Notes under the pieces: generated by a model
Database searches by the model: none
Told to the model about the DNA's origin: nothing
The model's input: the letters and a program-made list of their open reading frames with translations, nothing else
Program-made: the position numbers and the translations under genes
Origin: a bacterium
Lineage (GTDB): Bacteria; UBA8248; JACPRG01; G963555815
DNA: 64,000 bases
Reading direction: 5' to 3'
NCBI GenBank assembly: GCA_963555815.3
Contig: CAUVWX020000001.1
Coordinates: 1 to 64,000 of the forward strand
Shown here: positions 1-64,000 of the stretch, piece by piece
Numbering within the stretch: position 1 is the stretch's first letter
Layout: every line of letters starts with the position of its first letter

Positions 1-768
1 CGCCCGCGCCATCGGCAGCCGGTCGAGCGCGATCTCGCGGCCGTCGGCGCGCCGGCAGGTGATGACCCCGAGCAGTTGCTCGGCGGACTGCCCGGGGTCG
101 CACAGGCTCTTGACGATGCGTGCGGCCTCGCGGTTGAGCGAGACCAGGGCGCCGGTCCGCGCCTCGAACACCACGACGCCGACCGGTGAGGTCTCGATCA
201 GCGCCTCGAGGTCGGCGCGGGCGCGCCGCTCGGCGCGGTAGGTACGCGCATTGGCGATCGCCGTCGCGGCCTGCGCCGCGAACAGCACCAGGATCTCCTC
301 GTCCTCGTCCGTGAACGCCTCCCCGCCCGCCTTCTAGACCAGGTAGAAGTTGCCGACATGGACGCCGAGGTGGCGCATCGGCGTGCCCTGGAAGGTCTTC
401 GAGGGCAGACGGTCGTCGGGCGAGAAGCCCAGCGCGCGGACATAGGCGGGCACGTCGGGGATGCGCAGCGGTCCCGGCAGGTCGCGGAAGAACTCGAAGA
501 GCCGCGGCCCGTCGGGCCATTCCACGATGTGCCGGTGCTCCTCCGCGGTGAAGCCCGAGGTGACGAAGTCCTGGGGGGCGCCGGCCTCGTCGATGGTGGC
601 GATGGCGCCGTAGCGCGCGCCGGTGAGCGCCCGGGCGCTCTCGACGACTTCGTTGAGCACCGTCTCAAGGTCGAGGCTCGCGCTGATGCGCAGGCTCGCC
701 GCGCTGAGCGCGGAGATGCGGGCGCGTAGCGCCCCGGTCTCGTCCGCCGCCGGCTCGTGATCGGTCAT
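1..768 (-). pseudogene. GAF + PAS sensor protein (probable histidine kinase N-terminus), in-frame TAG at 334-336, runs off the window edge
   Basis: ATG at 768 after GGAGGAG. GAF-like LDLETVLNEVVESARALTGARYGAIA...HVGNFYLV, then TAG, then the same frame continues KAGGEAFTDEDEEILVLFAAQAATAIANAR...LEALIETSPVGVVVF (PAS start). Confidence 0.75.
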
Positions 769-911
769 CCCTACTCCTCCTTCCGCCCGCCGCCCGCCGG
801 CGGGTGATTCGGCCCCGACCGGCGCGGCGCGGTTCTGTTCCTGGAGTCTTACGTCTAGTATTCCGAACAATTCGCGTGGTATTCGCGCAACTGACGTATG
901 TAAGGACACTA

Positions 912-941
912 TTGTCACACATTGCCTGCTATGATTACAAT
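912..941 (+). promoter_or_regulatory. possible sigma70-type promoter in the AT-rich divergent intergenic region
   Basis: TTGTCA(912-917)-N18-TACAAT(936-941) in an AT-rich patch between divergent genes. Confidence 0.3.
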
Positions 942-949
942 GGGTAATT

Positions 950-2251
950 TTGTACGGACCGCCGGAGAAGCCGGGCAGGTCGCGTGGAGGGCTCCTGGGG
1001 CCTCGGCCGCCGGAGATCGTGCGGTCCGGTCCCGGCGCAGGCCGGGACGTCAGGGAGTGGGAGACCGAAATCTTGTGTGCTTCAGAACCGCACGGCCTCG
1101 CCGCCGGGGCAGGGGCTCTTCCGAGAGCCCGGCGCCGTTGCGAGGCCGGGAAGCGAACGCACGGCCCCGGCCAGCGGGCCTGCCTGGCCCTGCTGGCCGC
1201 CACCGCGCTGCTGGCCCTGGCCGCGCCCGCGCAGGCCCAGACCGAGATCTGGAGCGCCACCCTCACCGCCCAGGACACGGGCAACGGCGCCCTCGGCTGC
1301 GACTCCACCGAGAGCAACACCGCAGCTCAGTGCAGCAACACCGCCGTCCTCTCCGACAACGACTTCACGCTCGGCTCCACTGACCACACCATCGGGATTA
1401 TCGAGCTGGCAGGCGAGAGTCTACAAATCACTTCCACCGGCGTCTTCACCGACGCCGACACCCTCGCCCTCGTGCTGGGCACCACCTCTCTCGCTTTTTC
1501 CCGCGGCGTTACCATCCAAGGCGGCGCTGGCAGGGTCTGGCCTTCTACCGGCCTCTCCTGGACCGCCGGCACCGACGTCAGCGTCAGGCTCATCTCCCTC
1601 ACCGCGCCCGGCGCGCCCACCGGGCTGGCCGCGACCGCCAACGGGCCGTCCCGGATCGACCTCTCCTGGACCGCCCCGGTCAACACCGGCGGCTCCGCCA
1701 TCACCGGCTACAAGATCGAGGTCTCCCCCGACGGCAGTAGCTGGTCCGATCTCGACACTGACACCGAGAGCACCGACACCGCCTACGCCCACATGGAGCT
1801 CGACCCCGCCACCACCCGCCATTACCGCGTCTCCGCCATCAACGCCGTGGGCACCTCCGACGCCTCCGACAGCGACGACACCACCACCGCCTCCACCAAC
1901 ACCGCGCCGACGGGCGCGCCGACCATCACGGGCACGGCGCAGGTGGGCCAGACGCTGACGGCGGTCACCACCGGCATCGTGGACGCCAACGGGCTGACCA
2001 GCCCCGGATACACGTACCAGTGGATCCGGGTGAACGGCACGGAGGCCGACATTGCGGGCGAGAATTCGAGCACCTACACCCTGGTCGACGCCGACAGGAG
2101 GAGAACCAATGAGAAAGATGATTTTAGGGTTCGCGGTCGCCATCATGCTGATGGCGGCATCCGCCCAGGCGCAGGGCGCCGTCTGGTCGGCCACTTTCAC
2201 ACCAGGCGATATCAATGGATACGCGTTCGGTTGCCGAAATGGCGACGATGA
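950..2251 (+). CDS. secreted FN3-domain surface protein; start uncertain, homology breaks off at about 2095
   Basis: Signal-peptide-like ACLALLAATALLALAAPAQA; Cys-pair N-domain; FN3 motif PGAPTGLAATANGPSRIDLSWTAP...YRVSAIN; beta-rich GQTLTA...YTYQWIRV segment ending abruptly at TYTLVDAD. Confidence 0.7.
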   Translation: MYGPPEKPGRSRGGLLGPRPPEIVRSGPGAGRDVREWETEILCASEPHGLAAGAGALPRARRRCEAGKRTHGPGQRACLALLAATALLALAAPAQAQTEIWSATLTAQDTGNGALGCDSTESNTAAQCSNTAVLSDNDFTLGSTDHTIGIIELAGESLQITSTGVFTDADTLALVLGTTSLAFSRGVTIQGGAGRVWPSTGLSWTAGTDVSVRLISLTAPGAPTGLAATANGPSRIDLSWTAPVNTGGSAITGYKIEVSPDGSSWSDLDTDTESTDTAYAHMELDPATTRHYRVSAINAVGTSDASDSDDTTTASTNTAPTGAPTITGTAQVGQTLTAVTTGIVDANGLTSPGYTYQWIRVNGTEADIAGENSSTYTLVDADRRRTNEKDDFRVRGRHHADGGIRPGAGRRLVGHFHTRRYQWIRVRLPKWRR

Positions 2252-3453
2252 CGCTGAGTGCAGCAACAAAGACGTCCTCTCTGACGACACCTTCACGGTC
2301 GGTGAGATCGTCTACACAGTCACCGAGTTCTACCAGACTAGTGGAACCAACAGGCTCTACTTTGCAGGCATCCGAACCCCAGAAGACGGCACATCCTGGG
2401 TCGATATAGCCGATGAACTCAAGATCGGGAGCACTTCCCTTGACATTGGCTACGCCTTCCTCTCACAAGGCCAGAACAGCACCTCGGCATGGCGCTTGCG
2501 TTGGTCTGGAGACCGAGGCTTAGACGACGTCTTAGGAGGTGACTCACTGACTGACGGAACCTCCATAAGCGTCACGCTTATCTCGGGCGACCTTCCGCCG
2601 CCGCCGCCACCGACCACGCCCGGCGCGCCCACCGGGCTGGCCGCGACCGCCAACGGGCCGTCCCAGATCGACCTCGCCTGGACCGCCCCGGCCAGCACCG
2701 GTGGCTCCGCCATCACCGGCTACAAGATTGAGGTCTCCCCCGACGGCAGTAGCTGGTCCGACCTCGTCGCCGACACCGCGAGCACCGACACCGCCTACGC
2801 CCACATGGGGCTCGGCCCCGCCACCACCCGCCACTACCGCGTCTCCGCCATCAACACCAACGGCACCGGCGTCCCCTCCAACGTCGACAGCGCCACCACC
2901 GGCACCAGCGTGCCCGGCGCCCCGACCGGCCTCACGGCCACGGCCAGCGGGGCCACCCAGATCGACCTCTCCTGGAGCGCCCCGGCCACCACCGGCGGCT
3001 CCGCCATCACCGGCTACAAGATCGAGGTCTCCCCCGACGGCAGTAGCTGGTCCGACCTCGTCGCCGACACCGCGAGCACCGACACCGCCTACGCCCACGT
3101 GGGGCTCGACCCCGCCACCACCCGCCACTACCGCGTCTCCGCCATCAACACCAACGGCACCGGCGTCCCCTCCAACGTCGACAGCGCCACCACCGGACAC
3201 CAGCGTGCCCGGCGCCCCGACCGGCCTCACGGCCACGGCCAGCGGGGCCACCCAGATCGACCTCTCCTGGAGCGCCCCGGCCACCACCGGCGGCTCCGCC
3301 ATCACCGGCTACAAGATCGAGGTCTCCCCCGACGGCACCTCCGGCTGGTCCGACCTCGTCGCCGACACCAACGAGCACCGACACCGCCTACGCCCACGTG
3401 GGGCTCGACCCCGCCACCACCCGCCACTACCGCGTCTCCGCCATCAACACCAA
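1603..3453 (+). repeat. four similar ~294-bp FN3-coding repeats (about 1603, 2616, 2910, 3205; the last is truncated)
   Basis: Recurrent GGCTCCGCCATCACCGGCTACAAGAT(C/T)GAGGTCTCCCCCGACGGC; units at 2616/2910/3205 spaced 294-295 bp. Confidence 0.9.
2109..3453 (+). pseudogene. second secreted FN3-repeat protein, frameshifted near 3197 and 3372 and cut at 3453
   Basis: AGGAGG RBS, ATG 2109, signal peptide MRKMILGFAVAIMLMAASAQA, variable N-domain, poly-Pro linker, three FN3 units; the third unit continues in other frames. Confidence 0.75.
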
Positions 3454-3454
3454 A

Positions 3455-3497
3455 GACCTTCGTCGGGCTGGATCTCTTTGGGGATGCCGACGATCAC
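3455..3497 (-). pseudogene. 5' fragment (14 codons) of an alanine dehydrogenase / transhydrogenase-alpha family gene
   Basis: GGAGGGG RBS; GTG overlaps the upstream stop (GTGA); reads MIVGIPKEIQPDEG, the typical AlaDH/PNT N-terminus, then runs into FN3 DNA. Confidence 0.65.
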
Positions 3498-3961
3498 GAA
3501 GACCCCTCCAAATGCCTCTCCGAGGGCTTTTCGCCACCCAGATGCCGGATCTTTTGCTCCCCCAGGATGAAGTAGGCCCCGTCCGCTTCGGCCACTTTTT
3601 GCCCCGATGGGTCTCGGGCCTCAGCGGCCATCTGGGCCACCTTTCCCCGACGCTTGATCAGTCGGCCCTCCACCTGGAGGGGCGTCCCGATGGCGACCGG
3701 TGTGCGAAAACGAAAAGTCAGACGGCCCGCCACAGCGTGCAGGTTCTGAAGATAGAGCCAGTTGGCCATGGCGTCGTCGAGGACGGCCCCCAGCACCCCC
3801 CCATGCACCCAGCCATCATAGCCCTGATGATGGGAGTTTGAAACGAAGCGGGTTCGGCAAAGCCCGTCCGAGAAGTGAAATTTGAGGTGGAGGCCCCGGG
3901 AGTTCTCCGGGCCGCAGACAAAACAGTGGAGATCTTGGGAACGGGGAGGGGTTTTTGCCAT
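3494..3961 (-). CDS. PaaI-family hotdog thioesterase
   Basis: CFVCGPENSRGLHL and HQGYDGWVHGGVLGAVLDDAM motifs. Confidence 0.85.
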   Translation of the reverse strand: MAKTPPRSQDLHCFVCGPENSRGLHLKFHFSDGLCRTRFVSNSHHQGYDGWVHGGVLGAVLDDAMANWLYLQNLHAVAGRLTFRFRTPVAIGTPLQVEGRLIKRRGKVAQMAAEARDPSGQKVAEADGAYFILGEQKIRHLGGEKPSERHLEGSS

Positions 3962-4076
3962 CAGGTCAGGTCGAAACCCTGCAAAACCCTCTGGGGCTTC
4001 GGGCGGGGAAGACTTGAGAAAACTTCCACGGTGGGGGTCTCTGCTAGAAAGGGGCCCTGGCAAAAAGACGCCCCTC

Positions 4077-4571
4077 TCATTCGGGGGGCGCTTCCTCCTC
4101 GGACTTGGGGCTCTTTTTCTTCCGACGGAGGCGATCCCTCAATTTTGTCTGAGTTTCATCGGGGGGGGAGGCTTCCTCCTTCGGGGGGGATTCCTCCTTG
4201 GGGGAGGTTTCCTCCTCCCGATCCACAAGCTCAATGAGGGCCATTTCGGCATTGTCACCGGGGCGGGGGTGAAGACGAAGGACACGGGTGTAGCCCCCTG
4301 GCCTTTCGGCGTAGCGGGAGGCCAGGGACTCGAAGACCTTGGCCACCACCCTTCTGTCTTTGATGAAGGCCAGGGCTTGACGCCGAGCGTGAAGGTTGCC
4401 CCGCTTGCCGAGGGTGATCATCCCGTCGGCTATCCCGCGAAGCTCCTTCGCCTTTGCGTGAGTCGTCCGGATGCGCTCCTTGTCCAGGAGCGAAGTGACC
4501 TGGTTGCGAAAGAGTGCCCGGCGGTGTGCCGTGGTCCTGCCAATCTTTCGCCCGGCCTTCCGATGCCGCAT
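4077..4571 (-). CDS. rplQ: 50S ribosomal protein L17 with acidic/basic C-terminal extension
   Basis: [20 protein letters not shown]...RPGGYTRV; follows rpoA. Confidence 0.97.
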
Positions 4572-4602
4572 GAGGGGACACCTCCCGCAGAAAAGGTCTG
4601 GC

Positions 4603-5589
4603 TCAGGACCGGACCAATTCTTCCCGATCAAGGTCCTTAAGATTCATCCCCAGGGTCAGTCCCATCTCTTCCAAGATCTCCTTGATCTCGTTGAGGGACT
4701 TTCGGCCAAAGTTCCGGGTCTCCAGCATCTCCTTGTCCGTCTTTTGGACAAGGTCTGAGATGGTCTGGATGCTGGCGTTCTTCAGACAATTGTACGAACG
4801 GACGGAGAGCTCCAGTTCATCGACGCTCTTCTTCAGGTTTTCCGCCATTTCGATCTTCTTCTCGTCCATGGGGGCGGGCTCGGGCTCCTCTTCCTCAAAG
4901 CTGATGAAGATTTGCAGATGCTCTCTGAGGATCTTGGCCGCATGGGCGAGGGTGTCGTCGGGGGTGACGCTGCCGTCAGTCCAGACCTCGAAGATCAGTT
5001 TGTCGTAGTCCGTCGAACGGCCCACCCGGGTATCCTCCACCCGGAAGTTAACGCGCCGGATGGGGGAGAAGATGGCGTCGATGGGGATGAACTGGGAGTC
5101 CAGCTCCTCCTCCATGATCCGCTCGGCCGGAACATAGCCCCTCCCCTTTTTGACGACAAGTTCTGCCTCCAGCTTCCCATCCTTATTGAGCTTGGCGATG
5201 TGGGCGTCGCCGTTCAGGATCTGGATATTCCCGTCTTCCTTGATGTCACCCGCCTTGATGGTCTTAGGCCCCTTGGCTTTGAAACGGAGGTTTTTTGGGT
5301 CGTCGCCCTCCATCTTGAAACGAACCTCCTTCAGGTTAAGAAGGATATCGGACACGTCTTCCACCACGCCCGGCAGAGAGGCGAACTCGTGATAGACCCC
5401 TTCGATCTTCACAGCCGTGATGGCTGCCCCGGGAAGGGAGGAGAGCATGATACGCCTGAGAGCGTTTCCAATGGTCGTCCCAAAACCCCGCTCAAAGGGT
5501 TCTGCCACAAAGCGCCCGTAGGTTTCCGTTAGACTCTGCCGGTCATATTCGAGCCATGGCTTTTGAAAATCTGTCCACATTGCGCTCAC
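4603..5589 (-). CDS. rpoA: RNA polymerase alpha subunit
   Basis: [40 protein letters not shown]. Confidence 0.98.
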
Positions 5590-5669
5590 TCACCGATCCT
5601 CATTTGACGGTTTCCGACAGAAAGGAGAGTGGACACTTCCTCCACTATCATCCTCAACCTCGGAACTGG

Positions 5670-6302
5670 CTACTTGGAATAGAACTCCACCACAAGTTGT
5701 TCACGGACTGGAAACACTTGATCCTCTCGACGAGGAAGGGCCCGGACGGTGGCCCGGACTTGCTCGGGCTCGACCTCCAGCCAGGGGGGGAACCCCCGTT
5801 GCTCTCCCCGCTGGACCGCCTCCTGAACAGGCAGGAGCTTCTTGCTCTTTTCCCTGAACTCCACCACATCTCCCTCCTCAATGAGATAGGAAGGGATGCC
5901 CACTTTTCGCCCGTTGACTAGGACATGGCTGTGCCGGATCAGCTGGCGAGCCTGATCCCGGGAATTGGCGAAGCTCGCCCGGTGGACCACATTGTCGAGC
6001 CGCCGCTCGAGTTGCTCCAGCAGGACCTCTCCCGTCACCCCCTTTCTGCGGTCGGCCTCTTTAAAGTAGCGGCGGAACTGACGTTCCAGCACCCCGTAAA
6101 GGCGGCGCAACTTCTGCTTTTCCCTTAGGTGAATACCGTAGTCAGAGAGCTTTGACCGAGACCGAGCGGAACCGTGCTGGCCGGGAAATTGCTTGCGCTT
6201 ATCAAACGAGCACTTTTGCCCGACGCACCGCTCACCCTTCAGGTAGAGCTTCATACCCTCCCGACGACAGAGACGACACTTCGGACCTAGATACCGCGCC
6301 AC
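5670..6302 (-). CDS. rpsD: 30S ribosomal protein S4 (Cys-containing type)
   Basis: [25 protein letters not shown]. Confidence 0.98.
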
Positions 6303-6325
6303 CTAATTAAAACCTCCCTCTGCAG

Positions 6326-6724
6326 TCAAACCCGCCGACGCTTTCGCGCCCGACACCCGTTGTGGGGAATGGGGGTGACATCCCGGATCAGGCTAATCTC
6401 CAGCCCTGCGGCCTGAAGAGACCGGATGGCTGCCTCTCTCCCAGAGCCCGGTCCCTTGACGTAGACTTCCACCGTCTTTACTCCATGGTCCAGGGCCTTT
6501 CGGGCCGCCGTTTCGGCCGCCGCTTGAGCGGCAAAGGGAGTGCTCTTGCGAGACCCCTTAAAACCTCTGCCCCCCGCACTGGCTGCGGTCACGACGTTAC
6601 CCGAGACATCGGTAATGGTCACGATGGTGTTGTTGAAGGTGGACTGGATGTGGGCAATCCCCTTCCCAACAGCCTTCCTTTCCTTCTTCCTTCGCCCTTG
6701 AGTCTTCTTGGGTGACTGGGCCAT
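6326..6724 (-). CDS. rpsK: 30S ribosomal protein S11
   Basis: [20 protein letters not shown]. Confidence 0.98.
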
Positions 6725-6732
6725 GGGGCCTC

Positions 6733-7107
6733 CTATTTCTTACTGCGCTTAGCTCCCACTGTTCGGCGGGGCCCTTTACGGGTCCGGGCGTTGGTGTGAG
6801 TCCGCTGGCCCCGGACCGGCAGCCCTCTCCGGTGTCGAAAGCCCCGGTAGCTGCTGATGTCCATCAGACGCCTGATGTTCATAGAGATCTCTCGGCGAAG
6901 GTCCCCCTCAACCCGGTAATCCCGTTCGATGATCTCCCGGATTTGACTCACTTCTCTTTCCGTCAAGTCTCGGACCCGGGTGTCGGGGTTCATGCCCGCC
7001 TCCCGCAGGATCCGATTGGAGGCCGATCGTCCAACCCCATAGATAGAGGTTAGGGCGATCTCGAGCCGCTTCTCATTTGGGATATCCACCCCGGCGATGC
7101 GCGCCAC
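6733..7107 (-). CDS. rpsM: 30S ribosomal protein S13
   Basis: [27 protein letters not shown]. Confidence 0.98.
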
Positions 7108-7151
7108 TTCTTCTCCCCGTTGCTACTTGCCTTTGCCCAAGCGAGCCTTGT

Positions 7152-7265
7152 TCATCCCTGCCGCTGCTTATGCTTGGGGTTCTGGCAGATGATGCGGACG
7201 ACCCCCTTTCGGCGGATCACTTTACACTTGCTGCACATTCGCCGAACTGACGCCCTCACTTTCAC
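7152..7265 (-). CDS. rpmJ: 50S ribosomal protein L36 (not in ORF track)
   Basis: Manual translation [37 protein letters not shown]. Confidence 0.97.
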
Positions 7266-7299
7266 AGCCGTCTCCTCATGTCACACTTCCCCTGAGGCC

Positions 7300-7518
7300 T
7301 CACTTATAACGATACGTAATGCGCCCCCGGGTGAGGTCGTAGGGGGAAAGTTCCACCTTGACCTTGTCCCCCGGGAGGATCCGGATGAAGTGCATCCGCA
7401 TCTTCCCCGAGATGTGGGCCAGGACGCGGTGCCCGTTCTCCAGCTCCACTCTGAACATTGCGTTGGGCAGGGGCTCGACGACCGTCCCCTCGACTTCAAT
7501 GGCCTGCTCGCTAGTCAT
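7300..7518 (-). CDS. infA: translation initiation factor IF-1
   Basis: [27 protein letters not shown]. Confidence 0.98.
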
Positions 7519-8287
7519 GGGCTCCCTCGGAGGCCCCGTCGGGCCGGCTCAGGATCTCGGCCCCGTCCTCCGCGACAAGAATGGTATGTTCGAAATGGGC
7601 CGACAAACTTCCGTCCGCCGTTACCACTGTCCAGTTATCCGAAAGAAGCCGGACATCACTGCCGCCCCTGTTCACCATAGGTTCGATGGCCAGGACCATT
7701 CCGGCGGAAAGACGCGGCCCTTGCCCGGGCTCCCCGAAGTTTGGGATCTGGGGCTCCTCGTGAAGGGCGGCCCCGATCCCGTGGCCGACGAACTGGCGGA
7801 CGACCGAGAATCCGGCCCCCTCGGCGCAACGCTGGATGGCATTCGAGATGTCGAAGAGCCGATTGGAGGCCCGTGCGCAGGCGATGCCCCGGTGAAGGGC
7901 CTCCTGGGCCACCTCCATGACCCGTTGGGCCTCGGGGCTGATCTGGCCCACCCCGATTGTCACGGCTGTGTCCCCGTAATAGCCCTCGTAGCGAGCCCCC
8001 ACGTCGACACTCAGAATATCTCCCTCCTGAAGCTTTCGGTCAGGTGAAGGGATCCCGTGGACCACCTCTTTGTTGATCGAGGTGCAGAGAGTCCGTGGAT
8101 AACCCCGGTATCCCTTGAAGGCCGGGGTCGCCCCCGCCTCACGAATCAGGTCCTCCGCCAGCCGATCCAACTCATCTGTCGAAACGCCCGGCTTCACTGC
8201 TTTTACTACCTGCGCCAGGGCGTTAGCCACAATACGGTTGCTGACTCGAAGCCTCTCAATCTCCTCGGGCGACTTCAAGATGATCAT
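7511..8287 (-). CDS. map: methionine aminopeptidase type I
   Basis: EVVHGIP; GHGIG..LHEEP; SAHFEHT. Confidence 0.97.
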
Positions 8288-8846
8288 GACCCAAGAGCTC
8301 AGCCAGGGCGCTTCGCAGACGGTCAAACACCTCTGTGATGGACCCCTCGCCGCTGACCTCCTTTATCTTCCCCTTCTTCCCGTAGTACTCAATAAGAGGT
8401 GCCGTTTCCTGTTGATAGACCTCGAGGCGACGTCGCATCGTCTCTGGGCTGTCGTCTGACCGCCCGCGGCCTGCTATCCTCTGGAGGATCTGCTCGTCGC
8501 TGACCACCAGGCGAAGGACCCCTTCCAGGGTCTCCCCCCGGCCTCTCAAGACCTTCTCCAGAGCTTTCGCCTGGGTAAGGTTTCGAGGAAAGCCATCGAG
8601 GATATAACCTTGCCCGCAGTCGGGCCTTCCCAAGCGCTCCTCCACGAAGCCCAGGATGACCTCGTCCGGAACCAGGACACCTTCGTCCATATAAGCCTTG
8701 GCTCGCTCCCCAAGGGACGTCTTTGCCTCCACGGCCTCCCGAAGGAGATCTCCTGTGGAGATCTGGGGAACGCCGCGATCATCAGTCAGAAGTTTCGCCT
8801 GGGTCCCCTTGCCCGCTCCAGGGGGCCCCAACAGGATCACCCTCAT
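8256..8846 (-). CDS. adk: adenylate kinase (short form, no large LID domain)
   Basis: GPPGAGKGTQ; ISTGDLLR; LDGFPR; GRGRSDD. Confidence 0.96.
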   Translation of the reverse strand: MRVILLGPPGAGKGTQAKLLTDDRGVPQISTGDLLREAVEAKTSLGERAKAYMDEGVLVPDEVILGFVEERLGRPDCGQGYILDGFPRNLTQAKALEKVLRGRGETLEGVLRLVVSDEQILQRIAGRGRSDDSPETMRRRLEVYQQETAPLIEYYGKKGKIKEVSGEGSITEVFDRLRSALAELLGHDHLEVARGD

Positions 8847-10156
8847 CAGGTAGTACGCCCCTTGAGTCTCCCCTTCTTGATGAACCCCTCATAGTGGCGC
8901 ATCACCAGATGGGACTCGATCTGCTGCATCGTATCCATTGCGACTCCGACCACAATCAGGAGTGCCGTCCCACCGAAGAAAAAGGAGACGTTCATGTACC
9001 TGATAAGGTAAGAGGGGAGGATAACGACAGCAGAGAGGTAGATCCCCGCCACAAAAGTCAGCCGGGTCAGGATCCGATCGATATGGTCCGACGTCCGCTT
9101 CCCGGGCCGGATCCCTGGTACGAACCCCCCGTACTTCTTCATGTTGTCCGCCACATCGGTGGGGTTAAAAACGATGGCCGTATAGAAGTAACAGAAGAAA
9201 AAGATGAAGAGTGTGATGAGGAGGCTGTAGATGAGGGTCCCGGGCCTGAGGTTGTTGGAGACATCCTGCATCCAAGGGTGTTGGATGAACTGAGCGATGG
9301 TGGCGGGGAAGACAATAATAGAGGAGGCAAAAATGGCCGGGATGACGCCCGAGGTGTTGATCTTCAGGGGCAGATGGGTGCTTTGACCCCCGTACATCCG
9401 ACGTCCCACAACCCGCTTGGCATATTGGACCGGGATCCGTCGCTGACCGGCTTCCATAAAGACGATCCCGCCCACCACCGCCAGCATGAAGGCCACCAAC
9501 ACGAAGAGCAGGAAGACCTGCAACTCCCCGATCCGGACCTGCTCCAGGGTTGAAATGATGGCTGCGGGAAGGCGGGCCACGATCCCCGCAAAGATGATGA
9601 GGGAGATCCCGTTGCCGATGCCCCTCTCTGTGATCTGCTCGCCCAGCCACATGATGAAGGACGTCCCCGCCGTCAGGGTCAAGACCGTCATTGACCGAAA
9701 CGCCCAGCCGGGGTTTAGGACCACTAGGTCCCCCGAGGGACTCGTCATGGCCTCCAGGCCGATGCTGATCCCCAGGGCCTGGACAGCAGCCAGGACGATT
9801 GTCCCGTATCGAGCATACTGGTTAATCTTCTTTCGCCCCGCGTCACCCTCCTTCTTGAGCTGTTCCAGGTGGGGAACCACCACAGTCATGAGATCAAGGA
9901 TGATGGAGGCACTGATGTAAGGCATGATGCCAAGGGCGAAGATGGTGAGCTGCGAAAGGGCCCCCCCTGAAAAGAGGTCGAAGAAGCTGAGGAGAGTATT
10001 CTGCTGCTGCTGAAAGAAGGCCGCAAGGGCTGAGCCGTCAACCCCGGGGGTGGGGATATGGACCCCCACTCGGTACACGGCCAGTATGGCCAGGGTAAAG
10101 AAAATCCGCTGCTTGAGCTCTGGGATCTTCAGAATATTTTGGACGTTTCCAATCAT
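8846..10156 (-). CDS. secY: preprotein translocase SecY
   Basis: [33 protein letters not shown]. Confidence 0.98.
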
Positions 10157-10599
10157 GAGCCGCTCACCACCGCCTGTCCCCCGGCCGCCTCGATCTTGCG
10201 TCGGGCAGAGACGCTGAAGGAATCTGCCTCAACGGTCAGGGCCACCGAGACCTCTCCATTTCCAAGAATCTTGATCCCGTCTCGTCTCCCCTTAATAAAG
10301 CCTTTTGTCTCCAGAAGGCTGGCGTCCACTTGGGTTTGAGCGGGAAGCGTGGAGAGCTGCCCCACGTTCACTATGGCGAAGCGCTTTCGAAAAATATTGG
10401 TGAACCCCCTTTTGGGTAGCCGGCGCTGAAGGGGCATCTGGCCTCCCTCAAAGCCTGGGCGCACATTTCCACCGGACCGAGACTTCTGTCCCTTGTGGCC
10501 CCGCCCTGCAGTTTTCCCGTTCCCGGAGCCAATTCCCCGTCCGACCCGCTTTCGTCGGCGCCTCGCCCCTCGGGGGGGCCGAAGCCGCTCCAACCCCAT
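10153..10599 (-). CDS. rplO: 50S ribosomal protein L15
   Basis: [38 protein letters not shown]. Confidence 0.98.
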
Positions 10600-10673
10600 C
10601 AGGAAATTTCCTCCATCTTGTCCAGCATCTCCCGGTCAGCGGGGACGTCTATCGTCTGAAGCTGCCTTCTCAT
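10599..10673 (-). pseudogene. rpmD: 24-aa ORF at the rpmD position, probable internally deleted L30 vestige
   Basis: [28 protein letters not shown] upstream; stop overlaps rplO start (TGATG); resembles the L30 C-terminal D.P..RGM..KV...EE pattern. Confidence 0.5.
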
Positions 10674-10681
10674 CGCTTACC

Positions 10682-11185
10682 TCATCCCATCGCAGCTCGA
10701 ATCTCTTCCACCGACTTTCCTCTAGCGCGGGCGATGGCCTCCACGTCCCGCAGCTGAAGGAGACCATCCATGGTGGCCCTGGCCACGTTGTGAGGGTTAT
10801 TCGAGCCAAGGGACTTGGTCAAAATATTCTTCACGCCGGCCACTTCGAGGATGGCGCGAGTGGCGCCACCCGCGATGACCCCCGTCCCCTTTGAGGCGGG
10901 CTTGAGGAGGACCTTTCCCCCGCCAAAGTGGCCTATCACGGTATGGGGAAGGGTGCCGTCCTGAAGGGCGATGCGCTTCATCGACGCTTTGGCCTTGGCA
11001 ATACCCTTGGCAATGGTTTCGGGAACCTCATTGGCCTTTCCCATGCCGATTCCTACCCGACCCTCGCCATCTCCGACCGCCACCAGGACGCTGAAGCTGA
11101 ACCGCCTTCCGCCCTTGACCACCTTGGCCACCCGGTTGATATCGATGATCTTATCTATGAATTCCCTGTCAGATCTTTTTTCCAA
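10682..11185 (-). CDS. rpsE: 30S ribosomal protein S5
   Basis: [24 protein letters not shown]. Confidence 0.98.
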
Positions 11186-11203
11186 CCCCTTTGAGCCTCC
11201 CGG

Positions 11204-11563
11204 TCAGACGCGGACCCCTTGCTCCTTGAACCCTTCGGCAAGGGCCCGAACGCGACCGTGATAGAGATATCCATTTCGGTCGAAGACGACAGAGCAGATC
11301 CCCTTCTCGCTGGCAATTCGGCCGAGCAGGGTTCCCACCCGTCGGGCCGCCTCGACGTCCCTCCCTTTGGAGCCCCCTTCCTTACGAAAGGCCTCGCTCA
11401 TGGACGAGGCGGCCATCAAGGTCTGCCCACTCGAGTCATCGATGAGCTGGGCATAGATGTGGCGGATGCTCCGAAAGACCGAGAGCCGCGGGCGCTCCGC
11501 TGTCCCAACCACTTTCTTTCGGACCCGAAGGTGACGTATTTGTCGGGCCGTTGCTCTCACCAT
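11204..11563 (-). CDS. rplR: 50S ribosomal protein L18
   Basis: [23 protein letters not shown]; start trimmed to ATG 11563. Confidence 0.96.
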
Positions 11564-11570
11564 GACGCTC

Positions 11571-12122
11571 CTAAGTCCCCGCTCCTGCCGCCTTGCCCAC
11601 CTTGCGGCGGACCTGCTCGCCCAAATAGCGGATCCCCTTTCCACGGTACGGCTCCGGCTTTCGAATCGCCCGAATCTCTGCTGCCACCTGTCCCACTTGC
11701 TCCCGGTCGATCCCCCGGATGATGACGACATCCTTATTGACCTCGTCAATGGCGAAGGAGATCCCAGGGGGAGCCTCATAGACGATGGGATGAGAGAAAC
11801 CCACCTGGAGGGTCAGGGTTTTCCCCTGAAGAAGAGCCCGGTAGCCAAGGCCATGAAGCTCCAGTCGCTTTTCAAACCCCTCCGTGACCCCCTTGACCAT
11901 ATTGGCCAGGAGGGAGCGAGTGAGGCCATGAAGGGACTTGTGGAGTTTCTTATCAGTGGGCCGACTAACACAAAGCGATCCGTCCTCAAGACGAACCTCC
12001 ATGGAGGGATGGACCTCCCGGGAAAGTTCTCCCTTCGGCCCCTTCACCTCGATCCGGCGCCCCGCGACTTTGACATCCACCCCCTCAGGACAGGGGATCG
12101 GCATCTGCCCCACCCGAGACAT
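11571..12122 (-). CDS. rplF: 50S ribosomal protein L6
   Basis: [22 protein letters not shown]. Confidence 0.98.
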
Positions 12123-12159
12123 AACGTCTTCCTCTATTTAGGACCGACGGGAGGACCCC

Positions 12160-12552
12160 CTACCAGATGTGACAGAGAACCTCCCCACCGACCTTGAGCT
12201 CCCTGGATTCTCGGTCCGTCAGAATCCCTTTCGGCGTGGAGAGGATGGCGATCCCAAGACCGTTCAGGACCCGCTCCACCCCCTCATAGCCCACATAGAC
12301 ACGGCCCCCGGGTTTACTAATCCGCTTCAGACCCCGGGGCACAGGCCCCCACTCTCCCACCGCCTTTAGATGGATGATCAGGGTGCCCTGCTTGTCGTCG
12401 TCCGACCACCCGAAGTCGTCTATATACCCCTCACGCTTAAGGATGGCCACAATCGCCCGCTTGATCCGTGACCCCGGCATTTCCACCTTCTCGTGCCGTG
12501 CTGTCAGGGCGTTTCGGATCCGGGTCAGAAGATCTGCAATGGGGTCAGTCAT
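12160..12552 (-). CDS. rpsH: 30S ribosomal protein S8
   Basis: [27 protein letters not shown]. Confidence 0.98.
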
Positions 12553-12563
12553 CCTCTTATCCT

Positions 12564-12749
12564 CTACCAGCTCGACTTCATGACGCCTGGGATCTCCCCC
12601 CGCAGGGCAAACGACCGAAAGCAGATGCGACACATCGCAAAGCGCCTCAAATAACTCCGGGCGCGGCCGCAGATACGACACCGGTGATAGGCCCGAACAT
12701 TAAACTTGGGCTTGCGCCGAGCCTTAGCGACAAGGGACTTTTTGGCCAT
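12564..12749 (-). CDS. rpsN: 30S ribosomal protein S14, zinc-binding type
   Basis: RCRICGR...MCRICFR...GEIPG..KSSW. Confidence 0.97.
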
Positions 12750-12763
12750 CTTTCCCCCTGAAC

Positions 12764-13420
12764 TTAGTTCCTAAAAGGCATCCCGAGCAATTTTAGTAGT
12801 GCCTTCCCTTCCTCGTCCGTCTTCGCCGTTGTCACGATAGTGACCCCCATGCCACGGACCTTTTCAATCCTATCATAGTGAATCTCCGGGAAAATGCCCT
12901 GCTCTCGGATCCCCAAGGAGTAGTTGCCCCTCCCGTCGAAGGCGGTCCCCGAAACCCCCTTGAAATCTCTCACGCGGGGGATGGCCACATTCACCAACCG
13001 GTCCAAGAACTCGTACATCCGGTCCCCCCGTAAGGTCACCATGGCGCCGATAGTCATCCCGGCGCGAAGTTTAAACCCGGCGATGGACCGTTTGGCCCGC
13101 GTGACGACGGGCCGCTGTCCTGTGATGAGGGATATCTCCTCAACACCGTTTTCCAGAACCTTGCTGTTCTCGATCGCCTCGCCGAGCCCCATGTTGACGA
13201 CCACCTTCTCCAGGCGCGGCACCTGCATCACGTTGGAGTAGCCGAACTCCTTTCGAAGCTGGGGGACGATCTCCTTCGTATATCGGTCCCGAAGTCGCGA
13301 GGGAGGCCTCGGCGCAACGGGCGCCTTCGGGCGATGGTCTCCCCCCTTCTTCTCGGGTTTCGACTTCTCCTTAGACTTTTCCTTGGGCTTTGCCGAGCCC
13401 GCCGGCTTCTTCGCCGCCAC
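12764..13420 (-). CDS. rplE: 50S ribosomal protein L5 with Lys/Pro-rich N-terminal extension
   Basis: [23 protein letters not shown] start at 13420 after AGGAG. Confidence 0.96.
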
Positions 13421-13433
13421 GCTTGTCTCCTGC

Positions 13434-13784
13434 TCAGCCAACATCCAGCATCTCGCCGCTTTTCTTCATAAAGCGAACCTTACGGCCGTCCTCCAGGACC
13501 TTCCGTCCGACTCTGCTCGGCTCCCCTGTCTTCGGACACACGAGCATGAGATTGGAAATCTGAATCTTGCTTTCTTTCTCAATGATCCCCCCCTGCCGCT
13601 GACGCTGGGAGGGGCGGGTGTGGCGCTTGACCATGTTGGCCTTCTCCACGATAGCGAGCCCTCGCTTAGGGAAGACCTCCAGGACTTTTCCTCGTTTTCC
13701 CTTGTCCTTGCCGACCATCACTTGGACGATGTCATCCTTTCGGATGTTCATCTTGTGCCGCCCCTTGTCTCTCGAACTGGCCAT
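13434..13784 (-). CDS. rplX: 50S ribosomal protein L24
   Basis: KOW motif [17 protein letters not shown]. Confidence 0.96.
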
Positions 13785-13792
13785 AGGCCCCC

Positions 13793-14161
13793 TCAGAGCA
13801 CCTCCGGGGCAAGCGAGATAATTTTCATGAAACGCTTTCGGCGTAGCTCTCGGGCCACCGGTCCAAAGATGCGGGTCCCGAGAGGTTCACGGTTCTCGTT
13901 CACGAGGACCGCCGCGTTTTCGTCGAAACGGATATAGGAGCCGTCGTCCCGGCCGATCTCCTTACGGGTCCGGACCACCACGGCCCGCTTGACCTCCCCC
14001 TTCTTGATTGGGCTATTGGGGGTTGCCTCGCGGATGCTGACGACGACAATGTCTCCCACCCGGGCGTAACGCCGCCGGGTCCCGCCGAGCACCTTGATGC
14101 ACCTCGCCCTTCGACCACCTGAGTTGTCGGCGATCTCCAGAAAGCTCTGTTGCTGAATCAC
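13793..14161 (-). CDS. rplN: 50S ribosomal protein L14
   Basis: [25 protein letters not shown]. Confidence 0.98.
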
Positions 14162-14224
14162 CGATGGCTCCCTTCAAAATGGGCGAGGAGGTTCACTGGC
14201 CTGGCCACGCGTGCCCGGCGCCCC

Positions 14225-14491
14225 TCACTGGGCACGCTCCATCACTTCCACCAGACGCCATCTCTTTCGCTTGCTGAGGGGTCGGGTTTCCATGATGCGA
14301 ACCTTATCCCCGACCTGCAGTTCGTTTTGCTCATCGTGGACCATCATGCGGCTTCTTCGCCTGACAACCTTTTTATACTTGGGATGCTGGACCAACCGAT
14401 CCACCTGGACCGTGGCCGACTTGTCCATTTGATTGCTCACCACCTGTCCCACCCGGACCTTGCGCCGGCTGCGGGGCTGCTGAGAGGACAT
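14225..14491 (-). CDS. rpsQ: 30S ribosomal protein S17
   Basis: GQVVSNQMDKS; ETRPLSKRKRWRLV; start trimmed to ATG 14491. Confidence 0.96.
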   Translation of the reverse strand: MSSQQPRSRRKVRVGQVVSNQMDKSATVQVDRLVQHPKYKKVVRRRSRMMVHDEQNELQVGDKVRIMETRPLSKRKRWRLVEVMERAQ

Positions 14492-14492
14492 T

Positions 14493-14699
14493 CTAAGTCT
14501 CCCCCTCAGCGACGCGGGCTCGCTCACGAGCCACCGTCTGAGCCCGGGCCACATCCTTTCTAAGGAAATGGGCCCGCATCGGGTTCTCCACCTGCCCAGT
14601 GGTGCGCTGGAACCTGAGGTTGAACAACTCCTCGCGAAGCTCACGCTCCTTGACGGTCAACTCCTGGTCACTCAGCTCACGGAACTCGCTGGCTTTCAT
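14493..14699 (-). CDS. rpmC: 50S ribosomal protein L29
   Basis: LREELFNLRFQ; position between rplP and rpsQ. Confidence 0.96.
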   Translation of the reverse strand: MKASEFRELSDQELTVKERELREELFNLRFQRTTGQVENPMRAHFLRKDVARAQTVARERARVAEGET

Positions 14700-15118
14700 C
14701 AGACCCTCAGCATCTCCTTCCCGAGGAAGCGGGTCCTCAGCGGAAGCTTATGGCCGGCCAGACGCATGGCCTCCCGGGCCACGACCTCAGGCACCCCCTC
14801 CATTTCGTAAAGGACCTGCCCCGGGCGCACCACTGCCACCCAGAACTCCGGCGTCCCTTTTCCCTTGCCCATGCGGGTTTCGGCCGGCTTCTTCGTGACG
14901 GGCTTATAGGGGAAGACCCGAACCCAGATCTTGGCCCCACGTTTCACCTTGCGGGTCATGGCGATTCGGGCCGCCTCGATCTGCCGGTCCGTGACCCAGG
15001 CGGGCCCAAGGGCTTGGAGACCAAAATCGCCGAAGCTCAGCCTATTTCCGCGCCGGGCGACGCCCTTCATGCGGCCCCGGTGCTGCTTACGGTGCTTGAC
15101 CTTTTTCGGTTGCAGCAT
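14699..15118 (-). CDS. rplP: 50S ribosomal protein L16
   Basis: [18 protein letters not shown]. Confidence 0.98.
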
Positions 15119-15746
15119 AGGGACTGAGAACCTCTCCGTTGTAGATCCACACCTTGACGCCGATCATGCCGTAGGTCGTCTTGGCTTCGGCGAAGCCATA
15201 ATCAATGTCGGCCCGAAGAGTGTGAAGGGGGACGCGGCCTTCGCGGTACCACTCGGAGCGGGACATTTCAGTTCCCCCCAAGCGACCCCCGCAGGCTACC
15301 TTGATCCCGCGGACTCCAAAGCGCCGGGCGGAAGTGACAGCCCGCTTCATGGCGCGGCGAAAACCGATCCGACGTATCAACTGAAGGGCGATATTTTCAG
15401 CCACAAGCTGGGCGTTGGCCTCCGCCCTTCTCACCTCTTTGATGTTGATATAGATCTGCTTGCCCGTGAGGGCCTGCAACTCGTTTTTCAGCCGTTCCAC
15501 CTCGGCCCCCCGTTTGCCGATGATGACTCCCGGTCGGGCCGTCCAGATATTAATCCGCGCCCGCTGGGCCGTCCGTTCCAACTCAATCTTGGAGATTCCG
15601 GCATGGTGGAGCGGACCCTTGATGTGCTTTCGGATGAGGATGTCCTCGTGAAGGAGATCAGCGTAACCTTTCTTGGCGAACCAGCTCGAGGACCAGGTCT
15701 TGTTAAAACCCAGTCGAAAACCTATCGGATGGACCTTCTGACCCAA
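15087..15746 (-). CDS. rpsC: 30S ribosomal protein S3
   Basis: [27 protein letters not shown]. Confidence 0.98.
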
Positions 15747-15747
15747 G

Positions 15748-16092
15748 TTACTCCTCCTCAGGCGATCTCAAGATCACCGTGATGTGGCTCATCCTTTTCC
15801 GGATGGGGGTTGCCCGCCCCCGCGCACGAGGCAAAAAGCGCTTCAGTGTGGGCCCGCCATCCACATCCAGACGACTCACGCGAAGGGACTCCACCTCGTC
15901 CTTGGTTCCCTTGTCCTCGGCATTGGTCAGAGCCGATCGGAGCAATTTCATCAGGACCCGGCCGGACGCCTGAGGGGTCAGATGCAGGAAATGAAGGGCC
16001 TCCTCCACCGGTTTTCCCCGAAGATGCTGGGCCACGGCACGCACCTTTCGGGGTGAGCCGCGTGCAAATCGAAGCCGGGCGCGTACTTCCAC
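15748..16092 (-). CDS. rplV: 50S ribosomal protein L22
   Basis: [23 protein letters not shown]. Confidence 0.97.
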
Positions 16093-16102
16093 CTTCCACT
16101 CC

Positions 16103-16390
16103 TCACTTCTTCAGCGTGACCGTCCGCTTCACATGGCCCGTGTGGGCCCGGAAGGTCCGGGTGGGGGAAAACTCCCCCAGCTTATGTCCCACCATGTTCT
16201 CCGTCACGTAGACGGGGATGAACTTTCGACCATTGTGAACGGCCAGGGTATGCCCCACAAACTCGGGTGAGATGGTGGAGCGCCGAGCCCAGGTCCGCAG
16301 AACCTTCTTCTCGCCTCCCGCCTCCATGGCCCCGATCTTCTTGAGGATGGAGGGGTCCACATGGGGGCCCTTCTTGAGTGAACGAGGCAT
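16103..16390 (-). CDS. rpsS: 30S ribosomal protein S19
   Basis: [22 protein letters not shown]. Confidence 0.98.
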
Positions 16391-16393
16391 CCT

Positions 16394-17230
16394 TTATCCT
16401 CCCTTACGCTTCTTGCGCCGCCGAAGGATATAGCGGTCCGAGGCCTTCTTGTGGCGTGTCTTATAGCCCTTCGTCGGCTTCCCCCAGGGGGTGCACGGGT
16501 GTCGGCCTCCCGAAGACTTCCCCTCTCCGCCTCCCATGGGGTGGTCGACAGGGTTCATGGCCACACCTCGAACCTTCGGCCTTCGCCCGAGCCGGCGAGA
16601 GCGCCCTGCCTTGCCGAGGGAGATGTTCTCATGGTCCAGGTTTCCCACCTGTCCCAGAGTCGCCCGACAGGCCAAGAGGATGAGACGCATCTCTCCCGAC
16701 GGCAACTTGATGTGGCCGTAAGCCCCTTCCTTGGCCATGAGCTGGGCCTGGGCCCCAGCGCTTCGGGCCAACTTCCCTCCCCCCCCCGGACGAAGCTCGA
16801 TGTTGTGGAGAATGCTTCCCAGGGGAACGGCCGAAAGAGGAAGCGCGTTTCCGGGGCGGATATCCGCCTGCGGTCCAGCGGCCACCTTCGCCCCCACGGG
16901 GAGACGCCAAGGGGCCAGGATGTATCGTCGATCTCCGTCCGCATATTTGATGAGGGCCAAGCGGGCTGTTCTGTTTGGGTCATACTGGATAGCCTCTATC
17001 TCTCCAGGGACGCCCACTTTGTCCCGCTTGAAATCCACCACCCGATAGCGCCGCTTGTGGCCCCCTCCCCGGCGCCTGACGGTTATGCGCCCATAATTAT
17101 TCCGTCCGCTAGACTTCGTGGACGAGCGAAGGAGGCGCTTCTCGGGGGTCGATCGAGTGATATCCGAGTGGTCCAAGACGCTCTGAAAGCGCCGCCCAGG
17201 GGAGGTGGGCTTATACTTCTTTACAGCCAT
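16394..17230 (-). CDS. rplB: 50S ribosomal protein L2
   Basis: [25 protein letters not shown]. Confidence 0.98.
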
Positions 17231-17278
17231 GGCTGAAGCCTCCCTTTGGATAGCCTCTGAAAGCCCCCTGGGGGAATA

Positions 17279-17569
17279 CTAGACATTCTCGAAGAGCTCG
17301 ATCCGGTCGCCCGGCTTTAAAGTGATGATGGCCTTCTTCCAGTTGGGCCGCCGTCCCTGACGTTTCCCCACTTGCCTCACCTTGCCAATCTGGTGCATGG
17401 TGCGGACCTTCAAAACCGTGACCCGAAAGATCGTCTCAAACGCCTGTTTGATCTCTTGCTTCGTGGCATCCTGGCGCACCTGGAAGGCCAGCTGATTGTG
17501 GGCCTCACTGGCCAGGGTGCTCTTCTCGGTGACGAGAGGGCGCTGGACAATGCCATAGAGGTCCTTCAC
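17279..17569 (-). CDS. rplW: 50S ribosomal protein L23
   Basis: PLVTEKS; WKKAIITL. Confidence 0.97.
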   Translation of the reverse strand: MKDLYGIVQRPLVTEKSTLASEAHNQLAFQVRQDATKQEIKQAFETIFRVTVLKVRTMHQIGKVRQVGKRQGRRPNWKKAIITLKPGDRIELFENV

Positions 17570-18219
17570 GAAGCACCCTCCGCCTGGCTCTTCCCTTTCT
17601 GAAAGCGCTCTTGAACGGCTTCAAGCCCCTCTCGAGAGCAGAGGAGGACCGCATGGTCCATCACATCCAGGACATTGAGGCCGATGGCGGGGAGGGATTT
17701 AATCCCGGGGAAGTTTTGGGTGGCCCGGCGAAGGCGCTCATCTGCCTTCCCTGTGACAAAGAGGACCTTGCCCTTCACACCAAGACGCTCCAGGAGTTTG
17801 GAGACCTCACGGCATTTGGCCTCCGGCAAATCCAGGTGGTCAATGACCTTGATCTGTCCCTCCCGAAACTTCAGATTGAGAGCTGAGAGGAGAGCGGCCC
17901 GGCGCACCTTTGTGGGAGGGCGATAGCTGTAGTCCCGCGGTTTTGGCGGGAAGATGACGCCGCCGTGGCGCCACAGGGGGGACTTACGGTCCCCTGCCCG
18001 CGCGCGACCCGTCCCCTTTTGGCGCCAGGGCTTGGCCCCGCTCCCGCTTACCTGCGAGCGGCCCTTGGCCGAGGCTGTCCCGGCCCGTCGGTTCGCCAAC
18101 TGCATGACCACCACCTCATGGATCAGGTGTTCCTTCACCTGCCCGTCGAAGAGATCCTCGTTCAGCGCGATCTCCCCGACCGACTGATTCCCTTGATCTA
18201 CCACCGAAATAACAGGCAC
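17566..18219 (-). CDS. rplD: 50S ribosomal protein L4
   Basis: KPWRQKGTGRARAG; PPKPRDY. Confidence 0.98.
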   Translation of the reverse strand: MPVISVVDQGNQSVGEIALNEDLFDGQVKEHLIHEVVVMQLANRRAGTASAKGRSQVSGSGAKPWRQKGTGRARAGDRKSPLWRHGGVIFPPKPRDYSYRPPTKVRRAALLSALNLKFREGQIKVIDHLDLPEAKCREVSKLLERLGVKGKVLFVTGKADERLRRATQNFPGIKSLPAIGLNVLDVMDHAVLLCSREGLEAVQERFQKGKSQAEGAS

Positions 18220-18231
18220 TTTTCTTATCCC

Positions 18232-18873
18232 TTAGGAGGGCTTTTGCCCTCCACTCTTTCGAATCTCCAAGAGACCCCCCGCCGCCCCCGGGACCGCCCC
18301 CTCGAGAAGAAGGAGATTTCGCGTGGGGATCACATCGAAGACCTTGAGGCAGCGAACCGTCTTCCTCTGGTCCCCCATGTGCCCAGGAAGGGGGTGTCCT
18401 TTCAAGACCCGTGAGGGCGAAGCAGAGGCCCCAATGGAGCCAGGGGCCCGGCGAAACGTAGAGCCGTGAGAGGCCGGCCCTCCTCGCCAGCCGTGCCGCT
18501 TCATACCGCCCTGAAATCCCTTCCCCTTCGAGGTCCCCGCCACGTCCACGTGGTCCCCCTGGGCGAAGATTTCCACATTCACCATTTGGCCCACCTCAAG
18601 GTCTGAGGCCTCCTCGGTCCTGAACTCCCGCAGGTATCGGGTGGGCTCGACCGTTGCCTTGGCGAAGTGTCCCAGCCTGGGTTTAGTCGTCCGTCGAGAC
18701 TTCTGGGAAAGAAAGCCAAGCTGCAAGGCATGATAGCCATCTCGCTCGACCGTCTTCTTTTGGACAACGGGGCAGGGCCCCGCCTCCACGACCGTCACGG
18801 GCACCATATCCCCATTCGGCGCGAAGGCCTGGGTCATCCCCAGCTTTTTCCCAAGAAGCCCCTGCTTCATCAT
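18232..18873 (-). CDS. rplC: 50S ribosomal protein L3
   Basis: GKKLGMTQ; GTSKGKGFQG. Confidence 0.98.
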   Translation of the reverse strand: MMKQGLLGKKLGMTQAFAPNGDMVPVTVVEAGPCPVVQKKTVERDGYHALQLGFLSQKSRRTTKPRLGHFAKATVEPTRYLREFRTEEASDLEVGQMVNVEIFAQGDHVDVAGTSKGKGFQGGMKRHGWRGGPASHGSTFRRAPGSIGASASPSRVLKGHPLPGHMGDQRKTVRCLKVFDVIPTRNLLLLEGAVPGAAGGLLEIRKSGGQKPS

Positions 18874-19182
18874 TTAGAGCTTGATCTCCACGTCCACACC
18901 CGCCGCCAGCTCCATCTTCATCAGGGCATCCACCGTCTGGGCAGTGGGCTCCAGGATATCCAGCAGACGCTTATGCGTCCGGATCTCAAATTGCTCCCTG
19001 GATTTCTTGTCTATGTGGGGTGAGCGGAGAACGGTGAGCTTATTCGTCACAGTCGGGAGCGGTATGGGGCCGGCGATGCGCGCCCCAGTCCGCTTGACCG
19101 TTTCGACGATTTCCACCACCGACTGGTCCAGGATCCGATGATCATAAGCCTTCAGCCGGATCCGAATTTTCTGGTTCTCCAT
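18874..19182 (-). CDS. rpsJ: 30S ribosomal protein S10
   Basis: [23 protein letters not shown]. Confidence 0.98.
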
Positions 19183-20425
19183 GAGGCTTTCAGTCCCTAT
19201 TCCAGGATTTCGCTGATGACGCCTGCTCCGACGGTGTGGCCCCCTTCGCGGATGGCGAACCGAAGCTCCTTCTCCATGGCGATCGGCTTGACCAGCTCCA
19301 CCTCCATACTCACATTGTCCCCAGGCATCACCATCTCCACGCCCTCTGCCAGCTTCGCCACACCCGTCACGTCCGTCGTTCGAAAATAAAACTGCGGGCG
19401 ATATCCATTAAAAAAGGGCGTGTGCCGACCACCCTCCTCCTTCGTTAAAATGTAAGCCTCCGCCTTAAAACGCGTGTGCGGCGTAATCGAACCAGGCACC
19501 GCCAACACCTGACCCCGCTCCACCTCCTCACGCTTCAAACCACGCAACAACACCCCAATGTTGTCCCCCGCCTGACCCTGGTCCAACAACTTCCTGAACA
19601 TCTCCACACCCGTCGCCACCGTCTTCTGCGTCAGACGTAATCCCACCACCTCTACCTCATTGCCCACCTTCACCACACCACGCTCCACTCGACCCGTCAC
19701 CACCGTCCCACGACCAGAAATGCTGAACACATCCTCCACAGGCATCAAAAAAGGCTTCTCCACATCGCGAACAGGCACAGGAATATAATTGTCCACCGCC
19801 TCCATTAAATCCACAATGCACTTGGCGTCCGCATGACCCGGGTCAGCCGCCTCCAACGCCCGAAGCGCACTCCCGCGAATCACGGGAATGTCGTCCCCAG
19901 GAAACTCATACGCCGTCAATAACTCCCGCACCTCAAGCTCCACCAGGTCCTTCAACTCCTCATCGTCCACCTGGTCCACCTTGTTCAAAAACACCACGAT
20001 GTGCGGCACACCCACCTGACGAGCCAACAATACGTGCTCCCGCGTCTGAGGCATCGGACCATCCGCCGCACTCACCACTAAAATCGCACCGTCCATCTGC
20101 GCCGTCCCCGTAATCATGTTCTTCACGTAGTCCGCATGACCAGGACAGTCCACGTGCGCATAGTGACGAGGACCCGTCTCATACTCCACATGACTTACCG
20201 AAATCGTGATCCCGCGCTCCCGCTCCTCAGGCGCCTTGTTGATCTCGTCATAAGAAACATACTGCGCCTGACCCTGCTTGCTTAAAATCATCGTGATCGC
20301 CGCCGTCAGCGTCGTCTTCCCATGCTGAACGTGACCTATCGTCCCTACATTCACATGAGGCTTCGTCCGCTCAAATCGCGCCTTGCTCATGACCTTACTC
20401 CCTAAAACAATTAAAAGGACCTTGC
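19177..20425 (+). repeat. direct repeat copy 1 of a 1249-bp tuf-containing segment (copy 2 at 35853-37101)
   Basis: Identical protein and matching flanks at offset 16676; looks base-identical by eye. Confidence 0.9.
19197..20390 (-). CDS. tuf: elongation factor Tu (str operon copy)
   Basis: [38 protein letters not shown]; atypical P-loop GHVQHGKT. Confidence 0.98.
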
Positions 20426-20459
20426 CTTATGCCCCTCTGTCCGGTTGCTCACGGCCGCC

Positions 20460-22562
20460 TCAGACAACCACCTGCCTGGAACCCGAGGTCGCCTCCTTCT
20501 TCAGGATGATCTCCTCGGCCACCTGGAAGGGCATCTCCTCGTATCCGGCCACCTGCATCGTAAAGTGAGCACGCCCCTGGGTCTTTGACCGAAGGTCTGT
20601 GGCATATCCAAACATCTGGGCCAGGGGCAGCCGGGCGCTTATCACCTTTGCCCCTGCTCGGCTGGCCATTTCCTGGATCTTGCCACGCCGGGAGGACAGA
20701 TCGCCCACGATATCCCCCAGATACTCCTCCGGGGCCACTACCTCGACATCCATGATGGGTTCCAGAAGGACCAAACCTGCCCCCTTGACCGCCCCCTTGA
20801 AAGCCATGGACCCAGCAATCTTGAAGGCCATATCGGAGGAGTCCACATCGTGATAGGAGCCGTCCAGGGCTGTCGCCTTGATATCGACGAAGGGATAGCC
20901 GGCAAGGACACCCCGCTGAGCTGCCTCCAGGACCCCCTGGCGGACAGCTGACAGATACTCCTTGGGGATTGCCCCCCCGACGACTTTGCTCTCAAAAATC
21001 ACCCCGGCCCCGGGGACTGGCTCCACCCGAAGGGTGACATCGCCAAACTGGCCGCGCCCTCCTGTCTGACGCACAAAACGGCCCCGGGCTTGGGAGGTCT
21101 CCTTGATGGTCTCCCGGTAGGACACCTCGGGCCTGGAGACACGGGCCTTGAGCTGGAATTCTCGAAGGAGTCGATCCACCAAGACCTCCAGGTGAAGCTC
21201 TCCCATTCCAGCGATGACAGTCTGCCCTGTCTCCCCATCCACCATCATCCGAAAGGAAGGGTCCTCCATGGACAGCTTCTTTAGGGAAAGGCCCAACTTG
21301 TCATGATCGGCTTGGGTCTTAGGTTCAATAGCAACGGATATGACTGGTGTGGGGAATTCGATGGACTCCAGGATGAGCGGCTCGCGCTGGTCGCAAAGGG
21401 TGTCTCCCGTCGAGGTGTGGTCGAGCCCCAGGATGGCGACGATGTCCCCCGCATAGGCCTCCTGCAGTTCCTCCCGCTTGTTGGCGTGCATGCGAAGGAG
21501 TCGGCCGGCCCGTTCCACACGGTCCCGGCTACAGTTGAAGATCTTGTCCCCAGTCTTCAGGACACCCGAGTAGATCCGGGCAAAGACGAGATGACCGACA
21601 TAGGGGTCGGCCATAAGCTTAAAAGCCAGGGCCGAGAAAGGAGCGTTGTCATCTGCCGCGCGACTGACCCGAGTACTGGATTCAGGGAGTGTGCCCTCGA
21701 TCGGCGGAACATCCACAGGGGAGGGAAGATAGTCCACCACCGCGTCCAAGAGCGCCTGGACCCCCTTATTGCGGAAAGAGGTCCCGCAAAGGACCGGGAC
21801 TCCCTTCCCCTGCAAGGTCGCCCGCCGAAGGGCCGGGCGGATGAGCTCAGGCCCGATTGGCTGCTCGGAGAGGTACGCTTCGGCAAGCATATCGTCAAGG
21901 TCCGCCAGGGCGTCGATGAGATGCCCCCGGTAGGTCTTGGCCTGGGCTTCCAAGGCACTCGGGATGGGGACCGTTCGAAAGGTGGCCCCCAGGTCCTCCG
22001 CATCATAGACTTGGGCCTCCCACCCGATGAGGTCGATGATGCCATCGAAGAGGTCCCCCTCTCGCCAGGGAATCTGGATGATGAGAGGTCTCGCGGCAAG
22101 CCGGTCTTGGATCTCTTGCACGCACCGGAAGAAATCTCCCTCTCGCCGGTCCATCTTATTGATGAAGACCAGGCGGGGGACCTTGAACTTCTCGGCCTGG
22201 CGCCAGACCGTCTCTGATTGTGGCTCCACTCCCTCAACGGCGTCGAATATCACGATCGCTCCGTCCAGAACCCGCAGGCTTCGCTCCACTTCCAGGGTAA
22301 AGTCCACGTGGCCCGGAGTATCGATCAGGTTGATCTGGTGATCTCGCCACAGGCACGTCGTGGCCGCTGAGGTGATGGTAATCCCGCGCTCCTGCTCCTG
22401 GGCCATCCAGTCCATGACTGCAGCACCGTCATGGACCTCTCCCATCTTGTAGGTGCGGCCCGTATAAAAGAGGATGCGCTCGGTCGTCGTGGTCTTCCCG
22501 GCGTCAATGTGGGCCACGATCCCGATATTGCGAACCCGCTCTAGGGGTACAGTCCGGCTCAC
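20460..22562 (-). CDS. fusA: elongation factor G
   Basis: AHIDAGKTT; ERGITI; DTPGHVDF; NKMD. Confidence 0.98.
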   Translation of the reverse strand: MSRTVPLERVRNIGIVAHIDAGKTTTTERILFYTGRTYKMGEVHDGAAVMDWMAQEQERGITITSAATTCLWRDHQINLIDTPGHVDFTLEVERSLRVLDGAIVIFDAVEGVEPQSETVWRQAEKFKVPRLVFINKMDRREGDFFRCVQEIQDRLAARPLIIQIPWREGDLFDGIIDLIGWEAQVYDAEDLGATFRTVPIPSALEAQAKTYRGHLIDALADLDDMLAEAYLSEQPIGPELIRPALRRATLQGKGVPVLCGTSFRNKGVQALLDAVVDYLPSPVDVPPIEGTLPESSTRVSRAADDNAPFSALAFKLMADPYVGHLVFARIYSGVLKTGDKIFNCSRDRVERAGRLLRMHANKREELQEAYAGDIVAILGLDHTSTGDTLCDQREPLILESIEFPTPVISVAIEPKTQADHDKLGLSLKKLSMEDPSFRMMVDGETGQTVIAGMGELHLEVLVDRLLREFQLKARVSRPEVSYRETIKETSQARGRFVRQTGGRGQFGDVTLRVEPVPGAGVIFESKVVGGAIPKEYLSAVRQGVLEAAQRGVLAGYPFVDIKATALDGSYHDVDSSDMAFKIAGSMAFKGAVKGAGLVLLEPIMDVEVVAPEEYLGDIVGDLSSRRGKIQEMASRAGAKVISARLPLAQMFGYATDLRSKTQGRAHFTMQVAGYEEMPFQVAEEIILKKEATSGSRQVVV

Positions 22563-22573
22563 GGTGTCTCCAC

Positions 22574-23062
<489 letters not shown>

Positions 23063-23102
23063 TCACTCCCGAGTGAAAGGCCGGCCCCTGCGCACGGAGA
23101 GG

Positions 23103-23474
23103 CTACTTCGGCCGCTTCGCCCCGTATTTAGAGCGGCTCTGCTTGCGATCCTGAACACCCGCCGTGTCCAGGCAGCCGCGAATCACATGATAGCGCACCC
23201 CGGGGAGGTCCTTGACCCGTCCCCCCCGGATGAGGACGATGGCATGTTCCTGCAGGTTGTGCCCCACCCCCGGGATATAAGTCGTTACCTCCATCCCATT
23301 GGTGAGTCTCACCCTCGCCACCTTGCGAAGGGCCGAGTTGGGCTTCTTGGGGGTGGAGGTGTAGACCCGGACACAAACCCCTCGCTTCTGTGGGGATCCC
23401 CGAAGGGCCGGGCTAAGCGTCTTTTTCTTAACCGGCACGCGCCCGTGTCGAACCAACTGGTTGATGGTCGGCAC
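23103..23474 (-). CDS. rpsL: 30S ribosomal protein S12
   Basis: [23 protein letters not shown]. Confidence 0.99.
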
Positions 23475-23553
23475 CCTTTTCTCCCTTCCCCTAAATCCGC
23501 TAAAAACTCGAAAGCGCAGGAAACTTAGTAAGTTATTCCTTTTCTGGCCTCTG

Positions 23554-26500
23554 TCAAGCCCCTCGTCCCCCCGCCAGGGCCACGGCCTTTTTGGTCTTAT
23601 CGGTTTTGTGGGTTTTGTCGGTTTTAGCCTTGTCGGTTTTAGCGGTCTCCTCCGCCTGCGGCTCTCTTGGCGGAGGCTCCGGCTCAGGCATCTGGGTATT
23701 GAGGGTGAACTCCTGATAGCAGCGCGCGCCTGTCCCAGCCGGAATGAGGCGCCCCATGATGACGTTCTCCTTGAGGCCTCGCAAGTGGTCCACCTTGCCG
23801 CTGACGCTGGCCTGGGTCAGGACGCGGGTCGTCTCCTGGAAGGAGGCGGCCGAGATAAAGCTGTCCGTGCTGAGAGAGGATCGGGTGACCCCAAGGAGTG
23901 TGGTCCGGCCCGTGGCCGGCGTTCCTTTCTTGGCCTGGACCCTGGCGTTCTCTCGGAGGAAAAGGTCCTTGGTAACCTGCTCGCCGATCAGGAAATCCGT
24001 ATCCCCTGGGTCATCAATGATAAGGCGCTTCAGCATCTGGCGGACGATTAGCTCGATGTGCTTGTCGTTAATGCCGACGCCCTGAAGGCGGTAGACCTCC
24101 TGGACCTCATTCACCAGATACTTTTGCAGCTCCTTCTCCCCAAGGACATCCAGGATGTCGTGGGGATTGACGGCCCCATCCATCAGGGCCTCCCCCGCGC
24201 GGATTCGATCCCCCTCGTGGACATTCACGTGTTTACCACGGGGGATGAGGTACTCTCGCTCCTCTCCAGCATCGGTCACCACGAGAACCTTCCGCATTCC
24301 CTTCACAATGCCCCCGAGCTTGACGGTCCCGTCCACTTCAGCGATGGTGGCCTGTTCCTTGGGCTTTCGGGCCTCAAAGAGTTCGGCCACCCGGGGAAGT
24401 CCCCCCGTGATGTCCTTGGTCTTCGTGGTTTCCCTTGGGATCTTGGCGATGATGTCCCCAGGAGAGAGGGTATCGCCCTCCACGGCGGTGATGTGGGCCC
24501 CAACGGGCAAGAGGTAGCGGCCCGACGTCTTCTGGGCCTTATCCTTAATCGAGATCCGAGGCTGGAGGCGCTCTTCTCCGTGCTCGACGATGACCTTCTG
24601 GGAGAGCCCGGTCACCTCATCGAGCTCCTCCTTCATGGTCACCCCTTCGATGATATCTCCAAAGGCGATCCGGCCGCCCACCTCTGTCAGGATGGACATG
24701 GTGTAGGGGTCCCACTCCACCAGCTTGTCACCTGGGCTGACCTTTTGACCTTCTCGGAGCTTAATCTTGGCCCCGTAGACAACAGGGTAGTGCTCACGCT
24801 CTCGGCCCTGATCGTCCTGGACAATGATGCTGCCGTTTCGGTTCATCACGACCGTATCGCCATCTTTATTCTGGACTGTCCTCAGGTTCACGTAACGCAG
24901 GACACCACTCCTCTTGGCCTCCAGGGTGGTCTGTGCCACCACTCGGCTGGCAGTTCCCCCGATGTGAAAGGTCCGCATGGTGAGCTGGGTCCCCGGCTCG
25001 CCGATGGACTGGGCCGCCAAGACCCCGACGGCCTCGCCGATCTCAACCAGATTCCCAGTGGCCAGATTTCGGCCGTAGCACATGACGCAGACCCCAGACG
25101 CGGCCTCGCAGGTGATGACCGAGCGGATCAAGATCTGCTCGATGCCGCTGTTCTCGATCCTGTCGACACCCTCCTCGTCAACCTCCTGGTTGGCACGGAT
25201 GAGGAACTCCCCGGTCAACGGGTCCTTGGCATCATGGAGGGCAATCCGGCCCAGGATCCGGTCTCCTAGGGGTTGGATGACCTCCCCACTCTCCACCAGG
25301 GCGCAGACCTCAATCCCGTTCAGGGTCCCGCAGTCCTCTTGGGTGATGATGATGTCCTGGGCCACATCCACCAGGCGGCGGGTCAGGTAGCCTGAGTTGG
25401 CCGTTTTCAGCGCAGTGTCGGCCAGCCCCTTTCGGGCCCCGTGGGTTGAGATGAAGTACTGAAGGACCGTCAGGCCTTCCCGGAAGTTAGCCGTGATGGG
25501 GGTTTCGATAATGACCCCCGAGGGCTTCGCCATCAGGCCCCGCATCCCGGCGAGCTGGCGGATTTGCTGGGAGCTTCCCCGGGCTCCAGAATCGGCCATA
25601 ATGAAAATGGGGTTGAAGTCTCCACTGCGAGAGACGTCGGATCCTTCCTGTTTGGCAACGCCCGTCGTCACTCGCTCGTCTTCCGCCTCCAGTACTCTGA
25701 ACATCTCATCCGAGACCTGCTCGGTCACGTGGGCCCAAATGTCGATGACCTTGTTGTAGCGCTCGCCATCGGTGATGAGTCCGTCCCGATACTGGCCCTC
25801 CACTTTCACCACCTCTCGCTGAGCCTCCTCCACGAGGGCGTCCTTCTCGGCGGGGATGTGCATGTCGTCGATGGCGATAGAGATCCCAGCCTGGGTAGCG
25901 TAGTGAAAACCAAGCTCTTTGAGGTCGTCCAGGAACTGCACTGTCCTGTCCTTGCCAACCCCTTTGTAGGCCTGGGCGACAAGCTGCGTGAGGGCCTTCT
26001 TGTTCATCTGTCGGTTAACCGTCTCAAAGGAGAGCCCCTCTGGCAGGACCTCATACATGAAGATCCGCCCAACGGTAGTCTTAACAAGTGCCCCGTTCAT
26101 CCGCACCAAGACCCGAGCCTGAAGACCCACTTCCCCGTGGTCGTAGGCAATCCGAACCTCATCGGGGTTTGAGAAAACCTTGTCCTCCCCCTTAGAGCGG
26201 CCCCGCTGCTTGGTCAAATAGTAACAACCCAGGATGATGTCCTGGTTAGGGACAGCCAGAGGGGCTCCGTCGGCCGGGGAGAGGATATTGTTGACGGACA
26301 TCATGAGGACCTTGGCCTCCATCTGGCTCTCCACAGAGAGGGGCACGTGGACGGCCATCTGGTCCCCGTCGAAGTCGGCGTTGAAGGCGGCACAAACCAG
26401 GGGGTGGACCCGAATGGCCTTTCCCTCGACCAGGACGGGGTCAAAGGCTTGGATCCCCAGGCGGTGGAGGGTGGGAGCACGGTTCAAGAGGACCGGATGA

Positions 26501-27774
26501 TCCTGGATGACTTCGTCCAGGACATCCCACACCTCGGGAACCTCGTTCTCCACAAGGCGCTTTGCGCTCTTGATGGTGGTAATCAGCCCCTTTTCTTCGA
26601 GGCGGTTGTAAATGAAGGGTTTGAAGAGCTCCAGGGCCATCTTCTTCGGAAGGCCGCACTGGTTGAACTTGAGCTCGGGGCCCACCACGATGACGGAGCG
26701 GCCCGAATAGTCCACCCGCTTTCCGAGGAGGTTTTGACGAAAGCGTCCCTGCTTTCCCTTCAACATATCGCTCATGGATTTCAGGGGCCGCTTATTGGGC
26801 CCCCTCAAGATGCGCCCCCGGCGCCCGTTGTCAAAGAGGGCATCCACGGCCTCCTGGAGCATCCGCTTTTCATTCCGGATGATGATCTCCGGGGCCCTGA
26901 GCTCCTGAAGACGACTCAGGCGGTTATTGCGGTTGATGACCCGCCGGTAGAGGTCGTTGAGGTCAGAGGTGGCAAACCGGCCCCCGTCTAGGGGGACCAG
27001 AGGCCTCAGTTCGGGGGGGATAACAGGGATGACCTCCAACATCATCCACTCCGGATGGTTCCCCGATTTCCGAAAGGCCTCGACCACCTTGAGGCGCTTG
27101 ATGAGCTTCTTTCTTTTCTGGACCGAGTTGGTCTCCTGAACCTCCACCTTGAGAGAGGCGCTGGCCTTCTCGAGGTCGACCCGCTTGAGCAGCTCTCGAA
27201 TGGCCTCGGCCCCCATGCCGGCCTTAAAGCCGTCCCCGCGTTCCTTCTTGAGGGTCCGATACTGTTCTTCTGACAAAAGGTCCTTCTCTTTGGGAGAGCC
27301 TTTCTTGCTGGAGGTTTTGCCAGACTCTATGACAACGTAGTTTTCGAAATAGAGAACCCGCTCAAGGTCCCTCAGGGACATGTCGAGGAGGTTTCCGATG
27401 CGGCTGGGGAGCCCCTTGAAGAACCAGACGTGAGAGACGGGGCAGGCCAATTCGATGTGGCCCATGCGCTCCCTTCGGACCTTGGAGAGGATAACCTCAA
27501 CCCCGCACTTCTCGCACACGATCCCCCGGTGCTTCATGCGCTTGTATTTGCCGCAGATGCACTCCCAATCCTTCACGGGTCCAAAGATCCTGGCGCAAAA
27601 CAGACCGTCGCGCTCCGGCTTGAAGGTCCGGTAGTTGATGGTCTCCGGCTTCTTGACCTCCCCCGAGGACCAGGATCGGATCTTCTGTGGAGAGGCGATC
27701 TTGATCCGGATGGCATTAAAGGCGATAGGATCTTTGGGCTTATCAAAAAGGTTCAGGATGCTTTCCAAGGCCAC
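23554..27774 (-). CDS. rpoC: RNA polymerase beta' subunit
   Basis: NADFDGDQM catalytic motif; N-terminal zinc ribbon; [13 protein letters not shown]. Confidence 0.99.
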
Positions 27775-27795
27775 TTCCTCCTTTGGGCCGGCCCT

Positions 27796-30700
27796 TTAAC
27801 TGCGAGCTTCTCCCTTCCCGTCCTTCCCGTCCTTCCCGTCGTGCTCGATGAGCTCGACGTCCAAGGCAAGACTCTGGAGCTCTTTCATGAGGACATTGAA
27901 GGACTCGGGCAGACTGGCCTCCAGGGTGTTGTCCCCTTTGACAATGGACTCGTACATGCGGGTGCGACCAGAGACGTCGTCGGACTTGACTGTGAGCATC
28001 TCCTGAAGGGTCTTGGCCGCCCCATAGGCCTCCAAGGCCCACACCTCCATCTCCCCCAGACGCTGCCCCCCGAATTGGGCCTTCCCGCCCAGAGGTTGCT
28101 GCGTCACCAGGGAGTAGGGGCCTGTGGATCGGGCGTGGATCTTGTCGTCGACCAAGTGGTGAAGTTTCATCATGTAGATGTAGCCCACCACCACCTTCTG
28201 GTCGAAGGCCCCCCCTGTTCTGCCGTCATGGAGAATGGTCTCCCCCGAGCGGGGAAGCCCCGCCTTTTCCAATTCCGCCTCGACATCCTCCTCCTTGGCC
28301 CCGTCGAAAACCGGGGTAGAGTAGGAGACGTCGAGGACCTTCGCCGCCCAGCCGAGGTGGGTCTCCAGGATCTGGCCCACGTTCATCCGGGAAGGGACCC
28401 CAAGAGGATTTAAGATGATCTCCACGGGGCGGCCGTCGGGCATGTAGGGCATATCCTCTTCGGGGACGATGATGGAGACTACCCCCTTGTTGCCGTGGCG
28501 TCCCGCCATCTTGTCGCCCACCTGGAGCTTGCGCCGCATCGCCACATAGACCTTGACCAGTTTGATGACCCCGGGGGGAAGTTCGTCTCCCTTCTCGAGC
28601 TTGGAAAGCTTCTCCTTCATGAGAGTTTCCAGGAGGTGGATCTGCTCCTTGGCCCCCCCCTCGATCTCCCGGATCATCTCCTGCGCCTCGGGGTTCATGG
28701 CCTGGCGAATAGCCTGTAAGCCCCGGCTGTTGAGACCCTCAAGGAGCCCCTCCTTCGCCACCGCCCCCTCAGAGAGGAGGACCTTCTTCGTGCGGGGGTC
28801 AACCACTCGGGACTGAACCGTCTTTCCGACCAGGATCTGGCAGGTTCGCTTCTTCTGCTCTTCTTCGACGATTCCGATCTCGTCCTGATAGTCCTTCTTG
28901 ATGCGGGCGGTCTCGCTCTCCTCGATGCTCTGGGTGCGGCTGTCCTTGTCCCCTCCGCGGCGGGTGAAGACCTTGACATCCACGACGGTCCCCTCAATCC
29001 CCGGCGGGATCTTGAGAGAGGAATCCCGGACGTCGCCCGCTTTTTCCCCGAAGATGGCCTTGAGGAGTTTCTCCTCCGGCGAGAGCTGGGTTTCCCCCTT
29101 GGGCGTCACCTTGCCAACCAGGATGTCCCCGGGCCCGACGGTGGCTCCGATCCGAATGATACCACTTTGGTCCAGGTCCTTGAGGGCCTCCTCTCCCACG
29201 TTGGGAATATCCCGGGTGATCTCCTCCTTGCCCTGCTTGGTGTCCCGGGCCTCCACCTCAAACTCTTCGATGTGGATGGAGGTAAACAGATCCTCCTTGA
29301 CCAATCTCTCGCTGACCACAACGGCGTCCTCAAAGTTGTAGCCCCGCCACGGCATGAAGCCGACCAGGACGTTTTTTCCCAGGGCCAGCTCCCCGTGGTC
29401 GGTGGCCGAGCCATCGGCGATGACCTGCCCCTTCTTCACCTTCTTCCCCGCGGAAACGATGGGCCGCTGATTGATGCAGGTGTTCTGGTTAGACCGCTGG
29501 TATTTCGTCAAGGAGTAGATGTGGACTCCCGGGCCCAAGCCCCCCCCCCGGTCCGCACTGCGCACCACAATACGGGAGGCATCGGCGCTCACCACCTCTC
29601 CGCTCTCTTTAGCGAGGACGACAGCCCCCGAGTCCCGCCCGGCGATGGCCTCCATCCCGGTCCCGACCCAGGGGGCCTCAGGGCGAAGGAGGGGGACCGC
29701 CTGGCGTTGCATGTTGGAGCCCATCAGGGCACGGTTGGCGTCGTCGTTCTCCAGGAAGGGGATGAGGGCAGTGGCCACACTCACGAGCTGTTTGGGGGAG
29801 ACGTCCATGAAGGTCACCTCCCCGGGCGCGACCATTTGGAACTCTCCCCCCTTGCGGGCTGAAATAGAATCGTTGACAAACTTCCCCGTGGAATCGACAG
29901 GGGCGTTGGCCTGGGCGATGACGTGTTTGTCTTCTTCAATGGCGGAAAGAAACTCCACCTCGTCCGTCACGCGCTCCTTCTTCACCTTCCGGTAGGGGGT
30001 CTCAATGAGGCCGAAGTCGTTGACCCGGGCGTAAGTCCCCAGGGAGGCAATAAGACCGATGTTGGGCCCCTCAGGGGTCTCGATGGGACAGATCCGCCCG
30101 TAATGGGTGGGGTGGACATCTCGAACCTCAAAGCCCGCTCGCTCCCGTGTCAGCCCCCCCGGCCCCAAGGCGGAGAGCCTGCGCTTGTGAGTAATCTCGG
30201 AGAGGGGGTTCGTCTGGTCCATAAACTGAGAGAGCTGAGAGCTTCCAAAGAATTCCTTAACGGCTGCCATAATGGGTTTGGAGTTGACGAGGTCGCGGGG
30301 CATGGCAGACTCAAGGTCCTGAATGCTCATCCGCTCCCGAATGGCACGCTCCATCCGGACCAGCCCAATCCGAAACTGGTTCTCCAGAAGCTCCCCCACA
30401 GAGCGAACCCGGCGGTTGGCGAGATGGTCAATATCGTCCACCGCCCCTTGCCCGTCGCGAAGACCCAAGAGGTAGCGGACAGTTTCGACAATGTCCTCCA
30501 CCGTGAGGGTCCGCTGGGTCATGGGGAGATCGAGGTTGAGCTTGGTGTTGAGTTTCAGGCGGCCAATGGGGGAGAGGTCGTAGCGCTTGGCATTAAAGAA
30601 GAGGTTGTCAAAGAGGGCACGGGATTTCTCCCGCGTAGGAGGATCTCCTGGGCGAAGGCGCTTGTAGATCTCCTGAAGGGCACCCTCGGGCTCGCTCACC

Positions 30701-31869
30701 TTGTCAACCGCCAGGGTCTCCCGAAGACAGGGGTCTACGTTCCGCTCCCCCTGGGCGAGAACCCATAGGCGGCGGATCTTGTGCTCGGCTATTTGCGAGA
30801 GGGTTTCGGCCGTGATCTCCGTGTTGGCCCCAAGCAGAACTTCTCCTGCCTTCTCGTCTACATGATCCCGGGCCAGGACAAGCCCCAGGAGGGCTTCGGG
30901 GTCCTGGGCGATGGTGTGCATCTTGAGGGCCACCATCCGCCCGTAGGCCTTCCGGGTGATCTTCCGGTCTTTCTTCATCAAGAGATCCCCCGTCTTGGGG
31001 TCCGCCACGTCCTCCTTGGCCTTCTGCCCCACGATGAACTCGGAAAGCGTCTTTCGGAAGACCCGCCCCCTGGGGTCATAGAGGATCTCTTCTGTAGGAT
31101 AGAAGTTGAAGAGGATGTCCTCTGTGGACAAACCCAGGGCCCTCAGCAAGATGGTGCAGGAGAGCTTCCGGCGCCGGTCGATCCGCACATAGAGAACGTC
31201 CCGGGCGTCGAATTCAAAGTCGAGCCAGGAACCCCGGTAGGGGATAACCCTGGCCGAGAAGAGAGGCCTTCCGCTGGTGTGGCCCCTTCCCTTTTCGAGG
31301 CTGAAGAAGACCCCGGGAGAGCGATGCATCTGGCTTACGATGACCCGCTCGGTCCCGTTAAAGATGAAGGTCCCGGTCTCGGTCATGAGGGGAACCTCGC
31401 CCAGATAGACCTTCTGCTCTTTGATGTCTTTAATGAGGGACCTCCCATCCGCCCCTTTTTCCGTCACGCGCAGGCGCATGATGACCCGAAGGGGGTCCCC
31501 ATAGGACATTCCCCGTTGGCGGCATTCATCCATCTCATATTTGGGTCGATAGAAGACCTTCTCCCCGCACTGAGGGCACACCACTCCAGGCCCGCCGAGC
31601 CCCCTGAACTCCCCGCACCGGCACTCCCATATTCCAATCTCGTAGCCCACGTAGTCTAGGAAGGCCGTTTCGTTGAAGTCGCTGATGGGGAAGACACTCT
31701 GAAAGACATTCTCCAGCCCCTCGTTTTCTCGGCGCGAGGGGGTCACTTCCCGCTGAAGAAAACGCTCATAAGAGAGCCTTTGAACCTCGATGAGGTTCGG
31801 AATATCCATAATGGAGGCTATCCGAGCAAAATCGATTCGTTTACGCCCGTCGCTGGTCACGGTGGCCAT
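27796..31869 (-). CDS. rpoB: RNA polymerase beta subunit with an N-terminal Cys4 insert
   Basis: [45 protein letters not shown]. Confidence 0.99.
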
Positions 31870-31912
31870 TTCGCTCTCACCCCTTTGTCTTCTGTCCTTT
31901 GGAGATCAAAAC

Positions 31913-32422
31913 TCAGCTGACCTGCACCTCAGCTCCCACTTCCGTCAGTTGGCGCTTAATCTCCTCGGCCTCCTCCTTGGAGACCCCTTCCTTGATGGGC
32001 TTTGGGGCCTCATCAACAACTGCCTTGGCCTCCTTCAGGCCAAGGCCCGTGAGGGCCCGGACCACCTTGATGACCTTGATCTTCTCCCCCCCTATGGTTT
32101 TCAGCGTGACGGTGAACGCCGTCTTTTCCTCTGCCGCAGGTTCCGCCCCGCCCCCTGGCGCGGCCGCCGCCGCCACGGGCATCGCAGCGCTGACACCAAA
32201 GTGCTCCTCCAGGGCCTTGACCAAGTCCGCCAGCTCGAGGACCGTCATGCGCTCGATAGTGCGGATTAACTCCTCCTGGGCAGGAGACCCGTCCCCAGCC
32301 TTTCGGCTTGCCTTGGCGCCCTCAGAGGGTTCCGCACCCTTCTCCGCCTCTTCTTTCACTGCCTTTGGTGCCTTCTCTTCCTTCTCTTCCTTCTTTTCTT
32401 CCTTCACTTCTTCGCTCATCAC
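31913..32422 (-). CDS. rplL: 50S ribosomal protein L7/L12 with charged N-terminal extension
   Basis: [26 protein letters not shown]. Confidence 0.97.
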
Positions 32423-32428
32423 CCTCTC

Positions 32429-32989
32429 CTAAGGAGCTTTCTCCTGCTCTGGGCCCGTCCCCGATGGGGGCGGGTTTCCCCCCTTATCCCGAATGGCGAC
32501 CAGGGTCCAAACCAACTGTGACAGAAGCCCTTGCAACAGCCTCACCAAGCCCCCCATCGGGGCCTGAAGGCCGCCTAACAGTTGAGCCAACAAGACATCC
32601 CGTGACGGAAGGGTCGCAACCCGCTCCACTTCCTTGGAACTGATGAACCTTCCCTCAAGGAGCCCGCCAGTGACCTGAAGCCGCTCCCTTCCCCGGGAGA
32701 ACTCCCGGAGGGCCTTGGCCGGGGCAACGATATCCCCTTCACAGAGGGCCACCGAGACTGGCCCGGAAAACCCATCCTCTAGGACCTCAAAGGAGGTGTC
32801 TTTCAAGGCCCGGCGGGCGAGGGTGTTTTTCACCACCCTGAGCTCAGCCCCCTCCGTCTTCAGAAGACGTCTAAGGGCCGTCATCTCTGCGACGGTCAGG
32901 CCTCGGAAATCCAAGAGGATGGCCGTCTTGGTCTGGGCGAAGCGGCTGTGAAGGTCTGCCACCAGCCCCTTTTTCTTCTCAGTCCCCAA
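32429..32989 (-). CDS. rplJ: 50S ribosomal protein L10
   Basis: DFRGLTV; VVKNTLARRA; ATLPSR. Confidence 0.96.
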   Translation of the reverse strand: MGTEKKKGLVADLHSRFAQTKTAILLDFRGLTVAEMTALRRLLKTEGAELRVVKNTLARRALKDTSFEVLEDGFSGPVSVALCEGDIVAPAKALREFSRGRERLQVTGGLLEGRFISSKEVERVATLPSRDVLLAQLLGGLQAPMGGLVRLLQGLLSQLVWTLVAIRDKGGNPPPSGTGPEQEKAP

Positions 32990-33004
32990 AGCTCTCTCTT
33001 TCCT

Positions 33005-33721
33005 CTAGCGAAGGTCGCTTGCCACCTGTTGATGGTCCACCCTGACGCCGGGGCCCATCGTCGTAGAGATGGCGATCGTCCGAAGGTATTGCCCCTTGGT
33101 GGACGCTGGCTTCATCCGGATGAGGGCCTCCAAAAGAGCGCTCGCGTTTTCCACCAAAGCCTGCGTGGAAAAACTCGCTTTGCCCAGAGGGGCGTGGACG
33201 ATCCCCGCCTTGTCCACGCGAAATTCCACCTTACCCGCTTTCACTTCCCGCACCATCCGGGCTACATCGAAAGAGACGGTCCCCGATTTGGGATTGGGCA
33301 TCAGGCCGCGGGGCCCCAAGACCTTCCCCAAACGGCCGACGACCCCCATCAGATCCGGCGTCGCCACCGCCGTGTCAAAATCAAGCCATCCTCCCTGAAT
33401 CTTCTCGACCAGATCCTCGGCCCCCACAAAGTCCGCCCCCGCATCTCGGGCCTCCCGCTCTTTCTCTCCCTTGGCGAAGACCAAGACCCGTCTTTCTTTC
33501 CCGATCCCATGGGGGGGAACCAAGCTCCCCCGGATCATCTGGTCAGCGTGACGGGCGTCTACGCCCAGGCGAACGGCTATCTCCACCGTCTCGTCAAATT
33601 TGGCCTTTGGCCCCGAGCAGGCTGTCTCGATGGCCTCCAGCAGAGGGTAGCGGCGGTCCTGGTCAACCTTGGCCGCCGCAGCCCGATAGCGCTTGCCCGC
33701 TTTCGCCATGAGTCCCTTCAA
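33005..33721 (-). CDS. rplA: 50S ribosomal protein L1 (start may be ATG 33709)
   Basis: [30 protein letters not shown]. Confidence 0.98.
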
Positions 33722-34143
33722 CCCTCCACTTCGATACCCATGCTGCGGGCCGTCCCCTCGATGATGCGGACCCCTGCCTCAATGTCTTTTGCGTTCAGGT
33801 CGGCCATCTTCGTCTGAGCGATCTGTCGCAGCTGCTCTCGGCTCACCTTACCGACCTTCTCCCGGTTGGGCTCCTTGGACCCCTTGGCAATCCCCACCAC
33901 CTGCTTCAGCAGAACCGCTGCGGGAGGAGACTTGGTGACGAAGATGAAGGAGCGGTCGGAGTAGATGGTCAGGACCACCGGGATAATGGTCCCCTCCTGT
34001 CCCTGGGTCTGAGAGTTAAAGGTCTTACAGAACTCCATGATGTTGACGCCATGCTGGCCCAGGGCCGGTCCCACAGGGGGAGACGGGTTGGCCTGACCAG
34101 CAGGAACCTGAAGCTTCACCGTCGCTAAGACTTCCTTGGCCAT
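33718..34143 (-). CDS. rplK: 50S ribosomal protein L11
   Basis: [30 protein letters not shown]. Confidence 0.98.
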
Positions 34144-34179
34144 CGGTTCCTCTCGACTTCGAATCTTGCTCTTGGGGCG

Positions 34180-34207
34180 AAAAGGGCCTGCCTCTCAGAG
34201 GCAGGCC
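34180..34207 (-). terminator. terminator-like hairpin between nusG and rplK
   Basis: GGCCTGCCTC-TGA-GAGGCAGGCC perfect stem followed by CTTTT on the minus strand. Confidence 0.4.
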
Positions 34208-34275
34208 GCAACCACAAAAGGGCTGGGGTCACTCCACCCGTGACGAAGACAGACAGAAAGACTCCCGAAGCAACA

Positions 34276-35289
34276 CTAGATCTTCTCCACCTGCAAAAAC
34301 TCAAGCTCCACCGGTGTAGGCCGCCCAAAGATGGTCACCATGAGTTTCAGCTTTCCCTTTTCCAGGTTTACCTCTTCAATCATGCCCGTGAAGTTGGTAA
34401 AGGGCCCTTCGACGACCCGCACACTCTCGCCCCGCTCAAAGAGGATCTTCGGTTTGGCCGTTGTGTCATGCTGCATCCTCTCCAGGATCTTGTCGACCTC
34501 GGCATTCTCGAGGGGGGTGGGAAGGTTTCCTCCTCCCAAAAAGCCCGTCACCTTTGGCGTATTTTTGATGAGGTACCAGGTGTCGGTGTTCATCCGCATC
34601 TGGATGAGGATGTAGCCAGGGAAATACTTGCGGGCCGAGACCCGGCGCTTGCCCCCCTTGATCTCCACCACATCCTCAGTAGGAACCAGGAGACTTCCCA
34701 CTTGCCCCTGAAGGGGGGGGGTCTCCTTTCGCTCCTCAATGCTGGCTTTCACCTTCCCCTCATAACCGGAATAGGTGTGGATGACATACCACCTCATCCC
34801 CGTCTCTTCTGATTCCTCCTGGGCTTCCTCTTCCCGCTCCTTCGCCGGCGGAACCTCGGGGACATCAGCCTCTACTGGGGCGGCTGTCTCCTCAGACGGA
34901 GCCGCCTCGACCTCCTCAGCCTCGACAGAAGGGGCTGTCTCCTCAGACGGGACCGCCTCGACCTCCTCAGCCTCGGCAGAAGGGGCCGCCTCCGCTGACG
35001 GGGTCACTTCTTCCGCCTCAGCCTCGGCAGAAGGGGCCGCCTCCGCTGACGGGGTCACTTCTTCCGCCTCAGTCTCAGCAGAAGGGACCGCCTCCGCTGA
35101 CGGGGTCACTTCTTCCGCCTCAGTCTCGGCAAAAGGGGCCGCCTCCGCTGACGGGGTCACTTCTTCCGCCTCAGCCTCGGCAGAAGGGGCCGCCTCCGCT
35201 GACGGAGCCGCCTCGACCTCCGCCTTGGAGGAAGGGGTGGGCTCCTCGGAGAGAGGGCCCTTCTCTTCAGCGATCACGTCTGGGGTCAT
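34276..35289 (-). CDS. nusG: NusG with ~164-aa acidic repeat N-terminal extension
   Basis: [32 protein letters not shown] overlaps the secE stop (ATGA). Confidence 0.95.
34865..35220 (-). repeat. 51-bp coding tandem repeat, about 6.5 copies ([17 protein letters not shown])
   Basis: Recurrent CCGCCTCCGCTGACGGGGTCACTTCTTCCGCCTCAG on the plus strand with a 51-bp period. Confidence 0.92.
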
Positions 35290-35486
35290 CTTATGAATTG
35301 TCCGATCAGCCTGGATAAACCAAGGTCCACGAGACCGAGATAAATGGCGATGAAAAAAACAGCCACCAGAACGACGGCGGTCGAGGCGACGGTCTCCTTG
35401 CGGGTGGGCCAGGAGACCTTTCGCACCTCGACCCTCACCTCCCGAAGGAACTCAACCCCTTTTCGATAACCCGCTCCAACTTCCAT
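35286..35486 (-). CDS. secE: preprotein translocase SecE
   Basis: FLREVRVEVRKVSWPTRKET plus one TM segment; between tRNA-Trp and nusG. Confidence 0.95.
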   Translation of the reverse strand: MEVGAGYRKGVEFLREVRVEVRKVSWPTRKETVASTAVVLVAVFFIAIYLGLVDLGLSRLIGQFIR

Positions 35487-35525
35487 CCGCCGACCCCATT
35501 CGTCGATATAGCCGATATAGGAGAC

Positions 35526-35602
35526 TGGCAGGCCAGGAGGGATTCGAACCCCCAACCCTCGGATTTGGAGTCCGATGCTCTAACCGTTCGAGCTACTGGC
35601 CT
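35526..35602 (-). tRNA. tRNA-Trp (CCA)
   Basis: AGGCCAGTAGCTC...CTCCAAA loop...GGTTCGAATCC...GGCCTGCCA. Confidence 0.96.
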
Positions 35603-35686
35603 GAGATCCTCTCCGCGTTGCGTCTCGCGGCAAGCCCTGTTCCCTCAAGTGCAACCTCCTCATCCATCGCACGGGTGAGAGGGCGC

Positions 35687-35836
35687 TCATTTCGTCTCCC
35701 GGTGAAGCGTGTGCTTTCGACAGAACCGGCAGTACTTTTTGAACTCCAGCCGGTCGGGCGTGTTCCTCTTGTTCTTAGTGGTCGAATAATTGCGTCGCTT
35801 GCAATCGTTGCAAGCCAGCGTCACGATGTCTCGCAT
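35687..35836 (-). CDS. rpmG: 50S ribosomal protein L33, zinc type (not in ORF track)
   Basis: Manual translation [49 protein letters not shown]. Confidence 0.97.
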
Positions 35837-35872
35837 CTAAAAGACCCTGCCCCTCCATGAGGCTTTCAGTCC

Positions 35873-37066
35873 CTATTCCAGGATTTCGCTGATGACGCCT
35901 GCTCCGACGGTGTGGCCCCCTTCGCGGATGGCGAACCGAAGCTCCTTCTCCATGGCGATCGGCTTGACCAGCTCCACCTCCATACTCACATTGTCCCCAG
36001 GCATCACCATCTCCACGCCCTCTGCCAGCTTCGCCACACCCGTCACGTCCGTCGTTCGAAAATAAAACTGCGGGCGATATCCATTAAAAAAGGGCGTGTG
36101 CCGACCACCCTCCTCCTTCGTTAAAATGTAAGCCTCCGCCTTAAAACGCGTGTGCGGCGTAATCGAACCAGGCACCGCCAACACCTGACCCCGCTCCACC
36201 TCCTCACGCTTCAAACCACGCAACAACACCCCAATGTTGTCCCCCGCCTGACCCTGGTCCAACAACTTCCTGAACATCTCCACACCCGTCGCCACCGTCT
36301 TCTGCGTCAGACGTAATCCCACCACCTCTACCTCATTGCCCACCTTCACCACACCACGCTCCACTCGACCCGTCACCACCGTCCCACGACCAGAAATGCT
36401 GAACACATCCTCCACAGGCATCAAAAAAGGCTTCTCCACATCGCGAACAGGCACAGGAATATAATTGTCCACCGCCTCCATTAAATCCACAATGCACTTG
36501 GCGTCCGCATGACCCGGGTCAGCCGCCTCCAACGCCCGAAGCGCACTCCCGCGAATCACGGGAATGTCGTCCCCAGGAAACTCATACGCCGTCAATAACT
36601 CCCGCACCTCAAGCTCCACCAGGTCCTTCAACTCCTCATCGTCCACCTGGTCCACCTTGTTCAAAAACACCACGATGTGCGGCACACCCACCTGACGAGC
36701 CAACAATACGTGCTCCCGCGTCTGAGGCATCGGACCATCCGCCGCACTCACCACTAAAATCGCACCGTCCATCTGCGCCGTCCCCGTAATCATGTTCTTC
36801 ACGTAGTCCGCATGACCAGGACAGTCCACGTGCGCATAGTGACGAGGACCCGTCTCATACTCCACATGACTTACCGAAATCGTGATCCCGCGCTCCCGCT
36901 CCTCAGGCGCCTTGTTGATCTCGTCATAAGAAACATACTGCGCCTGACCCTGCTTGCTTAAAATCATCGTGATCGCCGCCGTCAGCGTCGTCTTCCCATG
37001 CTGAACGTGACCTATCGTCCCTACATTCACATGAGGCTTCGTCCGCTCAAATCGCGCCTTGCTCAT
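35873..37066 (-). CDS. tuf: elongation factor Tu (tRNA-linked copy), same protein as 19197-20390
   Basis: Same motifs; start trimmed to ATG 37066. Confidence 0.98.
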
Positions 37067-37126
37067 GACCTTACTCCCTAAAACAATTAAAAGGACCTTG
37101 CTCGCCAATTCCCTCTCGTCAATCAC

Positions 37127-37202
37127 TGGAGCCCACGACCGGATTTGAACCGGTGACCCCGTCCTTACCAAGGACGTGCTCTACCGCCTGAGCTACGTGG
37201 GC
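37127..37202 (-). tRNA. tRNA-Thr (GGT)
   Basis: GCCCACGTAGCTCAG...TTGGTAA...GGTTCAAATCC...GGGCTCCA. Confidence 0.96.
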
Positions 37203-37224
37203 CTGGGTCCCCTCAGACTCCGCT

Positions 37225-37302
37225 TGGAGCGGGAAACGGGATTCGAACCCGCGACCCTCGGCTTGGAAGGCCGATGCTCTAGCCAGACTGAGCTATTCCC
37301 GC
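37225..37302 (-). tRNA. tRNA-Gly (TCC)
   Basis: GCGGGAATAGCTCAG...CTTCCAA...GGTTCGAATCCC...CCCGCTCCA. Confidence 0.96.
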
Positions 37303-37319
37303 CTGCGGCCTAAACACTG

Positions 37320-37404
37320 TGGTGGGGAGGGGAGGATTCGAACCTCCGAAGGCTTAGCCGACAGATTTACAGTCTGTTCCCTTTGGCCGCTCGGGAACCT
37401 CCCC
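37320..37404 (-). tRNA. tRNA-Tyr (GTA)
   Basis: GGGGAGGTTCCCGAGCGGCCAAAGGG...CTGTAAA...long variable arm...CCCCACCA. Confidence 0.96.
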
Positions 37405-37426
37405 CACTTGAGCCATTTCAATTGGT

Positions 37427-37502
37427 TGGAGCTGGCGAAGGGATTTGAACCCCCGACCTGCTGATTACAAGTCAGCTGCTCTCCCAACTGAGCTACGCCA
37501 GC
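37427..37502 (-). tRNA. tRNA-Thr (TGT)
   Basis: GCTGGCGTAGCTCAG...CTTGTAA...GGTTCAAATCC...CAGCTCCA. Confidence 0.96.
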
Positions 37503-37519
37503 AATAAGATAAACGTGTA

Positions 37520-37548
37520 ACATTATCAACCTCTTTCCTTCTTGTCAA
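37520..37548 (-). promoter_or_regulatory. sigma70-type promoter of the tRNA-tuf operon
   Basis: TTGACA-N17-TAATGT, ending 18 bp upstream of the first tRNA. Confidence 0.6.
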
Positions 37549-38318
37549 CACTATATTTTTGACTATATTTCCGTCCTCGGGTCATTTCATAGAGCGCTAT
37601 CCCCAGGGCCACTGACACGTTCAGACTGGAAGGCACATTCAACGTCGGAATCCGGATCAGGTAATCACATCCCTCGCGCACAAGCCTTCGAAGGCCTGTC
37701 CCCTCGCCTCCCACCACGATCGCCAGAGGGTCCTCCAGGGCGATCTCGCCCATGGCCTTTTTCCCTCTCTCATCCAGGCCCAGGACCCAAAACCCCTCCT
37801 CTTTCGCGCCTTCCAGGGCCCTTGTCAGGTTCACCACGCGGCAAAGGGGGACGTGATCCAGGGCGCCGGCCGCCGCCTTCGCCGCAACCGGAGAGGGCGG
37901 CGCCGTCCGCTCCCGGGTGAAAACGACGCCCGATCCCCCAAAGGCCCCCACCGATCTCACCAGGGCCCCCAAGTTCCTCGGGTCCTGGACTCCGTCCAGG
38001 AAGAGCAACAAGGGATGAGGCGCTTTTCTGGCCTCCTGAAGAAGCCTCTGAAGGTCCACCAGGGGCAACGGACCCGCCTGGGCCACCACCCCCTGGTGGT
38101 CCCTGGTTCCCGCCATCTCATCGAGGGTGCGTCGGGGCAAAAATGTGGGGGTTACACCCCGCCCCTTGGCCTCGGCAAGCAGGCTGGCTACCTCCTGATC
38201 CCTCCGGCCCTTAAGCAGCCAGAGCCCCCTCACCTGCCGTCTTCCCGCCCTCAGGATCTCCAGAACGGGATGAAGCCCGTAAAAATGCTGAAACCTCTCC
38301 CCCCTCGCCGTCAGTCAC
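37526..38318 (-). CDS. rlmB: 23S rRNA Gm2251 methyltransferase (TrmH/SpoU family); apparent +1 frameshift in a G6 run near the start
   Basis: LDGVQDPRNLGAL; VGGEGTGL; SLNVSVA. The N-terminal FYGLHPVLEIL lies upstream of the tracked ORF and joins GTG 38318 (GGGGAGG RBS) if one G is removed at 38299-38304. Confidence 0.9.
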
Positions 38319-38337
38319 GCCTCCCCGTGGCGGCTCT

Positions 38338-39828
38338 TCAGGTTCCGTTTTTCATCTCTGTCGTCCCCGTGGTCTCGGACGGGCGGATGAACTTCCATCG
38401 GGTCCCGTGAGGGCCGTCTTCTATCTGGATGTGAAGGGCGACCAGCTCATCCCGGATGCGGTCCGCCGCGGTCCAGTCTTTCTGCTCGCGTGCCCGCTGT
38501 CGTCCGGCGACGAGATCATCAATCTGGGTGGGGCTCATGTGGGCCTCTTCCTCGTGCCCGCGGAACCAGTCCTCGGGGGAAGACTGCAGGAGCCCCAGGA
38601 CAGCTCCCCTCTTCAGCAAAGACGCCCGGCATTGTTCCAAGAGGGCCCGGCTGATCGGCCGTTTCGCCTCCCGGCACCGGTCTATATGGGTGTTGATCTC
38701 CTTTGCCAGTTCAAAAAATTCCCCAATGGCCCCCGCGGTGTTGAAGTCATTGTCCATGGCCTCCTGGAACCCCGCTTCAAAGGCCAGGAGGGCCTCCTTG
38801 AGCTCGGGATCTTCGGGGCCCTCGTCCCCCACCTGTGCCAACCCCTCCTCCAGTCGAAGGAAACAGTTATAGAGGCGGTCAAGGGCCCTCTCGGTTTCTG
38901 CCATGAGCTCCTCGGAATATTCCAAGGGGCTTCGATAATGGGCGCCGAGAAGGAAGAATCGCACGGTCTCGGCGTGAAACCTGTCCAGGAGGACCTTCAG
39001 GGGAAGAATGTTCCCCCGGGATTTAGACATCTTCTCCCTGTTAAATTTGACAAACCCATTGTGCATCCAATACTTCACGACGGCCTTTCCTGTATAAGCC
39101 TGGGACTGAGCCCGCTCGTTCTCGTGGTGAGGGAAGATGAGATCCTCTCCGCCCCCATGAATATCGAAGGAGGGCCCCAGGTGGCCCATGGACATGGCTG
39201 AGCACTCGATGTGCCATCCAGGCCTGCCCAACCCCCAAGGGCTCTCCCAAGCGGGTTCCCCGCTCTTGGCACTTTTCCAGAGGGCAAAATCCAGGGGGTC
39301 TCGCTTTCGCTCGTCTACCTTCACCCGGGCCCCCACGCGCAGGTCGTCCAGGTTCTCTCGGGAGAGGGCGCCATAATTCGGGAAACTTCTCACCGAAAAG
39401 TAGACATTGCCTTCAGACGCATAGGCATATCCCTTCTCGATGAGGGCCTGAATAACGGTGAGGATTTCATCGATGTGTTCCGTGGCCTTGGGCTCTATAT
39501 CGGGCGCGGGAAGGCCCAGGCGCTTCATGTCCCGGGAGAACTCATCGATATAGCGGTTGGCGATGATCTCGGCCTCCACTCCCTCCTGATGTGCCCGCTC
39601 GATGATCTTGTCGTCCAGGTCGGTAAAGTTTCGGACATAGGTCACTTGGTAGTCGAGCAACCTCAGATACCTTCGGACGACCTCGAATAAGACGGCCCCT
39701 CGCGCATGACCGAGGTGGACGTCGTCATAGACAGTGACCCCACAGACGTACATCCGCACCCGCCCGGGCTCGGAAGGCTCAAAGGGCTCTTTCTGGTGGG
39801 TCAAAGTGTTGTAGACCTTAAGGCCCAT
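38338..39828 (-). CDS. cysS: cysteinyl-tRNA synthetase
   Basis: MYVCGVTVYD..HLGH; GRPGWHIECSAM; KMSKS. Confidence 0.98.
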   Translation of the reverse strand: MGLKVYNTLTHQKEPFEPSEPGRVRMYVCGVTVYDDVHLGHARGAVLFEVVRRYLRLLDYQVTYVRNFTDLDDKIIERAHQEGVEAEIIANRYIDEFSRDMKRLGLPAPDIEPKATEHIDEILTVIQALIEKGYAYASEGNVYFSVRSFPNYGALSRENLDDLRVGARVKVDERKRDPLDFALWKSAKSGEPAWESPWGLGRPGWHIECSAMSMGHLGPSFDIHGGGEDLIFPHHENERAQSQAYTGKAVVKYWMHNGFVKFNREKMSKSRGNILPLKVLLDRFHAETVRFFLLGAHYRSPLEYSEELMAETERALDRLYNCFLRLEEGLAQVGDEGPEDPELKEALLAFEAGFQEAMDNDFNTAGAIGEFFELAKEINTHIDRCREAKRPISRALLEQCRASLLKRGAVLGLLQSSPEDWFRGHEEEAHMSPTQIDDLVAGRQRAREQKDWTAADRIRDELVALHIQIEDGPHGTRWKFIRPSETTGTTEMKNGT

Positions 39829-39861
39829 TGGCCCTCTTCTTAGCTGGGGATCTCTCTATCC

Positions 39862-40350
39862 TCAGGCAGTGGCCTCGCCGACCTCCGTGAGGGCACAGAT
39901 GGCTTGCGCCGCTATCCCTTCCTCTCGACCCGCAAAGCCAAGGCCCTCTGTCGTCGTGGCCTTGACGCTGACCAGGAGAGGAGAGACCCCGAGGGCCTTT
40001 GAGATGACCTCACGCATGGACTCCACATACGGCCGAAGCCTCGGGCGCTGGGCCACGACGGTGGCGTCCAGGTTCACCACCCGAAGGTTTGCTCCCCGAA
40101 GAAGCTTCGCCACTTCTTCCAGGAGCGTTACGCTGGAGATGTCCCGGAATCGGGCATCGTTGTCCGGGAATCGAAGCCCGATATCCCCGAGGGCACCTGC
40201 CCCAAGGAGGGCGTCGCAGATGGCGTGCAGGAGGACATCGGCATCGCTATGCCCGGTCAAGCCGCGCTCGAAGGGGATCTCAACCCCCCCGAGCATCAGC
40301 CTTCGGCCCTTGGCCAAGGCGTGGACATCATATCCAATGCCTACCCGCAT
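39862..40350 (-). CDS. ispF: MEcPP synthase
   Basis: GIGYDVH; GHSDADVLLHA; VKATTTEGLG. Confidence 0.97.
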   Translation of the reverse strand: MRVGIGYDVHALAKGRRLMLGGVEIPFERGLTGHSDADVLLHAICDALLGAGALGDIGLRFPDNDARFRDISSVTLLEEVAKLLRGANLRVVNLDATVVAQRPRLRPYVESMREVISKALGVSPLLVSVKATTTEGLGFAGREEGIAAQAICALTEVGEATA

Positions 40351-41039
40351 CAGGATTTCTTGCCTCTCAGCAGGAGACCTGCCAGGGCAAGGTCCATCGG
40401 CGTCGTGATCTTGATATTGTTCGGATCTCCCTCCACCACTCGCACCCGGTAGCCCGCCCGCTCGGCCAGAGAGGAGTCATCCGTCCCGTCATAGCCCTCT
40501 CTCGAGGCCCGGCGAAGGGCCTCTCGAAAAAGGCTTGCTCGGAAGGCCTGAGGGGTTTGCGCGCGCCAGAGGCGATCGCGACGGAGGGTCCGATGGACCC
40601 ACCCCCCTCGGGCACCCGCCTTGACCGTGTCCACCTCGGGGACCGCCGAAAGGGCTGCCCCCGCTTCCTTGGCGGCGGCGATAACCTGCTCAATAAGAGA
40701 AGGGGCCACCAGAGGCCGAGCCCCGTCATGGATAAGAAGAAAATCGAATTTCGGGGGGACCCGCTCCACCCCTCTACGGACCGATTCCCCGCGACTGGCT
40801 CCCCCGGCCAGGACGGCCCGCACCTTCAAGAACCCGTAAGGCTTAATCAACTTTTGGCGACACCAGCGGACTTGCCCCGGGGGAACCACCACGAAGATGG
40901 CCTCAACGGAGGATGCTTCCAGGGCGCGGAGGGTGTGGACCAGGACTGGGGCCCCGCCCAGGGACGCAAACTGCTTGGGGGTTGATCCCCCTAAACGCTC
41001 TCCTGACCCCGCCGCCGGGACGACCGCCGCCACTCTCAT
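40350..41039 (-). CDS. ispD: MEP cytidylyltransferase
   Basis: PAAGSGERLG..PKQF; IHDGARP; AQTPQ; NIKITTP. Confidence 0.97.
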   Translation of the reverse strand: MRVAAVVPAAGSGERLGGSTPKQFASLGGAPVLVHTLRALEASSVEAIFVVVPPGQVRWCRQKLIKPYGFLKVRAVLAGGASRGESVRRGVERVPPKFDFLLIHDGARPLVAPSLIEQVIAAAKEAGAALSAVPEVDTVKAGARGGWVHRTLRRDRLWRAQTPQAFRASLFREALRRASREGYDGTDDSSLAERAGYRVRVVEGDPNNIKITTPMDLALAGLLLRGKKS

Positions 41040-41098
41040 CGTCTTTCGCCACGGTATGACCCTGGCGGGTCAGTGAGACCGCGCGCCCTCCCCCTAGC

Positions 41099-42238
41099 TC
41101 AGGAGGCCGCTGCTCGTTCGAGGTCTTCTTTCAGTCGGGTAAAGATCATCCGCCCGGCGGTGGTCTGCAGGGCACTGGTGACGGTCACTTCCACCTCTCG
41201 CCCGATATCCTTTTTGGCGTTGTCGACCACCACCATGGTGCCGTCTTCGAGGTAGGCCACTCCCTGGCCGTGTTCCTTCCCCTCCTTGAGGACGAAGACG
41301 CTCAGCATCTCGCCCGGCAACACGACGGGCTTCACAGCGTTGGCCAGCTGGTTGATGTTCAGGACCCCCACCCCCTGGAGCTCGGCCACCTTGTTCAGAT
41401 TGAAGTCATTCGTCAGAATCTTAGCGTTCAGGGCCTTGCCAAGGGTAACCAGCTTTCCGTCGACCTCTCGGATCTTGGGAAAATCATGCTGGATGATCCG
41501 GACATTCAGGTCGGGATTCTTTTGGATCTTCTGCAGGATGTCGAGCCCCCGCCGACCTCGGTTACGTCTCAAGGAGTCAGAAGAATCGGCGATGTGCTGG
41601 AGCTCCTTAAGGATGAACTGGGGGATGATGAGGACCCCCTCCAGGAAGCCCGTCTCACAGATGTCGGCAATCCGGCCATCTATGATGACGCTGGTATCAA
41701 GGACCTTGCAGTTCTCGTCGTCAGGTTTTTCCGAAGAGGACTCTCCCTGCGAGAAGGATATCTCGCCTCCCTTTTTCATCCCCAATACCAAGCCGAAATA
41801 GCCGAACAGCCCGTTGACGAAGAGGCGGGCTGCGAGGTCCGCCGTTCCTTCAAAACCTGGCCACGTGCCGATAGAGAAGATGAGAAGATTAGCGATAACA
41901 AGTCCAAGGAGAAGTCCCAATCCCCCGCCAACGATGGAAGACGCCGAGAGGCGAGAGAACGCGGACTCTACGAAAATAACAAGCCCCACCACCAGAACAC
42001 CTGAGCCCGCCCCCCACGCTGCCGCCCAAAGGCTAGTCCCGAGCACATCACCCAGCACATAGCCGACGAGCGCCCCCAGCACGAAGAAAAGGCCACGAAT
42101 CCAAAGATAACTCACTGAGACTTTCCTCCCCTTAAAGGAACTTTCTTTTGGCTTTTTTCGAAAAGAGTCGGTCCCTAATTCCGGGCCCCCTTTTCGACGC
42201 CCGTTGAAGAAGCCCTCCCGTCTAGCGTATCCTGCCAA
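41099..42238 (-). CDS. membrane PIN/TRAM domain protein (YacL-like); true start probably near 42118
   Basis: Four TM segments; LDTSVIIDGRI; LTNDFNLNKVA; GVAYLEDGTMVVV; QTTAGRMIF; upstream of ispD. Confidence 0.9.
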   Translation of the reverse strand: MAGYARREGFFNGRRKGGPELGTDSFRKKPKESSFKGRKVSVSYLWIRGLFFVLGALVGYVLGDVLGTSLWAAAWGAGSGVLVVGLVIFVESAFSRLSASSIVGGGLGLLLGLVIANLLIFSIGTWPGFEGTADLAARLFVNGLFGYFGLVLGMKKGGEISFSQGESSSEKPDDENCKVLDTSVIIDGRIADICETGFLEGVLIIPQFILKELQHIADSSDSLRRNRGRRGLDILQKIQKNPDLNVRIIQHDFPKIREVDGKLVTLGKALNAKILTNDFNLNKVAELQGVGVLNINQLANAVKPVVLPGEMLSVFVLKEGKEHGQGVAYLEDGTMVVVDNAKKDIGREVEVTVTSALQTTAGRMIFTRLKEDLERAAAS

Positions 42239-42309
42239 CCGTCCCCCTTTCTTCGTACATTCACCTTAATATAAAGCCTTTGAGATCAATGACATTCCTG
42301 CCGAACCCC

Positions 42310-42840
42310 TCAAAGCTCCTCCCGCACGTATTCCCCACTTCGACCTCCACTCTTTCTCATTAAGCGGAGGTCTGTGATCACCATCCCCCGGTCCACGGCC
42401 TTGCACATGTCATAGATCGTCAGGGCTGCCACGCCTACCGCCGTCAAAGCCTCCATCTCAACCCCTGTTGGGCCAACAGAGCGAACCCGGGCGTCGATGT
42501 CTATATAGGCCTCTTCTTGCTCGACCGGTGAGAGAAAGAAATTCAGCTGAACGCCAGCGATTTGGAGGGGGTGACAAAGGGGGATGAGGTCGCCCGTCCG
42601 CTTGGTCGCCATGATTCCGGCCACCCGGGCCACCCCGAGGACATCTCCCTTGGCGGCCGCGTTATCCCGGATCATGGACAGGGTCTCCGGGCGCACAACA
42701 ACCCTTGCCCGTGCTGACGCCTCTCGGATCGTAGGGGGCTTATCCCCGACGTCCACCATCCGGGCCTGACCAGAGGCATCTACATGGGTGAGACCTTTGA
42801 GAACATCCTGTCCTTGAGGTTCCCCCCGACTGATGGTCAA
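42310..42840 (-). CDS. moaC: cyclic pyranopterin monophosphate synthase
   Basis: ARMVDVGDK; LIPLCHP; TGVEMEAL; YDMCKAVD; KSGG. Confidence 0.97.
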   Translation of the reverse strand: MTISRGEPQGQDVLKGLTHVDASGQARMVDVGDKPPTIREASARARVVVRPETLSMIRDNAAAKGDVLGVARVAGIMATKRTGDLIPLCHPLQIAGVQLNFFLSPVEQEEAYIDIDARVRSVGPTGVEMEALTAVGVAALTIYDMCKAVDRGMVITDLRLMRKSGGRSGEYVREEL

Positions 42841-42886
42841 CTCCCGATAAAAGCCTATATATTGAAGGCTAAAACTACAAAATTAC

Positions 42887-42915
42887 AATATATATGCAGG
42901 TTTTCGCAGAGTCAA
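42887..42915 (-). promoter_or_regulatory. sigma70-type promoter upstream of moaC
   Basis: TTGACT-N17-TATATT in AT-rich intergenic DNA. Confidence 0.55.
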
Positions 42916-43005
42916 TAGACGAGTCCTTCCGCGAGACTAACGAGAAGACAGCAAAAACCCACCTATCCCGCCAGAGGGTCTCCAAGGGACCCGCCGCCCC
43001 ATTTT

Positions 43006-44154
43006 CTACCCCTCCTTCGGGGTCCCTTTTCGAAACGCCCCACAATAGTTGAAATAGAGTTGGAGTTGTCTTCGGTAGCGGTGCCAGATCCAGGGGACGT
43101 AGTCCTCCTCTTCAAGAGGGGAGAAACCAAGAGCCTCCAGATAATCCCTGGCCCCTGCGAGGGGGTCCGGCCCGCCTTGGCTGTAAGGTCCACCCGGCAC
43201 CTTGAAGGGGTCGGTGAAGAGGAGAACACCGTCCAGCCGAAGAACCCGGGCCACTTCCCGAAGGGGAGTCCTGGGGTGGACCACATCGACAATGTTGGCG
43301 CTCGCGGCAAGGTCAAGGGCCTCGTCGGCGAAGGGGAGATTAGTGCAGTCGGCCACGATAAGCTCCACATTGTCCACCCGCCCAACGGTGAGGGGTCTCT
43401 GCATAAAAGCGTTCCGGTGGCGCCTGACGAGATGCTGAATGGTGGGCCGGGGGCGGTGGAGGAGGACCGAGCGGCCAAGAAGGATGCTCGCAAAGGAAAG
43501 GTCCACGCCAAAAACCCCCTCAAAGGCCTCCGAAAGGCGGAAGACAAGCCCCCCCGGACCGCAGCCGCTATCCAGGGCGAGGTGCTTTCCCTTGGCATTT
43601 CTCTTCGCCATCTCGGCAAGGACGTCATAGGGGTTTCTGCCATCGAACTCGTCGAGGAACTTTCGAAATGAGGCGGGAAGGGGCGCTTCCGAGAGGATGT
43701 CGGCCACCCGGTCGTAGTGGAGGGTGAGGTTGACATCCATCTTGTCCTCGCGTCGCGCAAGGTCGTAGAGGTCAAAGTGCTGCTCCCGAAGCCACATGAG
43801 AAGATCCTCGGAAAGGCCCCCAAACATTCCCGCTTGGCTGATGATGGAAGGATACCGGGCGGCCAGATACTCTTTGGGCCGGTGAAGAAGGATAAGAACC
43901 CCCCCGATGACGGGATACCATCCCTGGCACTCATCGCACCGGACCCCTCCCTCCACAACCTCGTCCTGGTCTCCCTCGGCGGGCCGAAGGGGGATCTCAC
44001 CCCCGTGAAGAGAGAGGTGGCCGCCACACTTCCCTCGCTGTCTCACACGGGGGGCAGGGCAGACCAGGTATTTTAATTTCTCAATCTGCATGGGCCGTTC
44101 AGTGGTCCTTCGAGATTCATTTTGTTTCGTTCCCATTATGCCATAAGGGGACAA
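43006..44154 (-). CDS. class I SAM-dependent methyltransferase with N-terminal Trm112-like zinc module (start possibly 44091)
   Basis: YLVCP...CGGHL...EGGVRCDECQGWYPVIGGV; ALDSGCGPG; VADCTNLPF; EVARVLRLDG. Confidence 0.75.
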   Translation of the reverse strand: MSPYGIMGTKQNESRRTTERPMQIEKLKYLVCPAPRVRQRGKCGGHLSLHGGEIPLRPAEGDQDEVVEGGVRCDECQGWYPVIGGVLILLHRPKEYLAARYPSIISQAGMFGGLSEDLLMWLREQHFDLYDLARREDKMDVNLTLHYDRVADILSEAPLPASFRKFLDEFDGRNPYDVLAEMAKRNAKGKHLALDSGCGPGGLVFRLSEAFEGVFGVDLSFASILLGRSVLLHRPRPTIQHLVRRHRNAFMQRPLTVGRVDNVELIVADCTNLPFADEALDLAASANIVDVVHPRTPLREVARVLRLDGVLLFTDPFKVPGGPYSQGGPDPLAGARDYLEALGFSPLEEEDYVPWIWHRYRRQLQLYFNYCGAFRKGTPKEG

Positions 44155-44256
44155 GAAGGGGTCTGACCCCTTGGATCTGGAAACTCAGTTGACCTTTGCC
44201 AATAAGCGACATATGAGGGACATAGAAAATTCTTCCTAGATGACGGATGACGTGGA

Positions 44257-45171
44257 ATGGCCTCAGCGACGATCCTCATCGGCACTTCTGGCTGGTCTTA
44301 TCCCAAAGGCCCCGGCAAGTGGAGAGGAGTTTTTTATCCCAAGGGGGTCCGAGACGAGCTCGATTACTACGCACGCCACTTCAAGACTGTTGAGGTCAAT
44401 TCGACCTTCTACCGTCCTGCGTCACCTCAAACGGCAAAAGGCTGGGCCGAGAGAACACCCCAGGGGTTCCTCTTCGCCGTCAAGGCCTGGCAGAAATTCA
44501 CCCACCCTAAGATGTTCAAGGAGGCGACCGGGAGGGAGGCAGAGATCAGGCGAGGAGATCTTGATCTCTTCAAGCGGGGGATTGACCCGCTGATGGAGGC
44601 GGGAAAGCTCGGCGCCCTGCTTCTGCAATTTCCCCCCTTATTCATCTCCACGGCCGAGGCCCGGGAGGGACTCCGGCGCACCCTGGACTGGTTCAAGGAA
44701 TATCCTGTGGCAGTGGAGCTTCGCCACCGGAGCTGGGGGGAGGCGGCGAACCTCGAAGAGATTCTGGTCTCGAGGGGAGCAATCTGGGCCTTCATCGACG
44801 AGCCTAAATTCAGCAGCTCCATTCGACAGACCCTAAAACCCATCGGCGATCTTCTATACCTTCGCTTCCACGGTCGGAACCGTGAGAAGTGGTGGAAGCA
44901 CGAGACGCCGGAAGAGAGATATGATTATTGTTACTCGGAAGAAGAGCTTTTGCCTTTTGCAGAGGATCTAAAAACCATTCTCGCACGCCCCGACGGGCCA
45001 GAGAAGATTCTGATATTTTTCAACAACCACGCGAGGGCTCAGGCGGTCGCAAACGCCCTCATGCTGAAACACCAGCTCGGCCTGCCTTTGGAGGAAGGCC
45101 TGGAGGAGATTTTTGTCAACGCCTTCCCAAACCTCAGGGGCTTTTTGCCGAAGACAACCCTCTTCGGATAA
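44257..45171 (+). CDS. DUF72 (YecE-like) TIM-barrel protein
   Basis: IGTSGWSY; VEVNSTFY; LLQFPP; AVELRH; YLRFHGRN; FFNNH. Confidence 0.9.
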   Translation: MASATILIGTSGWSYPKGPGKWRGVFYPKGVRDELDYYARHFKTVEVNSTFYRPASPQTAKGWAERTPQGFLFAVKAWQKFTHPKMFKEATGREAEIRRGDLDLFKRGIDPLMEAGKLGALLLQFPPLFISTAEAREGLRRTLDWFKEYPVAVELRHRSWGEAANLEEILVSRGAIWAFIDEPKFSSSIRQTLKPIGDLLYLRFHGRNREKWWKHETPEERYDYCYSEEELLPFAEDLKTILARPDGPEKILIFFNNHARAQAVANALMLKHQLGLPLEEGLEEIFVNAFPNLRGFLPKTTLFG

Positions 45172-45200
45172 ACAGATCTTTTTTGGCTTGAGATGAAAAA

Positions 45201-45588
45201 GGGGCTGAAGCGGGGTCGATAAGCCGGGTTCTGTACCCCGTTAAAAACGGGGCCGCGGCCATCCCTCTGGGAGTCCGGTTGCCCGGACCCTCTAGCGGCC
45301 TACCCGGGGACATCGGGCGAGCCACCCTCAAACGTCCCCCTATTTGGCCTTGCTCCGGGTGGGGTTTGCCGAGCCGGCCGGTCTCCCGCGCCGCTGGTGA
45401 GCTCTTACCTCACCTTTTCACCCTTACCGGGTCCCGGATTCCCGGGACCTTAGGCGGTGTACTTTCTGTTGCACTTTCCCTGGGGTCGCCCCCGGTGGGC
45501 GTTACCCACCACCCTGCTCTTCGGAGCCCGGACTTTCCTCCCCAGGACCTTCCGGTCTTGAGGCGGCCACGTGACCCCCTTCAGCCCC
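45201..45588 (-). ncRNA. rnpB: RNase P RNA (class A)
   Basis: GAGGAAAGTCCGGGC near the 5' end, AGTGCAACAGAAAG, and ACAGAACCCGGCTTAT near the 3' end; termini GGGGCTGAAG / CTTCAGCCCC pair (P1), followed by a T run. Confidence 0.95.
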
Positions 45589-45657
45589 TGTCTGTTCGTA
45601 AAAAACCCGCCGTTGCGAAGGGAACACCCCTGAATGTAATCCCTTCTCCGTCAGGTC

Positions 45658-45750
45658 TCAAGGGATCTTGCGTGAGCGCTCACTTGTCAAAGACAGAGCT
45701 TCTTCGATGGCCTGGTTGGCAAGGCGGTCGGCCCAGGCGTTTTCGTCTGC
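45658..45750 (-). pseudogene. rnhA: C-terminal remnant of RNase HI
   Basis: Startless host-GC frame ADENAWADRLANQAIEEALSLTSERSRKIP* matches the N..AD.LA..A terminal helix of RNase HI; expected position between zinc-ribbon gene and rnpB. Confidence 0.65.
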
Positions 45751-45758
45751 ATATTAAT

Positions 45759-46694
45759 TTAATGTCTGCGCTTTACAGGTCGAATCTCCCAATGTTCGCT
45801 TAGCACTTTCTTGGTGGTCCGAAAATGCAACTTCGCTACCTTCTTCAACTTATCATCCCCATATTTCTCAACGAATTTTCTCGCAGATATTTCTACCTTC
45901 TCTGATGCTCCCTTCGGCAAGGTCATGTCATACTTCTTTCCCAAACATTTGAGCCGACTCAAGAACTCACTGCGGGCCAAGATCGACGCTGCTGCAACTG
46001 CTACATCCGATTCTGCTTTAGGCTCCTGATATAACTCAATCTTTTTCCCTTTCTCCATGAGCGCTTTTTTAACAAAACTCTTGTCACCAAACTGATCCGT
46101 GAACGCATAGTTACAAGGTACTTTCTCCAAGATATTTTCGATGACCCTAGCATGGCCCCATGCCAAAAGTTTATTAACATTCCTTATATTTTTATACAGG
46201 TCGTTATACCTTTCTGGTCCGATCGCCACGATGTTCCAGGAAACTTGGCCTTTCAGGAAACCCGAGAGCTTATCGATCTCCGTATCAGATACGCTCTTGC
46301 TATCTTTAACCCCAACCGACGATAATAAGTCTACGTCATTCCTGTCCATTTTCACCCCGGCGACGACCAATGGGCCAAAATAGTCACCTTTTCCAGATTC
46401 GTCGGTCCCGATCCACGTCGTCCAGTGCGATCTGTCCCAGTCGAGTTTCTGCTGCCCACCCCTTTTAAACGGATACTCAATACCCAGAATATCCCTTAAA
46501 AATTCCTCAATGTTAGGTCCCTGAATAACAATCTTTCCTTTTTTATAAAAAATGACTGTAACATTCTCCAAACGTGCCGCATAAATCGCATGGTCCTTCT
46601 CAAAAAAATTAAACTCTTTCAATGCAAGCAGATTCTTTATCTCCTTGCCTCGCTCTTTTGTAATAACCTCGGTGTATGTTTCAAATTGACTCAC
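45759..46694 (-). CDS. rnhC: ribonuclease HIII
   Basis: N-terminal TBP-like TVIFYKKGKIVIQG; IGTDESGKGDYFGPLVV; GVKDSK; DQF; KAE..VAVAAASILAR; LPKGA; VAKLHF. Confidence 0.92.
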   Translation of the reverse strand: MSQFETYTEVITKERGKEIKNLLALKEFNFFEKDHAIYAARLENVTVIFYKKGKIVIQGPNIEEFLRDILGIEYPFKRGGQQKLDWDRSHWTTWIGTDESGKGDYFGPLVVAGVKMDRNDVDLLSSVGVKDSKSVSDTEIDKLSGFLKGQVSWNIVAIGPERYNDLYKNIRNVNKLLAWGHARVIENILEKVPCNYAFTDQFGDKSFVKKALMEKGKKIELYQEPKAESDVAVAAASILARSEFLSRLKCLGKKYDMTLPKGASEKVEISARKFVEKYGDDKLKKVAKLHFRTTKKVLSEHWEIRPVKRRH

Positions 46695-46711
46695 AGCGTA
46701 ATAGCTCCTAA

Positions 46712-47770
46712 TTACGGCGCATGAAAATACTCACACGACTCACGTATCTCCGTGGCGATTCGCCCTATGCGATCTCTCGCAGCAGTCATGTCTGTGACCT
46801 CATGTGCCCCCTTCATGTCCGAATGCTGGTAAAAGTGTCGGCAAAATGGAACTTGTGCCTTTAAACGGCTCAAGTAAGCTTTGTGATCCTTACCTTGCGC
46901 GTAGAAACTCTTGAGGTCTTTTCCCCAAACTCCGCCAAAGTTCCACCCCTGACTCTCAACTTCTGCTTGTGTCGTCAATCTTAGAGAAATGAGGAGCCTG
47001 GTTAGATAGCCCTCAAAGCACTTTGCTAGTGGCATAACTACGTAAGAATACTCTGGCAAAACCAAAGGGACATCTAAAAGTGCAAAAGCCGTCTCGGCGA
47101 GCTTTTGATCATATTCCGAGAGAAAAGTGTATGCCCTTCCTAGAGAGGTTTCACACCTTTCTCTAGCCTGCTGCCAAAGTTCTGGTGTCAACAGTTTCGC
47201 GATCGTGTCAACGCTTTCAGGATCGTGCGATACAAACCGGGCTGCGATATATGAGGCGTTCTGTTGGCCCAGATTTTCGACTTTCGAGCATACTTCATGA
47301 AATAGGGGCTCACTAATACCCTGCACCAACACCGTCCCATTTTGGTAGTACGTCAGCGTAACTGTCGCAGGGCCGTCCGAAATGCGGAAGCGATATTTCA
47401 CAAACTTCGAATCCTCCTCCAAACTTGTCGAGCGGGGGTCCGAATTAAATGCGGTATGGACTGACGTTCGGAGGCCATCGTCGAGAATCTTATAGACATG
47501 GCAAGATGCCTTTCCCATCTCTGAGGTTCGGGCTGCAACCGATGCCCCAATGTGAGACTTCAATTCTTCAGCGAAAGGAGAGTCGTTCGGTTGAAGTTGG
47601 ATACGACTGTTTCGGTGAATAGTAACTGTCACGGTATCTGTTAGATTGCTAACCTGGAGTTTGACATCTCCGTTAGATAGGTCCTCTCGTTTAATCTGAT
47701 ACCCCTGGGGTCCGAACACTTCCTCAGTAAGCAGCCCAACTATCGTTTCAACTGGCAGGCGAAAAATCAT
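46712..47770 (-). CDS. RnlA / RNase LS-like HEPN endoribonuclease toxin
   Basis: 352 aa; two TBP-like repeats (VTVTIHRNSRIQLQ, VTLTYYQNGTVLVQG); C-terminal LPEYSYVVMPLAKCFEGYL helix and Rx4H motif RHFYQH, the architecture of RnlA. Confidence 0.75.
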   Translation of the reverse strand: MIFRLPVETIVGLLTEEVFGPQGYQIKREDLSNGDVKLQVSNLTDTVTVTIHRNSRIQLQPNDSPFAEELKSHIGASVAARTSEMGKASCHVYKILDDGLRTSVHTAFNSDPRSTSLEEDSKFVKYRFRISDGPATVTLTYYQNGTVLVQGISEPLFHEVCSKVENLGQQNASYIAARFVSHDPESVDTIAKLLTPELWQQARERCETSLGRAYTFLSEYDQKLAETAFALLDVPLVLPEYSYVVMPLAKCFEGYLTRLLISLRLTTQAEVESQGWNFGGVWGKDLKSFYAQGKDHKAYLSRLKAQVPFCRHFYQHSDMKGAHEVTDMTAARDRIGRIATEIRESCEYFHAP

Positions 47771-47826
47771 CTATCTGATTTCACTAACCGAATTGTGTTT
47801 CGAGGAAGGATTGAAACGGAGATTTC

Positions 47827-48591
47827 TCACGCCTTCGTGTGTTCCGCCGGGCGGGCGGACTCCACGGCTTTGGGGGTCTCCTCCGGCTCGTAGAGAAAGC
47901 GGTTACAGTAAGGACAGGAGTGGATCTCCTCCCCATGGCGGACCTCATAGGCGAGCTGCGGGGGGAGGCTTCGGTGACACGCGGAGCAGGTCTCTCCATC
48001 CAAGGAGACGACAGCTCTGCCTGTCCGTCCCTTTCGCACCCTTTCATATTCCTCGAGCCATGCAGGGTCGACATCGATGAGAAGCCGCTTTCGGTCTCCC
48101 TGGAGCCAGCTGAGGCGCTCCTGGATCCGCCCGAGCTCTTCCTCCTTGGCTTTCACCTCTGTGGCGCAGTGGACCCCTTTTTTCGCCACCTCGGCCTTCT
48201 TCTCCTTAAGCTCTTCCCCCAAGGTCTCGGCGCGCTCCATCAACTCCAGCACAGAGGTCTCGAGCTTATCGATCCGGCGTCCTTGGCCCTCGATCTCATG
48301 AAGGAGGGCGGTGTACTCCTTGTTCGTCTTCACTTCAAGCTGTCTTCCCCGGCTCTTCACAAGGCGCTCGTGCTCCGCCTCTGACTCGGTCTCCTGAAGA
48401 GCGCGCTTTTTCTCCGCCTCCCTGCGGTTGGTTTCCAGGGCCGACTCCTCGGCCTCGGCCTCCTTCACTGAAGCCCGAAGAACCTCAATGGCCTCGGGGA
48501 TCTCCTGACAGGAGATCTCCTGGGCTGCGACCTCTTCGTCAAGGTCGCAAAGGGTTCTCAAGAGGCGGATCTGAAAGTTCTTTGTCCCCAT
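47827..48591 (-). CDS. coiled-coil protein with C4 zinc ribbon (DUF164 family)
   Basis: VKTNKEYTALLHEI; CSACH...CPYCNRFLY. Confidence 0.9.
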   Translation of the reverse strand: MGTKNFQIRLLRTLCDLDEEVAAQEISCQEIPEAIEVLRASVKEAEAEESALETNRREAEKKRALQETESEAEHERLVKSRGRQLEVKTNKEYTALLHEIEGQGRRIDKLETSVLELMERAETLGEELKEKKAEVAKKGVHCATEVKAKEEELGRIQERLSWLQGDRKRLLIDVDPAWLEEYERVRKGRTGRAVVSLDGETCSACHRSLPPQLAYEVRHGEEIHSCPYCNRFLYEPEETPKAVESARPAEHTKA

Positions 48592-48608
48592 CAGATCTTA
48601 AAAGTGGG

Positions 48609-48681
48609 TGGGCCCACCTGGTCTCGAACCAGGGACCAACCGGTTATGAGCCGGTGGCTCTTCCAACTGAGCTATGGGCCC
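48609..48681 (-). tRNA. tRNA with CAT anticodon, probably tRNA-Ile2 (lysidine)
   Basis: GGGCCCATAGCTCAG...CCGGCTCATAACCGG...GGTTCGAGACC...TGGGCCCA; no initiator features; 3' end reads ACCCA. Confidence 0.88.
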
Positions 48682-48734
48682 ACCGAGCTCCTCTGCGCCG
48701 TCGAGGAGGGTTCCCCCCCCCCACAACCAACGCT

Positions 48735-50480
48735 CTAGTCGTCCACAAAGCTCTTCAACCGCTTGCTGCGGCTGGGATGGCGAAGCTTTCTCAGAGCCTT
48801 CGCCTCTATCTGGCGGATCCGCTCCCGGGTCACGGAAAAGTCCTGCCCCACCTGCTCCAGGGTGTGCTCGCTATCCATCCCGATGCCAAAACGCTTCCTG
48901 AGGACCTTCTCCTCCCGGGGGGTCAGGGTCTGAAGAACCCGTAGGGTTTGATCCTTAAGGTCCAACTTGATGATGGCGTCCTGGGGGGCGGTGACCGTTT
49001 TGTCCTCGATGAAATCTCCGAGGTGGCTATCCTCCTCCTCCCCGATGGGGGTCTCAAGGGAGATGGGTTCCCTGGCGATTTTCAGTACCCTTCGGACCTT
49101 CTCTACGGAGAGCTCCATTCTCTCGGCAATCTCCTCCGGGGTGGGCTCCCGGCCGATCTCCTGGACCAGGCAGCGGGAGGTCCGGATGAGCTTGTTGATG
49201 GTCTCGATCATATGAACGGGGATTCGGATGGTCCGCGCTTGGTCAGCAATGGCTCGGGTGATGGCTTGTCGGATCCACCAGGTGGCGTAGGTGCTGAACT
49301 TGTAGCCCCGTCTATACTCGAACTTCTCAACGGCCTTCATGAGGCCGATGTTCCCCTCCTGAATAAGGTCGAGGAAGTGCAGACCTCGGTTGAGGTACTT
49401 CTTGGCGATGCTGACGACGAGGCGCAGGTTCGCCTCATCCAGCTCCTTCTTGGCTTGCTTGTTCTTGGTGTGTCCCCGCTCAATCACCCCCAGGGCCTGA
49501 ACCAGGTCTCTCCTGGAGGTCTCGGCTTCCTGCTCGACCTTCTTGATCTGGCGCTTCACGGCCCGGATGCGCCGATCAAAATCCGAGAGAACCGACAAGC
49601 GATACCGACCCTTTCGCTGCCTGCCGTTCTTTTGAAAGTCCCGGATCATGGCCCGAAACTCAGGCTCATCGAGGTCTAACTCTGCCAAGAAGACGTAAAT
49701 CTCCTTTTCATGATCACGGATTTGTTTCACTAGGCTTCGGATCCGTTCGACGATTCGATCGATCTGTCGGCCCGTCAAGTTGATTTCTTGGATGAACTTC
49801 ACAATCCGGGCTCGTTGGCGCTCGGCCCCCTGCGAATGGCCATTCTTTCCAGCGCTGACCCGACGGAACCTCCCGTAGGTGTCCCTGATCTTTGAGATCA
49901 GGGTTAGGACCCGCTGGATTTCTTTCTCTTCTTCCGCGCCGCCCTTCTCATCACCATCGCTATGGCTGGAGATGTCGTAGACCCGAATCTCACGGCGCTT
50001 CAGGAGCGCCCCGAGGCGGATCACCTCCCGCATGGCCACCGGCGTCTGGATGGTCCCATGAAAGACCTCAAGCTGCCCTTCCTCGATCCGCTTGGCAAGT
50101 TTCACCTCCCCTTCCCGGCTGAGGAGAGGAATGGAGCCCATTTCCCGCAGATACATCCGAACCGGGTCATCCGTCTTTCCCAGGTTCGATTCATCCACGG
50201 CCAGCCCCGTGTCGGCTTGCCCCTTCTCAGGCTCCCCGTGTGGAAGACTCGCTTCCTGTTGAGTCTCTTGCTCTTTGTCAATGACATCGATGTCCATCTC
50301 CCCAAAGACCATCATGATGTCATCGATCTGCTCGGGGGAGATGACCTCCGGGGGAAGGATGTCGTTGACCTCTTCGTAGGTCAGGTAGCCCCTTTCCTTC
50401 CCCATGGAGACAAGCTGTTTAATTTCACTCATCCGTTCTTGATTCGACATCTTGGCGCCTTCCTCCCTCTCAGGTGCCAC
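48735..50480 (-). CDS. rpoD: primary sigma factor sigma70
   Basis: Region 1.1 [57 protein letters not shown]. Confidence 0.98.
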
Positions 50481-50497
50481 GGTGTCTACACTATCCC

Positions 50498-52423
50498 CTA
50501 TAGTCTCAAACTGCCTGGGAGACCTGCCCCATCTGGGGCTCGTTTCGCCAGGTGTGAAGCAAGCGGTTTTTTCTCCTCTAAAAGGGCGAGAACCTCTGCC
50601 TGGGCCCCGCGGTTCTGGGCCTCAAGGATCTTCGCCTGAAGGAGGCGGGATTCCTCCCGCCAATAGTCTCGGCGGACACGGGCGATACAATCGTCCGCCG
50701 CCTGCAGGGCGTTTTCCCAGCTCCCTTCCTGCACCGAGAGGGAACTCACCCAGGTCTGTGAGGCCGGATCCTCAAGGGCCGTCAGCACGGTCGCCACATT
50801 GGGCGCACCGCCAGAGGCCAAATGTCCCAGGACGGCCTCGGCCACTTTCCTAAGGGCTTGATCCCGAAAGGCCGACAGGGGAATCTTCTCTCGGAGGGAC
50901 GCAATCTCCGTCGGCCGAGAGAGCAAAAGATGCACCAGCTCTCGCTCGGCGGGCGGGCTCTCCTCATTTCGAGTCACCACCTCCACGGTGGCCCGAACGG
51001 CCTCTCGGCGCCCCTTTTGTGGCGAAAGGGCGCTGGCGGCCAAGTCAGGGTCGATCCGAAGGCGCTCGCTAAGGAGCCGCAAGTACTCTCGCCGAAGGGC
51101 GGGCCGCTGTCTTGCCAGGATGGGTCCCATCCCCCGCAGGGCAGCGAGGCGCTCCTCGATCGAGGCCGTCGGAGGACAAGATGCTACGCATCGGTCCACG
51201 AGAAAATCGAGGAGGTTTCTTGCCTGGGATATCAAGGTTCGAACGGCCCCTTCCCCCTCGGTTCGAATCAGGGCATCCACGTCCTTTCCCGCAGGAAGCG
51301 TTGCGACCCGAAGCTGAATGCGGCCCCAACCCCCTCGAGCCAGCCAGGCCGCCAGTTGTCCTCCAGCCTTCCAGCCTTCAGGGGAAGCCGTCTGTTGGTA
51401 TTCCTCCAGGACCACCGATCCACCCCGGCGGGCCGCCGTCTCCCCCGCCTCATCCGGGTCAAAGCAAAAGATGAGGGTATCGACGTGGCCCCCCGGCCGA
51501 AGGGCCTTCACCTGCTCCGCTGTCAGGGCTGTCCCCAGGGTGGCCACGACATCTTGGACGCCGTGCTGATGGAGTGCGATAGCGTCGAAATAACCCTCCA
51601 CCACAATGGCTGTGCGGCTCTCGCCGATGGCCTTTTTGGCCTGATAGAGGCCGTAGAGATTTCTCCCCTTCTTAAAAGCCGCTGTTTCCACTGAATTTAA
51701 GTATTTAGGCGCCCGCTCCTCTTCTTTCAAGAGTCTTCCGCCAAAACCAATCACCCGGCCTTCCGCATCCTGAATGGGGAAGATGACACGGTCCCGGAAG
51801 GCATCGTAGTACCCCTCTCCCCCCCCCCGGGGCTTCACCAGGCCTGCGGCCAGGACCCGTTCAAGGGGGATGCCCCGCCCCAAAAGGTATTCGAGGAGAG
51901 CGCGCCACCCCCGAGGGGCATAGCCAATAGAGAAGGTCTCAAGGGTGGCCGCGTCGAGACCCCGTCCCCGGAGATATTCCCTCGCCTCCCGGCCTTCCGC
52001 CGAGCCAAGGCGTTCGCGGAAGAATTTCATGGCCTCCGTGTTGATCCGCAGGAGCTCTCGGACGCCCTCCTTGTCTGGCGGGGGTGAGGTCCGCCTTGAG
52101 TCCCGCCTCGGCAGAGAGACCCCCGCCTTTTGCGCAAGGACCGCCACAGCCTCCGGGAAGGAAAGGTTCTGAAGGAGCATCAGGAATTTAAAGGCATCTC
52201 CCCCCTTCCCACACCCAAAGCAGTGGAAGATCTGCTTGGCCGGGGTCACGACGAAGGAGGGTGTCTTCTCGGCGTGAAAGGGGCAGAGGGCCTTGTAACT
52301 CGTGCCCGCCTTCTTAAGTGGCACGTACTCTGAGATCAGGGAGACGACATCCACCCCATCTCTAACGCGCTCCAGAATTTCATCTGAATAAAGGGCCAAA
52401 GAATGCTCTCTCCCCTTGGGCAC
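50498..52423 (-). CDS. dnaG: DNA primase
   Basis: CPFH.EKTPSF...[30 protein letters not shown]. Confidence 0.97.
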
Positions 52424-52445
52424 GCCGGAAAAGTTAAACGTTTAC

Positions 52446-54805
52446 CTACACCATCTCGACAACGGTCACCCCGGCTCCCCCCGACTCCCGGCCCGCAGTA
52501 TAAAAGGTCTTGACCAGGGGATGTCCCTGAAGGACGTCCGAGATCGCCGCCTTGAGGGTGCCCGTTCCCTTCCCGTGAACGATCCGGATGAAGGGCATGC
52601 CCGAGAGGGCCGCCTCGTCGAGATACTTATCGACATGCGTTAAGGCCTCGTCCACCCGCTCGCCACGGACATGAAGCTCCAATGCGGGGGACTCTCGGCC
52701 TGGCCCAGACCACCCCAGGCCCTGATCTTCGGCCGACTGTCGGCCCGTCCCTTGCGAGGGCCCCTCGAGGGCGGTCAGCCCCTTCTCATGGGCCCAGATG
52801 CGCTTTCCACCCATCTCGATGCACCATTCGCCCTTCGGGTTCGGGCCCTCCAGCACCTTGCCTTGCAACCCCGTCCCCACCTAAGACCACGCGTCCCCCG
52901 ACCCGAATGGGGCCTGAGACCTGTCGCTCACTCTCGGGGATCGCGGCCAGGGCCTCCTCCCCCACTCTCTCCAGGGACCACACCATCTCTCGGGCCTCTC
53001 CCGCTGGAAGGGTTTCCTCCCCTCGTTCGGCCCGACGAGAATAACGGTCGAGCACCCGGAGGTGCTGTCTCGCTTCCCGCATGAATTCCTCGGTCCGCCT
53101 GGAAAACTTTTGGCGCCTCTCGACCAGGTGCTTCGTCTCTTGCGTGAGGGCCTCGCGATCCCGCCCCAGGACCTCCCGGGCCTGTGCAAGCTCCTCCTTC
53201 TCCCGTTGAAGGTCAGTGAGCTTTGCCTCAAGCCGCTGGATCAAGGGCCGAGAACCATCTCCAGACCCCTCCTCCAGGACACGGGCCCGCCCGGTCACCC
53301 GAGATGGCATTCCTAGACGCTCGGCGACGGTGATGGCGTTGCTCGTCCCGGCAACACCCGCAAGGAGGCGATAGGTGGGGCGCAGGGTCTTCTCGTCGAA
53401 TTCAACGGAGGCATTAACGGCGCCTTGGGCTTCATAACCATAGGCCTTGATGGCGTCGTGGTGTGTTGTGACGATGACGTGAACCCCTTTCTCGGCCAGG
53501 GTCTCCAGGACCGCGACCCCCAGGGCAGCCCCCTCAGTGGGGTCCGTTCCCGCCCCCAACTCATCAATGAGGACGAGGGATCGACGGGTGGAGCCCTGAA
53601 GAATCTCCACCTGGTTCTGGAGATGGGCAGAGAAAGTGCTGAGACTCTGTGCGATGCTCTGTTCGTCTCCGATGTCGGCGAAGATCTGATCGAAGAGGGG
53701 AAGGCGACTTCCCTCGAAGGCCGGGATGGGAAAGCCCGACTGGGCCATCAGAGAGAGGAGCCCAAGGGTTTTAAGGGCAATGGTCTTTCCGCCCGTGTTG
53801 GCCCCGGTGATGACGAGCTGTCGCTCATCCTGCCCAAGCTTTAGGCTGAGGGGAACAGTGCCCGTCTGTCCCTTCTGTCTTTCGAGGATAGGATGGCGGG
53901 CGTTCAGGAGACAGAGCCCCCCGTCCTCCTCCAAGAAAGGCTCAGAACAGTCGAAGTCCTCGCTGAAAAGGGCAACCGCCCTCACGGCGTCCAGCCCGGC
54001 CAGCCACCCGACGAGGGCCGCCAAGCGCTCCTTTTCCGAAAAGACCTTCGCCGTCAGGCGGGCAAGGATCCGATAGACCTCCGCCACTTCTGCCGCTCGG
54101 AGCTCGGCCAGGCGGTCATTTCGGCCCTGGATGAGGGTCGGCTCCACGTAGAGGGTGGCGCCGCTCGCCGACTGATCCAGGATGACCCCCTGTAAGACTT
54201 TTTTTAAATCCCTGGCGGACAGGCACGACATAGCGGTCCCGGCGGATAAGGACAAGTGGCTCCTGAAGGAAAGAGGCCCAGTCCCCCATGCGCCCTTCCA
54301 GGGTCTTTCTGATCTCCACCTTGAGGGTCCGGATCTCGAGTCGAACCCGCGCGAGCTCCGGGCTGGCCCTGTCGGCCACCTCGGCATCGGGGCCAATCGC
54401 CTCTTTAATCTCAGCCCGCAATCGAGGGAAGCCTCTCAGGTCTGGAGCTTCGCCCGAAAGAGTGGGGCAAAGATTCTTCCTTTCAACCAGGTGTCGTCGT
54501 GCCGCCTCGCCTCCCTCGATGACCTCCGAAACCTCCAAGCACTCCTTTGGCTCAAGGGGTTCGCCCCCTTCCTTCAGCCGAGGAAGCCAGATTCGAAGGT
54601 CGCAGAATGGCGCCAGGGGAAAGGGGCTTTCTTGGAGGACGCGCCGCATCTCTCCAACGCGGCAAAGCCGCCCCTTGACCGTTGCCTCAACCGGGGAGGG
54701 GTTCAATGTCTCAAGCTCAAGGCGACCCGCCTCAGAACATACATAACCGTAGAGAATCTCTTTGAGGGAATGAAGTTCGAGGGCTTCTTCGGCGCGAGGG
54801 CTCAT
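52446..54805 (-). CDS. mutS2: MutS2 with C-terminal Smr domain, split over three frames by two apparent +1 frameshifts (about 54200 and 52881)
   Basis: DRASPELARVR; SASGATLYVEP; ITGANTGGKT; DIGDEQSIAQSLSTFS; DELGAGTDP; IVHGKGTG.L; GGAGVTVV. Confidence 0.92.
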
Positions 54806-54888
54806 GAGGGGATCAGCCCCCGACGACAGAGGAGGGTCCAGGCAAGCCGCAGGATGATGCCGCGGAAGCGGCTGCATCTCAGCTCCCG

Positions 54889-55052
54889 ATGTCCTTACAG
54901 CCGACTGTTTTTCGCAGCGAACTCAAAGCTGAGAACAATCTCCCTTTGGACCGCACTCTTCCACACAGAGAAGGGGTTAGGTTATCGGGAAGTTCCTTCT
55001 GGCTTTGGCTGCGAACTATAGAGGGCGTCAGGGCGACGAAAAACGAGGACAT
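54889..55052. ncRNA. putative structured RNA (long interrupted hairpin), family unassigned
   Basis: Nested complementary blocks ATGTCCT/AGGACAT, GTTTTTCG/CGAAAAAC, TCGCAGC/GCTGCGA, CAAAGC/GCTTTG, GAAC/GTTC, TCCC/GGGA. Confidence 0.35.
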
Positions 55053-55228
55053 GGCCCTATCACGCCTTCCCAACCTCGGATCAGATATGACCTAGAAGTC
55101 CGGATGGACGAATAGAAAATTTCCCTGCTGTGAAACTCTGAAGTAAGGAGAAAAGGAACTGAAAGGTCAGGTGAATGTCGCGCCCCCCCCCCCATCCTTC
55201 TTTTGTCCTGGTTCCTGACTTTAGACGA

Positions 55229-55257
55229 AATATATCCCCCCCCTCCTGTTCTGTCAA
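55229..55257 (-). promoter_or_regulatory. sigma70-type promoter upstream of the mutS2-dnaG-rpoD block
   Basis: TTGACA-N17-TATATT; -35 overlaps the hisIE stop; G8 run in the spacer. Confidence 0.6.
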
Positions 55258-55974
55258 GAATTAGAGCCAGTTGGGCGGCTTTTTTTCTCTAATATGCCAG
55301 ACTTGCCGAATCTTCGCTCTAACTCCGAAAACACGCCCTCAGGCTCTTTTCCAGCCTCTGCGAGGAGGACAAGGGTGTGAAACCAGAGGTCTGCCAGCTC
55401 AGGGATGACCCGGTCCGCTGAGTCCCCTTTTGCGGCCAAGATGACCTCGGAGGCCTCTTCTCCTATTTTTTTCAATAGCTTATCAGAATCCCCCTTGAAG
55501 AGGGATTGGACGTAGGGACTCCGGGTCTTCGCGCCCGCTCTCAAGGGCGTCCTTTCGGGAGAGAATGACATCGAAAATTTCACGAAAGATCGCGGATTTC
55601 CTCCATTCCCCTCGGCCCCCTTCTTCCTCTACCGTCCCGTCCTTTTTGTGAAAAAAGCAGGCCCTTCGGTCCGTATGGCAGGCGGGGCCCTCCTGTTCCA
55701 CCTGAAGGAGGAGGGCGTCGAGGTCGCAATCAAAGTGAAGGGAACGAAGGTGCTGCAGGTGGCCCGAGGTCTCACCTTTTTTCCAGAGCTTTTTCCGCTC
55801 CCGGCTGAAATAGTGAACGAGACCCGTCTCAAGGGTTTGCTTCAGGCTCTCACGATTCATATAAGCCAGCATGAGGACCTGGCCCGTCCGGTCGTCTTGG
55901 GCAATGGCGGGGATCAGACCCTGCTCGTCAAATTTCAGATTGAGATCCACTCCTTCGACCCTCACCGACGACAT
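55254..55974 (-). CDS. hisIE: bifunctional PR-AMP cyclohydrolase / PR-ATP pyrophosphatase, apparent +1 frameshift at about 55516
   Basis: [23 protein letters not shown]; then DPES|YVQSLF...[10 protein letters not shown]...ELADLWFH in the next frame. Confidence 0.92.
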
Positions 55975-56071
55975 CCTCCAAACAAAGGACTCTCTCCGCG
56001 GCGCGGTTCACACCGTCGTGACATAACAACAGAAGATAGTCTGCAGGGGATAGAGGGGATTCCATCCCAGT

Positions 56072-56836
56072 CTAGGCAAGGCGGACTGGCACCCCCTTCT
56101 TCCTCAAAACCTCCTTCACGGAGGCAATCGTCCACTCCCCGTAGTGGAAGATGGAAGCCGCAAGCGCGGCGTCGGCCCCGCCTCTCATCAGGCCATCGTA
56201 GATGTGGTCCGGGTGACCTACGCCCCCCGAGGCGATCAGGGGGATGGAGATGGCGTCTGAGATGGTTTGAGTGAGCTCCAGGTCATAGCCATCCTTCGTC
56301 CCGTCTCGGTCCATGCTGGTCAGGAGGATCTCCCCCGCTCCCCGGGACTCAGCCTCCCTGGCCCAGGCAAGGGCGTCCAGCCCCGTGGGCCTTGAACCCC
56401 CGTGGGTGTGCACTTCCCAGCCATCCCCGGCCGCTCGGCGCTTGGCATCAATGGCAACCACGATACATTGGCTCCCAAAGCGGCGGGCCCCTTCATCGAT
56501 GAAGTCGGGGCGATGAACAACCGCCGTGTTGATGGACACCTTGTCGGCCCCGGCGCGAAGGAGCCCATGGATATCCTCCAGAGTCCTCGCCCCGCCTCCC
56601 ACCGTGAGTGGGACAAAGACCCGCTCTGCCGTCCGGGCCACGATGTCCACCAGGGTTGGCCGATCCTCTTTCGATGCGGTGATGTCGAGAAAGGTGATCT
56701 CGTCCGCCCCCTGCTGACCATAGGCCTCGGCAGCCTCGACAGGGTCCCCGGCGTCCCTCAGGTCTAAAAAATGGACCCCTTTGACGACCCTGCCACACTT
56801 GACGTCAAGGCACGGGATGATGCGTTTGGCCAGCAT
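56072..56836 (-). CDS. hisF: IGP synthase cyclase subunit
   Basis: [34 protein letters not shown]. Confidence 0.98.
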
Positions 56837-57548
56837 ACTCGATCGCCTTGGGAAGCATGATCTTCCCTTCATAGAGGGCACGGCCCAGGACAACGCCCAT
56901 GACGCCGACGGCCTCCAGAGGGAGGAGGGCCTTAATATCTTTCAGGGAGGCGACCCCGCCCGAGGCAATGACCGGAGTCTCGACAGCTCGAGCAAGGTTT
57001 CGCGTCGCCGCGACGTTGGGTCCTGTCATGGCCCCGTCCCGCTCGATGTCAGTGAAGATAACGGCAGCAGGTTTCTCGGCGGCGAAGCGCAGGGCGAGGG
57101 TTTCAGGAAGCATTTCGGTCTCCTCCTCCCACCCTGAGACGGCCACCTTTCCTCCACGCACGTCTACACCGAGGATGATCTTGCCGGGATATTGGCGAAA
57201 GGCCGAGCGGGCAAACTCGGGCTCCCGATAGGCGGCCGTTCCCAGGATGAGGAACGAGGCCCCCGAGTCAAGGACGCGGCGAAGCGAGACCTCGTCGCGC
57301 AGCCCCCCCCCAAATTCGATGGGGAGCTGGACAGCGCCGGCGATGGCCTCGAGTCCCTTCAGGTTGTCTCTCTTTTCCCCGAAGGCCGCGTCGAGGTCGA
57401 TGACGTGGAGGCGTTCAGCCCCCTCATCGGCAAAGCGTTTGGCAGTATCCCTCGGGCTGCCGCTGAAGACGGTCTCTTCCTCCCGCCGGCCCTGATAGAG
57501 CCGAACACATTTTCCGCCCTTGAGGTCAATCGCTGGGATGATGAGCAT
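56805..57548 (-). CDS. hisA: ProFAR isomerase
   Basis: [29 protein letters not shown]. Confidence 0.97.
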
Positions 57549-57578
57549 GCTTAGTCACCGGGGCGGACACAGAACCCC

Positions 57579-58217
57579 TTAATTTTTCGTCGCCCATTTG
57601 ACGAAATTCTCTAAAACCCTCAACCCCAGGGGGCCGCTGCGCTCCGGGTGAAACTGGCACCCAAAGACATTCTCCTTTGCAATGCTGGAGACGAATCTCA
57701 GCCCATAATCCGTCGTCGTGGTAACGAGGTTGTCCCCCTCAGGGACCACGCGATAGGAATGGACGAAGTAAAAGTGGGCCCCGTCCGGGACACCTTCCAA
57801 AGCCGGCGTGACCGTCTCCTTTCGGATCTCGTTCCAACCCATGTGAGGGACCTTAAGGCGAGCCCCCTTGCCATCTCGAAGTCCCTTTTCAAAAGGGACC
57901 ACCTTCCCCTTCAGATGGGCGAGACCCGGCGTCCTCCCAAACTCCTCGCCCTCTTCAAAGAGGATCTGGAGCCCAAGGCAAATCCCCAGATAGGGCTTCC
58001 CAGCACTCAGCGCCGAAAGCACCGCCTCATCCAAGCCGGCCGAACGGAGATTCTTCATGCAATCCCCAAAGGCGCCGACCCCTGGCAGGACAAGAGCGCC
58101 GGCACCCAGCATCTCCTTGGGCGTCCTCGCAATGAGAAGGTCCTTCCCAACCGCCTGAAAAGCGTTCAGGACACTCCGGAGATTTCCCATCCCGTAATCG
58201 ATAACGGCGATCTTCAT
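57579..58217 (-). CDS. hisH: IGP synthase glutaminase subunit
   Basis: IDYGMGNL; PGVGAF; GICLG; QFHPE. Confidence 0.97.
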   Translation of the reverse strand: MKIAVIDYGMGNLRSVLNAFQAVGKDLLIARTPKEMLGAGALVLPGVGAFGDCMKNLRSAGLDEAVLSALSAGKPYLGICLGLQILFEEGEEFGRTPGLAHLKGKVVPFEKGLRDGKGARLKVPHMGWNEIRKETVTPALEGVPDGAHFYFVHSYRVVPEGDNLVTTTTDYGLRFVSSIAKENVFGCQFHPERSGPLGLRVLENFVKWATKN

Positions 58218-58807
58218 AACATCCCCTTGGTCGAGGGTACCCCTTCCCGTCGCTCATCGGGACACACAGCCTCTCGAAGGGCTCGCCCCCATCCCTTGAA
58301 AATGGCCTCCACCATGTGGTGGACGTTTTCGCCGTAGGGGACTTCGACGTGAAGATCCACTCCACCCTGGGAACAAAAAGCCTGAAAAAACTCCTCGATG
58401 AGCTGGACGTCAAAAGCTCCCACCCGGGTCGTGGGCGACGTCAGCCGATAGACCAGATGGGGGCGGCCGCCCACGTCGAGGGCCACCTGGGCGAGGGCGT
58501 CCATCATGGGCGAGAGGGCTTGCCCGAAGCGCCGGATGCCCCTCTTGTCCCCAAGGGCCCCCTTCAGGGCTTGTCCCAAACAGATCCCCACGTCCTCGAT
58601 CGTGTGGTGAGCGTCTACGGCAAGGTCCCCCTTAGCCGTGAGTTTTACGTCGAAGGCCCCGTGCTTCGCCATCTGGGAGAGCATATGGTCGAAAAAAGGG
58701 AGCCCCGTTGAGATCTCGTGATCTCCGGTCCCGTCCAGGCCCCATTCGACCTCGATCTCGGTCTCCGTCGTCTTTCTGACGACCTTGCCGACCCTCCCTT
58801 TATTCAT
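58214..58807 (-). CDS. hisB: imidazoleglycerol-phosphate dehydratase
   Basis: FFDHML; HHTIEDVG; NVHHMVEA; PSTKG. Confidence 0.97.
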   Translation of the reverse strand: MNKGRVGKVVRKTTETEIEVEWGLDGTGDHEISTGLPFFDHMLSQMAKHGAFDVKLTAKGDLAVDAHHTIEDVGICLGQALKGALGDKRGIRRFGQALSPMMDALAQVALDVGGRPHLVYRLTSPTTRVGAFDVQLIEEFFQAFCSQGGVDLHVEVPYGENVHHMVEAIFKGWGRALREAVCPDERREGVPSTKGML

Positions 58808-60138
58808 TTCTTCCTCCTTCTGCCCGGGATGGCGTCGGGGAACCTGGCCTGGACCGACGCCTTGTGGCCCCCCAGGCCCTCCAACGCCGCCAGGGTGCAT
58901 GCCCCGTCGGCGACACGGGCGAGGGCGGGACGACTGAACTCCACAACGCTCGTCCGCTTCACGAAATCGTAGACCCCCAGGGGGGAGCCAAACCGGGCCG
59001 TCCCCCCGGTGGGAAGGATGTGGTTCGGGCCAGCGAGATAATCGCCCACGGCCACCGGAGTGAAAGAGCCCAGAAAGATGGCCCCCGCGTTGGAAAAACT
59101 GTCTATGTAGCGACGCGCTCCCCGAATGGCAAGGGAAAGGTGCTCGGGGCAGAGCTCGGCCACAACCTCAGCTGCCCGCTCGAGGTTCGGAACCTCCACC
59201 ACCCACCCACTCCTGCGCCAGGCCTCAGCCGCCATCTCCCGGCGCTCGAGAGTGGGAAGGGTCCGGCGGACTTCCTTCAGGACCGCTTCCGCCACACCCC
59301 TCTCCACAGCGACGAGGGCCACCCAAGCATCTGGGTCGTGCTCGGCCTGGGCAAGGAGGTCTGCCGCCACCCATTGAGGGCGGGCCGAGCCATCGGCAAC
59401 CACCAGGAGTTCGCTCGGGCCAGCCAGCCCATCGATATCCACATCACCGTAGACCAGGCGCTTGGCAGCGACCACGTAGGCATTGCCGGGACCCACGATC
59501 TTGTCTACCGCCCTGAGGGTCTTTGTCCCGTAGGCCATGGCGCCGATGGCCTGGGCGCCCCCAATGCGGTAGGCCTCTTTGACCCCCGCCAGGTTGGCAG
59601 CCACAAGGACCTGGGGGCTGATCTTTCCGTCGGGCCCGGGCGGGGTGCATAGGACGATTTCCTGGACCCCGGCGAGCCGGGCCGGAATCCCCGCCATCAA
59701 GACGGTCGAAGGATAGGCCGCCCGGCCTCCCGGGACGTAGATCCCAACCCGCCTCAGGGGCCGAACCCACTGGCCCAGACGTTCCCCCTGGCGGCTCTTC
59801 GCCCAAATGGCCTCTCCTCGAGAGGAGGAGGTCTTCTGTGAACGGTGAAAGGTTTCTATCCGCTCGGCCGCCATTTTGAGGGCGCGAAGCTCCCCTGGCT
59901 GAAGGGCTTTTAGGGCCCCCTCTCGCTCGCGGCGGGAGACCCGAATGCGAGCGGAGGAAAGGCGGACTCCGTCCAGGCGCTCTGTCCAGCGCAGCACGGC
60001 CCTATCCCCGTCTTCTCTAACGGTCGATAGAATGTCCCTCGCCCGCTTCATCGCCTGGGCTTGGCCTCGCTGCCACTTTCGACGATGGCGACCGAGGTTT
60101 TCTCGCCAGCCAGGCCGGGATGCATCGAGGCGTTTCAT
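58804..60138 (-). CDS. hisD: histidinol dehydrogenase
   Basis: GIYVPGG; GGAQAI; IVGPGNAYV; AGPSE; QAEHD; GDYLAGPNHILPT. Confidence 0.97.
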   Translation of the reverse strand: MKRLDASRPGWRENLGRHRRKWQRGQAQAMKRARDILSTVREDGDRAVLRWTERLDGVRLSSARIRVSRREREGALKALQPGELRALKMAAERIETFHRSQKTSSSRGEAIWAKSRQGERLGQWVRPLRRVGIYVPGGRAAYPSTVLMAGIPARLAGVQEIVLCTPPGPDGKISPQVLVAANLAGVKEAYRIGGAQAIGAMAYGTKTLRAVDKIVGPGNAYVVAAKRLVYGDVDIDGLAGPSELLVVADGSARPQWVAADLLAQAEHDPDAWVALVAVERGVAEAVLKEVRRTLPTLERREMAAEAWRRSGWVVEVPNLERAAEVVAELCPEHLSLAIRGARRYIDSFSNAGAIFLGSFTPVAVGDYLAGPNHILPTGGTARFGSPLGVYDFVKRTSVVEFSRPALARVADGACTLAALEGLGGHKASVQARFPDAIPGRRRKK

Positions 60139-60205
60139 CTTTTCCCCTGACTCGAGAATTTCTGTTCCAAACGACAAAGAGTAAAAATTTCGAGAAACCG
60201 GAGCG

Positions 60206-60886
60206 TCAGACCGTTAGGTGTTTTTTCAGCCGCATCACCAGGGCCCGAATTTGCACGTATCGCGTCTTCTGGCTCGCCCGGTTCACAATGAGTCGCGCCG
60301 ACGCCCCCAAAACCTCTCGAACCTCCACAAGGCCATTTTCCCGAAGTGTCCTGCCCGTGTCCACGAGGTCCACGACGGCGTCGGCCAGACCCAGGCTCGG
60401 CGCGAGCTCCACGGCCCCCGAGAGCCGGACCACATCGACGGGAACCCCTGCCCCGCCGAAGAAGTTCTCCGTAATGCGTGGAAATTTCGTCGCCACGCGA
60501 AGCCAGGCCCTCCCCACCAGTCGGGACCATTCGGCCTCCTCCTTCGGCGCCGCCAGCACCAGGCGACAAAGACCAAAGCGAAGGTCTAGGGGCTCATACA
60601 CACTCTTTGCCTGTTCGAGGAGGACGTCTTTCCCCACCACCCCGAGGTCCGCGGCACCGTGCTCCACATAGGTGGGGACATCCACGTCCCGGACTCGGAT
60701 AATTCGAAGGCTTTCGGACCCGGACCGGGAAGTAGCCTCATAGACCAGGACCCGCTCTTCCTCCCACCTGTTGGCAGACACCAGACCCGTCCGGCGAAGG
60801 AGATCCCAGGCGGGCTCAAAAAGCCGCCCGCGGGGGAGGGCCAGGGTCAGAGGTGGATCCTTCGACAGGGTCTTTTTTCGTTTCAT
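60206..60886 (-). CDS. hisG: ATP phosphoribosyltransferase, short form
   Basis: ALPRGRL; DVPTYVEHG; VATKFP; VDLVDTGRTLRENGL; no C-terminal regulatory domain. Confidence 0.95.
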   Translation of the reverse strand: MKRKKTLSKDPPLTLALPRGRLFEPAWDLLRRTGLVSANRWEEERVLVYEATSRSGSESLRIIRVRDVDVPTYVEHGAADLGVVGKDVLLEQAKSVYEPLDLRFGLCRLVLAAPKEEAEWSRLVGRAWLRVATKFPRITENFFGGAGVPVDVVRLSGAVELAPSLGLADAVVDLVDTGRTLRENGLVEVREVLGASARLIVNRASQKTRYVQIRALVMRLKKHLTV

Positions 60887-62136
60887 CGAAGACGCTCGAT
60901 CTCAGCCCCAAGGGCCGAAAGTTTCTTTTCCATTCGCTCGTATCCTCGGTCCAGATGATAAACCCGATTGATCGTCGTTTCTTCCCTCGCAGCAAGCCCG
61001 GCCAGAACGAGACACGCACTGGCCCGAAGATCAGTGGCCATGACCTCTGCCCCGCAAAGCTTGGAGACACCCCGGACTACGGCCACATTTCCCTGGATTG
61101 AGATATCGGCCCCCATCCGCCGAAGCTCTGCCGCGTGCAGAAACCGGTTCTCAAAGACGGTCTCCGTGATGACCGAGGTCCCTTCGGCCAGGACCATCAG
61201 GGCCATCATCTGGGCCTGAACGTCCGTCGGAAATCCTGGGTAGGGGGCCGTCCGAAGTTCCATTGGGCAGATCGGGCGCTTCCCCTGCACCCTGAGAAAA
61301 TCCTCCCCTTCGCTCACCTTCGTCCCCGCCGCCCGAAGCCTCTCCGTCACGGCACTCAGGTGGGCCGGGCAGACCCCCCTCAGCGTCACGTCCCCACCCG
61401 TGATGGCCCCCGCCACCAGGTAGGTGGCGGCCTCGATCCGGTCGGGGATGATCCGCTCCTGAAAAGGGCCGAGCTCCTTTTTGCCCTCGACCTCGATGGC
61501 GTCCGTCCCGGCCCCTGAGACCCGGGCCCCCATGGAGTTCAGGACATCCGCCAGCTGGACCACCTCGGGCTCCCGAGCGGCGTTGTGGATGCGCGTCTTC
61601 CCGCGCGCCAGAGAAGCCGCCATCATCAGATTCTCCGTCCCCGTCACTGTCATGGGGTCCAGGAAGATATCGGCCCCACGAAGACCGTTGGCAGTGGCGT
61701 AAACATAGCCCTGACGAAGAGAGACGGACACCCCCAAGGCTCTAAGACCCTCCAGGTGGAGGTTGATCGGACGGGCCCCGATGGCACAACCTCCCGGCAG
61801 GGAAACCACCGCCCGGCCCGAGCGGGCCAAAAGAGGGCCCAGGACCAGCACCGACGCACGCATGGTGCGAACCAGGTCATAGGAGGCCTGTTGACCCGTC
61901 AGATCTGCCGCTTCCACTGCCGCCACGCGCCCTTCGGCCTGTTCGATCCTAACCCCGAACCTCCCGAGGAGGTGACAGAAGGTTTGTACATCTTGAACGT
62001 CCGGGAGGTTTTCAAGCCGGCAGGGTTCTCTTGTCAGCAGGGTCGCGGCGAGAAGCGGCAAGGCGGCATTCTTGGCGCCGCCGATCGTGACCTCCCCTTG
62101 AAGCCCCTTGCCCCCCCGGATCCGGATTCGGTCCAC
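60883..62136 (-). CDS. murA: UDP-GlcNAc 1-carboxyvinyltransferase
   Basis: [37 protein letters not shown]. Confidence 0.98.
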
Positions 62137-62145
62137 CTTCCCTCC

Positions 62146-63051
62146 TCAGCGCCGCCGGGCCGCCAGAACCCGGTCCCGGCCTTCAAGGTCAAGGGCGGCC
62201 TCTACTCTATCGTAATCCCCAAGGGAGCCGAGTGCCGCCTGGAGATCTGGACTCTGATCCGCCCCCACCTCCATGAGGAGCCAGCCCCCTGGCTTGAGAA
62301 CCCTCGGCGAGGCAAGGGCGATGGCCCGGTGGGGCCACTGACCGTTCGGTTGGACGAGGAGGGCGATCCGGGGCTCATAGGCGGCAACCTCAGGGGGAAG
62401 ATTCCCCCATTCTCCCTCCAAAATATAAGGCGGGTTGGAGACGACGGCGTCAAAAGTTCCAGTCTCTTGAAAGGGAGAGAGCCAGTCCGCAGCCAGGAAT
62501 TGGACTCGGTCTCCCAGGCTCAGGCGGCGGGCGTTCTCAGCGGCGACGGCCAGGGCGGGAAGACTCACATCCGTTGCTATCACCCGAAGGTCGGGCCGCT
62601 CGGCCAAGAGGGCGAGGGCCACATTTCCTGAGCCGGTCCCCAGATCCAGAACCCTGGGGGACCCTCCTGAAGAACGCCCCTTTTGCACAGGGGGAAGACG
62701 CCTCAGGGCCTCTTCGACCAGGGTCTCGGTCTCGGGGCGGGGGACGAGAACGTCGGGCGTCACGCGAAGGTCAAGGGACCAGAACTCCCGACAGCCCGTG
62801 ATATAGGCCAGGGGCTCTCGCGATTCACGCCGACGAAGGTGCTCCTCAAAGCGGGCTTGGACGGCTTCCTGAAGGGATTCGAGGAGATGCGTCAGAAGCT
62901 CGGCCTGACCGACGCCCCTCGCCTCGGCCAGAAGCACCTCGGCCTCGAGACGGGCGCAAGAGATCCCTGCTCGCTCGAGGCGTTTTTCCGCCTCGGCGAG
63001 GTATTCGGCACCGCTCCTGGTCGGACGCTTGGCTGTAAGGGGACGGATCAG
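62146..63051 (-). CDS. prmC: release factor glutamine methyltransferase (start uncertain)
   Basis: [30 protein letters not shown]; follows prfA. Confidence 0.93.
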
Positions 63052-64000
63052 GCGGATCTCCCGGCCGTCTCGAATTCGGCCAGGCGGTCGGCCTCGTGGG
63101 CGGCGATGAGGGGCTCGATAACCTCTTCGAGACCTCCCTCGAGAACCGCCTCCAGCTTGTAGAGGGTCAAATTGATGCGGTGGTCGGAGACGCGGCCCTG
63201 GGGAAAGTTGTAGGTTCGGATCCGGCCGCTTCGGTCTCCCGACCCCACCTGGGACCGCCTCTCGCGAGCCCGTTTCTCTTCCTGCTCTTGCTTGGCGGCG
63301 TCGTAGAGACGGGCCCTGAGAACCTTTAGGGCCTTGGCCCGATTCTTGTGCTGGGATTTTTCGTCCTGACACGTAACCACCATCCCCGTCGAAAGATGGG
63401 TAATTCGCACTGCCGAGTCTGTCGTGTTCACGCTCTGGCCACCAGGGCCTGAGGACCGAAAGACATCGATCCGAAGGTCCTGGGGGTCGATCCGAAGGTC
63501 CACCTCCTCGGCCTGAGGAAGAATGGCCACCGTCACTGCCGAGGTATGGATCCGGCCTCCGGTTTCGGTCTCAGGCACTCGCTGGACCCGATGGGTCCCG
63601 CTCTCATGCTTGAGTAAGCTATAGACCTTTTTCCCCTCGACCGAAGCGATGACCTCCTTATAGCCGCCAAGGCCTGTTGGATGCTGGCTCATGATCTCGA
63701 CCCGCCATCCTCGACGCTCAGCAAATTTAAGGTACATCCGAAAGAGCTCGGCCGCAAAGAGAGAGGCTTCCTCTCCTCCTGTCCCCGCCCGGATCTCCAG
63801 GATGACGTTTCGCTCGTCGTTGGGGTCCTTGGAGAGCATGAGGTGCTTCAGGCGCGCCTCCGTTTCCCCCCGGCCCCCCTCCAGACGTTCCAGCTCTTCT
63901 CGAGCGAGCTCCCGCAGCTCCGCCTCCTCGGCCTCGGCCATAACCTCTTGTCCCTGGCAAATCTGCTCCTCAAGGGTCAAGAGGTGACGGTAGAGGTTCA
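63048..64000 (-). CDS. prfA: peptide chain release factor 1 (5' end outside the window)
   Basis: [10 protein letters not shown] (PxT); [20 protein letters not shown]. Confidence 0.97.

Follow-up and report, generated by a model that had tools for sequence, protein, structure and literature searches.

Did this genome exchange one RNase H for another at a single locus, and if so, what was the source of the newcomer? The window, by which we mean the whole 64,000-nucleotide stretch analyzed (positions 1 to 64,000 of contig CAUVWX020000001.1), carries on its minus strand the gene order dnaG, rpoD, a tRNA gene (CAT anticodon), a zinc-ribbon gene, a 352-aa ORF, rnhC, a short startless frame and rnpB (Table 1). 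A preliminary description had proposed that RNase HIII replaced RNase HI in situ. This proposal is supported, since rnhA is intact in the only same-genus genome (G001) and no other copy was found here, and the active-site residues encoded by rnhC are complete. The locus has lost rnhA in place and gained two foreign genes.

Table 1. Features of the rnhC locus and its flanks
Feature	Position	Strand	Description	Basis
Zinc-ribbon/coiled-coil C4 gene	47827..48591	-	host gene, intact, left flank	Pfam PF02591, PF24481
Left junction	47771..47830	-	GTG opening a 19-codon frame; TAG directly before the ATG of the HEPN gene	sequence
RnlA-like protein, 352 aa	46712..47770	-	two TBP-like domains and a HEPN RNase domain	Pfam, AlphaFold, Foldseek
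RNase HIII (rnhC), 311 aa	45759..46694	-	TBP-like and catalytic domains	TIGR00716
Scar	45658..45748	-	startless tail of the host RNase HI gene: final 29 codons plus stop	identity to G001 rnhA
Candidate rnpB promoter	45633..45661	-	TTGAGA, 17 nt, TACATT	consensus match only
RNase P RNA gene (rnpB), class A	45203..45582	-	right flank	Rfam RF00010, 304 bits

The rnhA remnant and the two junctions

The gene order in G001 is zinc-ribbon gene, rnhA and rnpB, with rnhA (663 nt, specifying a 220-aa RNase HI; L033:7930-8592) lying between flanks that align with the window at 94.0% identity up to 45748 and 93.7% from 47874 on. Since only the rnhA tail is matched, 572 of the 663 nt are missing from the window, which holds 2,078 nt of lower-GC DNA (45749 to 47826) instead. 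The synteny given in the preliminary description was borne out in the best 30 of 40 rnhA matches: among the loci fetched, a zinc-ribbon gene lay upstream of rnhA in 30/30 and rnpB downstream in 28/30, the other two ending at contig ends.

The startless frame (45747-45658), previously read as the C-terminus of RNase HI, is the orthologous 3' end of that gene at the syntenic position. It shares 26/29 residues and 90/97 nt with G001 rnhA, keeps the last catalytic Asp, and scored above 500/500 shuffles against the RNase HI proteins of 30 relatives. It ranks first among the 54,059 six-frame segments of the genome, yet with an E-value of 0.11 on its own. The string 'ADENAW' singled out earlier does belong to the end of RNase HI, save for its leading Ala, which falls outside rnhA (identity begins at 45748). 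The GC rise past the rnhC stop was also confirmed, from 0.457 in the insert to 0.571 in the scar, the genome standing at about 0.60; GC3 is 0.49-0.50 in the insert genes vs. 0.69-0.75 in the flanking ones. A 2-kb GC scan of the genome did not pick out the insert at the threshold set. The rnhA tail likely survived because the candidate rnpB promoter overlaps it, the -35 box covering part of the rnhA stop codon. The promoter agrees with the consensus at 9/12 positions and its boxes are identical in G001; three promoter-like sites were found against 1.8 +/- 1.7 in shuffles, so the match alone is not above chance.

On the left side, a GTG overlapping the stop codon of the zinc-ribbon gene is preserved; in G001 it is probably where rnhA starts. 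Between 47771 and 47830 no rnhA similarity was found past this GTGAG overlap. The peptide EISVSILPR (47800-47826), which had been offered as the preceding RNase HI strand, does not derive from rnhA: 441/500 shuffles scored equally well against 30 proteins, the DNA-level score was equalled by 219/1000, and the match is due to chance. The boundary near 47826 is about right, although this match fails. We placed the junction at the zinc-ribbon stop because the last 15 codons of the zinc-ribbon gene in the window differ from G001 and look like the end of this gene in four other members of the family; for this reason, too, a breakpoint at 47874, where the BLAST match to G001 ends, was set aside. The same likeness makes the tail in the window look ancestral and host-derived, and that of G001 derived. 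The G001 gene (L033:7899-7933) has a different tail and is four codons shorter, despite 94% identity elsewhere. The old rnhA start overlap and the HEPN gene share a reading frame, interrupted after 19 codons by one TAG, and this 19-codon frame may be translationally coupled to the HEPN gene.

The insert is not an assembly artefact. Single contigs from three of four runs, which belong to different studies, cross both junctions ungapped and show 0, 15 and 16 differences, the run with none possibly being the source sample. Four low-share runs yielded fragments only, with no contig joining across the insert; no strain carrying rnhA was seen in them, though one may exist. An RNA run yielded contigs at 45560-45807 and 45869-46057, which are not evidence of transcription. 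None of the three spanning strain contigs shows a stop or frameshift in the HEPN gene, which fits either youth or selection.

RNase HIII and the RnlA-like protein

The rnhC product scores 235 bits against TIGR00716 (cut-off 161) and possesses the TBP-like domain at the N terminus, the DESG motif and all four active-site acidic residues (D98, E99, D200 and E228) of RNase HIII; it is predicted to cleave RNA:DNA hybrids. An AGGAG ribosome-binding site precedes rnhC at 46709-46705, unlike the ATG of the HEPN gene, which has no obvious one. In the catalytic-domain tree the protein groups with P0004 (0.998), then with stand-alone RNase HIIIs (0.78-0.88). Because it falls outside the clade of the operons described below, part of its ancestry may already lie in housekeeping. 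In the search for a donor, the nearest relatives were P0002 (46%) and P0004 (62%), whose DNA was not found in the genome scans, and the trees, among them the RnhC tree proposed earlier as a means of finding the donor, proved too weak to name one.

The genome (2.08 Mb, two contigs) is 95.7% complete. The preliminary description had tied its argument to the lack of another rnhA, and no second RNase HI was found using PF13456, PF00075, PF01693, a 30-relative profile, tblastn and blastn; given this completeness and the two contigs, a copy could lie hidden in a gap. It had also looked to relatives for an intact rnhA, and RNase HI is present in 39/40 of them, the equally small G001 included. It is single-copy in 5/5 family genomes tested. 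Both rnhC and the HEPN gene occur in 1/51 phylum genomes, namely this one, and an intact RNase HII gene lies elsewhere in the genome. The RNase HI of this family has an N-terminal extension of ~75 residues with a conserved helical motif (L033:7930-8592, L034-L038), which is apparently missing from most sister-family genomes.

The 352-aa protein matches Pfam PF15935 and PF19034, both just below their cut-offs. The top ten Foldseek matches to its AlphaFold model (pLDDT 93.6) are all RnlA or LsoA (best E 6e-11), with TM-scores near 0.39, and its domain arrangement therefore differs from theirs. Residues K250, E253, R311 and H316 are invariant among 42 aligned members and correspond by spacing to R255, E258, R318 and H323 in the account of RnlA in PMC8266594. 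The protein has the TBP-TBP-HEPN architecture and RX4H motif of the RnlA/RNase LS family. With E. coli RnlA-RnlB (RNase LS) and LsoA it shares this fold and motif and a functional link to an RNase H; it differs in being only ~14% identical, in having Lys where RnlA has R255, and in that its partner is a co-encoded RNase HIII rather than the host RNase HI. There is also no RnlB-like antitoxin gene: no adjacent small gene of this type was found, no separate ORF fits the spacers of 56, 17 and 10 nt, and no small neighbor gene is conserved among 80 related loci. A complex prediction for the HEPN protein with RNase HIII scored 0.00, which was counted neither for nor against pairing.

Related operons and TOTE systems

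A profile search with the HEPN protein gave 174 relatives. Of the 150 listed, 26 also have the catalytic domain of an RNase HIII within the one polypeptide. Links between RnlA and RNase H are already on record (PMC3710099, PMC7221094), and the RnlA-type fusions enumerated in PMC3710099 are to an RNase H fold or a TBP domain, with none to RNase HIII in that enumeration. A metagenome scan was made with an alignment of 18 homologs that left out the window protein; it returned 165 relatives, of which 80 loci were kept, these being only about 24-31% identical to the window HEPN protein. The gene rnhC follows the HEPN gene directly in 74/80 loci, and in 61/80 both are followed by a TPR-cold-shock gene, which is present in 63/80 overall. 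Nine loci end at a contig edge before the third gene. In four with room for it, the third gene is broken (L066, L100) or absent (L118, L127) and the HEPN gene is intact; two (L051, L054) have HEPN and TPR genes without rnhC, and four have the HEPN gene alone, of which three lie at contig ends and the other has rnhC in inverted orientation. The third gene encodes TPR repeats fused to a cold-shock domain and matched PADLOC model PDLC01170 in 6/6 tested. It is absent from the window and was not found elsewhere in the genome. The HEPN protein of the window groups, with weak support, as sister to the three-gene clade.

None of the 80 loci has an RNase HI, zinc-ribbon or rnpB match, and the rnhA locus is therefore not a habitual target. 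Restriction, GmrSD, TIR, AIPR or TOTE-type proteins made up 15 of 71 neighbor proteins, which were hand-picked from 99 cluster representatives and have no background control. Neither viral contigs nor plasmids yielded the module, which occurs in 1/301 genomes of one other class. This three-gene operon of RnlA-like HEPN, RNase HIII and TPR-cold-shock genes (L048-L127, L129, L046) often stands beside restriction genes; in PADLOC 2.0 only its TPR gene has a clear model, the two RNase proteins having none. In related loci, rnhC and the third gene are separated by about -4 to 22 nt. In the window an ATG lies 6 nt past the rnhC stop, a possible leftover of a TPR-gene start which is not above chance.

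TOTE conflict systems are named for TPR, OB, TBP and Effector components and often include RNase H domains, according to the summary in PMC12458937, which cites Aravind, Iyer and Burroughs (2022). The related loci resemble them in combining a TPR-cold-shock gene, TBP-like domains and RNase effectors. The L054 helicase carries the Pfam TBP-TOTE domain. This layout fits TOTE conflict systems, and an anti-phage role is predicted. The window has the TBP-like domains (two in the HEPN protein, one in RNase HIII) and the nuclease effectors (HEPN, RNase H) of such a system, but lacks the TPR-OB gene and so falls outside the class; it also differs in that these genes stand where a housekeeping gene belongs, within a core locus. 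The window thus holds a TOTE-derived fragment, consisting of the first two genes of the three-gene operon with the TPR gene missing. Since the 80 loci are distant and were found without the window protein, the TPR gene may have been lacking already in the immediate donor.

Two further loci are worth recording. In a 790-aa protein (L044:3288-5660), TBP-like domains and an RNase HIII domain are attached to a long N-terminal region of unrelated sequence, which suggests that effectors other than HEPN also partner the RNase HIII module. At L054:92-4706, a PIF1/RecD-like helicase with TBP-TOTE domains (PADLOC PDC-M16A) is followed by the HEPN and TPR genes, without rnhC.

Course of the replacement and its precedents

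The explanation that we favor, and consider reasonably probable, is that a horizontally acquired TOTE-type piece replaced rnhA in place, and that RNase HIII is now likely the main enzyme clearing RNA:DNA hybrids. The insert consists of two genes, without recombinase gene, terminal repeats, target duplication or, among those listed, a junction repeat, and is not an integrative or transposable element. Because these marks are lacking, it likely arrived by illegitimate recombination, either in one step or by insertion followed by deletion. RNase HI and HIII are described in PMC1950709 as having overlapping substrates and as mutually exclusive, and the cell likely tolerated the swap because the two prefer the same substrates. 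Transcription would probably be by read-through from the host dnaG-rpoD-tRNA-zinc-ribbon unit. Selection would then hold rnhC, and the HEPN gene, lacking the predicted TPR-OB partner, would likely be a quiet passenger rather than an addiction toxin.

Three genomes with a conflict-type RNase HIII bear on this point: G055 (a fused HEPN-RNase HIII and a TPR gene), G223 (three genes) and G053 (RNase HIII fused to another long domain). Since all three keep RNase HI, it is likely that in the present genome a defence enzyme was recruited to housekeeping. In three other genomes, with stand-alone rnhC and no completeness given, RNase HI was not found. This tiny sample (3 + 3 genomes) suggests that the conflict module does not normally replace rnhA. 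The cell could plausibly depend on rnhC, and such dependence would bind rnhC only and not the HEPN gene; it is softened by the intact RNase HII, which could cover part of the loss.

Doubtful, though not far-fetched, is that the two-gene unit is still an active defence in which RNase HIII stimulates or gates the HEPN RNase, serving housekeeping and immunity with both genes under selection. The equivalents of the RnlA catalytic residues given in PMC8266594 are intact, and two related loci hold the pair without any TPR gene. Stimulation of E. coli RnlA by RNase HI, as reported in PMC5308261, speaks for this reading. The pair seemingly occurs in one other genome, P0002 and P0004 both coming from a 1,504,650-bp contig in which their adjacency was not seen. 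However, the TPR gene is kept in 61/80 related loci, only rnhC is preceded by a recognizable ribosome-binding site, and the few strain differences among the rows listed (at least five non-synonymous and at least three synonymous) reveal no clear purifying selection.

That the event was near neutral, with RNase HI dispensable in a small genome that had RNase HII as well, and with the insert drifting to fixation without any dependence, seems improbable to us. RNase HII is indeed present, the genome is only 2.08 Mb, and B. subtilis is described in PMC1950709 as tolerating the loss of RNase HIII alone, single RNase H knock-outs growing normally. Against this, 39/40 relatives, the equally small G001 among them, keep rnhA, and its precise loss to a functional analogue would be unlikely were the function irrelevant.

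The stronger reading of the preliminary description, a toxic HEPN cassette made hard to lose by an RNase HIII acting as both antitoxin and R-loop remover, is very unlikely: the insert does hold no other candidate antitoxin gene, and RnlB needs RNase HI to inhibit RnlA (PMC5308261), but that same report has RNase HI alone activating rather than blocking E. coli RnlA, L051 and L054 carry HEPN and TPR genes without rnhC, and in the 26 fusions among the 150 listed homologs the two parts are inseparable, unlike in post-segregational killing. The HEPN gene is intact without rnhC (2/80) or without an intact TPR gene (4/80), which disfavors an addiction pair and argues that neither would be an obligate antitoxin. 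The term 'toxin cassette' is too simple, the two genes being a truncated part of a TOTE-type three-gene operon, with no RnlB-like antitoxin gene.

In gene displacement in situ, a resident gene is supplanted by one from outside, and the conserved gene order around it stays. The present locus follows this pattern, and differs in that the incoming gene is not an ortholog but an analogue (a type 2 RNase H for a type 1), with a HEPN gene alongside and a datable scar. A switch between close relatives from RNase HI and HII to RNase HII and HIII is covered by the 2007 study (PMC1950709), which counts gene combinations and proposes loss through redundancy; that treatment is not known to include a same-locus case, scar or defence-operon source. 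The exclusion of HI and HIII, in-place displacement, RnlA-RNase H links and TOTE systems are thus already known. Our literature search found no description of the HEPN-RNase HIII operon or of a same-locus swap of RNase HI for HIII, and the 2022 TOTE review may cover the operon.

The exclusion has so far been argued from gene counts. At this locus one such switch can be seen directly, in a pair of species whose flanks are 94% identical: the tail of the old gene is still legible, and the new enzyme can be traced to a predicted defence module. A bolder and rather unlikely view is that HEPN-RNase HIII-TPR operons form a mobile reservoir on which bacteria draw for housekeeping RNase HIII, and that in this genome, as a recent case, rnhA was overwritten by a defence enzyme that now clears R-loops and still gates the HEPN RNase. 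If true, an immune nuclease would be wired to a needed cell function, and mutual exclusion of HI and HIII would have a concrete route. Two questions become testable: is a defence-type RNase HIII capable of housekeeping work, and how does the recurrent HEPN-RNase HIII-TPR operon come to be switched on?

Near the contig start, the window contains several imperfect direct repeats of 250-560 nt (1600-3450). Next to rnpB, the window has an unbroken DUF72 gene (44257-45171, 304 aa), whose counterpart in G001 appears broken or shortened (181-aa ORF, L033:9483-10028).

What the first reader, a model, noticed from the sequence alone, without database searches (positions are those of the whole stretch)
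45751..47799. RnlA-like HEPN toxin paired with RNase HIII instead of an antitoxin: candidate new two-gene defence/toxin module
Seen: an AT-rich islet with two co-oriented genes 17 bp apart (AGGAG before the second). Gene 1 has two TBP-like repeats and a C-terminal Rx4H motif (RHFYQH). Gene 2 is an intact RNase HIII with its own TBP-like N-domain. There is no room for a small RnlB-type antitoxin on either side. Established: E. coli RnlA is an anti-phage HEPN RNase neutralised by RnlB, and it depends on binding host RNase HI. Inference: this toxin travels with a dedicated RNase H partner of a different class. That partner could be an activator, an antitoxin or guardee, or an RNA:DNA-hybrid sensor that triggers abortive infection.
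Basis: partly seen in the sequence, partly recalled or inferred. Interest (0 to 1): 0.88.

Follow-up and report, generated by a model that had tools for sequence, protein, structure and literature searches.

The report
RnlA–RNase HIII cassette overwrote host rnhA
A foreign two-gene cassette, an RnlA-type RNA-cutting protein plus an RNA:DNA-hybrid nuclease (RNase HIII), has replaced this bacterium's own RNase HI gene; the same pairing recurs in many bacteria and archaea, usually with a third gene, and is likely an untested anti-phage system in which the RNase H would gate the toxin.

Summary
Gene 1 has the RnlA fold over its whole length (Z 20.5) with K250/E253/R311/H316 matching the RnlA catalytic set. 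Gene 2 is an intact RNase HIII. No RnlB was found (positive control rang). The linkage is real: RNase HIII lies directly downstream in 98 of 109 related loci (7 of the 11 misses are contig ends), and 22 of 26 long homologues are fusions. (1) 73 of 82 assessable loci carry a third gene, TPR–cold-shock domain, the hallmark of the predicted TOTE conflict systems; this genome lacks it. Two loci carry RnlB as well as RNase HIII, so RNase HIII is not simply an antitoxin substitute. (2) The cassette sits in the rnhA slot: all 6 same-family relatives have RNase HI there, an 87-bp rnhA remnant survives, and no other RNase HI was found in the genome. Best reading: a TPR-less TOTE-like HEPN/RNase H module whose RNase HIII likely acts as built-in activator and also covers the lost housekeeping job. 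No activity, binding or defence was tested. New variant of a known, unvalidated kind.

The parts
46712..47770 (-). RnlA/LsoA-family protein, TBP1-TBP2-HEPN, 352 aa; predicted catalytic set K250, E253, R311, H316; no Shine-Dalgarno seen upstream
46695..46711 (-). 17-bp spacer with AGGAG (46705-46709) 10 nt before the rnhC start
   Evidence: sequence
45759..46694 (-). RNase HIII (rnhC), 311 aa, N-terminal TBP-like domain, D98/E99/D200/E228 intact
45661..45747 (-). 3' remnant of the native RNase HI gene (last 29 codons, 90% identical to the same-genus rnhA); right junction at about 45748
47771..47830 (-). 19-codon leader starting at a GTG that overlaps the Zn-ribbon stop (as rnhA does in G001); its TAG abuts the ATG of gene 1 in frame; possible translational coupling (inference)
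47827..48591 (-). Host C4 Zn-ribbon gene (upstream flank); nucleotide identity with G001 ends at 47874, so the left junction lies at about 47800-47874
45203..45582 (-). Host RNase P RNA rnpB (downstream flank)
48609..48681 (-). Host tRNA between rpoD and the Zn-ribbon gene (flank)

Best explanation
The locus is an acquired cassette of an RnlA-family HEPN protein and an RNase HIII that replaced the host's RNase HI gene in place, and it likely works as a TPR-less form of a TOTE-type anti-phage system in which RNase HIII is predicted to be the toxin's built-in activator rather than its antitoxin. Shown here: protein identities, conserved catalytic residues, recurring linkage or fusion, and loss of rnhA with a remnant. 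Inferred: the HEPN protein rests in an inactive dimer, as described for E. coli RnlA. RNase HIII and the TBP-like domains would engage RNA:DNA hybrids (primers, R-loops) that rise during infection. That would switch on mRNA cleavage, giving abortive infection or dormancy. RNase HIII would fill the role that host RNase HI fills for E. coli RnlA. In this genome it would also supply housekeeping hybrid removal, which would stabilise the cassette.
For: Fold and residues. [K/R]-E-R-H is complete in 117 of 134 homologues, including all 22 fusions (counted from the printed table). Linkage: 26 of 29 full-length GTDB loci, 72 of 80 metagenome loci, 22 of 26 long homologues fused to an RNase HII/HIII domain, 21 of 22 over the rnhC cut-off. 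DEDE is intact in 25 of 25 paired and 21 of 22 fused enzymes. Partner is extra to housekeeping: 19 of 29 module genomes keep an RNase HI elsewhere, although HI and HIII are reported as mutually exclusive (PMC1950709, abstract). RNase H class is interchangeable: 3 of 18 near-length homologues scanned carry an N-terminal RNase HI. RNase HIII coexists with RnlB in L158 and L161. The effector is swappable: a TBP-TBP-kinase-RNase HIII fusion with TPR-CSD. Patchy spread: rnhC in 1 of 51 own-phylum genomes; profile in 1 of 61 relatives of G054 and 2 of 401 of G045's phylum, centres included. Defence-type neighbours in 9 of 29 GTDB loci. Precedent: RNase HI binds the RnlA NRD (TBP2) and stimulates RnlA (PMC5308261, abstract and discussion). 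Displacement.
Against: No experiment on any member was found. This genome lacks the TPR-CSD gene that 73 of 82 assessable relatives have, and the right junction lies about 10 bp after the rnhC stop, so a third gene could have been cut off. Three loci (L083-L085) have the RnlA homologue with neither partner adjacent, and L138 has TPR-CSD but no RNase HIII. The window locus has no defence neighbours. The neighbour count used hand-picked ORFs and has no background control. The link is one-way: 18 of 20 rnhC-like genes in one phylum sample stand alone. Loci were found with one peptide pattern and many are close kin. Naka et al. could not show a direct RnlA-RNase HI contact in vitro. How the toxin is restrained without RnlB or TPR-CSD is unexplained.
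Confidence: 0.45

Rival explanations
1. Truncated TOTE system: a three-gene RnlA-RNase HIII-TPR-CSD operon lost its third gene on insertion. It persists because RNase HIII now does the deleted rnhA's job, and gene 1 is a passenger.
For: TPR-CSD follows RNase HIII in 73 of 82 assessable loci and also accompanies the distant RnlB-bearing RnlAs and the kinase fusion, so loss is plausible. Junction about 10 bp after the rnhC stop. No other RNase HI found in G000. Gene 1 has no Shine-Dalgarno.
Against: Gene 1 falls outside the TPR-associated clade (100/100; base of the tree unresolved), and gene 2 falls outside the main paired RNase HIII clade (SH 98). TPR-less pairs recur in other lineages (L040, L080/L081, L056). 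Strain variants show no stop or frameshift; 6 nonsynonymous and 4 synonymous changes, like the host Zn-ribbon gene's 3 and 2 (small numbers).
Confidence: 0.22
2. RNase HIII is the antitoxin or guarded protein: it binds and silences the HEPN RNase, and a phage inhibitor or protein-synthesis shut-off releases the toxin.
For: No RnlB in G000 or in 28 of 29 module genomes. Toxin-first order. Strong AGGAG on gene 2 and none on gene 1. In E. coli, RNase HI is also needed for RnlB to inhibit RnlA.
Against: RNase HIII coexists with RnlB in two loci, though their RnlAs belong to a different branch. Four loci have the toxin without adjacent RNase HIII. 22 fusions make differential decay of an antitoxin less likely (inference).
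Confidence: 0.2
3. Direct two-nuclease attack without suicide: both enzymes destroy the RNA of invader RNA:DNA hybrids (replication primers, nascent transcripts) and need no on/off switch.
For: Anantharaman et al. proposed hybrid targeting for RNase LS proteins fused to RNase H or TBP domains (PMC3710099, passages). Both active sites are conserved in fusions.
Against: E. coli RnlA is described as an indiscriminate mRNase that inhibits growth. The kinase swap suggests a sensor chassis with exchangeable effectors.
Confidence: 0.13

Closest known systems
E. coli RnlA-RnlB and LsoA-LsoB (RNase LS family, type II TA, anti-T4)
   Same: TBP1-TBP2-HEPN fold over the full length; profile hits LsoA 1.3e-9 and RnlA 4.8e-6; catalytic positions align; functional tie to an RNase H (PMC5308261).
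   Different: About 15% structural identity; Lys at the R255 position; no RnlB; the RNase H is class III and encoded in the cassette rather than host RNase HI.
TOTE (TPR, OB, TBP, Effector) conflict systems, Aravind, Iyer and Burroughs 2022
   Same: Relatives combine TBP-like domains, HEPN and RNase H with a TPR-CSD gene (weak S1CSD-TOTE-2 in 15 of 20; PADLOC PDLC01170 in 4 of 4). [quoted passage not shown]
   Different: This genome has no TPR-CSD gene found. The defining review was not held, so whether it already shows the RnlA-RNase HIII architecture could not be checked.
RNase LS proteins fused to caulimovirus-like RNase H (Anantharaman et al. 2013)
   Same: HEPN plus an active RNase H in one unit, predicted hybrid targeting; N-terminal RNase HI fusions occur among the homologues.
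   Different: Different RNase H class, placed downstream or C-terminal; the passages read name RNase HIII only as a TBP-domain comparison.
Housekeeping RNase HIII (rnhC)
   Same: Passes TIGR00716; canonical TBP-like N-domain; nearest database hits after P0136 are 43-59% identical RNase HIII proteins, some named from Melainabacteria.
   Different: Absent from the 50 other genomes of the phylum searched; arrived with gene 1 on a low-GC cassette.

Membership tests
RnlA/LsoA (RNase LS) protein family | TBP1-TBP2-HEPN architecture | tested here: met
   Z 20.5, 314 aligned, rmsd 4.6 to 4I8O; model pLDDT 93
RnlA/LsoA (RNase LS) protein family | R255/E258/R318/H323 equivalents | tested here: met
   K250/E253/R311/H316 by profile alignment; first position is Lys, as in most homologues
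RnlA/LsoA (RNase LS) protein family | Pfam PF19034 / PF15935 curated cut-offs | tested here: inconclusive
   26.3 and 24.8 bits against 27; many homologues pass
RnlA/LsoA (RNase LS) protein family | Endoribonuclease activity and toxicity | not testable with these tools
   needs assay
RnlAB type II toxin-antitoxin system | Adjacent RnlB antitoxin | tested here: not met
   No fitting ORF; PF15933 absent from G000 while the plasmid control scored 4.7e-25; genome 95.7% complete
RNase HIII | TIGR00716 over cut-off, N-terminal TBP-like domain, DEDE active site | tested here: met
TOTE conflict system | TPR-OB (TPR-CSD) gene | tested here: not met
   None in the locus; none in G000 by alignment A4 or DUF7017; the one S1CSD hit reads as Rho by eye. 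Met in 73 related loci
TOTE conflict system | TBP-like domain | tested here: met
   By fold and DUF3378; the Pfam TBP-TOTE model does not hit G000
TOTE conflict system | Effector domain (HEPN, RNase H) | tested here: met
PADLOC-catalogued system (DB 2.0.0) | Model hits for both genes | tested here: not met
   Gene 1 only a weak GajA match (E 0.03), gene 2 none

The most novel reading that the evidence does not exclude
A self-sufficient two-gene HEPN/RNase HIII immune module, with neither RnlB nor TPR-CSD, that uses RNA:DNA-hybrid metabolism as its trigger and has made itself hard to lose by overwriting the host rnhA and taking over its job. It would be the hard-wired version of the unexplained RNase HI dependence of E. 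coli RnlA.
Probability: 0.3. Interest if true: 0.8.

Novelty: new variant of a known kind. Interest (0 to 1): 0.6.

Why it matters
Why E. coli RnlA needs RNase HI, both to act and to be inhibited, is an open question (PMC5308261). Here natural variants encode the RNase H next to or fused to the toxin, with or without RnlB and TPR-CSD. That gives a ready series of two-, three- and four-gene operons and fusions for testing, some from cultured organisms (Reichenbachiella agariperforans DSM 26134, L053; Bacillus sp. BR3 plasmid, L158). It would also be a first test of the TOTE class, for which my searches found no experimental paper. The window adds a clean case of a foreign conflict cassette replacing a housekeeping gene in place.

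Tried and rejected
Complex prediction of gene 1 with gene 2 (alignments A1, A3): no verdict, score 0.00 in both runs; not used either way. Single-sequence AF2 model was poor (pLDDT 60) and superseded, though Foldseek still ranked RnlA first. phmmer of gene 1 alone against PDB: nothing. First RnlB search had a silent control and was repeated with a positive control. tblastn of gene 1 against plasmids and phages: no match. Viral contigs with the fusion alignment: nothing confirmed; viral contigs were not searched with the main alignment. Promoter and terminator counts at chance level. No junction repeats or terminal inverted repeats, so the insertion route is unknown. The 'FUSED' flags for L079-L081 were overlap artefacts; one search shows separate genes. 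Six short HEPN-only hits (L069-L074) were dropped before the linkage counts; none has RNase HIII. L077 was left out of the 109 because it has no HEPN. The first large tree did not finish. P0034 was labelled an RNase HI fusion without a family hit. Ten paper searches found no description of an RnlA-RNase HIII pair; the TOTE review and one other paper from the same group were not held. Rejected: assembly chimera; chance adjacency; rnhC as an ancestral host gene.

Full report
Observation. Two co-oriented genes lie at 46712-47770 and 45759-46694 on the minus strand, 17 bp apart, with AGGAG 10 nt before the second start. The cassette has GC 0.460; only 1 of 4154 overlapping 2-kb windows in the genome is as low. 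Single contigs from three runs of three studies span both junctions, with 0, 17 and 18 differences; the identical one may be the window's source. No stop or frameshift appears among the variants.

Gene 1. Pfam gives only sub-threshold RnlA hits. A search of 1.84 billion representatives gave 134 homologues. A profile of 49 hits LsoA (1.3e-9) and RnlA (4.8e-6) and aligns K250, E253, R311 and H316 with RnlA R255, E258, R318 and H323, residues shown to be essential in PMC8266594 (passages). The alignment-based model (pLDDT 93) matches free RnlA 4I8O at Z 20.5 over 314 residues and RnlB-bound 6Y2P at Z 13.9. A monomer model does not show the dimer state. The four residues are complete in 117 of 134 homologues; most exceptions are fragments.

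Gene 2. It passes the rnhC model and has D98/E99/D200/E228. RnlB (PF15933) was not found in the genome, with a working positive control.

What the cassette did here. The flanks are rpoD, a tRNA, the C4 Zn-ribbon gene and rnpB. In 6 of 6 same-family genomes an RNase HI gene follows the Zn-ribbon gene. The same-genus genome G001 is 94% identical on both sides and differs only between window 47874 and 45748. The last 29 codons of rnhA survive at 45661-45747. G000 (95.7% complete) gave no other RNase HI and has one further RNase HII-family gene at C1:853647. rnhC was found in 1 of 51 genomes of the phylum, G000 itself. So the cassette is a recent arrival that replaced rnhA in place. That RNase HIII now covers rnhA's job is inference, based on the similar substrate preference stated in PMC1950709 (abstract).

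Linkage elsewhere. One peptide pattern found 35 GTDB loci and the best 80 of 153 metagenome matches. After dropping 6 short HEPN-only hits, 98 of 109 loci have RNase HIII directly downstream; 7 misses are contig ends and 4 are real (L083, L084, L085, L138). Hosts named by the tool include Bacteroidota, Chloroflexota, Nitrospirota, Spirochaetota, Planctomycetota and methanogenic or ANME archaea. Many loci are close kin, so these are not independent counts. Of 26 homologues of 468 aa or more, 22 are fused to RNase HIII; 3 of 18 near-length ones scanned carry N-terminal RNase HI. 19 of 29 module genomes keep their own RNase HI. The link is one-way: 18 of 20 rnhC-like genes in a 401-genome sample have neither partner within about 1.5 kb.

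The third gene. In 73 of the 98 loci a gene of about 430 aa follows RNase HIII; 16 end at the contig edge; 9 lack it directly, one of which (L101) has it beyond an inserted ORF. It is TPR plus a C-terminal cold-shock/OB-like domain: DUF7017 in 19 of 20, weak S1CSD-TOTE-2 in 15 of 20, PADLOC TPR-CSD model in 4 of 4. A preprint (10.1101/2025.09.15.676423, passages) describes TPR-CSD and TBP genes as shared with TOTE systems, which often include RNase H domains. The defining review was not held. G000 has no TPR-CSD gene found. An ML tree of 28 selected RnlA-like proteins puts the ten TPR-linked members and L056 in one clade (100/100) that excludes gene 1; the base is unresolved. TPR-CSD also accompanies distant RnlAs that have RnlB: rnhC-TPR-rnlA-rnlB on a Bacillus plasmid and rnlA-rnlB-rnhC-TPR in G056. 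So the tree cannot tell whether the TPR-less state is ancestral or a loss.

Defence signal. Distribution is patchy. Nine of 29 GTDB loci have a defence-type neighbour: L048, L052, L054, L055, L057, L060, L061, L063, L065. L048 sits between type III Mod and Res genes. I scanned chosen subsets of the 127 neighbouring ORFs (67 by Pfam; 39 by PADLOC, 7 of them from metagenome loci) and have no background control. PADLOC has no model for either window gene.

Mechanism. E. coli RNase HI associates with the RnlA NRD, stimulates RnlA without RnlB and helps RnlB inhibit it; direct binding was not shown in vitro (PMC5308261, abstract and discussion). I favour RNase HIII as a built-in activator or co-sensor tied to RNA:DNA hybrids (0.45), because it coexists with RnlB, is often fused, is interchangeable with RNase HI and keeps its active site. 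Rivals: truncated TOTE with a passenger toxin (0.22), RNase HIII as antitoxin or guarded protein (0.20), direct two-nuclease attack on invader hybrids (0.13). Every step beyond gene identity, linkage and displacement is inferred.

Verdict. Real, conserved and not described in ten searches of the held library, but it sits within the predicted TOTE kind and next to the RNase H fusions noted in PMC3710099 (passages). No supplements were read, and those of PMC3710099 or the TOTE review may list this architecture. New variant of a known kind; interest 0.6.

Noticed in passing
L077 1-2019 (-); L163 7913-10213 (-); L180: 767-aa fusion of two TBP-like domains, a Ser/Thr kinase and RNase HIII, followed by a TPR-CSD gene: the same chassis with a kinase in place of HEPN.
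   Followed up: partly
L158 7054-10813 (NZ_CP152438.1); L161 3-2951: Four-gene loci holding rnhC, TPR-CSD, rnlA and rnlB in two different orders.
   Followed up: partly
L138 92-4706: RnlA homologue lies between a PADLOC PDC-M16A gene and a TPR-CSD gene, with no RNase HIII; the TPR-CSD family also hits PDC-M16B weakly.
   Followed up: partly
L048 3006-10759: The three-gene module sits between a type III methyltransferase and a ResIII gene.
   Followed up: partly
L079-L081: The paired RNase HIII lacks its N-terminal TBP-like domain (229 aa) and no TPR-CSD follows.
   Followed up: partly
L159 5767-6738 (NC_019972.1): Archaeal plasmid of Methanomethylovorans hollandica carries an RNase HIII closest to the paired type, with no RnlA annotated, beside a SLOG-family gene.
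   Followed up: no
L069-L074: Stand-alone proteins of about 160-190 aa resembling only the HEPN part, among housekeeping-looking genes.
   Followed up: no
window 43006-44154 (-): 382-aa SAM methyltransferase with a weak Trm112-like N-terminal match; also present in G001.
   Followed up: no
L101 1925-2956: A 344-aa ORF, transposase-like by eye, interrupts the module between RNase HIII and TPR-CSD.
   Followed up: no
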